Source: Eledone cirrhosa (taxonomy: Eukaryota). Taken from it: DNA of 64,000 bases. Made by a program: the position numbers and the translations under genes. Position 1 is the first letter of the stretch. Every line of letters begins with the position of its first letter. Of this stretch, positions 1 through 64,000 are shown piece by piece. The notes under the pieces were generated by a model. It was not told the DNA's origin and did no database searches. It was given only the letters and a program-made list of their open reading frames with translations. The stretch is from assembly GCA_964016885.1 (NCBI GenBank), contig OZ024744.1, positions 52,762,001-52,826,000 of the forward strand, given 5' to 3'.

Positions 1-165
1 ATAATGATGAAGAACTTTCTGTCCCAAAATGTTGTCGTTGAGCAAACATCGAGAGAAAGAAGAAAAAAGAGAGAAACAATAAAAATGGGTGTGGTTGGGA
101 GGGTGAGGGTAACAAGTACAGATAAAAATATAGAAACATAAAGATTAAAATAAAATGAAATAATT

Positions 166-805
166 GTTTCTACTTTTGGCACCAGGCCAGCAATTATCCC
201 AGTGCATTACTGGTACTTTAGTTTATCGACCTCGTATGAAATAATAGTCGATGTTTCTACTTTTGGCACAAGGCCAGCAAATAACCCAGTATATTACTGG
301 TACTTTAGTTTATCGACCCCGTAAGGATGAAAGGCAAAGTTAACCTCGGCGGGATTTGAACTAAGAATGGCAAGGGCCGTAACTCTATGCGTCAAAGCAT
401 GGCGTCCGACCCTCTACCGATACTGCCACCCCAAATAATTGTTTCTACTTTAGGCACAAGGCCAGCAATTACCCAGTGCATTACTGGTACTTTATTTTAT
501 CGACCCCGTAAGGATGAAAGGCAAAGTTAACCTCGGCGGGATTTGAACTAAGAATGGCAAGGGCCGTAACTCTATGCGTCAAAGCATGGCGTCCGACCCT
601 CTACCGATACTGCCACCCCAAATAATTGTTTCTACTTTAGGCACAAGGCCAGCAATTACCCAGTGCATTACTGGTACTTTATTTTATCGACCCCGTAAGG
701 ATGAAAGGCAAAGTTAACATCGACGGGATTTGAACTAAGAAAGGCAAGGGCCGTAACTCTATGCGTCAAAGCATGGCGTCCGACCGTCTACCAATACTGC
801 CAATC
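166..805 (-). mobile_element. Tandem array of tRNA-derived SINE copies (about 187-bp period, three near-full copies plus a partial)
   Basis: CCAAATAATTGTTTCTACTTT recurs at about 431 and 618. The unit is the reverse complement of the SINE at 36460-36645, which carries A and B boxes. Confidence 0.8.
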
Positions 806-854
806 CACCGAATCATCTTCCTACTCACTGCTATTGGGGATGGAGTTGGCCACT

Positions 855-1392
855 AATGATGATGTTGTGATGATAATGATGACCATGATAATCATGAAGT
901 AGATGATGATGCTGATGTTGACGATGGTGGTGGTGGTATTGTTGTTGTTGGTGGTGGTGGTGGCGGTGCTTGTGATGGGGGTATTGGTTGCGGTGGTGGT
1001 GGTGGTGGTGGTGGTATTTGTAGCGGTGGATGCGGTAACAGTAGTGGTGGTGGTGGTGGTGGTGGTGGTGGTGGTTGTGGTGTTGATGATGCTGATGATG
1101 GTGGTGGTGGTGGTGGTGGTGACAGTATAAGTGGTGGTGTTGATGATTGTAGTTGTGGTGTTGATGATGGTGGTGGTGGTGGTGGTGGTAACAGTAGTGG
1201 TGGTGGTGGTATTTGTAGCGATGGTGGTAATGATGATGATGATGATGATGGTGATGATGAAGAGGAGGAGGATGTGGAGGAGGATGTGGAGGAGGAGTCG
1301 GAAGGGGAGGATGAGGATGAGGATGAGGAGGAGAATGAAAATAACGAAGATGGTTCCGTTGACGACAACAACGACAACAACGACAACGACAG
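855..1392. repeat. Degenerate (GGT)n/(GAT)n/(GAG)n trinucleotide region
   Basis: Direct sequence. Overlapping ORFs are homopolymeric. Confidence 0.9.
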
Positions 1393-1507
1393 TGAGAAGT
1401 CCGGATCTAAGCAGCCATAGGATTTTACAGATAGTTTAGGTTTTTATGAAAAAGAAATATATTGTTGTTACCTTGTGATGTGGTCAGCATTGTACTATTC
1501 TACCTTA

Positions 1508-2181
1508 ACAATAACAGCAGCAACAGAAAGGTAAACAATAGCAGCAGCAGCAGCAGCAGCAGAAACAGCAGCATCGGCCGCATCAACAGCAACAGAAAGG
1601 TAAACAATAGCAACAACAGCAGCACAGCAACAGCAGCATCAACAGCAACAGAAATATAAACAACAGCAGCACAGCAGCAGCAGCAGCAGCATCAACAGCA
1701 ACAGAAAGGTAAACAATAGCAACAACAGCAGCACAGCAACAGCAGCATCAACAGCAACAGAAATATAAACAACAGCAGCACAGCAGCAGCAGCAGCAGCA
1801 TCAACAGCAACAGAAAGGTAAACAATAGCAACAACAGCAGCACAGCAGCAGCAGCCTCAACAGCAACAGAAATATAAACAACAGCAGCACAACAGCAGCA
1901 GCAGCAGCATCAACAGCAACAGAAAGGTAAACGATAGCAACAACAGCAGCACAGCAGCAGCAGCATCAACAGCAACAGAAATATAAACAACATCAGCACA
2001 GCAGCAGCAGCAGCATCAACAGCAACAGAAAGTTAAACACTAGCAACAACAGCAGCAACATTAACAACACTAGTAGCAGCAAACAACAACAAACACTACC
2101 ACCACGACAACAACAACAGCAACAACAACAACCACAACAGCCACAACAACAACAACAACAATAAAAAACACCACCACCACC

Positions 2182-2212
<31 letters not shown>

Positions 2213-2216
2213 CCAA

Positions 2217-2270
<54 letters not shown>

Positions 2271-2302
2271 CCACAACAACAACAACCACCACAACAACAA
2301 CA
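1508..2302. repeat. Compound (CAG)n/(CAA)n minisatellite
   Basis: Recurring AACAGCAACAGAAAGGTAAACAATAGC and AACAGAAATATAAACAAC units separated by CAG runs, then a (CAA)n tract. Confidence 0.9.
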
Positions 2303-2629
2303 TCTACACGAGTAATGCTAATATATTATAACAATCGTGTATATCAATATTTTTATTTTTAATAGTTTCAGTCATTTTTAGACTATCACTAGACCACCCG
2401 TGATTCGTTGAGTCACATTCACATTAAAATAATTTTTTTTCGAATAATTAAAATATGCACTATATAATATAAAATGTATTTCGAAGGCCCTTTGCTATTT
2501 GACCAGAGACAGCGAGCTTTTCAGTGCATGGAATCCAGTCCCCGCTAGCTCTTCCATCTACCGAATTATTATTATTTTTATATAAATCCCCGGTGTCCGC
2601 GCATTGCCTGGAGACTTAGCTGAGAATAG

Positions 2630-2711
2630 ACTCCCTGATGACGCAATGAATTCTCGACGGTTATATTACGTAACTGTCTTTATCCAATTGCAGAAACTAA
2701 TTAGTTGGAGT
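2630..2711 (+). ncRNA. Type I hammerhead ribozyme, copy 1
   Basis: Stem I ACTCC/GGAGT, core CTGATGA, stem II GCAAT/ATTGC with inner hairpin GACGGTTA/TAACTGTC, then GAAAC TAATTA GTT (palindromic stem III, GUU cleavage triplet). Confidence 0.75.
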
Positions 2712-3175
2712 GAACATTTTAGTAAGTAAGTTAATTTTTTAAATCTTTTTTAAAAATTTTCTTATTTTACGTCCTTCATATTATTGTTCTGCATCCTCCT
2801 GCATTGAAACACCTAGGTACTATGACATAACTTATGTATTTGCTGGCATTAGCGTACATCTGTACGTATATGTTAGTAGATATACTAAATTCTCTATATT
2901 TATCTCCAAATTATTTATTTGTTGAGCAAACCTGCCAAAACCACTACTAATTCATTGGTGTGGTAGTAGGCTTCTGTCATCTTACCATCCCACTCCTTCC
3001 GACTAGCCTCAGTGTCACGTGATTGATTCTTTAGAATCTGCCATTTGACCAGAGACAGCGAGCTTTTCAGTGCATGGAATCCAGTCCCCGCTAGCTGTTC
3101 CATCTACCGAATTATTATTATTTTTATATAAGTCCCCGGTGTCCGCGCATTGCCTGGAGACTTAGCTGAGAATAG

Positions 3176-3257
3176 ACTCCCTGATGACGCAATGAATTCT
3201 CGACGGTTATATTACGTAACTGTCTTTATCCCATTGCAGAAACTAATTAGTTGGAGT
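3176..3257 (+). ncRNA. Type I hammerhead ribozyme, copy 2
   Basis: ACTCC CTGATGA cGCAATG...CATTGCa GAAACTAATTAGTT GGAGT. Confidence 0.8.
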
Positions 3258-3721
3258 GAACATTTTAGTAAGTAAGTTAATTTTTTAAATCTTTTTTAAA
3301 AATTTTCTTATTTTACGTCCTTCATATTATTGTTCTGCATCCTCCTGCATTGAAACACCTAGGTACTATGACATAACTTATGTATTTGCTGGCATTAGCG
3401 TACATCTGTACGTATATGTTAGTAGATATACTAAATTCTCTATATTTATCTCCAAATTATTTATTTGTTGAGCAAACCTGCCAAAACCACTACTAATTCA
3501 TTGGTGTGGTAGTAGGCTTCTGTCATCTTACCATCCCACTCCTTCCGACTAGCCTCAGTGTCACGTGATTGATTCTTTAGAATCTGCCATTTGACCAGAG
3601 ACAGCGAGCTTTTCAGTGCATGGAATCCAGTCCCCGCTAGCTGTTCCATCTACCGAATTATTATTATTTTTATATAAGTCCCCGGTGTCCGCGCATTGCC
3701 TGGAGACTTAGCTGAGAATAG

Positions 3722-3803
3722 ACTCCCTGATGACGCAATGAATTCTCGACGGTTATATTACGTAACTGTCTTTATCCCATTGCAGAAACTAATTAGTTGG
3801 AGT
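3722..3803 (+). ncRNA. Type I hammerhead ribozyme, copy 3
   Basis: Same motif as copy 2, 546 bp downstream. Confidence 0.8.
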
Positions 3804-3866
3804 GAACATTTTAGTAAGTAAGTTAATTTTTTAAATCTTTTTAAAAAATTTTCTTATTTTACGTCC

Positions 3867-4543
<677 letters not shown>

Positions 4544-4624
4544 ATATATAGGTCACAGATCTATGCTTAAACTTTGATATGTTATTTTAATATATATGTA
4601 AGAGTAAGGGAATAATTGTATCGT

Positions 4625-4661
4625 GTTTCTGATGAAGAACTAGCGTCCGAAACGTTAAGAC
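4625..4661 (+). ncRNA. Minimal type I hammerhead-like motif
   Basis: GTTT CTGATGA aGAAC tagc GTCC GAAACGTTA AGAC; stems imperfect. Confidence 0.5.
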
Positions 4662-4736
4662 CCTCTTCCTGCTATATGAAGTGTTAATATATACCTTCCA
4701 TATACTGTACCAAATGTGTTGTTATTTCTGCTTACG

Positions 4737-5152
<416 letters not shown>

Positions 5153-5581
5153 CAAGTTAATATAAATTAATATATGATAAACACCAATATGAACATGTAA
5201 GCGTTTGCATTGTAAACGACCAAGTTAGCTAGATTGAAAAATACTAATTAGATTAATACAGTTTGCTGTCTCGATTTAAAATAATAAATCAATAAAAACA
5301 AACCCATATTGGCAATAGCCGTGATACCTGGACAAATTTAAATTTCAAAATCCAAACCTGTTCCGCAGACAAATTAAATTTCAAAACCCAAATAAGTTTC
5401 GCAACGATAATTTAAAAAAGCGAAAAATTCCAATTCCTGTGGTCATCAACAGGTATCCAGAAATTAGCATGTTTCACCTCGAAATATTTTTGAAGGACTG
5501 GTAATCAAATGCTAACGCACGTGGTTTCCCAGCTCCTAGCTATCCCCATACTCATGCTGCTAGAAATAACAGCCTTCTATA

Positions 5582-5612
<31 letters not shown>

Positions 5613-5619
5613 TTTATTC

Positions 5620-5828
5620 GACTTTCGTCAAACCGCACCGAGGAAACAATGATTCCGTTGGTCTTTCCAATTGCTAATACTATCTATCGGTCGAAACTCT
5701 AGGTAGAAGGAGCAACGTAAAATAAAGTGTCTTGCTCAAAGACATAATGCATCGCCTGGTCCAGGAATCGAACTGACAACCTCATGATTGCGAATCCAGT
5801 TCTCTAACCAATCAGCTACACCCCTGCA
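5620..5828 (-). mobile_element. tRNA-derived SINE, second family
   Basis: Minus strand reads TAGCTGATTGG (A box), AGTTCGATTCC (B box), then GTCTTTGAGCAAGACAC. Decayed relatives at about 16850-17070 and 18030-18240. Confidence 0.65.
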
Positions 5829-6372
5829 CACACACACCACACACATATATACATATACATATACATATATATAATGAGAATAAACGAAAGGAGCTTTGTG
5901 GTTACTAAAAATAAGGTTTAGGATGGTGGTTTGGACGGAACAAGAGGAGAAAAGAAGAAAGAATCAAGAATCCTTCGTCAGCTGTAAATTCGCGATCCAG
6001 ATGTTTCAGCACTTATTTACAAGACATCTGTAGCGATCGGCGGTGCGCCCGAGGCATTTTCTTAATCAAAAGGCCAGGATGAATAGAAGAGAAAAAGGAG
6101 AGAAAAGTTAAGGAAAAAGAAGGAAAATAGGAAGAAGAACAAAGGGAGAAAGGTGGTGAGTAGAGAGGAAGAAAGAGAAAAAGGAAAAAGAAGGGGAAAA
6201 AAACAGGTGAACCCATCCCTTCGTGGGGAGACACATGAGAAAGGAACAGGCAAATGACTAACCGTGAACAAATAGGATAAGTTATCGCATAGCTGGTAGA
6301 CATTAAGCCTGGTAGGATGCGCTAACAGAAGACGGCATTAACCTGTCGCCTCTATTCTAGGTAAAACGTACA

Positions 6373-6458
<86 letters not shown>

Positions 6459-7058
6459 TATGTATTCCTCTGTGTGCGTGTGTGTGTGTATGCAGGTGTC
6501 TGTGACCTATATTCACCGGTCTCACACATATACACACCTACTTATATATATATATAACACATCCAGCTCTCTCACTCTCTCTTCCATTCTCCTTCTCTGT
6601 CTCCTCTCCCTCTCTCTATGTCTCGCTTTCAATCTACACTCTCACAATCAGTATCTCTTTCTCTACGGGGTCGATAAAATAAAGTACCAGTAATGCACTG
6701 GGTAATTGCTGGCCTTGTGCCTAAAGTAGAAACAAGTATCTCTTTCTCTGTATCATTCTCTCTCTCTCTCTCTCTTTCACTCTCCCCCTCTCTTTCTCTG
6801 TCTCTTTTCTCTCTCTCTCTGTTTATGAAGGTACCCAAAAAAACAAAAATCAGAAGCCATGCTCCGATTTACGCGAAACTTGTTTTCTATTCGTATTCCC
6901 ATTTCAGGTTAACTTCCTTTCAAAGAATTTTCCCATTATGCGCCATTTTGGTTGTATTACATTACAAACAAGCAAGCAAGCAAGCAATCGCAAAGTTTTA
7001 GTAATATGTAGATATCTGATCTAGTTTTTATTTTATCAACCGCCAAGTTACGGGATAC

Positions 7059-7300
7059 ATAATAATAATAATAACGAAATTATTGTGTACTGTAGTCAGG
7101 TGCAATACAACTCATCAAAGGTGCATGAAGAGTACATAGAATAATGTGCAAATGTGAGGAAAATGAACAGTATACGAGTCATGATATACTTGTGTGTGTG
7201 TATAGAGGGGGGGGGGGGATATCAGTTATGGTCTTGGAGAATTTCAGGAAGCATGGAGGTTTTAAAGGATCAGTGTCTCGACAGCTAATAACTGATGGTA
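7059..7300 (-). mobile_element. Probable 3' end of a LINE with a (TTA)n tail
   Basis: Short coding-like stretch on the minus strand ending in a microsatellite tail. Family assignment is tentative. Confidence 0.3.
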
Positions 7301-8320
7301 CAACAGAGAGTTACAGGATATATATAACACAACAGAGTTACGGGGTATATATAACACAACAGAGTTACAGGGTATATATAACACAACAGAGTTACAGGGT
7401 ATATAAAACACAATAGAGCGTTACAGGGTATATCTAACACAACAGAGTTACGGGTTATATATAACACAACACAGAGTTACAGGGTATATATAATACAACA
7501 GAGTTACATGGTATATATAACGCAACATAGAGTTACGGGGTATATATAACACAACAGGGAGTTACGGGGTATATATAACACACAACACAGAGTTACAGGG
7601 TATATATAACACAACAGAGTTACGGGGTATATATAACACAACGCAGAGTTACATGGTATATATATCACAACAGAGTTACAGGGTATATATAACACAACCT
7701 AGAGTTACAGGGCATATATAACACAACAGGGAGTTACGGGTTATATATAACACAACAGGGAGTTACCGGGTATATATAACACAACACAGAGTTACAGGGT
7801 ATATATATCACAACAGAGTTACAGGGTATATATAACACAACCTAGAGTTACGGGGTATATATAACACAACATGGAGTTACCGGGTATATATAACACAACA
7901 CAGAGTTACAGGGTATATATAACACAACAGAGTTACGGGGTATATATAACACAACATAGTTACAGGGTATATATAACACAACAGAGTTACATGGTATATA
8001 TATCACAACAGAGTTACAGGGTATATATAACACAACAGAGTTACGGGGTATATATAACACAACAGAGTTACGGGGTATATATAACACAACAGAGTTACAG
8101 GGTATATATAACACAACATAGAGTTACAGGGTATATATAACACAACAGGGAGTTAGATGGTATATATAAGACAACAGAGTTACAGAGTATATATAACACA
8201 ACAAGGAGTTACGGGGTATATATAACACAACACAGATTTACAGGGTATATACAACACAACAGAGTTACAGGGTATATATGACACAACATATAGTTACAGG
8301 GTATATATAACACAACACAG
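7301..8320. repeat. Minisatellite, 27-29-bp unit ACAACAGAGTTAC(A/G)GGGTATATATAAC
   Basis: About 1 kb of tandem copies seen directly. The YITQQSY ORFs are repeat artefacts. Confidence 0.95.
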
Positions 8321-9666
8321 ATATCTTAACTATAATAAAGAAAGGAGTGCGGACTGCGCCCAGAATATATTTTTTTATCTCGTTAGTAAAATAAGTTGCA
8401 TTACTTTGAATAAATAATTAATGAATATTACATAATTTATCTACTAAATTTCGTTATTCTTGATTAAATCTAAATAGTTTTATTGCTTATTTTAAGATTC
8501 ACTTCTTTAAAAAATGTTAAATGTCAATTGTTCCGGTTATGATATAACGGACGATATATCACATCTCTTATATAAACGTTCATATATTTGCATGGTTATA
8601 TAGGGTTTATATTTCTGTCGCTAATTTTCTCCTTTTTCCTTTTCCTCATATTTCACCGTAATGCAGTTTATATATAATATTGTCTTTTTTAAATGTATCA
8701 TGGATTACTTTACTGATTACAAAAGACAGTATAACACAGTCTGTCTTCAATTTCTGTGTATATTGGCAATTACGATTTTATTTGATGTATCATATCTAAA
8801 TTCATATATATTTGCGTATGATATCAATATACACTACACATGCTTGCAGAAAACCACCCAAAAGGTGGATTTTCTGCTAGTGCACATAATTAAGTGTAAA
8901 TTTTATACTTAATGTTGTCAGCCAAATTATTATTTAAATTGAATTATAATCTTGATGAGAAGAGTAATGAAAATGTTAATGAAAATTATTCACAAAAGGG
9001 ATGAGGAAGGAAGTCAATGTTTCACTCATCCAAATCTTAAATGGAGATGTGCCGGGAGTGGCAATCAGATCTTGACACATTTCTGTATGATTAGAACTCA
9101 TCAGCAAATTGTATTGAGAATGACTTTATATAGTATTTCGTGCGGAAGCAATTTACTGATTTGCGAAATAATATTAATGACTCGCAAAAAACCTCAAGGT
9201 TGTCTTCTGCACGAAGAACCTATTTCGAAATGCAGAAAATTACTATGCTCGAGTCGATGAGACTAACGAAATTGTTAATCTATTGGAATTAAAACTAATG
9301 AGATGAAATGTCATTAGTGTAAATGGTAATTAATCACAAATGGGTCAACGGATTCAAATAGCTGTATATTTTCTGTCTACTACTATTCAACCCAAGGCTA
9401 CGGTAGAGAAGACTTGCACAAAAACTGCGCGATGAGATATTACTATAACCCATATTGTTGTCAAGTAAATATCTTAACCGAGAGTTATGCCTTTCCCTAT
9501 AATCAAATACATAAATTTTAAAAATCACGATATTAAATTACTACTGATTATATCTAGATGTTGACATTGTAATAATATTGTTTCGCACCAGGTCACCTCA
9601 GATTCAGTAATCAAATACTCAAAGAATTTACAGCTGTGACCATTCAGTCTATTATATATATATATA

Positions 9667-9727
<61 letters not shown>

Positions 9728-9730
<3 letters not shown>

Positions 9731-9922
9731 CGAAGGAAATGTGGTAAGGAAATAGGTGGACCATAACGCACCAAAGTACTCAATACTTGAGGTAGTAGAG
9801 TGGGTAATAGGAACCAGTAAGACCCCGACAGCTGAGCTCAAGCCGTTTCGACGGCTAATTCTGTCCAGAATTAGCCGTCGAAACGGCTTGAGCTCAGCTG
9901 TCGGGGTCTTACTGGTTCCTAT
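9728..9922. mobile_element. Fold-back fragment of the 32789-34320 family between (TA)n tracts
   Basis: Perfect 57-bp arms at 9807-9863 and 9866-9922. Sequence matches 34180-34320. Another fragment lies at 10355-10466. Confidence 0.75.
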
Positions 9923-10920
9923 ATATATATATATATATATAAGTATTGAAGTTTCCGTTGAAAATTGAAAAAGTCAGAGGAGTGAAGAGTGCTCTATGTA
10001 AGTTACAGAGCTAAATTTAATATATAATAAACAATACAATATAATTACCTCATTACCAGAGGTTTCCCGAATAAGACGAATACAAGAAACGTCCTCATTC
10101 GTTCGTCAGACAAGGCAATTTAAAACATAGTGAAATATTTGAAAAATCTCCCAAGAAAGGCAAAAGTTTAACGGGCAAAAAAAAATATAAATAAAAGTAA
10201 TGCAAGAGATATATAAAAATAAAATAAGGAAATATAGTAAGGGTATGTGTATAAATGTGTGTATATGCACTCACAAATATACATATGTGTGTATGTACAA
10301 ATGCATGTGAATAGTGAAAAAATGTGTGCGTAAGTACATACATGAGGGCAAGCATCTCAGCCGTCGGGATCCTGACTCTTTTTCTATTACCCACTCTACT
10401 ACCCAAGTATCGAGTACTCTGGTGCGTTATGGTCCATCTGGTTCCTTACCACTATTTCGTTGTTATAAAAAAAAATATATATATATATATATTAATTTAG
10501 GTTTGTTGGTTCACCACTGGGTAGAACTGGTCATTCCGTATAGTCAATCGTGATGTAATACTAGGAAAAGCACTCGACGTGATGCAACTCACCCATCTTC
10601 GTTTATGTTGAATCTTGTTGGTGGTGCGAGAACAGAGTTAATTATTATTGAGTAAAATGACAGGAGGCTCGACTGGGGAAATTCCTTAAAGATTTACCTG
10701 ATCTCATTCACCATTAGCATGTGTCCATAGCACGGTTGTAGTGGTATTCACTATAAGCATACGCCCCCCCCCCCCCGATCAGACCGACAAGACGAAATTA
10801 AGTAGATTCCTCACTTGAAGACGGTCATTCAGACTGGCAACTGCTGGCTCTAGCCGCCTTCAGGTCTTAAACATTTCTCTCTACTTCTCAACCCTTTGGA
10901 TTGTATCTACCATTATTATA

Positions 10921-11030
10921 TCCCGCCGAGGTTAACTTTGCCTTTCATCCTTACAGGGTCGATAAAATAAAGCACCAGTAATGCACTGACTAATTGCTGG
11001 CCTTGTGCCAAAAGTAGAAACCATTATTAT
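10921..11030 (+). mobile_element. 5'-truncated SINE of the same family as 36460-36645
   Basis: TCCCGCCGAGGTTAACTTTGCCTTTCATCC...GGCCTTGTGCCAAAAGTAGAAAC. Confidence 0.8.
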
Positions 11031-11168
11031 ATTCCTTTATTAGATAAATTTCGTAACACCTCATGATGTCACCGGGTTCCTGCAGAACCCGGTTATTGAA
11101 ATTTGGATAGTGTTTATAATAAATCTTTAAGGAATTTCACCAATCCAGACTCCTGTCATTTTACTCAA

Positions 11169-11252
<84 letters not shown>

Positions 11253-11276
11253 AATACATACACACACACACACACG

Positions 11277-11349
<73 letters not shown>

Positions 11350-11449
11350 CAACGGTATATATTGAGTTAGAAACTCAAAATAGTTTCTAACAATTAAATA
11401 GCTCTAGGAAAGAGATTTTTCCGAGTCGTATAGTATAATTGAATATTAA

Positions 11450-11862
11450 AGTGAGATAAACACAGATATATACATATATGTGTTCAAATCGTAAGGGACC
11501 AGATTCGCCAGGGTGAAAAAGATACTAACAATGGACAATACAGTTTGCCAGACATAATTTAAGAATAAATCAAGAAAATAAATACGCGCACTATTCAGTT
11601 TTCTGAGTTTACTAATTTTACTCCCACTGATGTGCAATAAGAATTGTCAATTCTCTTCACAATTAAATTGCGAAACAGCATCACCAATTGCTGTCTGTGC
11701 GCCTGGTAGTTACCACAATTCCGGTTCGTATTTATATTCTTGATTTATTCTTAATTTGAGTCTGGAAAACCCTATTGCCCATATGTAGTATCTTTTTCAT
11801 CCTAGCGAATCTGGTCCCTTACGATTTGAACACATATATGTATATATCTGTGTTTATCTCTC
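11450..11862. mobile_element. Penelope-type inverted-repeat fragment with a degenerate HHR at 11623-11699
   Basis: About 11453-11586 is inverted at 11727-11860. Motif CA CTGATGT GCAAT...ATTGC GAAAC AGCA...TGCT GTC TG (A9 mutated). Confidence 0.6.
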
Positions 11863-12284
11863 TTTTATATATATATATATATTCTCTTTTTTTCTCTCTC
11901 TCGTCTACGATTTCACAGAACTCACGTTCACCGAAATCACAGACTAGATCCTTTCTTCCTCCCGTTAGACCTGTACGGAATTCCATCCTTGCTTACATTC
12001 CAACCAGGTTTGATGGTCTTTATTCTCTCTCGTTCACGATTCACCGAATTTAAATTCATAGAAATTTGGGACTTGACTCCTTCTTCCTCACTTTTCGTTG
12101 CTTAACCATTTTTGTTTGTTTACACTCGTGTTCCCTTTATTTACGTGTCCCAACGACTTTTTTAGCCGTTGCTCGCACCAACCTGAGGTATATGGTCTTT
12201 AAAGCGATGAAATACCAATGATGGTTGGAAGATCACTGATGAAGGACTAACTTTATTCATATATATATATATATATATTTATAT

Positions 12285-12380
<96 letters not shown>

Positions 12381-12489
12381 TAAAAGTACAAACTGACCAA
12401 TGGATAGATTCCAGTAAAGTAATTTAAAATAAAAAAAATCTTCACAAGCATCTTACATAGATGTCTAAAAAAAATTTAAATTTGAACAT

Positions 12490-12850
12490 ACAAAGAAGTG
12501 GGATGACCAAAAAGTAGAGCGTTTCCTTGAAAGCAACGATTTAAAATTATTGGCCATGACGAGTCAAACGTATAAACAAATAGAGTATTCACGCCCAAAT
12601 GTTTTTACACCCAAGAAAGAGGAAAGCGTGTGTTGGTTAATGGATGTTACTTGGTCCGTTCGGTACTAGAGAATTAAACAAAGAACGTGAGGATATAGAA
12701 ATGTATCAATATCTGAATTACCAATTGTATTACGAGCCGTATGGACAAACGCTAGAAATGTGATTGGCTGGTTGTAGATGGTGAATTTACCGATTATACT
12801 GAAGCCTTGTTTGCTTAACACAGCAAGAACCAGACGAAAGTTACTAAATA
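12490..12850 (+). pseudogene. Highly decayed R4/Dong restriction-like endonuclease 3' fragment
   Basis: KWDDQKVERFLESNDLKLL..IEYSRPNVFTPKKEESVCWLMDV resembles [42 protein letters not shown] at about 55400. Confidence 0.55.
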
Positions 12851-13972
12851 TCTATCAAGTCTGCACGAGACAGCTTCAAATCTAGCAATCAAATTACTGG
12901 CAGAGGAACAACTAAATACTATAGTGGCTACACACACACGGATCCAAACACATACGCACACTCACGCACACACACGCACAAACAGCGTCCCACTATACAC
13001 GTAGGTCGGCTGACCATTTCACAGGATAACTATGGCAGATAGATATTAGAATTGTGAAATGTTGCATGCATCAATTTCAACTCTTCTTATTAATAACTGC
13101 ATTGTTTCTTTCCAACGACTATGTCAAAAGATAAACCTCCTTTAGTCATTCTGTGAGAGTATCTTGGTCAGCCTATGAACTTTACAGCTAACCACTCGTG
13201 TATATATATATATATCAGGGTAACCACAGTAAGTAAGGTACTCAATACATTAGTAGAATGTAAACAACAAATTTAATATAGAAATGCCTTCTACAGGACT
13301 TGAGCAGTTTCATTCGAAGGAAGTCATCAGGAAAGCTTCCTCTAGAAGCAATTTCTATATTAAATTTGTCATATATACAAAATGGTGTTTTCTGAATAGG
13401 AACAGAAAGAGAATATATTTAAATAAAATACTCAGTATATTAAGTTGAGAAAGCACGTGACTTATTTCATACAAAAAAAAAGACATCTGCACTAATAGGA
13501 GAGTTTCAGTTGTTTGAAATCACTAGGTCTTTCATGGTGATTTCAAAGGAATGAAACAGTTCCAGTCCTGTAGAAGTTATGAGACCTCATAGTAGTATTT
13601 ACATGCAAGCCGACTTCGATAAACAATAGCCTGTATAGAGACGATGGTTTAAGGCTATCTAAATACACTAATGAACTGACGTTATATACATTAAGAAATG
13701 TACAACAATTAGATAGTAAAAATAGTGCCTCCGTTGTATTTTAGACTAAGTAAATAACCCTAATAATTTGGAGTTATAGAAACCTACAGAAATGGAAAAA
13801 TGACTGAGTATTGACGAACATGGGACACGAACCCCCATTTCTGGCTGCCCTGGCCATTGTGTTTCCATCTAATTTAAAATTCTCTGCTGTTTGTAGACAA
13901 AAACTGAAAAAGCTTTGTATCTTATATATATACGTAAAAGAAGGGTTATTCCACATTAGTGTGGAGTATGTA

Positions 13973-14067
<95 letters not shown>

Positions 14068-14219
14068 GTGTGTGTGACCGTGTGTCTATGATTGTGTTTT
14101 TTAAGTGTTTCTGTTGGGCCTCTTTAATTTCGAGAACATATGTACAATTGTTATGTTTAATATAATCTACGATGAGTAACTGTTGAAGACCAGTGAAACT
14201 AATCGTGTAGTTGTTCATG

Positions 14220-14319
14220 ATGCTGAACTTGGTGATGATAAAAATGATGACGATAATGATTATGATCTGATGATGTTTATGATAATGATGATTGCGACGT
14301 TGACAATGATGATGATGAC

Positions 14320-14372
<53 letters not shown>

Positions 14373-14720
14373 CGATTATGACGTTGGGGGATGATGATGA
14401 TGATGATGATGACGATTGGGATGAGGAGAAAATGGAGGTAAGATAATTAAGATAGTAATGATGGTTGCGGTGGTGGTGGTGGTGATGATCATGATGATGA
14501 TGATGACGATGATGATGATGATATTGATGATGATGATGATGAAGATGATGATGATGATGATATTGATGATGATGATAATGATGATGATGATGATGATGAT
14601 GGTGGTGGTGATGATGATGATGATGATGGTGGTGGTGATAATGATGATGATGATGATGATGGTGGTGATTATGATGATGATGATGGTGGTGATGATGATG
14701 ATGATGTTGATGATGATGAA
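14220..14720. repeat. (GAT)n microsatellite region
   Basis: Direct sequence. Confidence 0.95.
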
Positions 14721-14883
14721 TGGTAGTGACGATCTGTGCTTGAGGACAAGCACAGATCAAATGTACTGTCTCGCTAATTGAGTTTTCAAAACACATGACA
14801 CTGTCTCTGTTTGCATTAAGTTATGTTTCTACCGTAGGAGACATTTCCGATAGCCTATACTCACTCTCTCTACTTCTCTTCCT

Positions 14884-15030
<147 letters not shown>

Positions 15031-15106
15031 CCCGTCTGTCATGCAAGCATACACTTTACATACACACACGCACACAAATATGTATATGTATGCAACACGC
15101 ACGCGC

Positions 15107-15159
<53 letters not shown>

Positions 15160-15282
15160 TATATATATGTATGTATGTATATGTATACAAATATGTATAT
15201 TTATATGTATATGTGTGTGTTTGTATATTGTATATACACATCTGGCTGCCTATATATTTCTCTCTCCCTCTTCTCCCCCCTC

Positions 15283-15360
<78 letters not shown>

Positions 15361-15361
15361 C

Positions 15362-15417
<56 letters not shown>

Positions 15418-15569
15418 CATATATATATTGTTATACTTGGGGAGGGTCATATTTGAGTAATATTGCCAGAATTAATAACAGAACACACTCACTGTTTGGT
15501 TGGCACACGATTTCATATAAAAAACCTCGCAAAAATATATATATATATGTATATATTTGAGATGTAGGT

Positions 15570-15800
15570 GTACAACATATATTTGGTTGTATATTTTATA
15601 TTGATGAAACATTTTGCTGTTATATCGATCAATACCATAAATCTATCAGCTCTGGAAAGAGTTAAATGCCTTTGAAGGTCTATGTAGAGGATGAAGATGA
15701 ATCTTTTTATGTAGGTTGTTTTCTGAATTGTGAGGATGTTGCGAGTTCGATTTCCGCACCAGACAATGCTAGGAGTTTCGACCAATAAATAGTATCAACA
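15570..15800 (-). pseudogene. Possible decayed Penelope RT fragment
   Basis: PSIVWCGNRTRNIL..YIDLQRHL..FMVLIDIT weakly recalls the PLE RT segment RPIV..PT..IDFL..LVSFDVT. Confidence 0.25.
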
Positions 15801-16399
15801 AAGGAGAAATTAATGGTAACATTGTTTCCTTGGTTTGAATGTACGAATTCTAACCCACTCGGTCAGCGAATGAGGTCTGCGATCTTGTTGATTGTTTCTT
15901 TCCTTTCGTTTACTTTTTTCTGCGTTAATGATAACCAGTAGGAATTTGTCATTTTACTTTACTTTGAGATAATTTCGGAACTGTTGTTGAAGATCACTAT
16001 GGCTTGGCGAATTAAGTGGTGCTTTGTCTTTAGAGAAAGTTTGCAGAACTTAGATACATTTGTAGCACTGTTTCTATCTATATTAATGTTTATATTGATG
16101 ATGTTCACAAACGTTTTCTTCTGGGATCGTAGGCCTAATATTTTGCCCATTTAAGAAATCCTTATTACTATCATTCTATAGTCAGTGAATTGGTAAGAAT
16201 CAATAGTCCGATGCATTGCCTGGTAACATTTTTTATGTTTAAACTTATGTGTTCAAATCCCAGTTGGTATCAAATGCCTCAATAGACCCAAATCCGCTCC
16301 ATGACATGGCTGAGTATTATTAGCTACTAGACCAAACTGCTTGATATCACGCCACCACTATTCTCGTCACGGAGAAAAACAGTGAAATTCAGATATCAA

Positions 16400-16760
16400 T
16401 ATGCTAAAGACGTAGTGAGCTAGATAACAACAGACATATCAACCGGCACAACTGAATGTCAACCCCAAGACATCCTTCCTACCAAGAGCTAATATCTCTC
16501 GGAGAGTACGAATGTCCCTGAACTGGTTACCCACTGATGTCGGCTAATTCTGTGCAAACATGCACCACTGGAAGCTGCGTCTATCAGCAGCTTGCGAGTT
16601 TGGCTTCCCAAAGCATATTGCAGAATACATACTGAGTGAGTGCCCGGATCTCTCCCCTCCAAAGAGTGTGGACCACAGGCACCCTAATCTCACTATCGTA
16701 AGCTGGTTGCAGCGCCTGGAGGTTGTCACGTGATTTCTGTCTCATACCAAAGAAGAAGAT
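16400..16760 (+). pseudogene. Vingi/Ingi-like LINE C-terminal remnant
   Basis: Translates as SLNWLPTDVG*FCANMHHWKLRLSAACEFG..HIAEYILSECP, resembling the LNRLRTG..C.CG...H....CP zinc finger. Confidence 0.55.
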
Positions 16761-17380
16761 ATCACAGTCAGGTCAATTTTATCTTTCACCCTTCGTAATC
16801 GATAAATTTATCTACCAGTCAGCTAATGGGAGAATATCAAGAAACGATCAACAAGATGCCAGACCTCAATCTCTTTAGGGTGTTCGGTAGAAATCGTCAA
16901 ATCGAGCCAAAGAAACAATATTTCAATTGGTCTTTCAATTAATGATACTACCTGTCGGTCGCAACTTCTGCCAGAAGAGCAGCAGCAAATAAAGAGTCTT
17001 GTTCCAGGAGATAACGTACGCCCTATCTGGGAATCGAACACGCAAACTCAAGATTTCGAATCCAATGAGAATATAACCCGCTATATATCAACTATGGTCA
17101 CGCTATATATCACCTATGACGCTAATGGAGTCGAGGGTTTGCAAGGGTTTGGACAAGGTTTTCGGTTTCGCAATATCTTCTTCCTTTTATTCCATCTCCA
17201 TCACCGTCGCCCCTTAAATGGTGGTGGGGTCTGCCCTTCCATTTCTGAGTAAACAATAAAAGAAAATCATGCGCTACCATCTTGAAACAAGGAGGAAAAC
17301 ATTGGATAATATAGTCTGGTATTCCACACACACACCCACACACAGATACACACACTGATATATACACACACTTATATACG

Positions 17381-17500
<120 letters not shown>

Positions 17501-17744
17501 CGATAACCACCGACCTAGGGCTAAGCAATAACAACAACAACCTTTATTATGATTATGGTTATGAGTATTATTATTACTACTATTAAAAACATTATTATGA
17601 TGGTTAATTTCCTTTCATTTCGGTTTCTTTTCATTGTCAATCACCAATCAAAATTCTGACCTGATACTTCTGGCTAACAACTCGTATGACATTTCATTGT
17701 CACCTTATTTGTAAATACAACCTTGTACATACATACGCAAGTAA

Positions 17745-20560
17745 ATTGACAAAGCATTGCAAATAATTTCGGTTGCTCCAGTCAAGACAATGCTCTGAAT
17801 TTAAGAATAGGTTAGGATTTCTTGGAATTTTGGTCAGTTGCTTGTCAATTCCCTATTTGATGATAGTCAAAGCTTGAATCACCAAAGGTATTGTAAAAGT
17901 ATTGAGTTGCTACACCCTTGTTATTTTTATTTCCAAATCCTTGTGTTTTGAGAATTTTTCAAATTCCCTTACATCAGTGTTCTTATTACTCTAGGGCGAT
18001 CAAATGCCGATCCATCTAATCGATCGACATAAGACGGCCCCAGACTTCATTCGCTTACGGATTGCGGTAGAACTCGTCAAATCGGTCCAAGGAATCAATC
18101 AATGTTTCCATTGGTCTTTTTATTGCTGGTGCTATCTAGCGACAGAAAGAACAACATGGACATAACGCATTGCCTTGCCTGGGAATCCAACTCACAACCT
18201 CAATATTGCGAATACAATTCTCTCACCACTGAGCCACTAGTCTGATCTATCAGGGTCGATTCTTCTGTTGTATCTTTTGTAATGATGTCTGGCCGAAATG
18301 CATTAATAGTGCGGCCTATATCAAGAGAAAGGTCGCTGAATATTACTCCTCCAATGTCTGTAATTGTAACCTGGTGGTGTTTATACTAGTGCTTGTGGAG
18401 CACAGAACTACTGGCAAAGCCCGATGGATACATTGTTCTACCCAATCATGTCTAACTTTATATTCACTAGATGCACGGAATGGGCATTCAGTTAGAATGT
18501 GATCTATCATCTGTGGATACTTGTCACATAAACTACAAAAGGTCAATCTATTTCCTGAGAACATTGCACTGATAATGTTTTGTAGGCGAGCTTTGATCCT
18601 CTGTAGTAAGGATGAATCTCTCTGCCTCAGCCTTTAACCTTAATATTTGTAACCACTCAAGGGTTTTGCTTTGATCTACTTCACCGTCTTGTATACGTTG
18701 TGAGTATTGGCCATGGAAGGCTCTTCCTGCCACTTTGGTTTTAGCATTGTTTTTGTTTTTTTTGTGTATTTTTCCTTGCAGCTTTTGTTGCAGTTATAAC
18801 TGAAAGTTTGACATCAAATTAGTAATTTCTTTCCTGTAGTCTTTGGAATCCTTAATGACTGAATGGTGGAGTTACATTTTTTATTCATGTTCTCTCACAA
18901 GGTTCAGTGTTTAATCAATATTGTTTTTCAGATAAATATGAAAGCCATTTGTCAAAGTCGTGCATGATAAAACCAATTAGATCAGACATCTACTACCCTT
19001 TGATCCTAGAAGGTAGAATCGATCCACACCAGCTTTTGGTACATATAATTTATCTTACATCTTCCTGCTATAACCATTCAGCATATGCATTAAACGTTTT
19101 TTTTCACTACTCCATATTTCTTACCAAAGCCTTTCTATTATTCTCTATTGGAGGTTCCCCTACTACAATAGATTGCTTGCCTACTGCAGTACAAAATTTG
19201 CTTATATCAGTTCGGATCAGATGATTCTGTCGAGAACATTTTGATATTTGTCAAACTTTCTGTCAGGCAATGTATTTCTATTTTATTGCATCCTTAATTC
19301 GCAGTAGGTCATCGTTTGATGCTCTCTTGCATTTCCGTTTAACCTTTTCGTCATTTCCTCCTTCTTATTATTCCCCATTTCCACAGTTCATCAACTATGG
19401 ACAATCCCCTCGAAAATGTCCAATCTTCTTTTGATTTCAACTTTTCTCTTTGGCCGCTAATTTTCGCTCTAGTACCAATCGCTGATGTAGTGGCTTATGT
19501 TGCGGCATATATCATTTTATTCAAAGAGGTGTCTTCAGTTTCATTAAACAATATTTGTGAGAATGTCATACATTTGTATCTTTGATTTGTTGGCCTTGCT
19601 GTGATATTTTTCATTACATTCGACATATTTACTTTTACTGAGTTCTCTTTATACATTCTCTTTCACCAAATCAATCTCATGTATATTGTAATTCAAAAAT
19701 TCATCATAATAGTATCAGCACTGTTTATATTTGCATTTTCATTTCCATTGTTATTTTTATCTATCACATTTACATGTATATTTATATTTGCACCATTAAT
19801 ATGTACATTATTATCTTTCCTGCTATTTACATTTAAAAATCCATATAAAATGACAGGTGCATCATGGTCTCTTCCAAATCTAATATCTACATCGTTTATT
19901 TCTTGCTCAATCATATTTTCAATACGAACGGTTGGTCTAAGTTGTGCTGCACCAACATTTAAAATTCTCTTAATTTCTTCTATTTCAGCGGCTGTCTGTC
20001 TGTTGTGTCTTATGGTATTTCTACGAACATTTGTCGGTTTAATTGAATATACATGTGTATATCTGTATTAGCAGTGGCACGCCAAAGATTATATGTTTGT
20101 ACTGTTATTTTTTCCGTGGTATCTTTGAATGCCCCAGAGAAAAGTATCATAACTTGTTTATACTCCTCGCAAATTCATTTTTTGCTTCATTCAGTGTCAT
20201 AAATATGGCAATTGAAGAGTCGGCGTTGAGATTAACATATCTTCGTTATAGGTGGTTGTTCCAGAAGATGACATTTCGATCTGAGGCTGGTTCCTCTCTG
20301 AAGGAAAACCATATCGCATTTCCTCATTTACGATATGGTTTTGTGGTTTTAAATATTTTCTTTTCCCCAAAGAATATTTGTTTGATTATGCAAGGTTCCA
20401 GAAGTCCACCTACAGTAGTCAGGCCCAAGAGATACGGCTATTTCTGTGAGGGGCACCACTTACTATCCGTAAGCCTTGGCGACAGCGTCAGCAGCGACCA
20501 TACACCCTTCAGCCCAATTAACACATTGGTTTACGTGTACAAATGTTCGTGTAACCCTCA
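17745..20560 (-). pseudogene. Decayed, internally deleted R4/Dong-like retrotransposon with a SINE insertion at about 18030-18240
   Basis: FHGQYSQRI..LKAEAERFILTTEDQS and CSLCDKYPQMIDHILTECP..YKVRHD; ANVRRNTIRH..EIEEIK matches the N-terminus of the 57160 element. Confidence 0.75.
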
Positions 20561-20635
20561 CTAGGTGATTACCAAGCAAGGCTAAAGAGCTCATCACTTG
20601 CCCATGATACAAAGTTACTCCCCACTGGACGTCAA

Positions 20636-20852
<217 letters not shown>

Positions 20853-21065
20853 AATATGTTTCTATTTCTACTTTTCGTTCCTTTTTAATTTTCATTTTTA
20901 TTTACATAGTGTTTGTTTGGTTTTTTTCTTTTGTGTTATGTTATTGTACTTAGTTGGTACGTTTATTTCCGGTTATACATTATACATACGTATACATATA
21001 TTTACATATATATATATTTACATATATATATATATATATACATACATATATATATGTATTTATAT

Positions 21066-21137
<72 letters not shown>

Positions 21138-21805
21138 TGCTTTCGAAGTAAAAAAAAAAATAGTGTTTTCCAAAATAACATTAAAAATAAATGAATAAAT
21201 GAACAAAAGAAAACTGAACAAAATGGACGATTTTTGTCAAATCCTGCCGCTCGTTGAAAATGTCGAAATATTTTGTTTGCATTTCACAGTTGGGCTTCAC
21301 TCGAGCAAAAATGTTTACTTCCGGTGACGTTTGCAATTGTACCGAGACAAAAGCAGAGAGCGATAACAGGCGCGTGTGTAAGTAAGTGTATGTATTGCTG
21401 TCGGTTGTGCTTTTCCATGATTCTATGTGATTATATGTGTATGCATGAGTGTATGTGTGTATGTGTGTATGCTTGAGTGTATGTGTGTATGTGTATTTAT
21501 GTGTTGCTGTCGGTTGTGCGTTTCCATGATTCTATGTGATTATGTATGCATGTGTGTTTGCATCAGTGTATGTGTGTATGTGTATTTATGTGTTGTTGTC
21601 CGTTGTGTATTTCCATGATTCTATGTGACTATGCGTGAGTGTATGTGTGTATGTATGTAGGTTAGTGTATGTGTGTGTGTTCGTGCATATTTCCTTTTAC
21701 ATATGTGTGTGGGTGTTGTTTGTGTGTGTGTGTGTGTTAATAAGTGTTCCTGTATATTTATCTATGTGGGTTTATGTGTGTCTGCCTGTAATTGTTTCTG
21801 GAATG

Positions 21806-21852
<47 letters not shown>

Positions 21853-22254
21853 GTGTTGTGTATGTGGGTGTGTGTAGCAATAACAATATGGACAATAGGA
21901 GTACAGTTTAGCTCTAGTATCAAGCAACAACAACAACAACAAAATGACCAACGAAATTGTTTCCATTTTATTAATGCAACTGGACATTGCAGCCGCATTG
22001 AAAGCATCAATGAACAACAAGATAAAACGACGACAACAATAACAACAATAACGACGACAACAACAACAACGAGAACATCACTGGAACAACTACTACAACA
22101 ACTACAAGAACGGTTGCTGAAAGAGATATGGCTACATAAAATCAAGAAACAAAACCAAACCACAATACAATTACAATAGTAATCCTTCCATTCTTTTCAG
22201 CAGTTGTCGTTCTACTGGTGGTTGGAGACTTCAACATACCGATATTATATTATG

Positions 22255-23555
22255 TTATTGTAGAACTACATGTCTATATTGGTTGTAGAGCTACATGTCA
22301 ACATATCTATGTTGATTGTAGAGTTTAATGTCTCTTTATCTATATCGATTGTAGATCTACATGTGTATATATCTATATTGTATGTAGAGCTACATGTTAA
22401 TATATCTATATTGCATGTAGAGCTATATGTCTATATAGGTTGTAGAGCTATATGTCAATATATCTATGTTGATTGTAGAGTTTAATGTGTATATATCTAT
22501 ATTGATTGTAGAGCTACACGTTAATATATCTATATTGTATGTAGAGCTACATGTCTATATAGGTTGTAGAGCTACATGTCAATATATCTATGTTGATTGT
22601 AGAGTCTAATGTTTATGTATCTATATTGATTGTAGAGATAGATGTCAATATATCTATATTGCATATAGAGCTACATGTCTATATTGGTTGTAGAGCTACA
22701 TGTCAATATATCTATGTTGATTGTAGAATTTAATGTCTATATATCTATATTGATTGTAGAGACACATGTCAATGTTGGTTGTAGAGCTACATGTCAATAT
22801 ATCCATGTTGATTGTAGAGTTTAATGTCTCTATATATATATATATTGATTGTAGAGCTACATGTTAATATATCTATATTGCATGTATAGCTACTTGTCTA
22901 TATTGGTTGTAGAGCTACATGTCAATATATCTATGTTGATTGTAGTGTTTAATGTTTATATATCTATATCGATTGTAGAGTTTAATGTCTATATATCTAT
23001 ATTAGTAGCAGCTACATTGATTGTAGAGCTACATGTTAATATATCTATATTGCATGTAGAGCTACATGTCAATATTGGTTGTAGAGCTGCATGTCAATAT
23101 ATCTATATTGATTGTAGAGGTACATATCAATATTGGTTGTAGAACTACATGTCAATATATCTATATTGATTGTAGAGATACATGTCTATATTGGTTGTAG
23201 AGCTACACGTCAATATATCTATGTTGATTGTAGAGTTACGTGTCTCTTTATGTAACTATTTTCTTTGTAGAGCTACATGTCTATATGTATGTATATGTTG
23301 TTTGTAAGATACCTCTATATGTTAGTTGTAAAGCTACATGTCTATATGTTAGTTGTAGAGCTACATGTATATATGTTAGTTGTAAAACTACATGCCTATA
23401 TGTTAGTTGTAGAGCTACATGTCTATATGTTAGTTGTAGAGCTACATGTCTATATGGTAATTGTCAGCTACATGTCTATATGTTAGTTGTCAGCTACATG
23501 TCTATATGTTAGTTGTAAAGCTACATGTATATATGTTAGTTGTAGAGCTATTTGT
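22255..23555. repeat. Minisatellite with core TGTAGAGCTACATGTC, shifting from a higher-order left part to a simpler unit on the right
   Basis: Direct sequence. VELHV ORFs are repeat artefacts. Confidence 0.9.
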
Positions 23556-23904
23556 GTAGACGTTGGTCAATTCCTGACTGGACATGGAGCTTTCCTCGTT
23601 AAATGATTAGCCTTGACCTCTGGCACCATAACACAAAGAGTGTAAGCAATTACCACAAAACAACTCGTCCAACGTTCTAATAGTTCAGCTTTTCAATCGC
23701 TTTCTGCATTGGTAGGTTAGTTATTGATACCCTGAAGCGAAAAAAGGCAATGGTGACCTAGGTAGGATTTGAACTCAGAGTGCGTACCAGAAAAAAATAC
23801 CACATGATATCATGTCCGACGCTTTAACAGTTCTGCTGATCCACAGTCAATTATTTAGTTATTAGCAGTCCAAAGAAGAGAAAGGTGATTTCGATGTGAT
23901 TTAA

Positions 23905-24021
<117 letters not shown>

Positions 24022-24479
24022 AAATACTATCAATTCTCCAGCAACAGGAGCGTTAGAAAGTGAATTAACTTATGATCGTTCAATTATAGTTAACACATTT
24101 AATACACGACCCATTAAAGGCTCACAAGGAATAAACATTCAATGTGGAAAGAGTATTATTTGTTATTAAATTTAAAACTTTGGGAGTGAAATTAGGTGGA
24201 CGGAAACTATTTAGAAACTTTTGGATGGACTGTACTTGTACTGTAAAGGGCGAAGGTTGTCGCACAGTATATCATACTGATAGATAGAATCATTAGAGAG
24301 TCGGACAAAAAATACCCGAGGTTTTTAGTTACATGAATTAACGTTTTTGTTCAAGTCTGCCAAGGTCATATTTCTTACGAGAAAATAAACTGTAAATCGA
24401 TTTTTGATGTTATTTTAATGGAATTTATCCTTTCCAAGAATGTATGACTTTGTACCAATATTATAAATCAATATTTTCA

Positions 24480-25100
24480 ATGTTCATCAAGCAAAGACAA
24501 CTCCGGAATCCTTTTCACTTTATTCGAATCTCCTCAGCAATGTATGGTTTTCATCGGTCTTTCTGATTTACTGATGAAAGACTCGCTTCACATAAATGTA
24601 TAGAATTGTACATATGTCGAACATAGTAAAGCTGATATTCTTTAAATATCATATACTTCGTTTTGTAGTATGCGTAAAGCAATAACACAACAGGAGCCAT
24701 CTTCCCACTACTGCAATTCTTCGAGAGGAAAAAAATAGCAGAAACGAACCAATTATCTCAGTTTCATGATAAAAGCAGCAAAGTAAAATCCAAACACTTC
24801 TTAAATTTGAAGAATTTCTCAGATTTAACGTTAGAATAAGAGTATCCCAGAGAATACGACAGAAAAGGTAATATATATCCAGCGTATTTAAAACATAAAA
24901 AAAAAAAACTAAAAAAAAAACTTGAATTGTTACGCGCTCAATACATGAAGATAATGATAGCATTTTGTTAGCAGAACAATCTATAGCTCTATGAAATAGA
25001 ATCTTTAACAATGAAAACTTCAAAAGATCAGAGTTTGGTCTTGATATAACGCTTTGTTTAACATAAACTAGTTATTTCATTGGTAAATTTCCTCTATTTA
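24480..25100 (-). pseudogene. Possible decayed Penelope RT thumb and endonuclease remnant
   Basis: KFSLLKILFHRAIDCS resembles the PLE motif K..LI..L.HRA..ICS. Confidence 0.35.
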
Positions 25101-25489
25101 TCTGCATAAAATATACCTTAGACCAATGGATACAGTACTGTCGAATGGTTAAAAAGTTCGTTTGACAATCATAAGGTCCCCGGTTCTATTCCACTGCATG
25201 GTATCTTGGGTCAACGCGAGGCTTGTGACTGAAAGTTGCTAGACAGACACTGTTTATAAGCCTATCAGATGAACTGTACTTATAACTGAAATGGGCTACC
25301 ATTTTAGACATTTAATCTCTAAGAATTGTATTGTGGGTAGACGTGTCTGTGGAATAGACAGCCACTTGCAAGTTCTTTCGTTGATAAACAATATGGATAA
25401 TCATCGTCGGGTACAACGGAGATCAATTTCATCCGAGTGGTATCATGGTATCATTGGGGAAGCCTTAAAAGAACCGCTCAACTTAAATA

Positions 25490-25520
<31 letters not shown>

Positions 25521-25617
25521 CTTCTTCTTCTTCTTCTTCTTCTTCTTCTTCTTCTTCTTCTTCTTCTTCTTCTTCTTCTTCTTCTTCTTCTTCTTCTTCT
25601 TCTTCTTCTTCTTCTTC

Positions 25618-26190
25618 GTCCTGCATGCAGTATTCGAGTGTCCAAGCATTGTTGACTTGTGGGTTTATGTCGAAAACCTGCTGTTGCATGTAGGATGGAT
25701 CCCGCTATCAGCTGCCGGGAAAGGCAGGCAGTTTTCACCTGCCTGGTGGCCATGGCGAAATAGGTTGTGTGGTGGACATGTTTGAAAGGGCACTTACATC
25801 TTCGGCGAAGCCCTGATTAACTTTTTCAAATTTTATTTGAAAAGGAAAATGAATGTGGTGAGGAAACTCCTTCCCAGCAATTTGTTGAAAGATGGTTGAG
25901 AGAAGCGAACATAGCTCGTGTGAATGGGCCTGCTCTGAGTATGCACCTGTAGATTGGAAGAGGGGCCTCGCCTTGGTAGTCAGGGTCACCGTGGCTTTTT
26001 GCGGCCTTTCTCCACGTGTGGCTCTCTGAAATCTTCCCCCATTTTCCTTTGTTTCGTTTTTTTTGTTACATCCTTTGTTTTTGTCTTCTTTTATACACAC
26101 AGGAACCCATATTTGTACCGTCCTGTGCTGTCCTTAATGTAAGTTTTTGTAAGCCTTTTTGTGGTTAATAAAGAAAGCATTATTATTACT
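25618..26190 (+). mobile_element. 5'-truncated Tx1-like 3' fragment after (TTC)n at 25490-25617
   Basis: VLHAVFECPSIVDLWVYVENLL matches VLHALVQCPKIADLWVYVEHLL of the 46091 ORF. Its 3' UTR ends AATAAAGAAAGC(ATT)n. Confidence 0.85.
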
Positions 26191-26254
26191 CGTAATGCTT
26201 TTGCTCTGGCACATGTTATACTGACACTATATACACAGAGCGAGTAAGAGCCAA

Positions 26255-28145
26255 TGGCCAAATGTTCTTTGGGTTATACCTTTTCCTTCAACTTTCCAAC
26301 AGCCTTCTTAGCTTCCTTATTTTCTGACCTCGTGGTGATTCCTAGCTTCTCAAGTCAAGCATCCAACCTTTTACTAATTGTTTCCAGTGCGCCAACCACA
26401 ATCTGTATTACTTCTACATGTCTGATTATCCACAGTTTCCTAATTTCTCTCATCAACTCCTGGTATTTCTCAACTTTCTCACTTTGCACTCATTCACTCC
26501 ATGTTCCCATGGTGAAGCAGTATCCACAAAACATGCCTTGTTATTCTTCTTTTCTACGACAACAATGCAATGTCAGGGTTTCTAGCCAAGATAAAATGGT
26601 CAAACTGGATGGTCATATTCCACAAGATCTTATACTGGCTGTTTTCAACCACCCTTTCCTGTTGGTGTTGCTACCATTTCTCATTTCTACCCATGTCATA
26701 CTTCTCTTGTACTCTTTCTGTGTAAACATCTTACATTCACTAACAATGTGGTTTATTGTCTCATCTTTCTCATCACACAACCTACAAAATGGGGAATTCA
26801 CTGACTTGTCAATATTGAACTTGATATAGTTCGTTCTCAGTGCCTGTTCCTGAGCTACAAAAATAAGTTTTAACTTTCAAATCGCTTTTCCTAGTCCATT
26901 CCCAGATCATATCTTTGTCAACTGTCTCAGGAATTTCAAGTACGAATTGACCATACAACTTTTCATTTGCTTCATCATTGTTTAGGACCTTTATCTTTCT
27001 TACTCCTGCCATCAATCTCTCCTTTGAATTCTTTACATACCATGCCAGATTATTTTCTCCGACTTAACATGCATTTCACAGCTAATGAGACCTCTTCCTC
27101 TTCTTTGTCATGATAGATATAACCTGTCCACGTCACTTTTGGAGTGTAGAGCCCCTTGTAGTGTTATCATTTTCCTGGTTTTTCTATCAAGCTCCTTAAG
27201 TCCATCACATCTCCACTCTATACCTTAGCACTGCAACATCCCATGTGTTGATAGTTAGTATCTTATTCCTACCACTTTACTTTCTCTTTAACACCAACTT
27301 CAGTCTCCATTTATATTCCTTTGATAATATTTTTTTCATTTGGTTTGTTGCCTAAGTACTTATACCCGTTGTCAACCATTTCTTTCATAGCTTCTCTGTC
27401 TGGTTATTCAAATCTTTTCATCTTTACAATTCTACCTCGCTTGGGTAGTAGTACCCCACACGTTTTTATGCCAAATTTATCATTAGTATTGTTTTTGTTG
27501 TTATTGTTATTATTATCAATATTTCCTCGAATCCAGGCGGATCTTATGTTGTCAAAGCTACCATACAGAAATGGGTCATAACAAATGACCAACAGTCCAG
27601 TAGTTCACCCTACATACTACATTGGTTGTTCTCAAGATCACAGTCTTTTGCAGCAAGTCAGTCCAAATTTCCACACTAATCTTTGAGATCAAACTTAGAA
27701 GTTCCTACGTTACCCAGAAAGGCCTCAACAACAGCAATAACTTCCACTCTGTTCAAGTCTACATTATTTCCATTTCAATTGGTTGATTTCTATCTTCATT
27801 AATATTTATCAAGCCCATCAACATCAGCCCCAGTCTCCTGTCGTATTCGCTTGTGAATACTTCCTTAATTTCGACCTCCTATATTTTGACCGTCTCCAAA
27901 ATCCCGAGGTACTTGTATCCATGCATCTCAATTTTCTTCATCACATGTTCATTAGGGAGCTCTATCCTCTCAGTTGCCATCACTTTCCTTGTTTGCATCA
28001 CCAATAAACCACACATCTTGGTGTTAAACTCCATACATATATTAGTGTTCTAGAGATACACTGTATACACTAATGAATCAATTTGATATTCTTGTTTTTG
28101 CCTAATAGCTTCAAATCATCCATGAAAAATAACTGGTTCATTTTC
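26255..28145 (-). pseudogene. Nested decayed R4/Dong-like fragments
   Basis: CRLCDEKDETINHIVSECK, KLYGQF..WEWTRKSDLK, FGIKTCGVL..KRG and NQLFFMDDLKL. Confidence 0.75.
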
Positions 28146-28249
28146 AGCTATCTCTCACACCATTCACATCCCATGGTTGTTATTTATAAATAGCTCCAAA
28201 TAGAACCATCTAAAATGTGTTCTACACGAGATCAATAGATACAAATCGA

Positions 28250-28890
28250 TGTCAGGTTCGTCTCTTGGTATGTGTGAAGAACACGGCACAGTTGCCATAC
28301 TCATAGGAAAGATATATCGAGACCATGAATGTGTGAACTGTATGAATGTGATGATTGTGAATTTTCTGCTGGAAGACCAGAACTGGTTCACCAAGTGTCC
28401 TTGCCATATATGTCTCTAGGACAGTAGAGATTAAACTGAACCTTTTATGATAAATCAGTGGTCTCTGAAAGAAATCATGGATGTTGGATATCATATTATC
28501 AAAGAACATTTGATTGATAGACAGACGATCATACCACACCAAACTAGATTTGATGAAACACTATATAAAAGCTCTGTATGTTTAAGCACAACATTAGAAA
28601 ATTTCTTGCGTTGACCATGGAAAAACTGAAATGAAGTATTTTTGATTGAGGTAAATCCAGGAACTCTTGAACACCGCACGTATCCAAGAGTTAATGGACA
28701 ACGTTGAGGAATGTGCATCGACCTCATTTAGTATGGTTGTGAAGACTTTCCTTAGGAACTATAAGATTGATTACTACCGCAAACTCATGAAGAATGTGGT
28801 CTCTTCAAAGAGCAAGCTATTGCTGGAACATGCAATGTCCATACACATGTCTTCACTGGAAATCACACTAATGTGGTTTATGTGACATGT
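28250..28890 (+). pseudogene. Chapaev3-like (CMC) DNA transposase remnant
   Basis: VNFLLEDQNWFTKCPCHICL*DSR, HTKLDLMKHYIKAL, KFLALTMEKLK*SIFD and TSFSMVVKTFLRNYK recall GYTKYPCFLCLWDSR, HIKLGLMKQFVKAL and AW.SF..VV.NFLGN. Confidence 0.6.
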
Positions 28891-30832
28891 CGCATTATGT
28901 CGTTCATTATTTGAAATTGATAAATATTTTTGTACCTTATGCTATTTTAATGTTAATACACTATTTTTTATGACATTCATCATACTTTTGTATACATTTA
29001 ACAACAACAGTGAGTGCCAGTCAGCAATTATATAATATCAAATATATTATATATAAACATATAAATATATTATATATATAAACATAGATATATGTGGTAT
29101 CTTGATAAGCAAAGATGAGGGAGAAAAACTGATTTCGACCTCACTATTCTAAAACAGCTCTAAAATCTATGTCACTGAACGCCGTGTTCTCCACGATAAT
29201 GTCACGTTGATTCGCACGGAGAGATTACGTTACAAATACATATTTATGTGGAATACTCAACAATCTACGCGTTAATTCACGAGTTGGACATTCAGTTGAT
29301 CCAACAATTTAATTCTATCGCCGAAACCGATGAAGGAACCATCTGATATCCCAGAAATTAGGATGGGATGGTCGTGGTTGGATTAATATTATTCGTATGT
29401 CTGATAGATCATGGATAAATAACATCAACAGAAATTGCTTCCAATGTAATTGATCTAGCGTGGTACAATTTCCGCCATTTTTTGTTTTACAATGAATCTT
29501 ACAGAGTGACAGTTAATTAAATATAATATGTCGATTAATAGGTACCAGCCTAGAACTGGGGTGGAATCTTCCTCTATATCTCTTTATCACTTCCTTTCTC
29601 TCACTCTCTAGCCTTTTCTGGGAGACATCTACTATACTCGGACCTGGAGAGGAGATGGGCTCCACCAAGTTCAAAATCATACCCTAAGAAATGCCATATA
29701 CCAATATGGTGGCCATACGGCTCCCTACGGAGTTACGCGTCCATGCCATACGATACCATGTACATTAAATTGTTTCTATGTGACTGTTTGGTAAATTGTA
29801 TTATTTAGTTCGGAGTTGAACAATTATAGTAATTAAATATATCTTACATTCATATAATTACAAATTAAATTACAATAGTAAAACAAATGTTTATAATTTA
29901 CTAATGATAACTTATGAATGTTAAGAAAGGTTTAGCAATTTTATTCGTTTAAAACAGAAGAAAAAAGATGTATATAACTATATAAAACAACTATTTGAAA
30001 CTATAATCATTCTTGTTATGATAAACTTCGTAATATTTTTTAGCTATAGCTTTTGTATCTGTTAATTTTGTTGTTTTTACAAAACTCTAGTAAAGGAAGA
30101 AGGTTTCAATATCCTTTAGAATTGTTCATTTTTTTCTATTCTTTATTTTTTTCCTTTTGGTCATGGTTTCAAACTTGGTCGATAAAAAAAAAAAAAATTA
30201 GATTTGCAAAAGTCAATATGTACAATGTGTTCAGGTCGATTGTTTTGGCTAATTTGCAGTGCGTGCTCTGTGCGGCGACAAGTCGACTAGTTGTTGTCGG
30301 TATGTCGCCATTCCCAGGGTCTGTTCACACGTCCAGACTTATTATTTGTCTTTTACCGGTGCCTTGTTGATTAATTGGGTGAAACAGACAGAACTCCAAT
30401 GCAAACTAAAACAACAACAATAGCAAAAAATATAACAAGAAGAACAAGAAGACCTGTTGCCAAAAAAAAAAAAAACGGTGAAGCTACAAGGTTGTGTCAA
30501 GAGAGCGTCAGGGAAATAGAGTGGCATTGCCAAATAAAAACATTGGGGAGTTACAATCATGTTCGGGGAGGAGGTGGAGAGAAGGGGGCGGGGTTATAGA
30601 AAGAAAAACGAGAGAAATTGAGAGAGAGAGAGGGAGAGATACACAGGATAGAGAGGGAGAGAGATATAGAGAGAGGGGGATAGAGAGGGATAGAGAGAGA
30701 GAGATGGGAGAGAGAGGGAGAGAGAGAGCGGGGATAGAGAGAGATGATAAAGAGGGGGAGATAGAGATGGAGAGAGAGGGGGTAGGGAGGGGGAGAGAGA
30801 GATACAGAGAAGGAGATATAGATAGCGATAGG

Positions 30833-30868
<36 letters not shown>

Positions 30869-31175
30869 TATAGAAAGAGGGAGATAGAAGAGGATATCGG
30901 AGGATTTTTACTCACTCGATCGAAAAGTAGGTTTAACGACCGAGTTAAAAAACACACAACATCATACACCCTCCCACAAAACAACTGAAATTTACAGACA
31001 ATTGATTACAAGGTACATAACCTTGTTAAAACTTCCAGACTTGATTCTGGAGATCACTATTGTATATATTGTGGTGTTTATAGTTGTTGCTCTTCTTGAC
31101 GATGATGATATTATTGTCTTAAGTGTTATTTGTCGCTCTATATCGAATATATTGAATGTCAACACTAACAATTAT

Positions 31176-31259
<84 letters not shown>

Positions 31260-32747
31260 AGTGTATATATTTATATATATATGCACAAACAACACACACA
31301 CATACACAAATATATATATATTTCCTTATTATTATTATTAAATCAGGGATAGTGTAGATATGATTGTATGCCAAGAAGTTAATAGTTTCAAATCTGAAAG
31401 TTTAAGATCACATTTTTTTCTTCCTATTTCAGGATTTTGGCAGCCTTTATTTGTTTTCGTTTATAAATTAATTAACTTGATTTGATCTGGGATATATCCT
31501 ATAAAATGTATCGATATTAAGGGATCATATCCCATATCCAATACAATTCAGGTTTTATCAGAAATGTTAAAGCCAGCTAAATAAAATCGCGTACTTTTTG
31601 CAGTATCTCATCACTGTTTTCGTGTCTACTAAATCTTTAAGTACATGGAAGCTAGGAAAAGATTCAACAAGAGAAACCTCTGTTTTACAGCTTCGCTTGT
31701 TTCCTATTTTCTTTTTCGTTTTCTTTGGTATAATCTGCCTCATATTGGCCTTCAATACTTGAAATTTTATTTCGTTATTCTATCTTTTCTCCTTTTTATC
31801 TTTTTCATTTTAGTTTTTCGCTTTTTTCTTTACTTTTATTACTTGTCTCACTAGCTCTTTTTGATTACCAACTGTAAGGAGTACTCGATACTTCCCCTAG
31901 TCTGTCTTGACTTACTAGCTCTATACGGACGTTTAAATTGAATAAATAAATAAATAAATGTTATATTGCTGAGCAGTTGGAATGGATTTCCGTCTGTTTG
32001 GAATGGAGAGTTGCAATTATTCGAAGAACGAAACAGCTTTTTCAAGGAATTATTTGAACATGACTGAACACTCCAGACACCATGCAAATCTCGTTTTCTT
32101 CTGCCAGGTGTAACAATTGACAAATAGGGCCAGGAATGGAAAGACCAACGGAAACATTATTATTTTGGTTGTCATCTTTCTGCGGCTGACAAATAGCATC
32201 AGTATTGGAATGACCAATGGAAAGACAGTTTCCTTGCTCCAATCTGAGAATTGGCAGCTTTCTTGTCAGTGTTCAGATATCAACAATGGAAAGACAAATG
32301 GACATTGTTTTTATTGAACTGATATGACAATCGGATCTTTATCTTTCTGATGTAGGTAAAACTGCAGTTTACGGTGTGGGGCATACAGGATTTGCCGTGA
32401 CTATTTCACTAACAAAGGTATAATCAGATTTACGCGATAAAAGGCAGGAGACATTTGACATAAGATATCTCGAGCTAGATTAACAACATACAACGTACGT
32501 CTGTTAGCATATTGCTATATAAAGCAAGATACTTCTAGAACTCGACATATTCTACCCAGTCAATAATATACGGGTGTGCTAATACTACCTGAGGCTTCAA
32601 AGCTGAATGTTCATTGTCTAAAGACATGATAGATTGAATAATTTGTCGACAGCATAATCATGTGTCACACACATATCGATAGATAATCGTGGGTTTGTGA
32701 TCATGTGTGCGTAAATGCTCTTATGGATTAATATATATATATATAGA

Positions 32748-32788
<41 letters not shown>

Positions 32789-32791
<3 letters not shown>

Positions 32792-34320
32792 AACGAGTAG
32801 GACCCCGACGGCTGAGCTCAAGCCGTTTCGACGGCTAATTCTGGACTAAATTAAAAATGTTATCCTGGTTTATGAATAGCCGAGCTTCTCAGGGGGTAAT
32901 TCCATATATGGTAAAAGTGATTGTCACAAGGATTAGTCAAAAGTCTGTTGTTGAGACACATAATTCTATCATGGCAATTTGTGGAAGGAAGGGGTAGCTG
33001 AACCTGCCAGTAGAAGAAAGAAGAAGAGGGGGTGGAGGAAACGCTGTCTTTTATAGCTTTTTATCGCTTCCTCTATATTTCCTTCTTCACCCCATCCCTT
33101 CCTAGTCCTTCCACCCCAGTCCTCTTTCTTTGTCGTCGTCCTTTTCACTTTCTCGCCCACCCGAGGCAGCCCTCGGTCCTTTGTAGCCTCAGTACCGCTA
33201 CGCCCTTCCCCTATTCTATGATAGAATTGGCCGACTCCGCTTTTTATAGCAGATGTGATAGACCCCGGATACTTGCTTTCTTATCCGATGGCTGCCCCTT
33301 TTCCGTGCTTTCTACATTTCTTAGTGGTATCTTTGCTTTAATTTCTCGTATATCAGTATTTTGTGTGTGTGGGGGGGGGATTCTGAATTAATTTTCCATA
33401 TCAAATTTTTCTTATACTTCGTACGAGCATTTATTTAGTTTGCACTAGAATTTTTGTATCGTAGCGGCACCCTTAGAGATAGTATTAGTATTCTTTTTCG
33501 GGATTCTGATTTATTATTTCGTATTAGTTTATTTTTTGCACTGGGTGGTTGCTGGACTTGTGCCTAGGGTAGAAACAATTATTTCGTATTGGTTCGGGAC
33601 TCTGAATTATTATTTCGTGGTAGTTTCTTTAGTATTTTGGCCCCCCACTTGTTGACCCGTCACCGTAAGATATACTCGGTTGATTACTACTACCTCTTAA
33701 AAGGGTCTCATTATAATTACGTCCCACTTAGTAAACTTTTCTATAGTCTAGCAGTACCAGTGAGAGACTTGATGGCTGTCGTTAGGGAATAGTAACCAGT
33801 AATTGTTTTTTTATTTTTTTTATTTTTATATTTAATTGTTTTTTTTAACTTTCTCGGTATTCTTCTATATATTTACCCCATATTGTTTTACTTTTTGTTT
33901 CGACTTCCTCTCCCTCCCCCTCCCTAGTATACTTGCTTGACCTCCTGCCCTGCTGTAGTTGGCACTATTAAAGCACGACTGGGTTTCCTCCACCCCTCTC
34001 CCTCTTTCTTCTACTGGCAGGTTCAGCTACCCCTTCCTTCCACAAATAGCCATGATAGAATTATGTGTCTCAACAACAGACTTTTGACCAATCCTTGTGA
34101 CAATCACATTTACCATATATGGAATTACCCCCTGAGAAGCTCGGCTATTCATATACCAGGATAAACATTTTAATTTAGTCCAGAATTAGCCGTCGAAACG
34201 GCTTGAGCTCAGCCGTCGGGGTCCTACTCGTTCCTATTACCCACTCTACTACCCTAAGTATCGAGTATTTTGGTGCGTTATGGTCCACCTGGTTCCTTAC
34301 CACATTTCCTTCGTTATATA
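32789..34320 (+). mobile_element. Non-coding Penelope-style element with a roughly 255-bp inverted terminal copy, flanked by (TA)n
   Basis: 32789-33043 is the reverse complement of about 33983-34235. No credible ORF. HHR-like motif at 34127-34222. Confidence 0.7.
34127..34222 (+). ncRNA. Hammerhead-like motif with atypical core CTGAGAA
   Basis: Stem I ACCCC/GGGGT, stem II CGGCTA/TAGCCG, long stem III GAAAC GGCT..AGCC GTC, GUC triplet. Confidence 0.5.
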
Positions 34321-34469
34321 TATATATAAAATAAAATAAAATAAATAAGTCAAATGTTTAAAATTTGGCTTCGTGTATTACTACTATATATATTTCAGTG
34401 ACAGCCATCTTTGGCTGTGACATCTTCAGGCAGTCCGAATTAGTGTGGTAGAGACGAGTACACAAGTTG

Positions 34470-34590
<121 letters not shown>

Positions 34591-34800
34591 AATGTGTGTG
34601 TGTGTGTGTCAGGTTCAATCGGCGGTAACCACTGTAAGTAAGGTACTCAATACATAGCAGCGTATAAATATTTAATATAGAAATGGCTTCTACAGGACTA
34701 GAACTGTTTCATTCGAAGGAAATCATCTGGCCTTTCCTGATGATTTACTTCGAATAAAACAGTTCAAGTCCTGTAGAAGCCATTTCTTTCTCTCTCTCTC

Positions 34801-34839
<39 letters not shown>

Positions 34840-34847
34840 ACATGTAT

Positions 34848-35170
34848 ACATGAGGTGTTTCAAAGGAATATCCAACTTTATTTTTTTGAGAGAAGCAATG
34901 ACAGTAGAGGAATAAGAGTGGAGTGGAGTCGCATATGTTTGTGTAGAATTGGAACTAAAGCTGTCATCACAGTGAAATTATACAACGTCAACGTGGCCTC
35001 AAAATGCCCGTCATGTGTGAGGACTTACATCAAGAATCCGTACTGGAAGGATATACGATTACAAAGGAGTGCTATCATGAAATCTTCCGGCATCTTTGTG
35101 ATAGAGTTCTGCACAGGATACTGGCACTCGGGGATGCGCAAATCTCGTGGCTCCCTCATGACAACGCACT
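34848..35170 (+). pseudogene. Mariner/Tc1-like remnant
   Basis: TA-flanked start resembling a mariner TIR (TACATGAGGTGTTTCAAAGGAATATCCAACT) and WLPHDNA, similar to the HHDNA motif. Confidence 0.4.
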
Positions 35171-35436
35171 ATAGCATCTTCGCTGCAGTTGATCCAAAGT
35201 GTCGGACTTTAGGCTTCAATACGCTTATTGAGCGATCATAGTGCGGCATGATCCTTATATTAAATATATCGATATATTTAATATAAGGATCATGCCGCAC
35301 TATGATCGCTCAATAAGCGTATTGAAGCCTAAAGTCCGACAATTTGGATCAACTGCAGCGAAGATGCTAGTGCGTTGTCATGAGGGAGCCACGAGATTTG
35401 CGCATCCCGGAGTGCCAGTATCCTGTGCAGAAACTC
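35104..35436. repeat. Near-perfect spacerless palindrome with arms of about 166 bp
   Basis: Centre TATATC|GATATA at 35270/35271; arms are complementary with a few mismatches. Confidence 0.9.
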
Positions 35437-35604
35437 AATTCAAAGAAAATCAAGATTAGATTAATCCATAGAATTTTATGAAATCCAGGGAAAAATCAAT
35501 AGAGCCTTAACTCAGAATAAAATAAAGTTTAAATACTCATCCTTCAATTTGGAAAAACTACAAATGCTCTGTATAGTCTTAAAAAGACTATTTCGCGAAA
35601 CTTT

Positions 35605-35647
<43 letters not shown>

Positions 35648-36280
35648 AATATAATTTCAGCGAGATCGAATTTCGGCACTGTTCAAAAACAAAGCGAACG
35701 CAATTTTCGAGATATGCGGCATGCGCTCAATGGACTAAAAGAAGACTAGAGCAATAAACATAGGTTATAGAGGCCAAACAAACTGAAAACGGCGGCCAAG
35801 AAGCCATCAACCACCGAAGCCAAAAAAACGAAGCAATCTAAAGAAGTTAAACGAAAACATTTACCTGGACCCCCTGGAGTTGATGGTATAATCCAGTGAA
35901 CGGTTTCTGCGACACCTAAATCAATTATACTGCCTGCTTCCATATTAAGCTTTTGGTATAATGATCGAACAAGGCTGCCATTCGTCACCAGGTATTTTGT
36001 TCTCAGCCAGCGAGCGGGATCATAGCTGTAGTAATGTGTTGTAGTGATTAACCCACGTGTATTACCCTGCGAGGGAGGTAACACGAGTTTTCGGCGGATG
36101 AATTCATAATTAATGCAAGAATTGCAAAAATCAGTCAGGACCCCGTTTCGACAGTTAGATCCGGATCAAGCTGGCGAAACTGCAGTAACTCAGCCGTCGG
36201 GCCCTGACTCTTTTCTTATATATATACATATATACATATATAAATAATTACAACAGTGACATAAAGTCGTCCTATGAAAC

Positions 36281-36348
<68 letters not shown>

Positions 36349-36354
36349 GAGGGG

Positions 36355-36408
<54 letters not shown>

Positions 36409-36459
36409 GAGAGGGGGAGAGAAACATTTATATACGCATGTATATATCATATTATATGT

Positions 36460-36645
36460 GTGAATTGGCAGTATCGGTAGAGGGTCGGACGCCATGCTTT
36501 GACGCATAGAGTTACGGCCCTTGCCATTCTGAGTTCAATCCCGCCGAGGTTGACTTTGCCTTTCATCCTTACGGGGTCGATAAAATAAAGTACCAGTAAT
36601 GTACTGGGTAATTGCTGGCCTTGTGCCAAAAATAGAAACAATTAT
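36460..36645 (+). mobile_element. tRNA-derived SINE, near full length
   Basis: TGGCAGTATCGG (A box), GAGTTCAATCCC (B box), body GACTTTGCCTTTCATCC..GGTCGATAAAATAAAGTACCAG, tail GGCCTTGTGCC..AGAAACAATT. Confidence 0.85.
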
Positions 36646-36736
36646 ATATGTATACACACATCATATATATAGTATAAATTCACAGATAAATACTAACTTC
36701 CACATTCACACACACGTTTGCATACATATATACAAT

Positions 36737-36772
<36 letters not shown>

Positions 36773-36774
36773 AG

Positions 36775-38843
36775 TAAGATGTATGGTAGGTCGTATGTGA
36801 ATCGCGATGATCACGTGGATAACACGACCACCATCTAAGCTGGGACCGACCCATACAGCAAACAAAGAGGGGACAGCCCTTCGCTTTTGACCAGTCGCGT
36901 GTGGACTTGGAGTTCGTAATATACCACCCCAGTCAAATCCACACTGGTGTTTTAACAATATAGCATGTAGACCAATACATCCTACGTAGCGAGACCTTGG
37001 ACTTGGAACCGGCAGGCTCGTCTATCGCGAAAGCGTACAACCCCTGAAACTAAAAGATCGAACGGACCTCATCCAGCAACCACTGGCTATTAGATCCACA
37101 GGTACATCTCCCAGAGAGTCCACGCAGATAATAGTGAACCCCAGGTGATCTATGAACGTTTAAACAAGACCAGCTGTGCCTGGAGCTATGCAGATGACTA
37201 CATTCGCATAATGGATATCGTGCCTGGAGCTATGCAGATGACTACATACGCATAATGGATATCGCGCCCACACGGTCACCAGTACTGTTCATCCTGTTGT
37301 ATGTATGTAAATATCCGTGCACGGGATATCCCTGAGTACATTTTCTTGACCATCAATTGTTAATCGATTGTTTGTTAATTAGGCAGGAATATACCATTGT
37401 GTCTGTGCTAATCCTATGTGTTGCTGTGTATGTGTAAAGTATAGCGCGGGATATCCCTGAGCTAATTTTGCCTGACTGTTAATAGTGTTTTGATTACTTG
37501 TTAATTGGGCAGGAATATATATTGTTATGTCTTTGTTGATCCTGTATCAATAATTTTGTGATAATTTTGTAATAATCTTGTGATAATTTTGTAATAATTT
37601 TATGATAATTTTATGATAATTTGATAATTTTGTAATAATTTTATGGTAATTTTATGATAATTAGATAATTTTGTAATGATTTTGTAATAATTTTTAATCC
37701 TGTATCAATAATTTTAGGATAATTTTTTGTGATAATACATCGTTTGATTACTGAAGCTACCTTATACCTTAACTAGGCAGGAATATATATTATTATGTCT
37801 TTGTTAATCCTGTATCAATAATTTTATAATAATTTTTTGTGATAATACATTGTTAGATTACTGAAGCTACCTTATACCTTCTTAAAAATACATTTTATAA
37901 TTATTGTCTTTTTGCTTATGTATTTTCTTATTTACCACTTTCTTTAATCTTGCCCAACTTGATAAACTCCTTGAATTGCTCCCTAATTAAATTACTTAAA
38001 TTACTTAGATTATTGTATCTATTATGCCTAAGTTGTATCTGTTGAAGCAGCCCTTTGAAAATTCCTCGGACATCCCAAAAACCGTAATTTTTAACTTTTA
38101 ATGTATAATTTTCCTCAATTCGTTTTTATATATATCCTTAAAGGCTCTCTAAAATTTTAATTCTTCGAAGGGTCTCTCGGAAGAAGTTCCTATTAAAAAT
38201 ATTAAAGGGGCCTTTTCTGAGAGAATTATAGAAGGCTCTCTGAATTAACCTCTAATTGATTAGTTTCTTTCAACTTAGTAGGAAATATCAAAACTTCGTA
38301 AGTTTTCTGAATTTTGTAAACGTGATCTCGGGGGAAGAAGGTTTTTTTCTTTCGGAAAAAAATTTTTTTTTCCTCTAGAAGGAATTTCATAGGAACTTTA
38401 TATATTTTTTTAGGGAAACTTTATATTTTTATTTTTTATTTTATTAGCCTCTTAATTTATTCTAGTCTAGTAGGTTTATTGGAGCCTGTAAGCTTTATGC
38501 ACTTATTGAGGGATTTTCTAAGGTGCTTCTACGGGACCCCAAGTCTTTTAGTTTACTGTTAATGCGTAAATTATATATTATTGTCTAATTTTTAAACTTC
38601 AATCCCTGACCCCGACAACGAATATAAAAGAGCCCCCTTAAAATATAGACACCAACTATACAAGCGGAGTTGCTGATGTATACCACAATTTCAAACTGCT
38701 AGCCTTGAGTGATACGTTGATGTTAACAATGATCTTACAATCACATGTTATATGCCTTGATAAGTCCCAACATGTGGTCGGACGAAACGGCTGTCGGCAA
38801 TAAACTTGTTATAATGTCATAATAGTTTCTTTGTTCTTTTTCA

Positions 38844-38848
<5 letters not shown>
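36775..38848 (+). mobile_element. Roughly 2.1-kb ORF-less element between (TA)n tracts, ending in a hammerhead
   Basis: Moderately GC-rich head, internal tandem duplications (43 bp at about 37176-37263; AGGCAGGAATAT repeats), and a terminal HHR. Confidence 0.55.
38753..38799 (+). ncRNA. Type I hammerhead ribozyme, U3-A8 core variant
   Basis: TGCC TTGATAA GTCC caacatgtggtc GGAC GAAAC GGCT GTC GGCA; all three stems pair. Confidence 0.75.
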
Positions 38849-38891
<43 letters not shown>

Positions 38892-39077
38892 TAGATAGAT
38901 ATGCAGAGGGTATATTTAATTTGTTAGGATTCAACCTTTCGGACACTCATTTGCATACTCACTCATAACTTTGTATTACCCTCAACAAATGTACTATCTC
39001 CACTATCCAGGAAGCTCCAACCGTTAAGGTTGTCTTTTTTCCGGGTATGTCAATATTTATTTATCAAACAAATCTGT

Positions 39078-39141
39078 ATTTTATCTGATGAAAGCGCACC
39101 ATAATTTGCATTGGTTGCCCTTGAAATATGTATAATAAAAT
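39078..39141 (+). ncRNA. Type I hammerhead ribozyme
   Basis: ATTTTAT CTGATGA AAGcGCACCA..TGGtTGCcCTT GAAATATGTATA ATAAAAT; self-complementary stem III, AUA triplet. Confidence 0.7.
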
Positions 39142-39453
39142 AAATATGGTTTTATAAATATAGTTTCTATTTATTAATATATTGTATATATATATATACA
39201 TGTTAGTGTGTGTGTGCATATATGCAATGCCGCTGAAACGGAATGTATATGTAGTCTAGCCCGCTGACCAGCTGTTCTGTGTCCTCGCTATTAAAAACAT
39301 TTGATTGTCACGTCGGCCATATTGGCTAATTCAGACAAGCTGCCACTTAATGAGAAAACAACTCCATAAAAATACTCAACGCTACTTGTGATCTACACAT
39401 CGATCATATTACCAATCCTCTACTTATTCCTTCCCTTACTCACACACTTTCAC

Positions 39454-39517
<64 letters not shown>

Positions 39518-39801
39518 ATATATATAGATATATATAGATATATATGTAGGTACAGAAGTTAGAAAATGGTATAAAAGCATATACATGAACACAAGTTCCA
39601 ACGAATACGTTACCTCGCACACATACATGCACACACACACACATATATATATACATACATACGTACGTAGATACATCCACGCATACATATATATACATAT
39701 GTACATACATGCATGCATAAATATATACATATATAGACACAAACATATATATATATATATATACACACATCTATATATCTATATACATATCTATCTATCT
39801 A

Positions 39802-39901
<100 letters not shown>

Positions 39902-40028
39902 CACACATCTATATATCTATCTATATATATATACACATACACATCTATATATATATATATACACATGCACATCTATATATATCTATCTAACTATCTAACT
40001 ACCTCTCTCTATTCCCCCTTTCTCACTA

Positions 40029-40103
<75 letters not shown>

Positions 40104-40180
40104 TTATATAGATATATATATATCTATATACTTATATAGATATATATATATATATATACTTATATAGAGATATATATATA

Positions 40181-40375
40181 TAACAAAGAGGGTGTGGTAA
40201 GATACCAGGCGGAACATAACGCACCAGAGTACTCGATACTTAGGGTAGTAGAGCCGGTCATAGGAAAATAGTCAGGACCCCGACGACTGAGCTCCGGCCG
40301 TTTCGACAGTTAGATCCGGATCTAGCTGTCGAAACTGCCGGAGCCCAGCAGTCGGGCCCTGACCCCTTTGTTATA
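40181..40375. mobile_element. Fold-back fragment related to 9728-9922 (also about 36130-36215)
   Basis: Inverted arms around TAGATCCGGATCTA; shared ATAACGCACCA..TACTCGATACTT motif; between (TA)n tracts. Confidence 0.65.
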
Positions 40376-40489
40376 TATATATATACATACATAAATAATT
40401 ACAACAGTGACATAAAGTCGTCCTCTGAACCATATATATATATATATATATGTAGATAAATCTACCATTGTTTATTCATTATTTGTTTA

Positions 40490-40655
<166 letters not shown>

Positions 40656-40699
40656 CAAATACATAGGTTAATGCACTTGTATACATGTATTCGTAATAT

Positions 40700-41463
40700 A
40701 CATGCATGTATACAAACAAGAAAACCGAACCCCCACACGTAAGCCACTCATAAATACACTTGCACATGTATACACACACACACATACACACATACACACA
40801 TGCACACATACACACACATATGTAAACTCGAGTATCTTTACAGACGATAATTCTCTCGGTGTTAATTTTACAATTTGCACATGCACACAATTAAAAAAAA
40901 TGCACACCTACATACAGATACATTTGCCTACACACACACACACGCACACGCACGCACGCACACACATTCACTCAGACACATGCACACAGACACACACACA
41001 CACACACACACACCATTACCTACACTCACATAATCTGACCGATATACACTTACATACACACGCTCGAAATATGTCATACCCTCACACCCATACACTGACA
41101 TACATGTAAACTTAGACACATAAACTTACACAGATGTCCACATATAGATACACACTCATACGCACATATGTACACATACATTCACGCACACCACCTACTC
41201 ACGTTCACACACAGTCTCTCTTTCACACACACATACATACACACACATACGCACACACTCACACACCCACACACACGTACGCATACACACCCATACACAC
41301 ACACACTCTCTCTCACACACACAAATACACACACACATAAACACAGACATACACACACACTCTCACACACACACACACAAATATACACTCAAACACGTAG
41401 AAACGCTAATACATAAACACAATACACACACACATAACACACATATACATCGAACCCCTCACA

Positions 41464-41510
<47 letters not shown>

Positions 41511-42197
41511 ATGGGTATACAGTTTACATAAATATTACATGTATTCGTTTGTGTGTGTGTATATGTTTGATGTATATATGTGTGTGGTGTGTTTGTGTAT
41601 GTGTCTGTGTGGTGTGTATGTGTGGTGTGTATGTGTAGTGTGTATGTGTGCTGTGTATGTGTATGTGTATGTGTGGTGTATATGTGTGGTGTGTATGTGT
41701 GGTGAGTATGTGTATGTGTGGTGTATATGTGTGGTGTGTATGTGTGGTGTGTATGTGTGATGTGTATGTGTGGTGTGTATGTGTATGTGTGTATGTGTAT
41801 GTGTCGTGTGTGTGTGATATGTATGTGAGGTGTGTATGTGTGGTGTGTATATGTATGTGTGGTTTGTATGTGTGATGTGTATGTGTGGTGTGTATGTCTG
41901 GTGTGTATGTCTGGTGTGTATGTGTGGTGTATATGTATGGTGTGTATGTATATGTGTATGTGTATACGTATGTGTGGTGTGTGGTGTGTATGTGTAGTGT
42001 GTATGTGTGTATATGTGTATGTGTGGTGTGTATGTGTGGTGTGTATGTATATGTGTATGTGTATATGTGTATGTGTATATGTGGTGTGCATGCGTTGTAC
42101 GATCGCCTTTTTTCTATTTCACACGTATAAACATGGTGTGTATGCGTGTCCGTCAGCGTGTGTGTATATATATGTGTACGTATGTGCGTGCGTGTGC

Positions 42198-42285
<88 letters not shown>

Positions 42286-42480
42286 CTGTGTGTTCTTATC
42301 TACATAATACCACAGCAATATGTCTTTGTACACTATTACATCCACAATCTTCTATGTTTGGTATGTGCATACATGTGTGCTGTGTATGGGTGTCCGTCAG
42401 CGTGTGTGTATATATGTGTATACGTGTGTACGTGTGTACGTGTGTGTGCGCGTATGCGTATGTGTGTGTGTGTGTGTGCA
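40700..42480. repeat. CA-rich then TG-rich degenerate dinucleotide block
   Basis: Direct sequence. HT/CV ORFs are artefacts. Confidence 0.9.
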
Positions 42481-42769
42481 TGAGTATGCTTATCTACATA
42501 TGAAGTGTATTTGTATTTGTGTTTGTTCAGGTAAATTTCACACAAGCTTTTGTACATATTTACCTATTGCATGTGACCGTGAATGCATTTGTTTGTTTGT
42601 GTATTCATTCTTATGTATCATGATACTTTTCATTCTCTCTCTCTCTCACCCGTCACTAAGTTATTATTATTCCTCTATTCCTGTATTCCCATCCAGTCTG
42701 GATTTATGCCTGTTTCTGCACTATTTTGTATTTATTCCTCCTAGGTGACATGACATTTTTTTCATCGGT

Positions 42770-43345
42770 CCCTATTTTGAGACATTGTTGCTATTTCATT
42801 CTTACTTTCTATTCACAGTGGGTTTACTTTCTCTTATATGCGTTGCTTCCTGAATCAGTCTGAGGATTGGGTCTGTTAAATGTGTAGATATAAATTTTAC
42901 CCGAATGTTTTCTAGTGTGCCACCATGTTATAGTTTAGTATGATGGTGGATCACTGACCAGTTTGTCTCAACTTTAAATTCCTACCAGTGTTTCTTCATC
43001 CTTTTTCCTGTACCAACTATTTCAGTTATGTACATCATGGTTGTGTTTCTCCATTGTCCATGTGTTCACCTTATGCTATAGACTATATTTCTAGTTTTAC
43101 AGTTTATCTGTAGACTTATCTTACAGACTATACAATTTCTGGTGATACAGGAGGTTATCTGAAATACGCATGTCCTGCAAATCAGGGGTAGGAGGTTATG
43201 GGGATTCCTGAGTTTTCTACTACCTTAATTTTAAGTTTTAATTTATTTAAACTCTTCTATAAACTAGTTTACCTTTTGGGGTAGCTTCAACAAACATCAC
43301 AATCTGGTATATTTTGTTGTCATACCACCAGTTGAGCTTATCTGA
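42770..43345 (-). pseudogene. Penelope-like element GIY-YIG endonuclease remnant
   Basis: Minus strand: WWYDNKIYQIVMFVEATPKG..LKIKVVENSG..NCIVC..INCKTRNIVYSI..MYITE..RMKKH..DPILRLIQEATHIRESKPTVNRK, with stops and frameshifts. Confidence 0.6.
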
Positions 43346-44150
43346 TCTTATTCTTTATCCTCTCTATTCTGTTTCATGTTTTACTCTTATACATGGGTAT
43401 GAACATGCCAAACGTATGTGGAAGTAGCAGAACACAAAGTTATACACAAACATCACATATGCTCACAGATACGTAGGCCACATATATACTAGAAAAAGAC
43501 AAGATGGAACATGTAGAACAAGATCAAAATAAAGAGGAGATACAGAGGGGCAAGAATAGTTATTGAGAAGACCACAGTATGTGTGACGAAAGAGTTTTGA
43601 CAATTAAATACAATTAAATAACCAACCGTTTACTAAACTAACCGACAAATAAATTAGTTACCTAACTAGTAATACAACAAAAGAGAAACTTAACTGGTGC
43701 TTACGTTTTTAATGACAACATGACCCACCCAAAGTATAACAATATCCCTTTTAACAGCCGATTTCATATAAAAAGTTTTGCAAACAAATATAAAAGCTAT
43801 GCCCGCGTGTGTTCTATATGTAAATGCACGTGAACACACATACAGACACAAAGACACACATGTGTGAATCGATATAATTGAATGAAAACGATGAAGATGT
43901 GATCCGGTACAGATACAACCACCCATACATCGGGCATGGCAACAATTCAATAACAATGTAAATCAGTAAATTAAAATATACAACAGAAAAAAATGTAATA
44001 ATTCGACAATTGATAATAGGAATGGATATAAATCAGAAGTGTAACATGTTGCTAAAGAGCCACACCTTGACACTCCCTCATCTAATACAGAATCAATATA
44101 CATATTTTATCTAACATGAAATCAATTATTCTTAATATACACACACACAC

Positions 44151-44221
<71 letters not shown>

Positions 44222-44248
44222 TATATGTATACATATATACACACACAT

Positions 44249-44336
<88 letters not shown>

Positions 44337-45674
44337 TGACAGTGATTCGCAGCATAACGTATAGGAAAAATAAATTAAAATTCACACCATGAAGATCTTA
44401 AAAGCAACAACGATTACATTTGAATAAAAGGAAGCTAATTTTAACACATTTTCTACGATGTGAGATGTTTATCATTTAGAACTAGATTTTATCTATTTCC
44501 GATTCTTTACACTCTGGTTAACACTGTTCGGTGTTGATAAAACGCAGTAGTAATAAATTACTGAGGTCGATATAACCAATGTTCTTGTCTTAATTAGATA
44601 CCATTCTATGTAACCAGTCCAGCTTTAGCCATGCACTCTTATGATCAAGGACATTCCAATCCTGATCCTCAATTCTATTTCTCATTCATAATTAAAACAA
44701 GTAACATAATATTAAATGTAATATCAGGGTAATTTTGCAGATGTATGGTATATTGGTTTACGAAGCTAGTCGAAGAGAATTTGTACAACTCCTGTCGTCA
44801 CTTGCTCCCTCAATAATATTATAAAATGTATATGTCATAAATACAGACATATAACCCAGAGTGCACACAATTGCATTGTTAGTAAATAAACGGTGACATC
44901 TGGGTGGTGTTATATATTTGATCCTATGAATCCTGACTGTCGTCAGTTTCTGTGCTACAGTCTGCTTATAACAGTTCGAACTGCAACAGTTATTCACACG
45001 TGAACATTACATAACCGGACGTTGGAACACGTTTTTAGCGGGTATCGCCCCCTTGAATCGAAAATTTTGTCTGAACAACTCATATAAGTCCAGTTTGTGT
45101 CATCACTAAATATAGGTGTTTCAGATTTGTAGTGACACGTGACCACTCCCAAGTAGGAGGTCGGTAAAAAACTGACGATTGTTAGGGAACACGTTGGCAG
45201 GAAAATAAAATAAAAACTAAATATAAGCTAAAGCTCTTCAACAGATTAATTATGTAAAGAACAAATCAGATTTTCAAAAAATATATATATATATATAAAT
45301 CGAAGTAGAATCTATAAAAATGTTCAACTTTCATTTAAAATGATGTTCAGCAACTGAATGAGGAAATAAATATTGCTTAACGAAGTTAATCGAAGAGAAT
45401 CCGAACAACTCTGGCTGTCACTTTCTCATGCAAATGTGTTGTAAAATTTGTGTGTGTGTGCATATATATATATATATATTGTTATACTTGGGGAGGGTCA
45501 TATTGTTGTAATAATATTGCCAGAATTAATAGCAGAACACACTCACTGTTTCGTGGGTTTTCGCGTCTGTATCTTTTATATCAGTTAATTTAATCTGTCC
45601 TCAGTGTTTACCAGTGACTGACCAACGGTCAAAAATGTAGATATAATATAGACACAAACACACATATATAGTCT

Positions 45675-45716
45675 AACAAAGTTCTTTCGTTGCACACCTG
45701 CAACATCGTCAGTGGT
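45675..45716 (-). ncRNA. Minimal type I hammerhead motif
   Basis: Minus strand: ACCA CTGACGA t GTTGCA ggtg TGCAAC GAAA GAAC TT TGTT; one stem I mismatch. Confidence 0.6.
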
Positions 45717-46090
45717 GCTATTATGTTCCCTCCTGTTGTATTGTATGTCTATGCCATCTTTATTTAATCTGTTTATTTATTTATAATAATAATAATAATA
45801 CAAATAATAATAATAATAATAATAATAATGATTTCTTTATTAACCACAAGGGTTTACATAAAGTAGACATTAAGGACAGTGCAGGACAATGCAGGACGGT
45901 ACAAATGGGCATTTCTGCGTGTAAAAAACAAAAACAGAGGATGTAACAAAAATAACAATGAAAATAACAATGAAAAATTCCCCAATAGGGGGGAGACTTC
46001 GGAGGGACATTTGTGGTGAAAGCCCAGTAAAAAGCCACAATGACCCTGACCACCAAGGCAAGTGCCCTCTCCCAGTTTTCCACCTTTAAT

Positions 46091-49000
46091 TTACAAATAT
46101 ATACTCAGAGTAGGCCCATTCACTCGGGCCATTCTTGCTTCTCTCACCCATCTTTCAACAAAATGCTGGGAAGAGAGCACTTCCCTCTCTACTCTGATTT
46201 TCCTTTTCAAATGAAATTTGAAAAAGTCAATCAGAGCATCACCGAAGAGGTAAGTGCTCGTCTTCAGCCCTTTCAAACGTGTCCACCATACTATCTCTTT
46301 CACCATGGCCACCAGGCAGATAAAAACTGCCTGCCCTTCCCGGCTAAAGGAGGAGGGCGGGGCAATCCTCACGATGGACTCAGATGATAGCCGGATCCGT
46401 CCTAAACGCGACAGCAGGTGTTCGACATAAACCCACAAGTCAGCAATTTTCGGACACTGGACGAGTGCGTGCAGGACGGTTTCGTCGCCCTGCGTGCATC
46501 TCGGACATGCCCGGCTGACGGCACCTCCATGCCTGTAGAGTTTATCCCGAACTGGCAAGGCTCCTCGGTAGCACTGCCAGGCCAGAGATTTCTGGAAGTT
46601 TTCCATAGGCCCTGGCCCGAAAGTTCTTCCGAAGAGATTGGCTAGTTGATTTTCGTCGACGCATAGAGTTTCCCCAAGTACGTCGTCGCTCTTCCCCTCC
46701 ACTAATCCTCTATAGAACGCCGAGGTGGAGTTTCCACCGATCACATTGCCCGATTGGTCGAGGGCTGTGAGCGCCTGAAGACATTCCAGTCTCCAGGCGC
46801 TCCCTCTCGGTCTTCGCTTGACCCAGGACTGCAGCTCCGTCAAGGAAACGAGCTGGGGAAAAACGCGTCTAGCAAACGGCGACCACACCTGATCACCGTC
46901 GAGGAAGAGGTGGAGATGTCGTAGCCTGAGCGCGTGCCTGCGCATCATCAGCCACGGCATGCCCAGCCCTCCACGTAGCGGGTGTTGACAACAGATGGAC
47001 CGCCTGACCATCGGAGCACGTCCCTTCCACAAAAAGCGAAAGAGCAAACGCTCCAGCGCAGTCAGGCGAGGCTTAGGACAAGGTACGACGGTTAGGCGGT
47101 AGCAGATGACAGACGCGATGTACGCGTTAGCCACCTCCGCTCGACCTTTCAGGGATAGCTTCCTCTCCGCCCATTTCTGGGTGAGAGAAGCCACCCTGCT
47201 CGTCACCTCGTCCCAGTTTTTGTCCGTCTGGAGGTCCGGACCGAACCAGACCCCTAGCAATTTAACCGGTCCGTCCGTCCAGCGCCCGACGACGCTGTTG
47301 GACGGCATGGACCTGCCTCTCCAGGTGCCGAGCTGCAGGCCCACTGACTTTTCCTGGTTGATCATTGCTCCTGTCACCGCTTCGTATTCTCTTAGTGTAG
47401 TGCCGATCGCCTCGATGTGTTTGGCGTTCGACACCACTACGGTGACATCGTCCGCATATGCTGACACGGATCTTCCGCATCCTAGTTCGCGCGGGACTCC
47501 CCTCAACGTCTCCAGTTTGTGCAGTAATGGCTCGAGCGTCAATACGTACAAGAGGGACGAGAGGGGACATCCTTGGCGGACCGAGCGCATGATGTTGAAC
47601 GGTTCCGACAGGTGACCGTTCACTCTCACCACAGAGCAGATGTCGCTGTGCATGGCAGCGATCCAGCCTCTGAAGACGGGCCCAAAGCCAGCCACCCTCA
47701 GGACTGCCGCTAGGTAACGATGGTCGACCCTATCGAAAGCTTTCGACTGATCTAAATTGATCAAGGACCCACCCGTGCCAGGTTCCCTAGCTACCCTCTC
47801 TACGATGTATCGCATGAGGTGGAGGTTGTCGTGGATGGATCTGTCGGGAATGGCGCATGTCTGCGCCTCTCCCACCAGACCACCAACGACAAGCGCCAAC
47901 CTCTTTGCTAGCACCTTGGCCAAAATCTTAAACTCTGTGTTTAGCAGAGTTATGGGCCGGAAATTTTCTATGTTATCCCCCTTGTTCGGATCCTTTCTCA
48001 GCAGTGCCACCGCTCCTCGGCTCACAGAACTGGGAATTCTCCCGTTCTGTTGCCAGTTGCAGTAGACGTCCGCCAAGAGGCCTCCGAACAAGTCTGGCAT
48101 CTGTACGTAAAGTTCATAGGGCAGACCATCCAAATAGGCGATTCACCCCTTGTGCAGCCAGTCATTGCCTCCCTTACTTCAGCGGCTGTTATCGGCTTTT
48201 CGCAACACTTCGCCTCAGTGGCCGAGAGCCGCGGCAGTCCGTCGAGGTAGACACTAAAGTCCATCCCTCTACCCGGCCCACCGCTGCCTCCGAACAGCTG
48301 AGCGAAGTGTCGCTGAAAAGCTTCACACATTTGCCCGGGATCGAGTAGCATGCGCCCGTCGTGGTCCACCAAAGACCGGATCGTGGCTTTGTTGCCACGA
48401 CGCGCCTCCGCCACTCGGGCCCATTGAACGGCTTTCGTCCCCTCGTGTCTGAGAGCACGCACCCTTGCTCTGACAACGCAGCCTTCGTGCTTTGCATTGA
48501 AGAATTGGTCAAGGGCCAATTTCGACGCAAGCACGTCGGTCGCAATGCCTTTGCTAAGCGCCTCGTCTAATTTTCTAACTAGTTCTCCCTCTGTTCTATT
48601 TTTCTCTATTGCTAAAGCCTTACTAAACCTAATCGATTCTATTCTAATCGCTCTTTTCAGAGCAAACCACCACTTGTTGTTGACGATGGCCCCCGTCAAA
48701 GCCCGCTTAACTAGTTCGCTAATCCGGTCTCTGTAGGCCTTGCGCGCTGGTAAGGACGCGTTTAGCTTCCAGTAGCCGGGTCCTCGTCTATGAAGCCTAT
48801 CTAGGTCAAGCACACAGATCACGAATTTGTGGTCCGTGTAGCTGACTATCTTGAATTGTGGACAGCCTATGCTAGACCTATCTATTTCCCTACAAAATAC
48901 TCTATCTAGATATGATCTGGATGACCCTATGCGGTTTGTCCAAGTCCACATTGGCACATTCGGGAAATCCAATCGGTACCTCTCAGACAGTTCAAAACGC

Positions 49001-49509
49001 CTGAGCAGGTTGGTGAGGCTCTTGCACCCTCCACCCCTATCCGCTAATCCCACACAGTCCCAGCGTGCATCTAAGATCCCGTTCCAGTCGCCCACTAACA
49101 CTAAAGAGCGGGACGTTCCAAGAAAGGTCTCCAGACGCCGGAAGAAATCAGGCCGCCCTGCTCCTGTCGGGGCATAGACGGCCACTAGCCTGAAAGCTTG
49201 CCCGTCTCCGCTGGTCACGTCCAGCACCACCAGCTTACCCTCTGGGTCCAGGAAGATGGCCCGTATGGCGAGATCCAAACCTCTCCGAAAAAGCACAGCA
49301 ACTCCTCCACCCGATCCAGGACGGCTGGGAGATGCGTACACATCGTAGCCGCCGAAGATCGGTGCGAAGGCCCGTGCTTCGGAGATTCTGGTCTCGCTGA
49401 TGGCCACTACATCTATGTTTAGTGACCTGAGGTCGTTGAGCAGGTGACCCTGCTTCCATGACGACCCCAAGCCACGCGCATTTATGCTGCCTATTCTGAG
49501 TGAGGTCAT
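46091..49509 (-). CDS. ORF2: APE endonuclease, reverse transcriptase and C-terminal zinc finger (1-nt frameshift at about 48134)
   Basis: SINARGL, ISETR, GDWN, YLDR, TDHK; FRPITLLN, DQSKAFD, QGCPLS, YADD; CPRC..ETVLHALVQC. The SP(G)LDGL motif is broken by a deletion. Confidence 0.93.
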
Positions 49510-49544
49510 GTTTAAAATAGAGTGGAAAAGATGGGAAAGACCAC

Positions 49545-51681
49545 TTACCGTACTTTTGGTAGAGGAGGGATGGTTTTTACATCCCTTTTCACTTGATCGT
49601 CTGGTGAAGGGACCGTTGAATCGTCCCTTCGGCTGGTCGTCGGCTCTTCTAAGAGAATGTCTGAATATACTCTTCGATTGATGGTTCCTCCTAGGTCCCT
49701 GAAATCACCAACTGCGTTGGGGAATTTCGTTTTAATGTTTGTGTATTGTTTCTGTGCTATTTTTAGCAGTCTTATGTTAGTTGGCGTTTTGATTGGTGCT
49801 GGTATTATGTAGTCCTGTTGTGAAATGTCTGTGTGTTCAATTATGTAAGTCATTAGTTTCTTGTTGTGTCTGTTTATTGCCGTGCATTTGTTTTTCTGGG
49901 GGTGGGGTGTGGTTCTGCTATTTTCTTGTCGTTGTTGCTGGGTGTGTGTGTTTTGTTGTTGTGTTTGCGATGTTGGTGCTTGTGGTGGTGGTGTTGAAGG
50001 TGTTGTTGGCGGTGGGGTTGTCGCCGGTGGTGATGGTGGTGCTGGTGTGGGTGGTGATGGTGTTGGTGGTGTTGCTGCTGTGGGTCTCTTTGCAGTAGAC
50101 TTTACCCTTTTCTCATTTCTTTCCTCCCTTTTCAAAGGCGACGATGCGCTGCTTCTGCGTTTGTGCCTTCTTGCGACCTTTTGCCATCCCTCTCCCACCT
50201 CACACTCCATGTCTGATTCTGTAAGGTCGGGGAGGGGTACCAGCTCCACTCTTTCACTTGTTGTTGTTGGTGATGTTTGCACTGGAGTCTCTGTTGCAGC
50301 TGCATTTGGTATTGCTGTTGTTGTTGTTAATATTTCCACTGCTGCTGCTGTCTTTGATTTCCGTGGAGTGGGTATGGGTGCCACGGACCTATCGTTCCTG
50401 GTTGCCGCTTGTCTTGTTGCTGGTAGCCGTGGAGCCGGATTCGGAAGGAGGGGGGTGTTCTCCTTTCTCAGGGTCTTCTCGTTGCAGAAGGCCCTGAGGT
50501 GAGTCTTCGATCCACAGCGAAAGCATTTCGGGCGTTTGCCCTCAACACTTATGGGCAGTTGAGTGCCGTTATCGAAGTCTATCACATCCGGGATAGCTTC
50601 GATGCACTCCTGGTTGGTTTGGATTAGCATCTCAATGGAGGAGCCGACCCAATCTTCTCTTACTTTTTTCTGTACTTGCAGTACAGTTGTTTTGTCCTCG
50701 ATTCCGACGAGGACAGACGCGGCCAGCCAAGAAGGGGCCATTCCGGGGGGGGGGGGGGGCGTGGGTCAGTTTGACCCTCACAATTTTTTGCCCGCAGTAG
50801 GAGGGCACCAACACCATTTCCTCGCTCCTTAGGGTCACTACTGATTGGGCCTTTGCCTCCTGGGGTGTGGCAAAAAGTACGTCTACGGTGGCGTATTTTT
50901 TGCCTCGGGTGATGTGCGTTTTCCTCTGCCACACAGACCCCAAGGCTTTTTGTATTTGGGCCTCTGTGGCTCTTTCCACCCTACGGGATTTTGTACTTAC
51001 TGTACGGTACGTGACCGTACAGTGCTCTTGGGTTTCGAAAAAAATTTTCGCTGCCTTGCAGATTGCTCGGTGTCCGTTCTTTGTCACCATCTTCTTCGCT
51101 TCCTCTAATTCCTCATTTGTTATGAGGATTGTTTCCAAGTTTTTAGCAATACCTGCAAATGAGATTGGTTTTTCTCTGCTGTTGTTGTTGTCGTCAGAGC
51201 TGCTGGTACTTTTGTTGTTGCTGCAGGTACTACGACTACTGCCTCCGCCGCTGTTGCTGTGGTTGTTGTTGGTGTTGCTGCTGCTAATGCTGTTGTTGTT
51301 TATGCTGCTGGTGATGCTGTTGCGGCTGCTACTGTTGTTTTCATTGTCACTGTTGCTGTTGTTATTACGGCTGCTACTGCTATTATTCCTGACGTCAGAC
51401 GAATGAACTGGGTTTTCGTATTTCCCGCACACCTGTTTCGTCGCTGTCGTCGTCGTCGTGGAGAAACCTTGCACGCTTTGCACAAGACTTTTCTTTTCTT
51501 TCGTCGCTTGCGAAAGAGAAGGGAGGGAGAGAGACACATTTAAAGAAGGGAGGGAGAGAGACAATCTTCTCTCTGCTGTAGTGATGATTGAGGAAGAAGA
51601 AGACGGAATGAGTGGGAGTGACGTATGAAATTTCTTTTTCGTAGCCATGTTTTTTTGTTTAAAATGAAATGTTGGGTACAA
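49545..51681 (-). CDS. ORF1: gag-like nucleic-acid-binding protein (frameshift in the G15 run at 50745-50759)
   Basis: CCHC knuckle CFRCGSKTHLRAFC, low-complexity S/N and P/T regions, directly upstream of ORF2. The start codon is uncertain. Confidence 0.8.
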
Positions 51682-51883
51682 AACCCCAATAACTGGTTAT
51701 TTAACCCCGAAGGGCCAAATAACGGACAGAAAGACCCCTCTCACGAGGAGGAGGGTGTCTTTATCAACAATTTGGTTCAAGTTTTAAACAATTTACAATT
51801 GTTTTAACGGTTAAAAATTACTATACCTTACAGAGCCGAGCCTCCGTCAACCATGGCATTCAATAATAATAATAATAATAATA

Positions 51884-56014
<4,131 letters not shown>

Positions 56015-56989
56015 GGGAGAAGACGCACGAGGTGGTAGAAGGTCATGAAATCGCTCCCGTAAGTTTTTGATTTTTAACATATTTAAATCAATTGTGAAAT
56101 AACAATTCTTAGTACAAATGTTGCATAAACCACCGAATGAAGTCCCATAAAATTTCGGATCCATATTATATTGTTATATCGCTCAAATATTCAATTTTGT
56201 ATTATATATTTTGTATTCAAAAAAAGAAAATGGTTATAAATGGAAGAAAACACCCTCTGTCTACACTATATAGAACAGCCAAATAGCAGCAATTTCACCA
56301 ACACCAGAAACTTGATACACCACCTATCCCATCACACTAAATATAACAGCCAGATAACGGCAATTTCACCACCACCACCATCAATCCCAGCATCATAATA
56401 ATAATTACTATTATTATTGTCTCAAGTTTTAACAAAATGTTTAATCCCAATTTTACGGGAATATGTCAACACAATATATATTAAACATACGAACACACAC
56501 TCATAGATACTACATCACAAAACTCAGTAATGACAATGCCACCGCCGCCATCACCCCATCCATCATTGCTACCACTATCCCATCACCGCCGCCACCACTC
56601 CTTCATTGCTACCACCACTACTCCCCTGTTAACTTGAGAGAGAAAGGGGAAGGTGGCGGTATCACTAGACAAGGGAGAGGCTAGCAAAAGATTTAAATAG
56701 ATTGACTTAGTGACCTGGCCACCGGCCAAACGTCAACATCAACAACTATGGGACTGCTGGCTCACCCCTTCCTCACCAACAATATAAAAAGGCCCGGCAC
56801 CACCACCGACATAGCCAACAACAATAACAGGCAACTTCAGCAAAAAGTATATTATATTATTGTAATGCACTGGGTGATTGCTGGCCTTGTGCCTGGAGTG
56901 GAGACAATTATTAATAATTTCATTCTTAAGCCACGCAAAGCTCACATTAATGAACCACTCATGATAATAACAATTTAAAAAAAAACAAC

Positions 56990-59900
56990 AAAAAGAAAAC
57001 CCCGTGACCAAGAAATACCGGGATGGCGGCCGGCGGGGAATAGCCGTGTCTCTAGGGGAGAACGACCCCTCTAGTCTTGGTTGACACTCGTTCTAGAAGT
57101 GGTAACACGAAATGATTACCCCTTGGCGGATAAGGATAAAACGCGACAAAATAAAGTAAATGTCTAATGATAAAATCTCATACCGGATCGGGCGTCACCC
57201 GGGTAAAAAAGGGCCGCGTCCCTCAGAGAGGAACCAGACTGGGGTCGAACAATCAGCTAATGGTTCAAACCTTCGCATCACCGGAATACTCCTACTGTTG
57301 GCCCTCCACGCTCACCACCAAGAAATCCAAAGAAAAAGAGAGAAAAATGGTCAAGGGAAGATAATAAAGAAGTCCTTGAGGCTTTCTACACTGCCATGTA
57401 CTACCCATCAAATAGATCGAATACAGAACAGACATATATCAACTGGAAAAAGAAACATCCCGAAAACAGAGGCTATATTGACAGTAACAAACTAGCCAAT
57501 ATACGAAGAAATATTGTAAGGAAAAAGTTACTAACTGATATAGAAATTGATCAGATCAAGCTATTAGCACAAAGTCAGCGAAGGGAAAATGAAACATGTG
57601 TCAGTTAAAACGAGGTAAATTGTAACACTTCGAATCCCAGGGTTGGGGCGGAATCACTGGCAACAGAACAAATTAAAGAAAGGATCGAAAAAGTGGAGGG
57701 AGTGCATGCTCAGGATGAAACTCCAAATGAAAATAATGAGATCGTAAATGATAAAGAAATGAATGAGAATGAACTTGCCAACATCGAATGGAAAATGAAA
57801 GAATCTGACATGGGGCAACGAAACACCCTCCCTAAGATCCAGAACTCCAAACAGAACCAAAAGATAATACACAAGACTAACATAATTCTCAAAAACATTA
57901 TCATCACAAACAAACTAAACATTACTAATTTAAATCGTCTCTATTATGCATCGGCTAAAGTCACCACACACTTATGTGGAGTGAAGATGAAAACACGAAG
58001 GAATTCCCACAAGAAATCTACTTGGCAAGAGAACATCAATCGCCAAATAAACCTTCTCCGATCTGACATAGAAATTTTAACAAACTATAAATTAGGTGAA
58101 CATGTTAAACAAACTAAACTTAGAAAATTGAAAAAAAAGTACAGTATAAAATCAACATGTGACATAGACATGCTGATAGAAATAATCAAGCAAAAAGTGT
58201 CGGCCAAAGCTGTTCGTATAAGGCGCTTTGAAAAACGATCTAGATTCTATAAGGACAATAATATGTTCAAAAACAACCAAAGAAACTTCTACAGAAAAAT
58301 TGGTAAGTCAACAATAACTGCTAAATCAATACCACCCAAGGAGGAAGTGCAAGAATTCTGGGAAAAGATCTGGGCCGAAGAAAAGGTTCATAACATACAT
58401 GCCCCATGGATAGACAGACAAATGAAAGATACAGCTCACCTTGAGGGACAAATATGGGAAAATATAACAGTTGAACAGTTGCGCTTGGCTCTAAGAAAAA
58501 CCAGCAAATGGAAATCCCCAGGAAAAGACAAAATACAAAACTTTTGGATAAATGCCTTCACAGAGTCTCATGAGCTGTTAGCCCATCGTTACAATGAAAT
58601 AGTTAAGGAGCCAGAAAAGATACCATCATGGCTAGTTAACGGCATTACATTCCTGCTTCCGAAGAATGATGAGACAAACAATCCCAAAAATTACAGACCG
58701 ATAACTTGCTTGACCACAATGTATAAAATGTTAACATCAGTCCTAACTGAATACACATATGACCACCTGATAACAAATGACCTATTTCCCATTGAGCAGA
58801 AAGGGTGTAAACGAGGCTCATATGGCTGTAAGGATCAGCTTCTGGTTAACAAAATGATACTGGAAGATTGTCATAATAGACACAAAAATCTATCGATTGC
58901 TTGGATAGATTATAAAAAAGCATTCGATAGTTTGCCACACAGTTGGATTGAAAAATGTTTAGAGATTTTCAAAATATCCCCCGTTGTCAGGAGGTTTTTG
59001 TCATTCAGTATGAAGACATGGAAAACGACACTCCTTTTGAATAGTGAAACAAAATCACTGGAAGCTGGAGAAGTTAATATTAATTGTGGAATTTTTCAGG
59101 GTGACTCTTTATCACCGCTTTTATTCTGCATCGCACTTATACCATTAAGTAAAATGCTCAATGAAACAAAACATGGATATAAAGTCTATGACAAAACCAT
59201 TAATCACCTGTTCTACATGGATGACCTGAAACTATTTGCAAAAAATGATGAACAATTGCAAGGGCTATTATCCACTGTGGAGCAGTTCAGTGATGACATT
59301 AAAATGGAGTTTGGACTAGATAAATGCACCAATGCAACGTTCACCTGAGGAAAGCTGCTGAAGAGTTCAGACATTAATCTTGATCGGGGGAACGTGATAA
59401 GAGAACTTGATCAAGAAAAAACTTACAAATATCTAGGTGTTTGTGAAGGAGACGGAATCAAGCACTCGACAATGAGGGAAAGGATAAGGAAGGAATGTTA
59501 CCGCAGAGTAAGAGCAATCTTAAGAACGGAATTGAATGCAAGGAATAGGATCGATGCCATAAACACGCTTGCCATACCAGTAGTAACCTACAGTTACAAT
59601 GTCATCAACTGGTCCAGCACAGAGATCCGTAGGCTCGATACAAAAATTCGAAAATTCTTAACCATGCACAGAATGCATCACCCTAAGGCAGATATAGATA
59701 GAATATATCTCCCTAGGAAAGAAGGAGGACGTGGGTTAATCCAGTTAGATGTTGCGTTGAAAACTGCAACAATTGGATTATCTACATATCTAAGGGAATC
59801 ACATGATTGGATGATCAAACTTGTTTTGAAACACGAAACCATCAAAAGATCATATTCCATTACAAAAGATGCACAAATATACAGTAATGGACTACAAATT

Positions 59901-60910
59901 TCAGAAGTCCCATTTACTGCTGAAATGGAAAACACAGAAAAAGCAAAGCAGGTAAAAGTAACTGCAAAGAAAGAACTGCTACAGAAACTGGCTAAGAAAT
60001 GGCAAGAAAAGCCTCTGTATGGAAAATACCCAGAGCGAGCTAACAATCCTGATGTTGACAAAACTTTTACCCATCAGTGGTTGGCATCCTCTGGACTGAA
60101 ATCGGAGACTGAAGGACTGATTATATCAGCACAAGATCAGTGTCTGCCAACAAAAAATTACCAAGCCAACATAATAAAAAATGGATGCAGCCCATTATGC
60201 CGTGTATGCAAAAAACAACCACAGACCGTTGACCATATAATTTCAATGTGCAGTCCTATAGCTCCAGCCGAATACCTAAACAGGCATGACAGAGCTGCAC
60301 AATACATACATTGGATAATGTGTAAGCATTTTGACCTGCCCCATCAAAAGAATTGGTGGGAGCATCAACCACCTCCCATACTTGAAAAAGATCACATCTC
60401 AATCTTGTGGAACTTTAGCATCCAAACAGACCGAAAAATAGATGCAAATAGACCTGATATAATATTGAAGGACTTTCAAAAGAGGGTATGCCTGCTAATT
60501 GATATGTCTGTTCCAATAGACAAGAATGTATCTATAAAAACATTTGAAAAATTGAGCAAGTATAAGGACCTGGAGATAGAAATTGGAAAAAATGTGGAAA
60601 TTGAGACCTAAAACAATACCAGTGGTTGTAGGCGCTCTGGGAATGATACCTAAGGGGTCTAATGATTACTTATCGCAAATCCCAGGAAACCCGCGTATAG
60701 GAGAAATACAAAAGATAGTACTAATGGGAACTGCCCATATACTAAGGAAGATTCTGTCAATATAAGTACATCACAAGTCTAAACACTAAAGATGCATGTG
60801 TGAGTATGTATGTTCTTTCTTGAACATAGCGGACCTTGTTGTCTCTTGAGGTCACTGGTTGTGACTTGGTGATAACTCGTACGAACATAAAGCAAGATAA
60901 ATGCAACTGT
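56990..60910 (+). mobile_element. Apparently full-length R4/Dong-like element of a different family
   Basis: Structured 5' UTR, ORF, 3' UTR and a short (AAT)n tail at about 60911-60931. Confidence 0.88.
57160..60765 (+). pseudogene. RT plus restriction-like endonuclease ORF with frameshifts (about 57345 and 60590) and stops (57606, 59346)
   Basis: WKSPGKD, YRPITCL, DYKKAFD, FYMDDLKL, CRVC..HIISMC, RHD, NRPDII, KLSKYKDL. Confidence 0.9.
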
Positions 60911-61011
60911 AATAATAATAATAATAATAATACATTTGAAGACTAACATCCAAAGAGGGCTTGATAAGGATAAATATATATCAAATATATAAGAACCGTA
61001 GAGCAAATATT

Positions 61012-61597
61012 TATTAAAAGAACAGATTAAAGTTTAAGCAAAGAATCACTGCTTTCACCCTTAACGGGAGGTTCTGAAACTAAAAAAATCAATCCGCGAA
61101 CGCAGAAGTAAATATTTATAAAAACGTTGCAACCGAAGAAAAAGAGGAAGACGATACTTTTGTTCGTGGAAACGTTCTCTGGCAATGAACGAAAAAAACG
61201 AAGATAGTACGTCATTATTTGGAGCGGTGAGAACAATTACACGCAAAGATAAAACCACGTTTATGGTACAAATGAAGTCGTGGACTAATATTCTAATAGT
61301 CTATTTAAATGGTTGGAACCACCTAAATAGAATATTAGTCCACGACTTCATTTATACAATAGACGTGGTTTTGTCTTTGCATGTAATTGTTCTCCCCGTT
61401 CCAAATAATGACGTATTATCTTCGTTTTTTCCCGTTCATTGTCAGGGAACGTCTCCACGAACCAAAGTATCGTCTTCCTGTCTTCCTTCGGTTGCAACGT
61501 TTTTCAAAATATTTGCTTCTGCGCTTACAGATTGATTTTTTTAGTTTCAGAGTGAAAGCAGCGATTCTTTGCTTTAACTTTAATCTGTTATTTTAAT
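61012..61597. repeat. Long diverged inverted repeat (arms of about 270-280 bp, roughly 33-bp spacer)
   Basis: About 61012-61294 is complementary to 61328-61597. Confidence 0.85.
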
Positions 61598-61611
61598 ATA
61601 TATATATAGAG

Positions 61612-62490
61612 TAGATCAATATCCCCACTGGTACTAAGTACCTCTGGAAATATATAGGGTGTATATAGTACAGTGGTTGTTCTATGGTGTTAATTTGACA
61701 TACCAGGACTATAAAATTGAGATAAGCGGAGCAAGATTCAAACAACTTTTTAAAATAAATTAGAAAATATAATTTAAATATTCACCTATTCCTTTTGCTT
61801 TTACCGACGGTTTCACTTCACAAAAGATTGGAGATCCTAGGGACTTCCGATGGAAATGTTCAGATCTTCAGAAAGCAGTTTCCTACCTAGGACGTAAAGT
61901 CCCAGGAACAGCAAAATACATTGCCATCTGCCGGCTAGTACAGGATCGAATGAGGCCGTAAACTTGACCTGTGCATGAACCAGGCCTTAGTAGAAGCGGA
62001 AGTAAACATAGACGTGTTGTCTATCACGCCACTTAAAATAGCAGCTAAATAAAACAACGGATTTGTTCTCTACATAACGGGGAATACATAAAAAGGCGAT
62101 CAATATCCCCACTGGTACTAAGTACCTCTGGAAATATATAGGGTGTCTATGGTACAGTGGTTGTTCTATGGTATTAATTTGACATACAAGAACTATAATA
62201 TTGAGATAAGCGGAGCAAGCAAGTTTCAAACAATTTTTTTAAATAAATTAAAAAATATAATTTCAATATTCACCTATTCCTTTTGCTTTTACCGTTCTGG
62301 AACTTTACGTGCTAGGTAGGAAAATGCTTTCTGAAGATCTGAACATTTCCATCGGAAGTCCCTAGGATCTCCAATCTTTCGTGAAGAGAAACCATCGGTA
62401 AAATCAAAGGGAATAGGTGAATATTTAAATTATATTTTTAAATTTATTATGAAAAATTGTTTGAATCTTGCTTGCTCCACTTATCTCAAT
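61612..62490. mobile_element. Penelope-style tandem plus inverted pLTR structure with two hammerheads
   Basis: About 61615-61805 is directly repeated at 62097-62294, and about 61717-61900 is inverted at 62300-62490. Confidence 0.7.
61796..61877 (-). ncRNA. Type I hammerhead ribozyme (inverted copy on + at 62325-62406)
   Basis: Minus strand: TGCTTT CTGAAGA tct...agt GAAAC CGTCG GTA AAAGCA; GUA triplet. Confidence 0.65.
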
Positions 62491-62509
62491 TATATACATA
62501 TATATAGAG

Positions 62510-62594
<85 letters not shown>

Positions 62595-64000
62595 TGTTTC
62601 TTTATTAGCCACAGGGGCACAGAAGAAGGGGACAAATACAAAGGGGGAAGTTTACATACAATAAAAACGTGTAAAATGTTATCACAAATGTAATTTAAAA
62701 AGTTAGTCGATTTTCCCCAATAGGGGAGACAGTTTATATGGGTAACACCCCCGAAAATATGTGCAACCCTCATCTCCAGGAGTACGAAGAGTTTGTACTC
62801 CTTTCCTCTCCTCCTCCTTTTCCTCAACCTACAGGCTGATATAGAGAGAAGGCCCATTCACTCGGGCCATTCTCGCCACTTTCACCCACATTTCATAAAA
62901 CTTGCTGGGGTACAGCACCTCTCTCTCCATCCTGATTCTTCTTCCAAAGTGGTATTTGAAAAAAAGAATCAGTTGTTGGCCGGAGAGAAAGGTGTCTGAC
63001 CTCAGCCCTTTCAACCTTGTCCACCATACAACCTCTTTCGCCATAGCTATCGCACAAAGGAAAACCGCCTCTCCTTCGTTTTTGAAGGAGGGTGGTGGTT
63101 TGATCATGACAATGGACTCGGCGGTCAACCGGATTGTTCCCACCCGCGACAGTAGTCGTTCTACATAGCCCCACAGGTCAGTGACGCCCGGGCAGAGTAT
63201 GAATGCGTGCGCGACGGTTTCTTCGTCTCGCACGCACCTCGGACAGATCTTTTTTGCAGGGTCTCTGCCCGGGCGCCCATGTCTGTAGAGCTTGTCTCGA
63301 ACTGGTAGAGCTCCTCGGTAGCACTGCCAGGCCAGGGACTTTTGGAAGTTGTCCATCGGTCCCGGGCGGAAGGTCCTACCGAACAGACTGGCCAGTTCAT
63401 CTTCCTCTACGCCTAGAGTTTCACCGAGCGCGTCGTCGCACTTGCTGCGGATCAACCCTCTATACAATGACGAAGTGGCGTCTCGACTGATCGCCAGGTC
63501 CGCCTGCCAGAGGGCTGTGAGCGCCTGACCACATTCGATGTGCCAGTCGCCCATTTTCCTCGGTTTTTGGTTGACCCGAGACGAGTCGTGGGAAGGCTCG
63601 CCTCACGAACGGGGCCCACACCGTGAGGAATACGTAGAGATGCCGCAGCCGGAGCGCGTGTTTGCGCATCGTCAACCACGGCATCCCCAGCCCTCCGTTA
63701 GAAGGGTGTTGGCAGCAGATGGATCTTCTCACCAAAGGAGCCCGCCTCTTCCAAAGGAATTGGAAGAGCACGCTTTCCATTTTGGCGGCGTTTTGGCTGG
63801 ACAAGGCACGACGGTCAAGCGGTAGTAGATGGCGGACGCTATAAAAGTGTTCGCCACCTCCGCTCGTCCTTTCAAGGATAGTTTGCACTCGGCCCACTTC
63901 TGGGTGAGTGCAAAGACCTTGGCCGTCACTTCGTTCCAGTTCTCCACCTGGAGGTCCGGACCAAACCAGACCCCGAGCAGCTTTACCGGTCCTTCCGTCC
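62595..64000 (-). mobile_element. 3' part of a second Tx1-like family, tailing into (TCTA)n; continues beyond the window
   Basis: Homologous to the ORF2 C-terminus (FQKSLAWQCYRGALPVRDKL, CPRC..ETVAHAFILC), with frameshifts. AATAAAGAAACA is followed by the (GATA)n tract at 62509-62594. Confidence 0.9.

What the first reader, a model, noticed from the sequence alone, without database searches (positions are those of the whole stretch)
36775..38848. 2-kb ORF-less element ending in a U3-A8 variant hammerhead
Seen: TGCC-TTGATAA-GTCC..GGAC-GAAAC-GGCT-GTC-GGCA. All stems pair, stem III ACGGCUGU is self-complementary with wobbles, and the core reads UUGAUAA instead of CUGAUGA. Known: C3 and G8 form a tertiary Watson-Crick pair, and U3-A8 is a rare compensatory variant. 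Inference: a double change that keeps the pair suggests selection for activity, and searches for CUGANGA would miss it. The upstream 2 kb is non-coding with internal duplications, so this may be an undescribed non-autonomous retroelement family inserting into (TA)n.
Basis: partly seen in the sequence, partly recalled or inferred. Interest (0 to 1): 0.72.

Follow-up and report, generated by a model that had tools for sequence, protein, structure and literature searches.

The report
Truncated Penelope element, variant hammerhead
This 2-kb piece is the gene-less tail end of a common, protein-coding jumping gene whose predicted self-cutting RNA carries a rare but already known base-pair swap, and whose two fixed insertion ends each sit just before a small conserved RNA hairpin that likely tells the copying enzyme where to start.

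Summary
The motif is real, and U3-A8 is the family state: 859 exact genome matches, against 5 C3-A8 and 0 C3-G8. The element is not non-autonomous. It is a 5'-truncated copy (3' UTR only, plus a 47-bp inverted end) of a Hydra-clade Penelope-like element whose full copies encode an 863-aa RT + GIY-YIG protein. Two sister families carry the homologous hammerhead with C3-G8, so the swap is true covariation. U3-A8 is already published, including in Penelope-like elements (PMC4209133, PMC3088659). Cleavage was not tested. Unusual features: a 2.2-2.7 kb 3' UTR, and two fixed 3' ends about 107 nt apart, one long and one short in 25 of 28 two-ended insertions. Each end lies a few bases before a GCUC-helix-bulge-GAGC hairpin that covaries across Hydra elements of other organisms, likely the RT start signal. 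I found no paper on this hairpin. The scan had already noted it on other DNA of this genome (e1-8668132), and U3-A8 at Penelope ends in another genome (e1-9529720).

The parts
36722..36772 (.). (TA)n target microsatellite, left side
   Evidence: sequence
36770..36816 (-). inverted, 5'-truncated piece of the family's long 3' end (tail); shares 1 nt (T 36816) with the body; first bases overlap the TA run
36816..38850 (+). 5'-truncated body: distal ~2 kb of the 3' UTR/pseudo-LTR of an autonomous Hydra-clade Penelope-like element (family A), ending at the short 3' end
37176..37263 (+). 44-nt tandem duplication
37302..37880 (+). dispersed 110-268-nt-spaced duplications and an 11-nt AT-rich array (37549-37698)
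38155..38230 (+). inferred transcription-start zone: upstream pseudo-LTRs of 8 of 16 read-through places begin 527-602 nt before U3 (approximate mapping)
   Evidence: inference
38753..38799 (+). minimal type I hammerhead motif with U3-A8 core (38757, 38762), palindromic stem III (38787-38794), predicted cleavage after 38795
38799..38804 (+). AATAAA followed by a U-rich stretch; possible polyadenylation signal, also part of an extended stem I
   Evidence: sequence; untested
38847..38902 (.). (TA)n target microsatellite, right side

Best explanation
The region is a 5'-truncated, two-ended insertion of an autonomous Hydra-clade Penelope-like retrotransposon into a (TA)n run, likely made when the element's RT/GIY-YIG protein nicked both target strands and started cDNA at two internal sites of a read-through RNA, each site likely specified by an adjacent bulged hairpin. 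One strand was copied about 2 kb from the short site, the other about 47 nt from the long site, and the two were joined head to head (inferred). The hammerhead just upstream of both sites is a family-wide U3-A8 covariant of the canonical C3-G8 pair. It is predicted to be a weakly active, dimer- or protein-assisted ribozyme that trims the RNA but is probably not needed for insertion. Shown: anatomy, parent ORF, two fixed ends, hairpin conservation and covariation, 3-8 covariation. Inferred: hairpin function, two-strand priming, cleavage.
For: Parent ORF: 877-codon open frame (863 aa from Met) with YRDD, DKT, CxCx5C, CxxC and CxH; pseudo-LTR-ORF-pseudo-LTR units of 5.2-5.9 kb. Ends: of 114 distinct places, 43 short, 44 long, 18 read through into the ORF, 6 at a locus edge, 3 other; 81 of 87 short/long ends abut (TA)n; 25 of 28 inverted two-ended insertions have one long and one short end, the window among them. 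Hairpins begin 98 and 204 nt after U3, ends at 94 and about 201; the same holds in sister families B and C with 3 and 5 terminal ends seen. Other organisms: the strict hairpin is in 43 of 55 Hydra-type leaders (shuffles 0.14 in all, ORF interiors 0, reverse strand 5); with no pairing required, 29 of 49 leaders have two; inner pairs 85, 65 and 60 of 93, against partner-shuffle maxima of 72, 52 and 53. 3-8 pair: B and C have C3-G8 at the homologous site; 57 hammerheads at 84 outside ends give 55 C-G (one counted twice), 2 G-C and no mismatch although any base was allowed. A lizard Penelope-like protein nicks and extends both strands, starts RT at two internal sites that define the tail, is predicted to be a dimer, and has a protein-assisted hammerhead dispensable in vitro (PMC11167929).
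Against: No cleavage or RT assay. [quoted passage not shown] Distant family D has a fixed short end but no clear GAGC hairpin by eye. 12 of 55 outside leaders fail the strict hairpin test. In the outside end-mapping only 15 of 87 rows fall 0-6 nt before a hairpin; the table is noisy with (TA)n matches. The 93 hairpins are not phylogenetically independent. Loci were chosen by similarity to the window, not at random. The first search listed about 1,200 candidates but scored only 40.
Confidence: 0.75

Rival explanations
1. A non-autonomous, ORF-less family (retrozyme-like) of about 2 kb, mobilised in trans.
For: The window copy has no ORF; many copies are short.
Against: Position 36816 is not a shared boundary: all 29 other copies examined continue upstream in family sequence to variable points, and long ones run into an intact ORF. 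The unit lengths are those of ORF-bearing elements.
Confidence: 0.03
2. Same element, but the U3-A8 hammerhead is catalytically dead or irrelevant and persists as an inherited or protein-bound structure.
For: The monomer does not fold as a hammerhead. Metazoan PLE hammerheads cleave poorly in vitro (PMC4209133) and are dispensable for insertion in vitro. Copies with an intact upstream pseudo-LTR must derive from uncleaved or religated RNA.
Against: Only Watson-Crick combinations are seen at 3-8 across families. Subfamily variation is confined to N7 and loop II. U3-A8 ribozymes are stated to be active in vitro (PMC3088659).
Confidence: 0.2
3. The twin hairpins act in DNA or in another step (endonuclease recognition that resolves a tandem intermediate, RNP assembly, translation), and do not set the RT start.
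For: PMC8557442 attributes tails to EN-mediated resolution. The Drosophila virilis EN needed the tail sequence for recognition (as cited in PMC11167929). Genomic ends cannot tell these steps apart.
Against: A fixed 2-nt 3' bulge, G-U pairs and a freely covarying helix indicate single-stranded structure on the sense strand. In the lizard element the ends equal the RT start sites.
Confidence: 0.22

Closest known systems
Hydra clade of C-terminal-EN Penelope-like elements (Craig et al. 2021, PMC8557442; includes Hydra-1_Obim)
   Same: Single ORF with RT then GIY-YIG; DKT, RW[KR], CxCx5C, CxxC/CxH, no CCHH; (TA)n targets; 3' hammerhead; inverted 5'-truncated copy; tail at one end.
   Different: Unit 5.2-5.9 kb with a 2.3-2.7 kb 3' UTR (published: generally under 3 kb in all); U3-A8 core (26 of 26 Hydra rows in File S2 are C3-G8); tail about 107 nt rather than 30-40; protein differs from Hydra-1_Obim by eye; twin hairpins not mentioned in main text or supplement.
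U3-A8 minimal hammerheads of Schistosoma mansoni Cercyon PLEs (Cervera and De la Pena 2014, PMC4209133)
   Same: Same core covariation, in pseudo-LTRs of a PLE, high copy, palindromic stem III.
   Different: Different host and family; here there are intact masters and C3-G8 sister families with a homologous ribozyme as a natural control.
Poseidon PAc of Anolis carolinensis (Frangieh et al. 2024, PMC11167929)
   Same: Two internal RT start sites define the tail; both strands of AT-rich DNA are nicked and extended; hammerhead upstream of the start sites.
   Different: PAc starts lie 111-118 nt inside the ORF in an AC-rich stem-loop. Here they lie in the leader, about 107 nt apart, each before its own hairpin, with TAT microhomology to the target.
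Retrozymes (non-autonomous hammerhead retroelements; PMC4918200, search listing only)
   Same: Non-coding DNA with a hammerhead, many copies.
   Different: This piece is a truncation of a coding element and has no fixed non-coding unit.

Membership tests
Penelope-like elements (EN+) | single ORF with RT and GIY-YIG endonuclease | tested here: met
   P0001: YRDD at 367, VVY...YVG at 755; 650 homologues at E<=1e-10, two of the 120 listed carrying PF01541. Pfam scan of P0001 itself gave 0 families. The window copy lacks the ORF.
Penelope-like elements (EN+) | pseudo-LTRs, inverted 5'-truncated copies, tail at one end | tested here: met
Penelope-like elements (EN+) | hammerhead in the pseudo-LTR | tested here: met
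   (motif; activity untested)
Hydra clade | DKT in place of DKG; RWK motif | tested here: met
   DKT in 3 of 3 family-A proteins; RWR in 2 of 3, RCR in L067
Hydra clade | CxCx5C linker, no CCHH, CxxC and CxH around conserved E and N | tested here: met
   one Cys only between VVY and YVG; the CxxCxxE pattern missed in 1 of 3
Hydra clade | (TA)n insertion preference | tested here: met
   81 of 87 ends
Hydra clade | generally short (<3 kb); descriptive, not diagnostic | tested here: not met
   units of 5.2-5.9 kb
Hydra clade | RT phylogeny with the published reference set | tested here: inconclusive
   The tree used 8 own proteins and the first 40 of 120 listed homologues, without published Hydra, Neptune or Poseidon references; the match to Fig. 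S7 rows was by eye.
Non-autonomous retrozyme/SINE-like family | fixed non-coding unit without own RT | tested here: not met
Hammerhead ribozyme | core consensus and three stems | tested here: met
   met with the documented U3-A8 covariation; below the Rfam gathering score
Hammerhead ribozyme | self-cleavage after N17 | not testable with these tools
   needs an assay

The most novel reading that the evidence does not exclude
Hydra-clade Penelope elements carry a clade-wide pair of bulged RNA hairpins (GCUC-helix-UN-GAGC) that dock the two subunits of a dimeric RT/endonuclease, so that each nicked target strand is primed at its own hairpin. This would explain the Penelope tail and the inverted two-ended insertions. 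This family adds an active U3-A8 ribozyme and a multi-kilobase 3' UTR.
Probability: 0.5. Interest if true: 0.72.

Novelty: new variant of a known kind. Interest (0 to 1): 0.48.

Why it matters
The U3-A8 swap alone is a modest extension: it is known in nature and in Penelope-like elements. It does show that CUGANGA descriptors miss at least two families here (859 and 25 exact matches), and it comes with intact masters and C3-G8 sisters as controls. The larger point is mechanistic. How Penelope RTs pick two internal start sites, and why the tail is at one end only, is open. A small covarying hairpin before each end, with a near-strict one-long-one-short rule, makes that directly testable with the published in vitro assay and would define a minimal cis-signal for a (TA)n-targeting retroelement.

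Tried and rejected
Rfam: nothing at gathering score in the window; no family for the hairpin in 5 loci. Pfam: 0 families for P0001. Viral contigs: no relatives. First metagenome scan with a single protein: none. Expression: no RNA holder listed. Contigs of runs X1 and X2 (one sample) cover the region, but their depth is no copy number and was not used. DNA alignments A1 and A3 had mis-set coordinates for some rows and were not used. The apparent circular permutation in L067 (body stops about where the front piece starts) was not taken as evidence of a circle: a different Penelope-type RT interrupts it, the rest was not found in the next 9.9 kb, and front pieces often start in that zone. No nucleotide similarity among the three long UTRs, and no convincing ORF in them. 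Whether U3-A8 arose once or twice (families A and D) could not be decided: A, B and C are unresolved and D was not in the tree. The primary kinetic paper on 3-8 exchanges and one review were not held, so U3-A8 activity rests on the statement in PMC3088659. Literature searches for the variant and the hairpin; none listed a paper describing the twin hairpin (library limited to open papers).

Full report
Observation. The hammerhead-like motif is at 38753-38799 as described, with U3 at 38757, A8 at 38762 and the predicted cut after 38795. Stem III is self-complementary over 8 positions, -9.7 kcal/mol as a duplex, while the monomer hammerhead fold is 4 kcal/mol above the minimum. The region has no long frame, has internal duplications and lies between two (TA)n runs. 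The host is a 3.0-Gb animal genome. I take it to be an octopus or relative; this rests on recall of a neighbouring SINE and on a named Argonauta homologue, not on a direct test.

Is U3-A8 the family state? With positions 3, 7 and 8 left free, a 35-nt pattern has 363 exact matches, none with a base other than U at 3 and none with U3 and a base other than A at 8. A 19-nt pattern gives 859 U3-A8 matches, and its C3 version gives 5, all C3-A8, none C3-G8. In 91 aligned copies (deduplicated by context only) U3 is in 91 and A8 in 89; subfamily-level variation inside the motif is confined to N7 and two loop-II positions. These copies descend from a few masters, so they are not independent tests.

What the element is. 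The first 47 bp are the reverse complement of a 3' tail that other copies carry beyond the window's right end. Position 36816 is a truncation point: all 29 other copies examined continue upstream in family sequence to variable points. [quoted passage not shown] Four of 58 genome matches span essentially the whole protein without a stop. Full units read pseudo-LTR, ORF, 3' UTR, pseudo-LTR, with 5.2-5.9 kb between the two hammerheads. The motifs match the Hydra clade as defined in PMC8557442 (section 11): DKT, RW[KR], CxCx5C, CxxC and CxH, no CCHH, (TA)n targets. That paper already lists one octopus Hydra family of 2.5 kb with a C3-G8 ribozyme (supplement S1, S2); its protein differs from this one by eye. 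A formal tree with the published references was not made.

Covariation at 3-8. Two sister families in the same genome (about 58-61% protein identity) form one clade with this family (100/100, unresolved inside). Both carry the ribozyme at the same place with C3-G8 (one of five family-B copies has a single U3 change), and family C shares the start of stem II. In 100 Hydra-type loci from metagenome and genome collections, 84 ORF ends had enough flank; 57 gave a hammerhead within 1,200 nt with any base allowed at 3 and 8: 55 C-G (one counted twice), 2 G-C, no U-A and no mismatch. A distant family D in this genome also has U3-A8, 25 of 25 matches. So the pair covaries and U3-A8 is rare in the clade. 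It is not new. PMC4209133 (parts 1-2 of 4 read) reports about 1,300 U3-A8 hits found through the Schistosoma Cercyon element, and PMC3088659 (passages) reports natural U3-A8 examples and says such ribozymes are active in vitro.

Long 3' UTR. The ribozyme lies 2.2-2.7 kb after the ORF in families A, B and C, against 47-521 nt in the 57 outside cases (27 ends had no hit, and a long UTR is not excluded there). The three UTRs share no detectable sequence and encode nothing convincing. Their copy-variable duplications suggest growth by template slippage (inference). The function of the long UTR is unexplained.

Two ends and two hairpins. Of 114 distinct places, 43 end about 94 nt after U3, 44 end about 201 nt after it, 18 read on into the ORF, 6 touch a locus edge and 3 end elsewhere; 81 of the 87 classed ends abut (TA)n. 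Of 28 inverted two-ended insertions, 25 have one long and one short end, 1 has two short ends with identical flanks, and 2 have an unclassed end. For 25 of 26 at even odds my arithmetic gives about 4e-7. The window is one of the 25. In read-through copies each end is followed within a few bases by GCUC, a short helix, a 2-nt bulge and GAGC, at +98 and +204; B and C show the same, and the motif is essentially absent elsewhere on the sense strand of six units (one of the six lacked the exact motif). In outside Hydra loci the strict hairpin is in 43 of 55 leaders, against 0.14 in shuffles, 0 in ORF interiors and 5 on the reverse strand. With no pairing demanded, 29 of 49 leaders have two, 13 one and 7 none. 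The first three inner pairs hold in 85, 65 and 60 of 93 distinct sequences at a 2-nt bulge, above slid registers and above all 5,000 partner shuffles, with four or more pair types at positions 2-3 (the sequences are related, so this is not a probability). By eye it is also in four of six published Hydra consensi, one degenerate (supplement S7), but the words hairpin and stem-loop do not occur in that supplement, nor hairpin in the main text. I saw the motif and only then found that the scan had noted it on other DNA of this genome.

Mechanism. PMC11167929 (parts 1-2 of 4 read) shows for a lizard Penelope-like protein that both strands of AT-rich DNA are nicked and extended, that RT starts at two internal RNA sites that define the tail, that the protein is a predicted dimer, and that the hammerhead is protein-assisted and dispensable for insertion in vitro. 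I infer the same here, with each hairpin positioning one RT and a TAT microhomology pairing the RNA to the nicked (TA)n. The window would be a long cDNA from the short site and a 47-nt cDNA from the long site, joined over 1 nt. The template must extend past both hairpins, so it is uncleaved read-through, circular, or copied by a strand transfer. Upstream pseudo-LTRs begin 527-602 nt before U3 in 8 of 16 read-through places (4 of the others are internal tandem breaks, 1 is at an edge), which hints at a defined RNA 5' end and favours a linear template, weakly. The ribozyme likely trims the RNA as a dimer or with protein help. None of this was assayed.

Verdict. This is a new family of a known clade with a known core variant, an unusual UTR, and a clade-wide hairpin pair that I could not find in print (searches; listings only, except for the papers named; passages of PMC7151607 and PMC3884650 were also read). 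The supplements of PMC11167929 (RNA folds, Fig. S2) and PMC4209133 were not read and may bear on the hairpin claim. Interest 0.48.

Noticed in passing
L131/L132 (G000:C2:317619646 and 317622081) and 23 other places: A distant Hydra-type family D (endonuclease region 27-46% identical to P0001, 3' UTR about 300 nt) also has a U3-A8 hammerhead-like motif, 25 of 25 matches, with a perfect palindromic stem III and a weak stem I.
   Followed up: partly
L144 (+ strand, 199 nt after the ORF) and L166 (257 nt after the ORF): Two outside Hydra-type loci have a G3-C8 core, the third Watson-Crick option; L144 has good stems, L166 a weak stem II.
   Followed up: no
L220-L241: 22 loci of this animal retroelement clade sit in bacterial genome bins, several from symbiont or host-associated samples; likely host DNA contamination.
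   Followed up: no
L067 oriented 8793 onward, into L073: A full family-A copy is cut off by a different Penelope-type element (RT + GIY-YIG, not Hydra-like by eye), and is preceded by family D: three PLE families adjoin.
   Followed up: partly
window 36464-36640 and 165-802: A very high-copy SINE-like repeat lies just left of the element and in tandem near the window start; recalled as an octopus SINE, not tested.
   Followed up: no
window 38799-38840: AATAAA plus a U-rich stretch directly after the ribozyme; family B has AATAAA at the same place, family C has AGTAAA.
   Followed up: no
L118-L119 (G000:C2:219149299-219162226) and L121-L122 (C1:259598560-259605837): Head-to-tail arrays of two to three full units of family A, possible donors of read-through RNA.
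   Followed up: no
window 46000-51000 and 63000-64000: GC-rich stretches (0.50-0.58) in an AT-rich window; possibly exons or LINE bodies.
   Followed up: no
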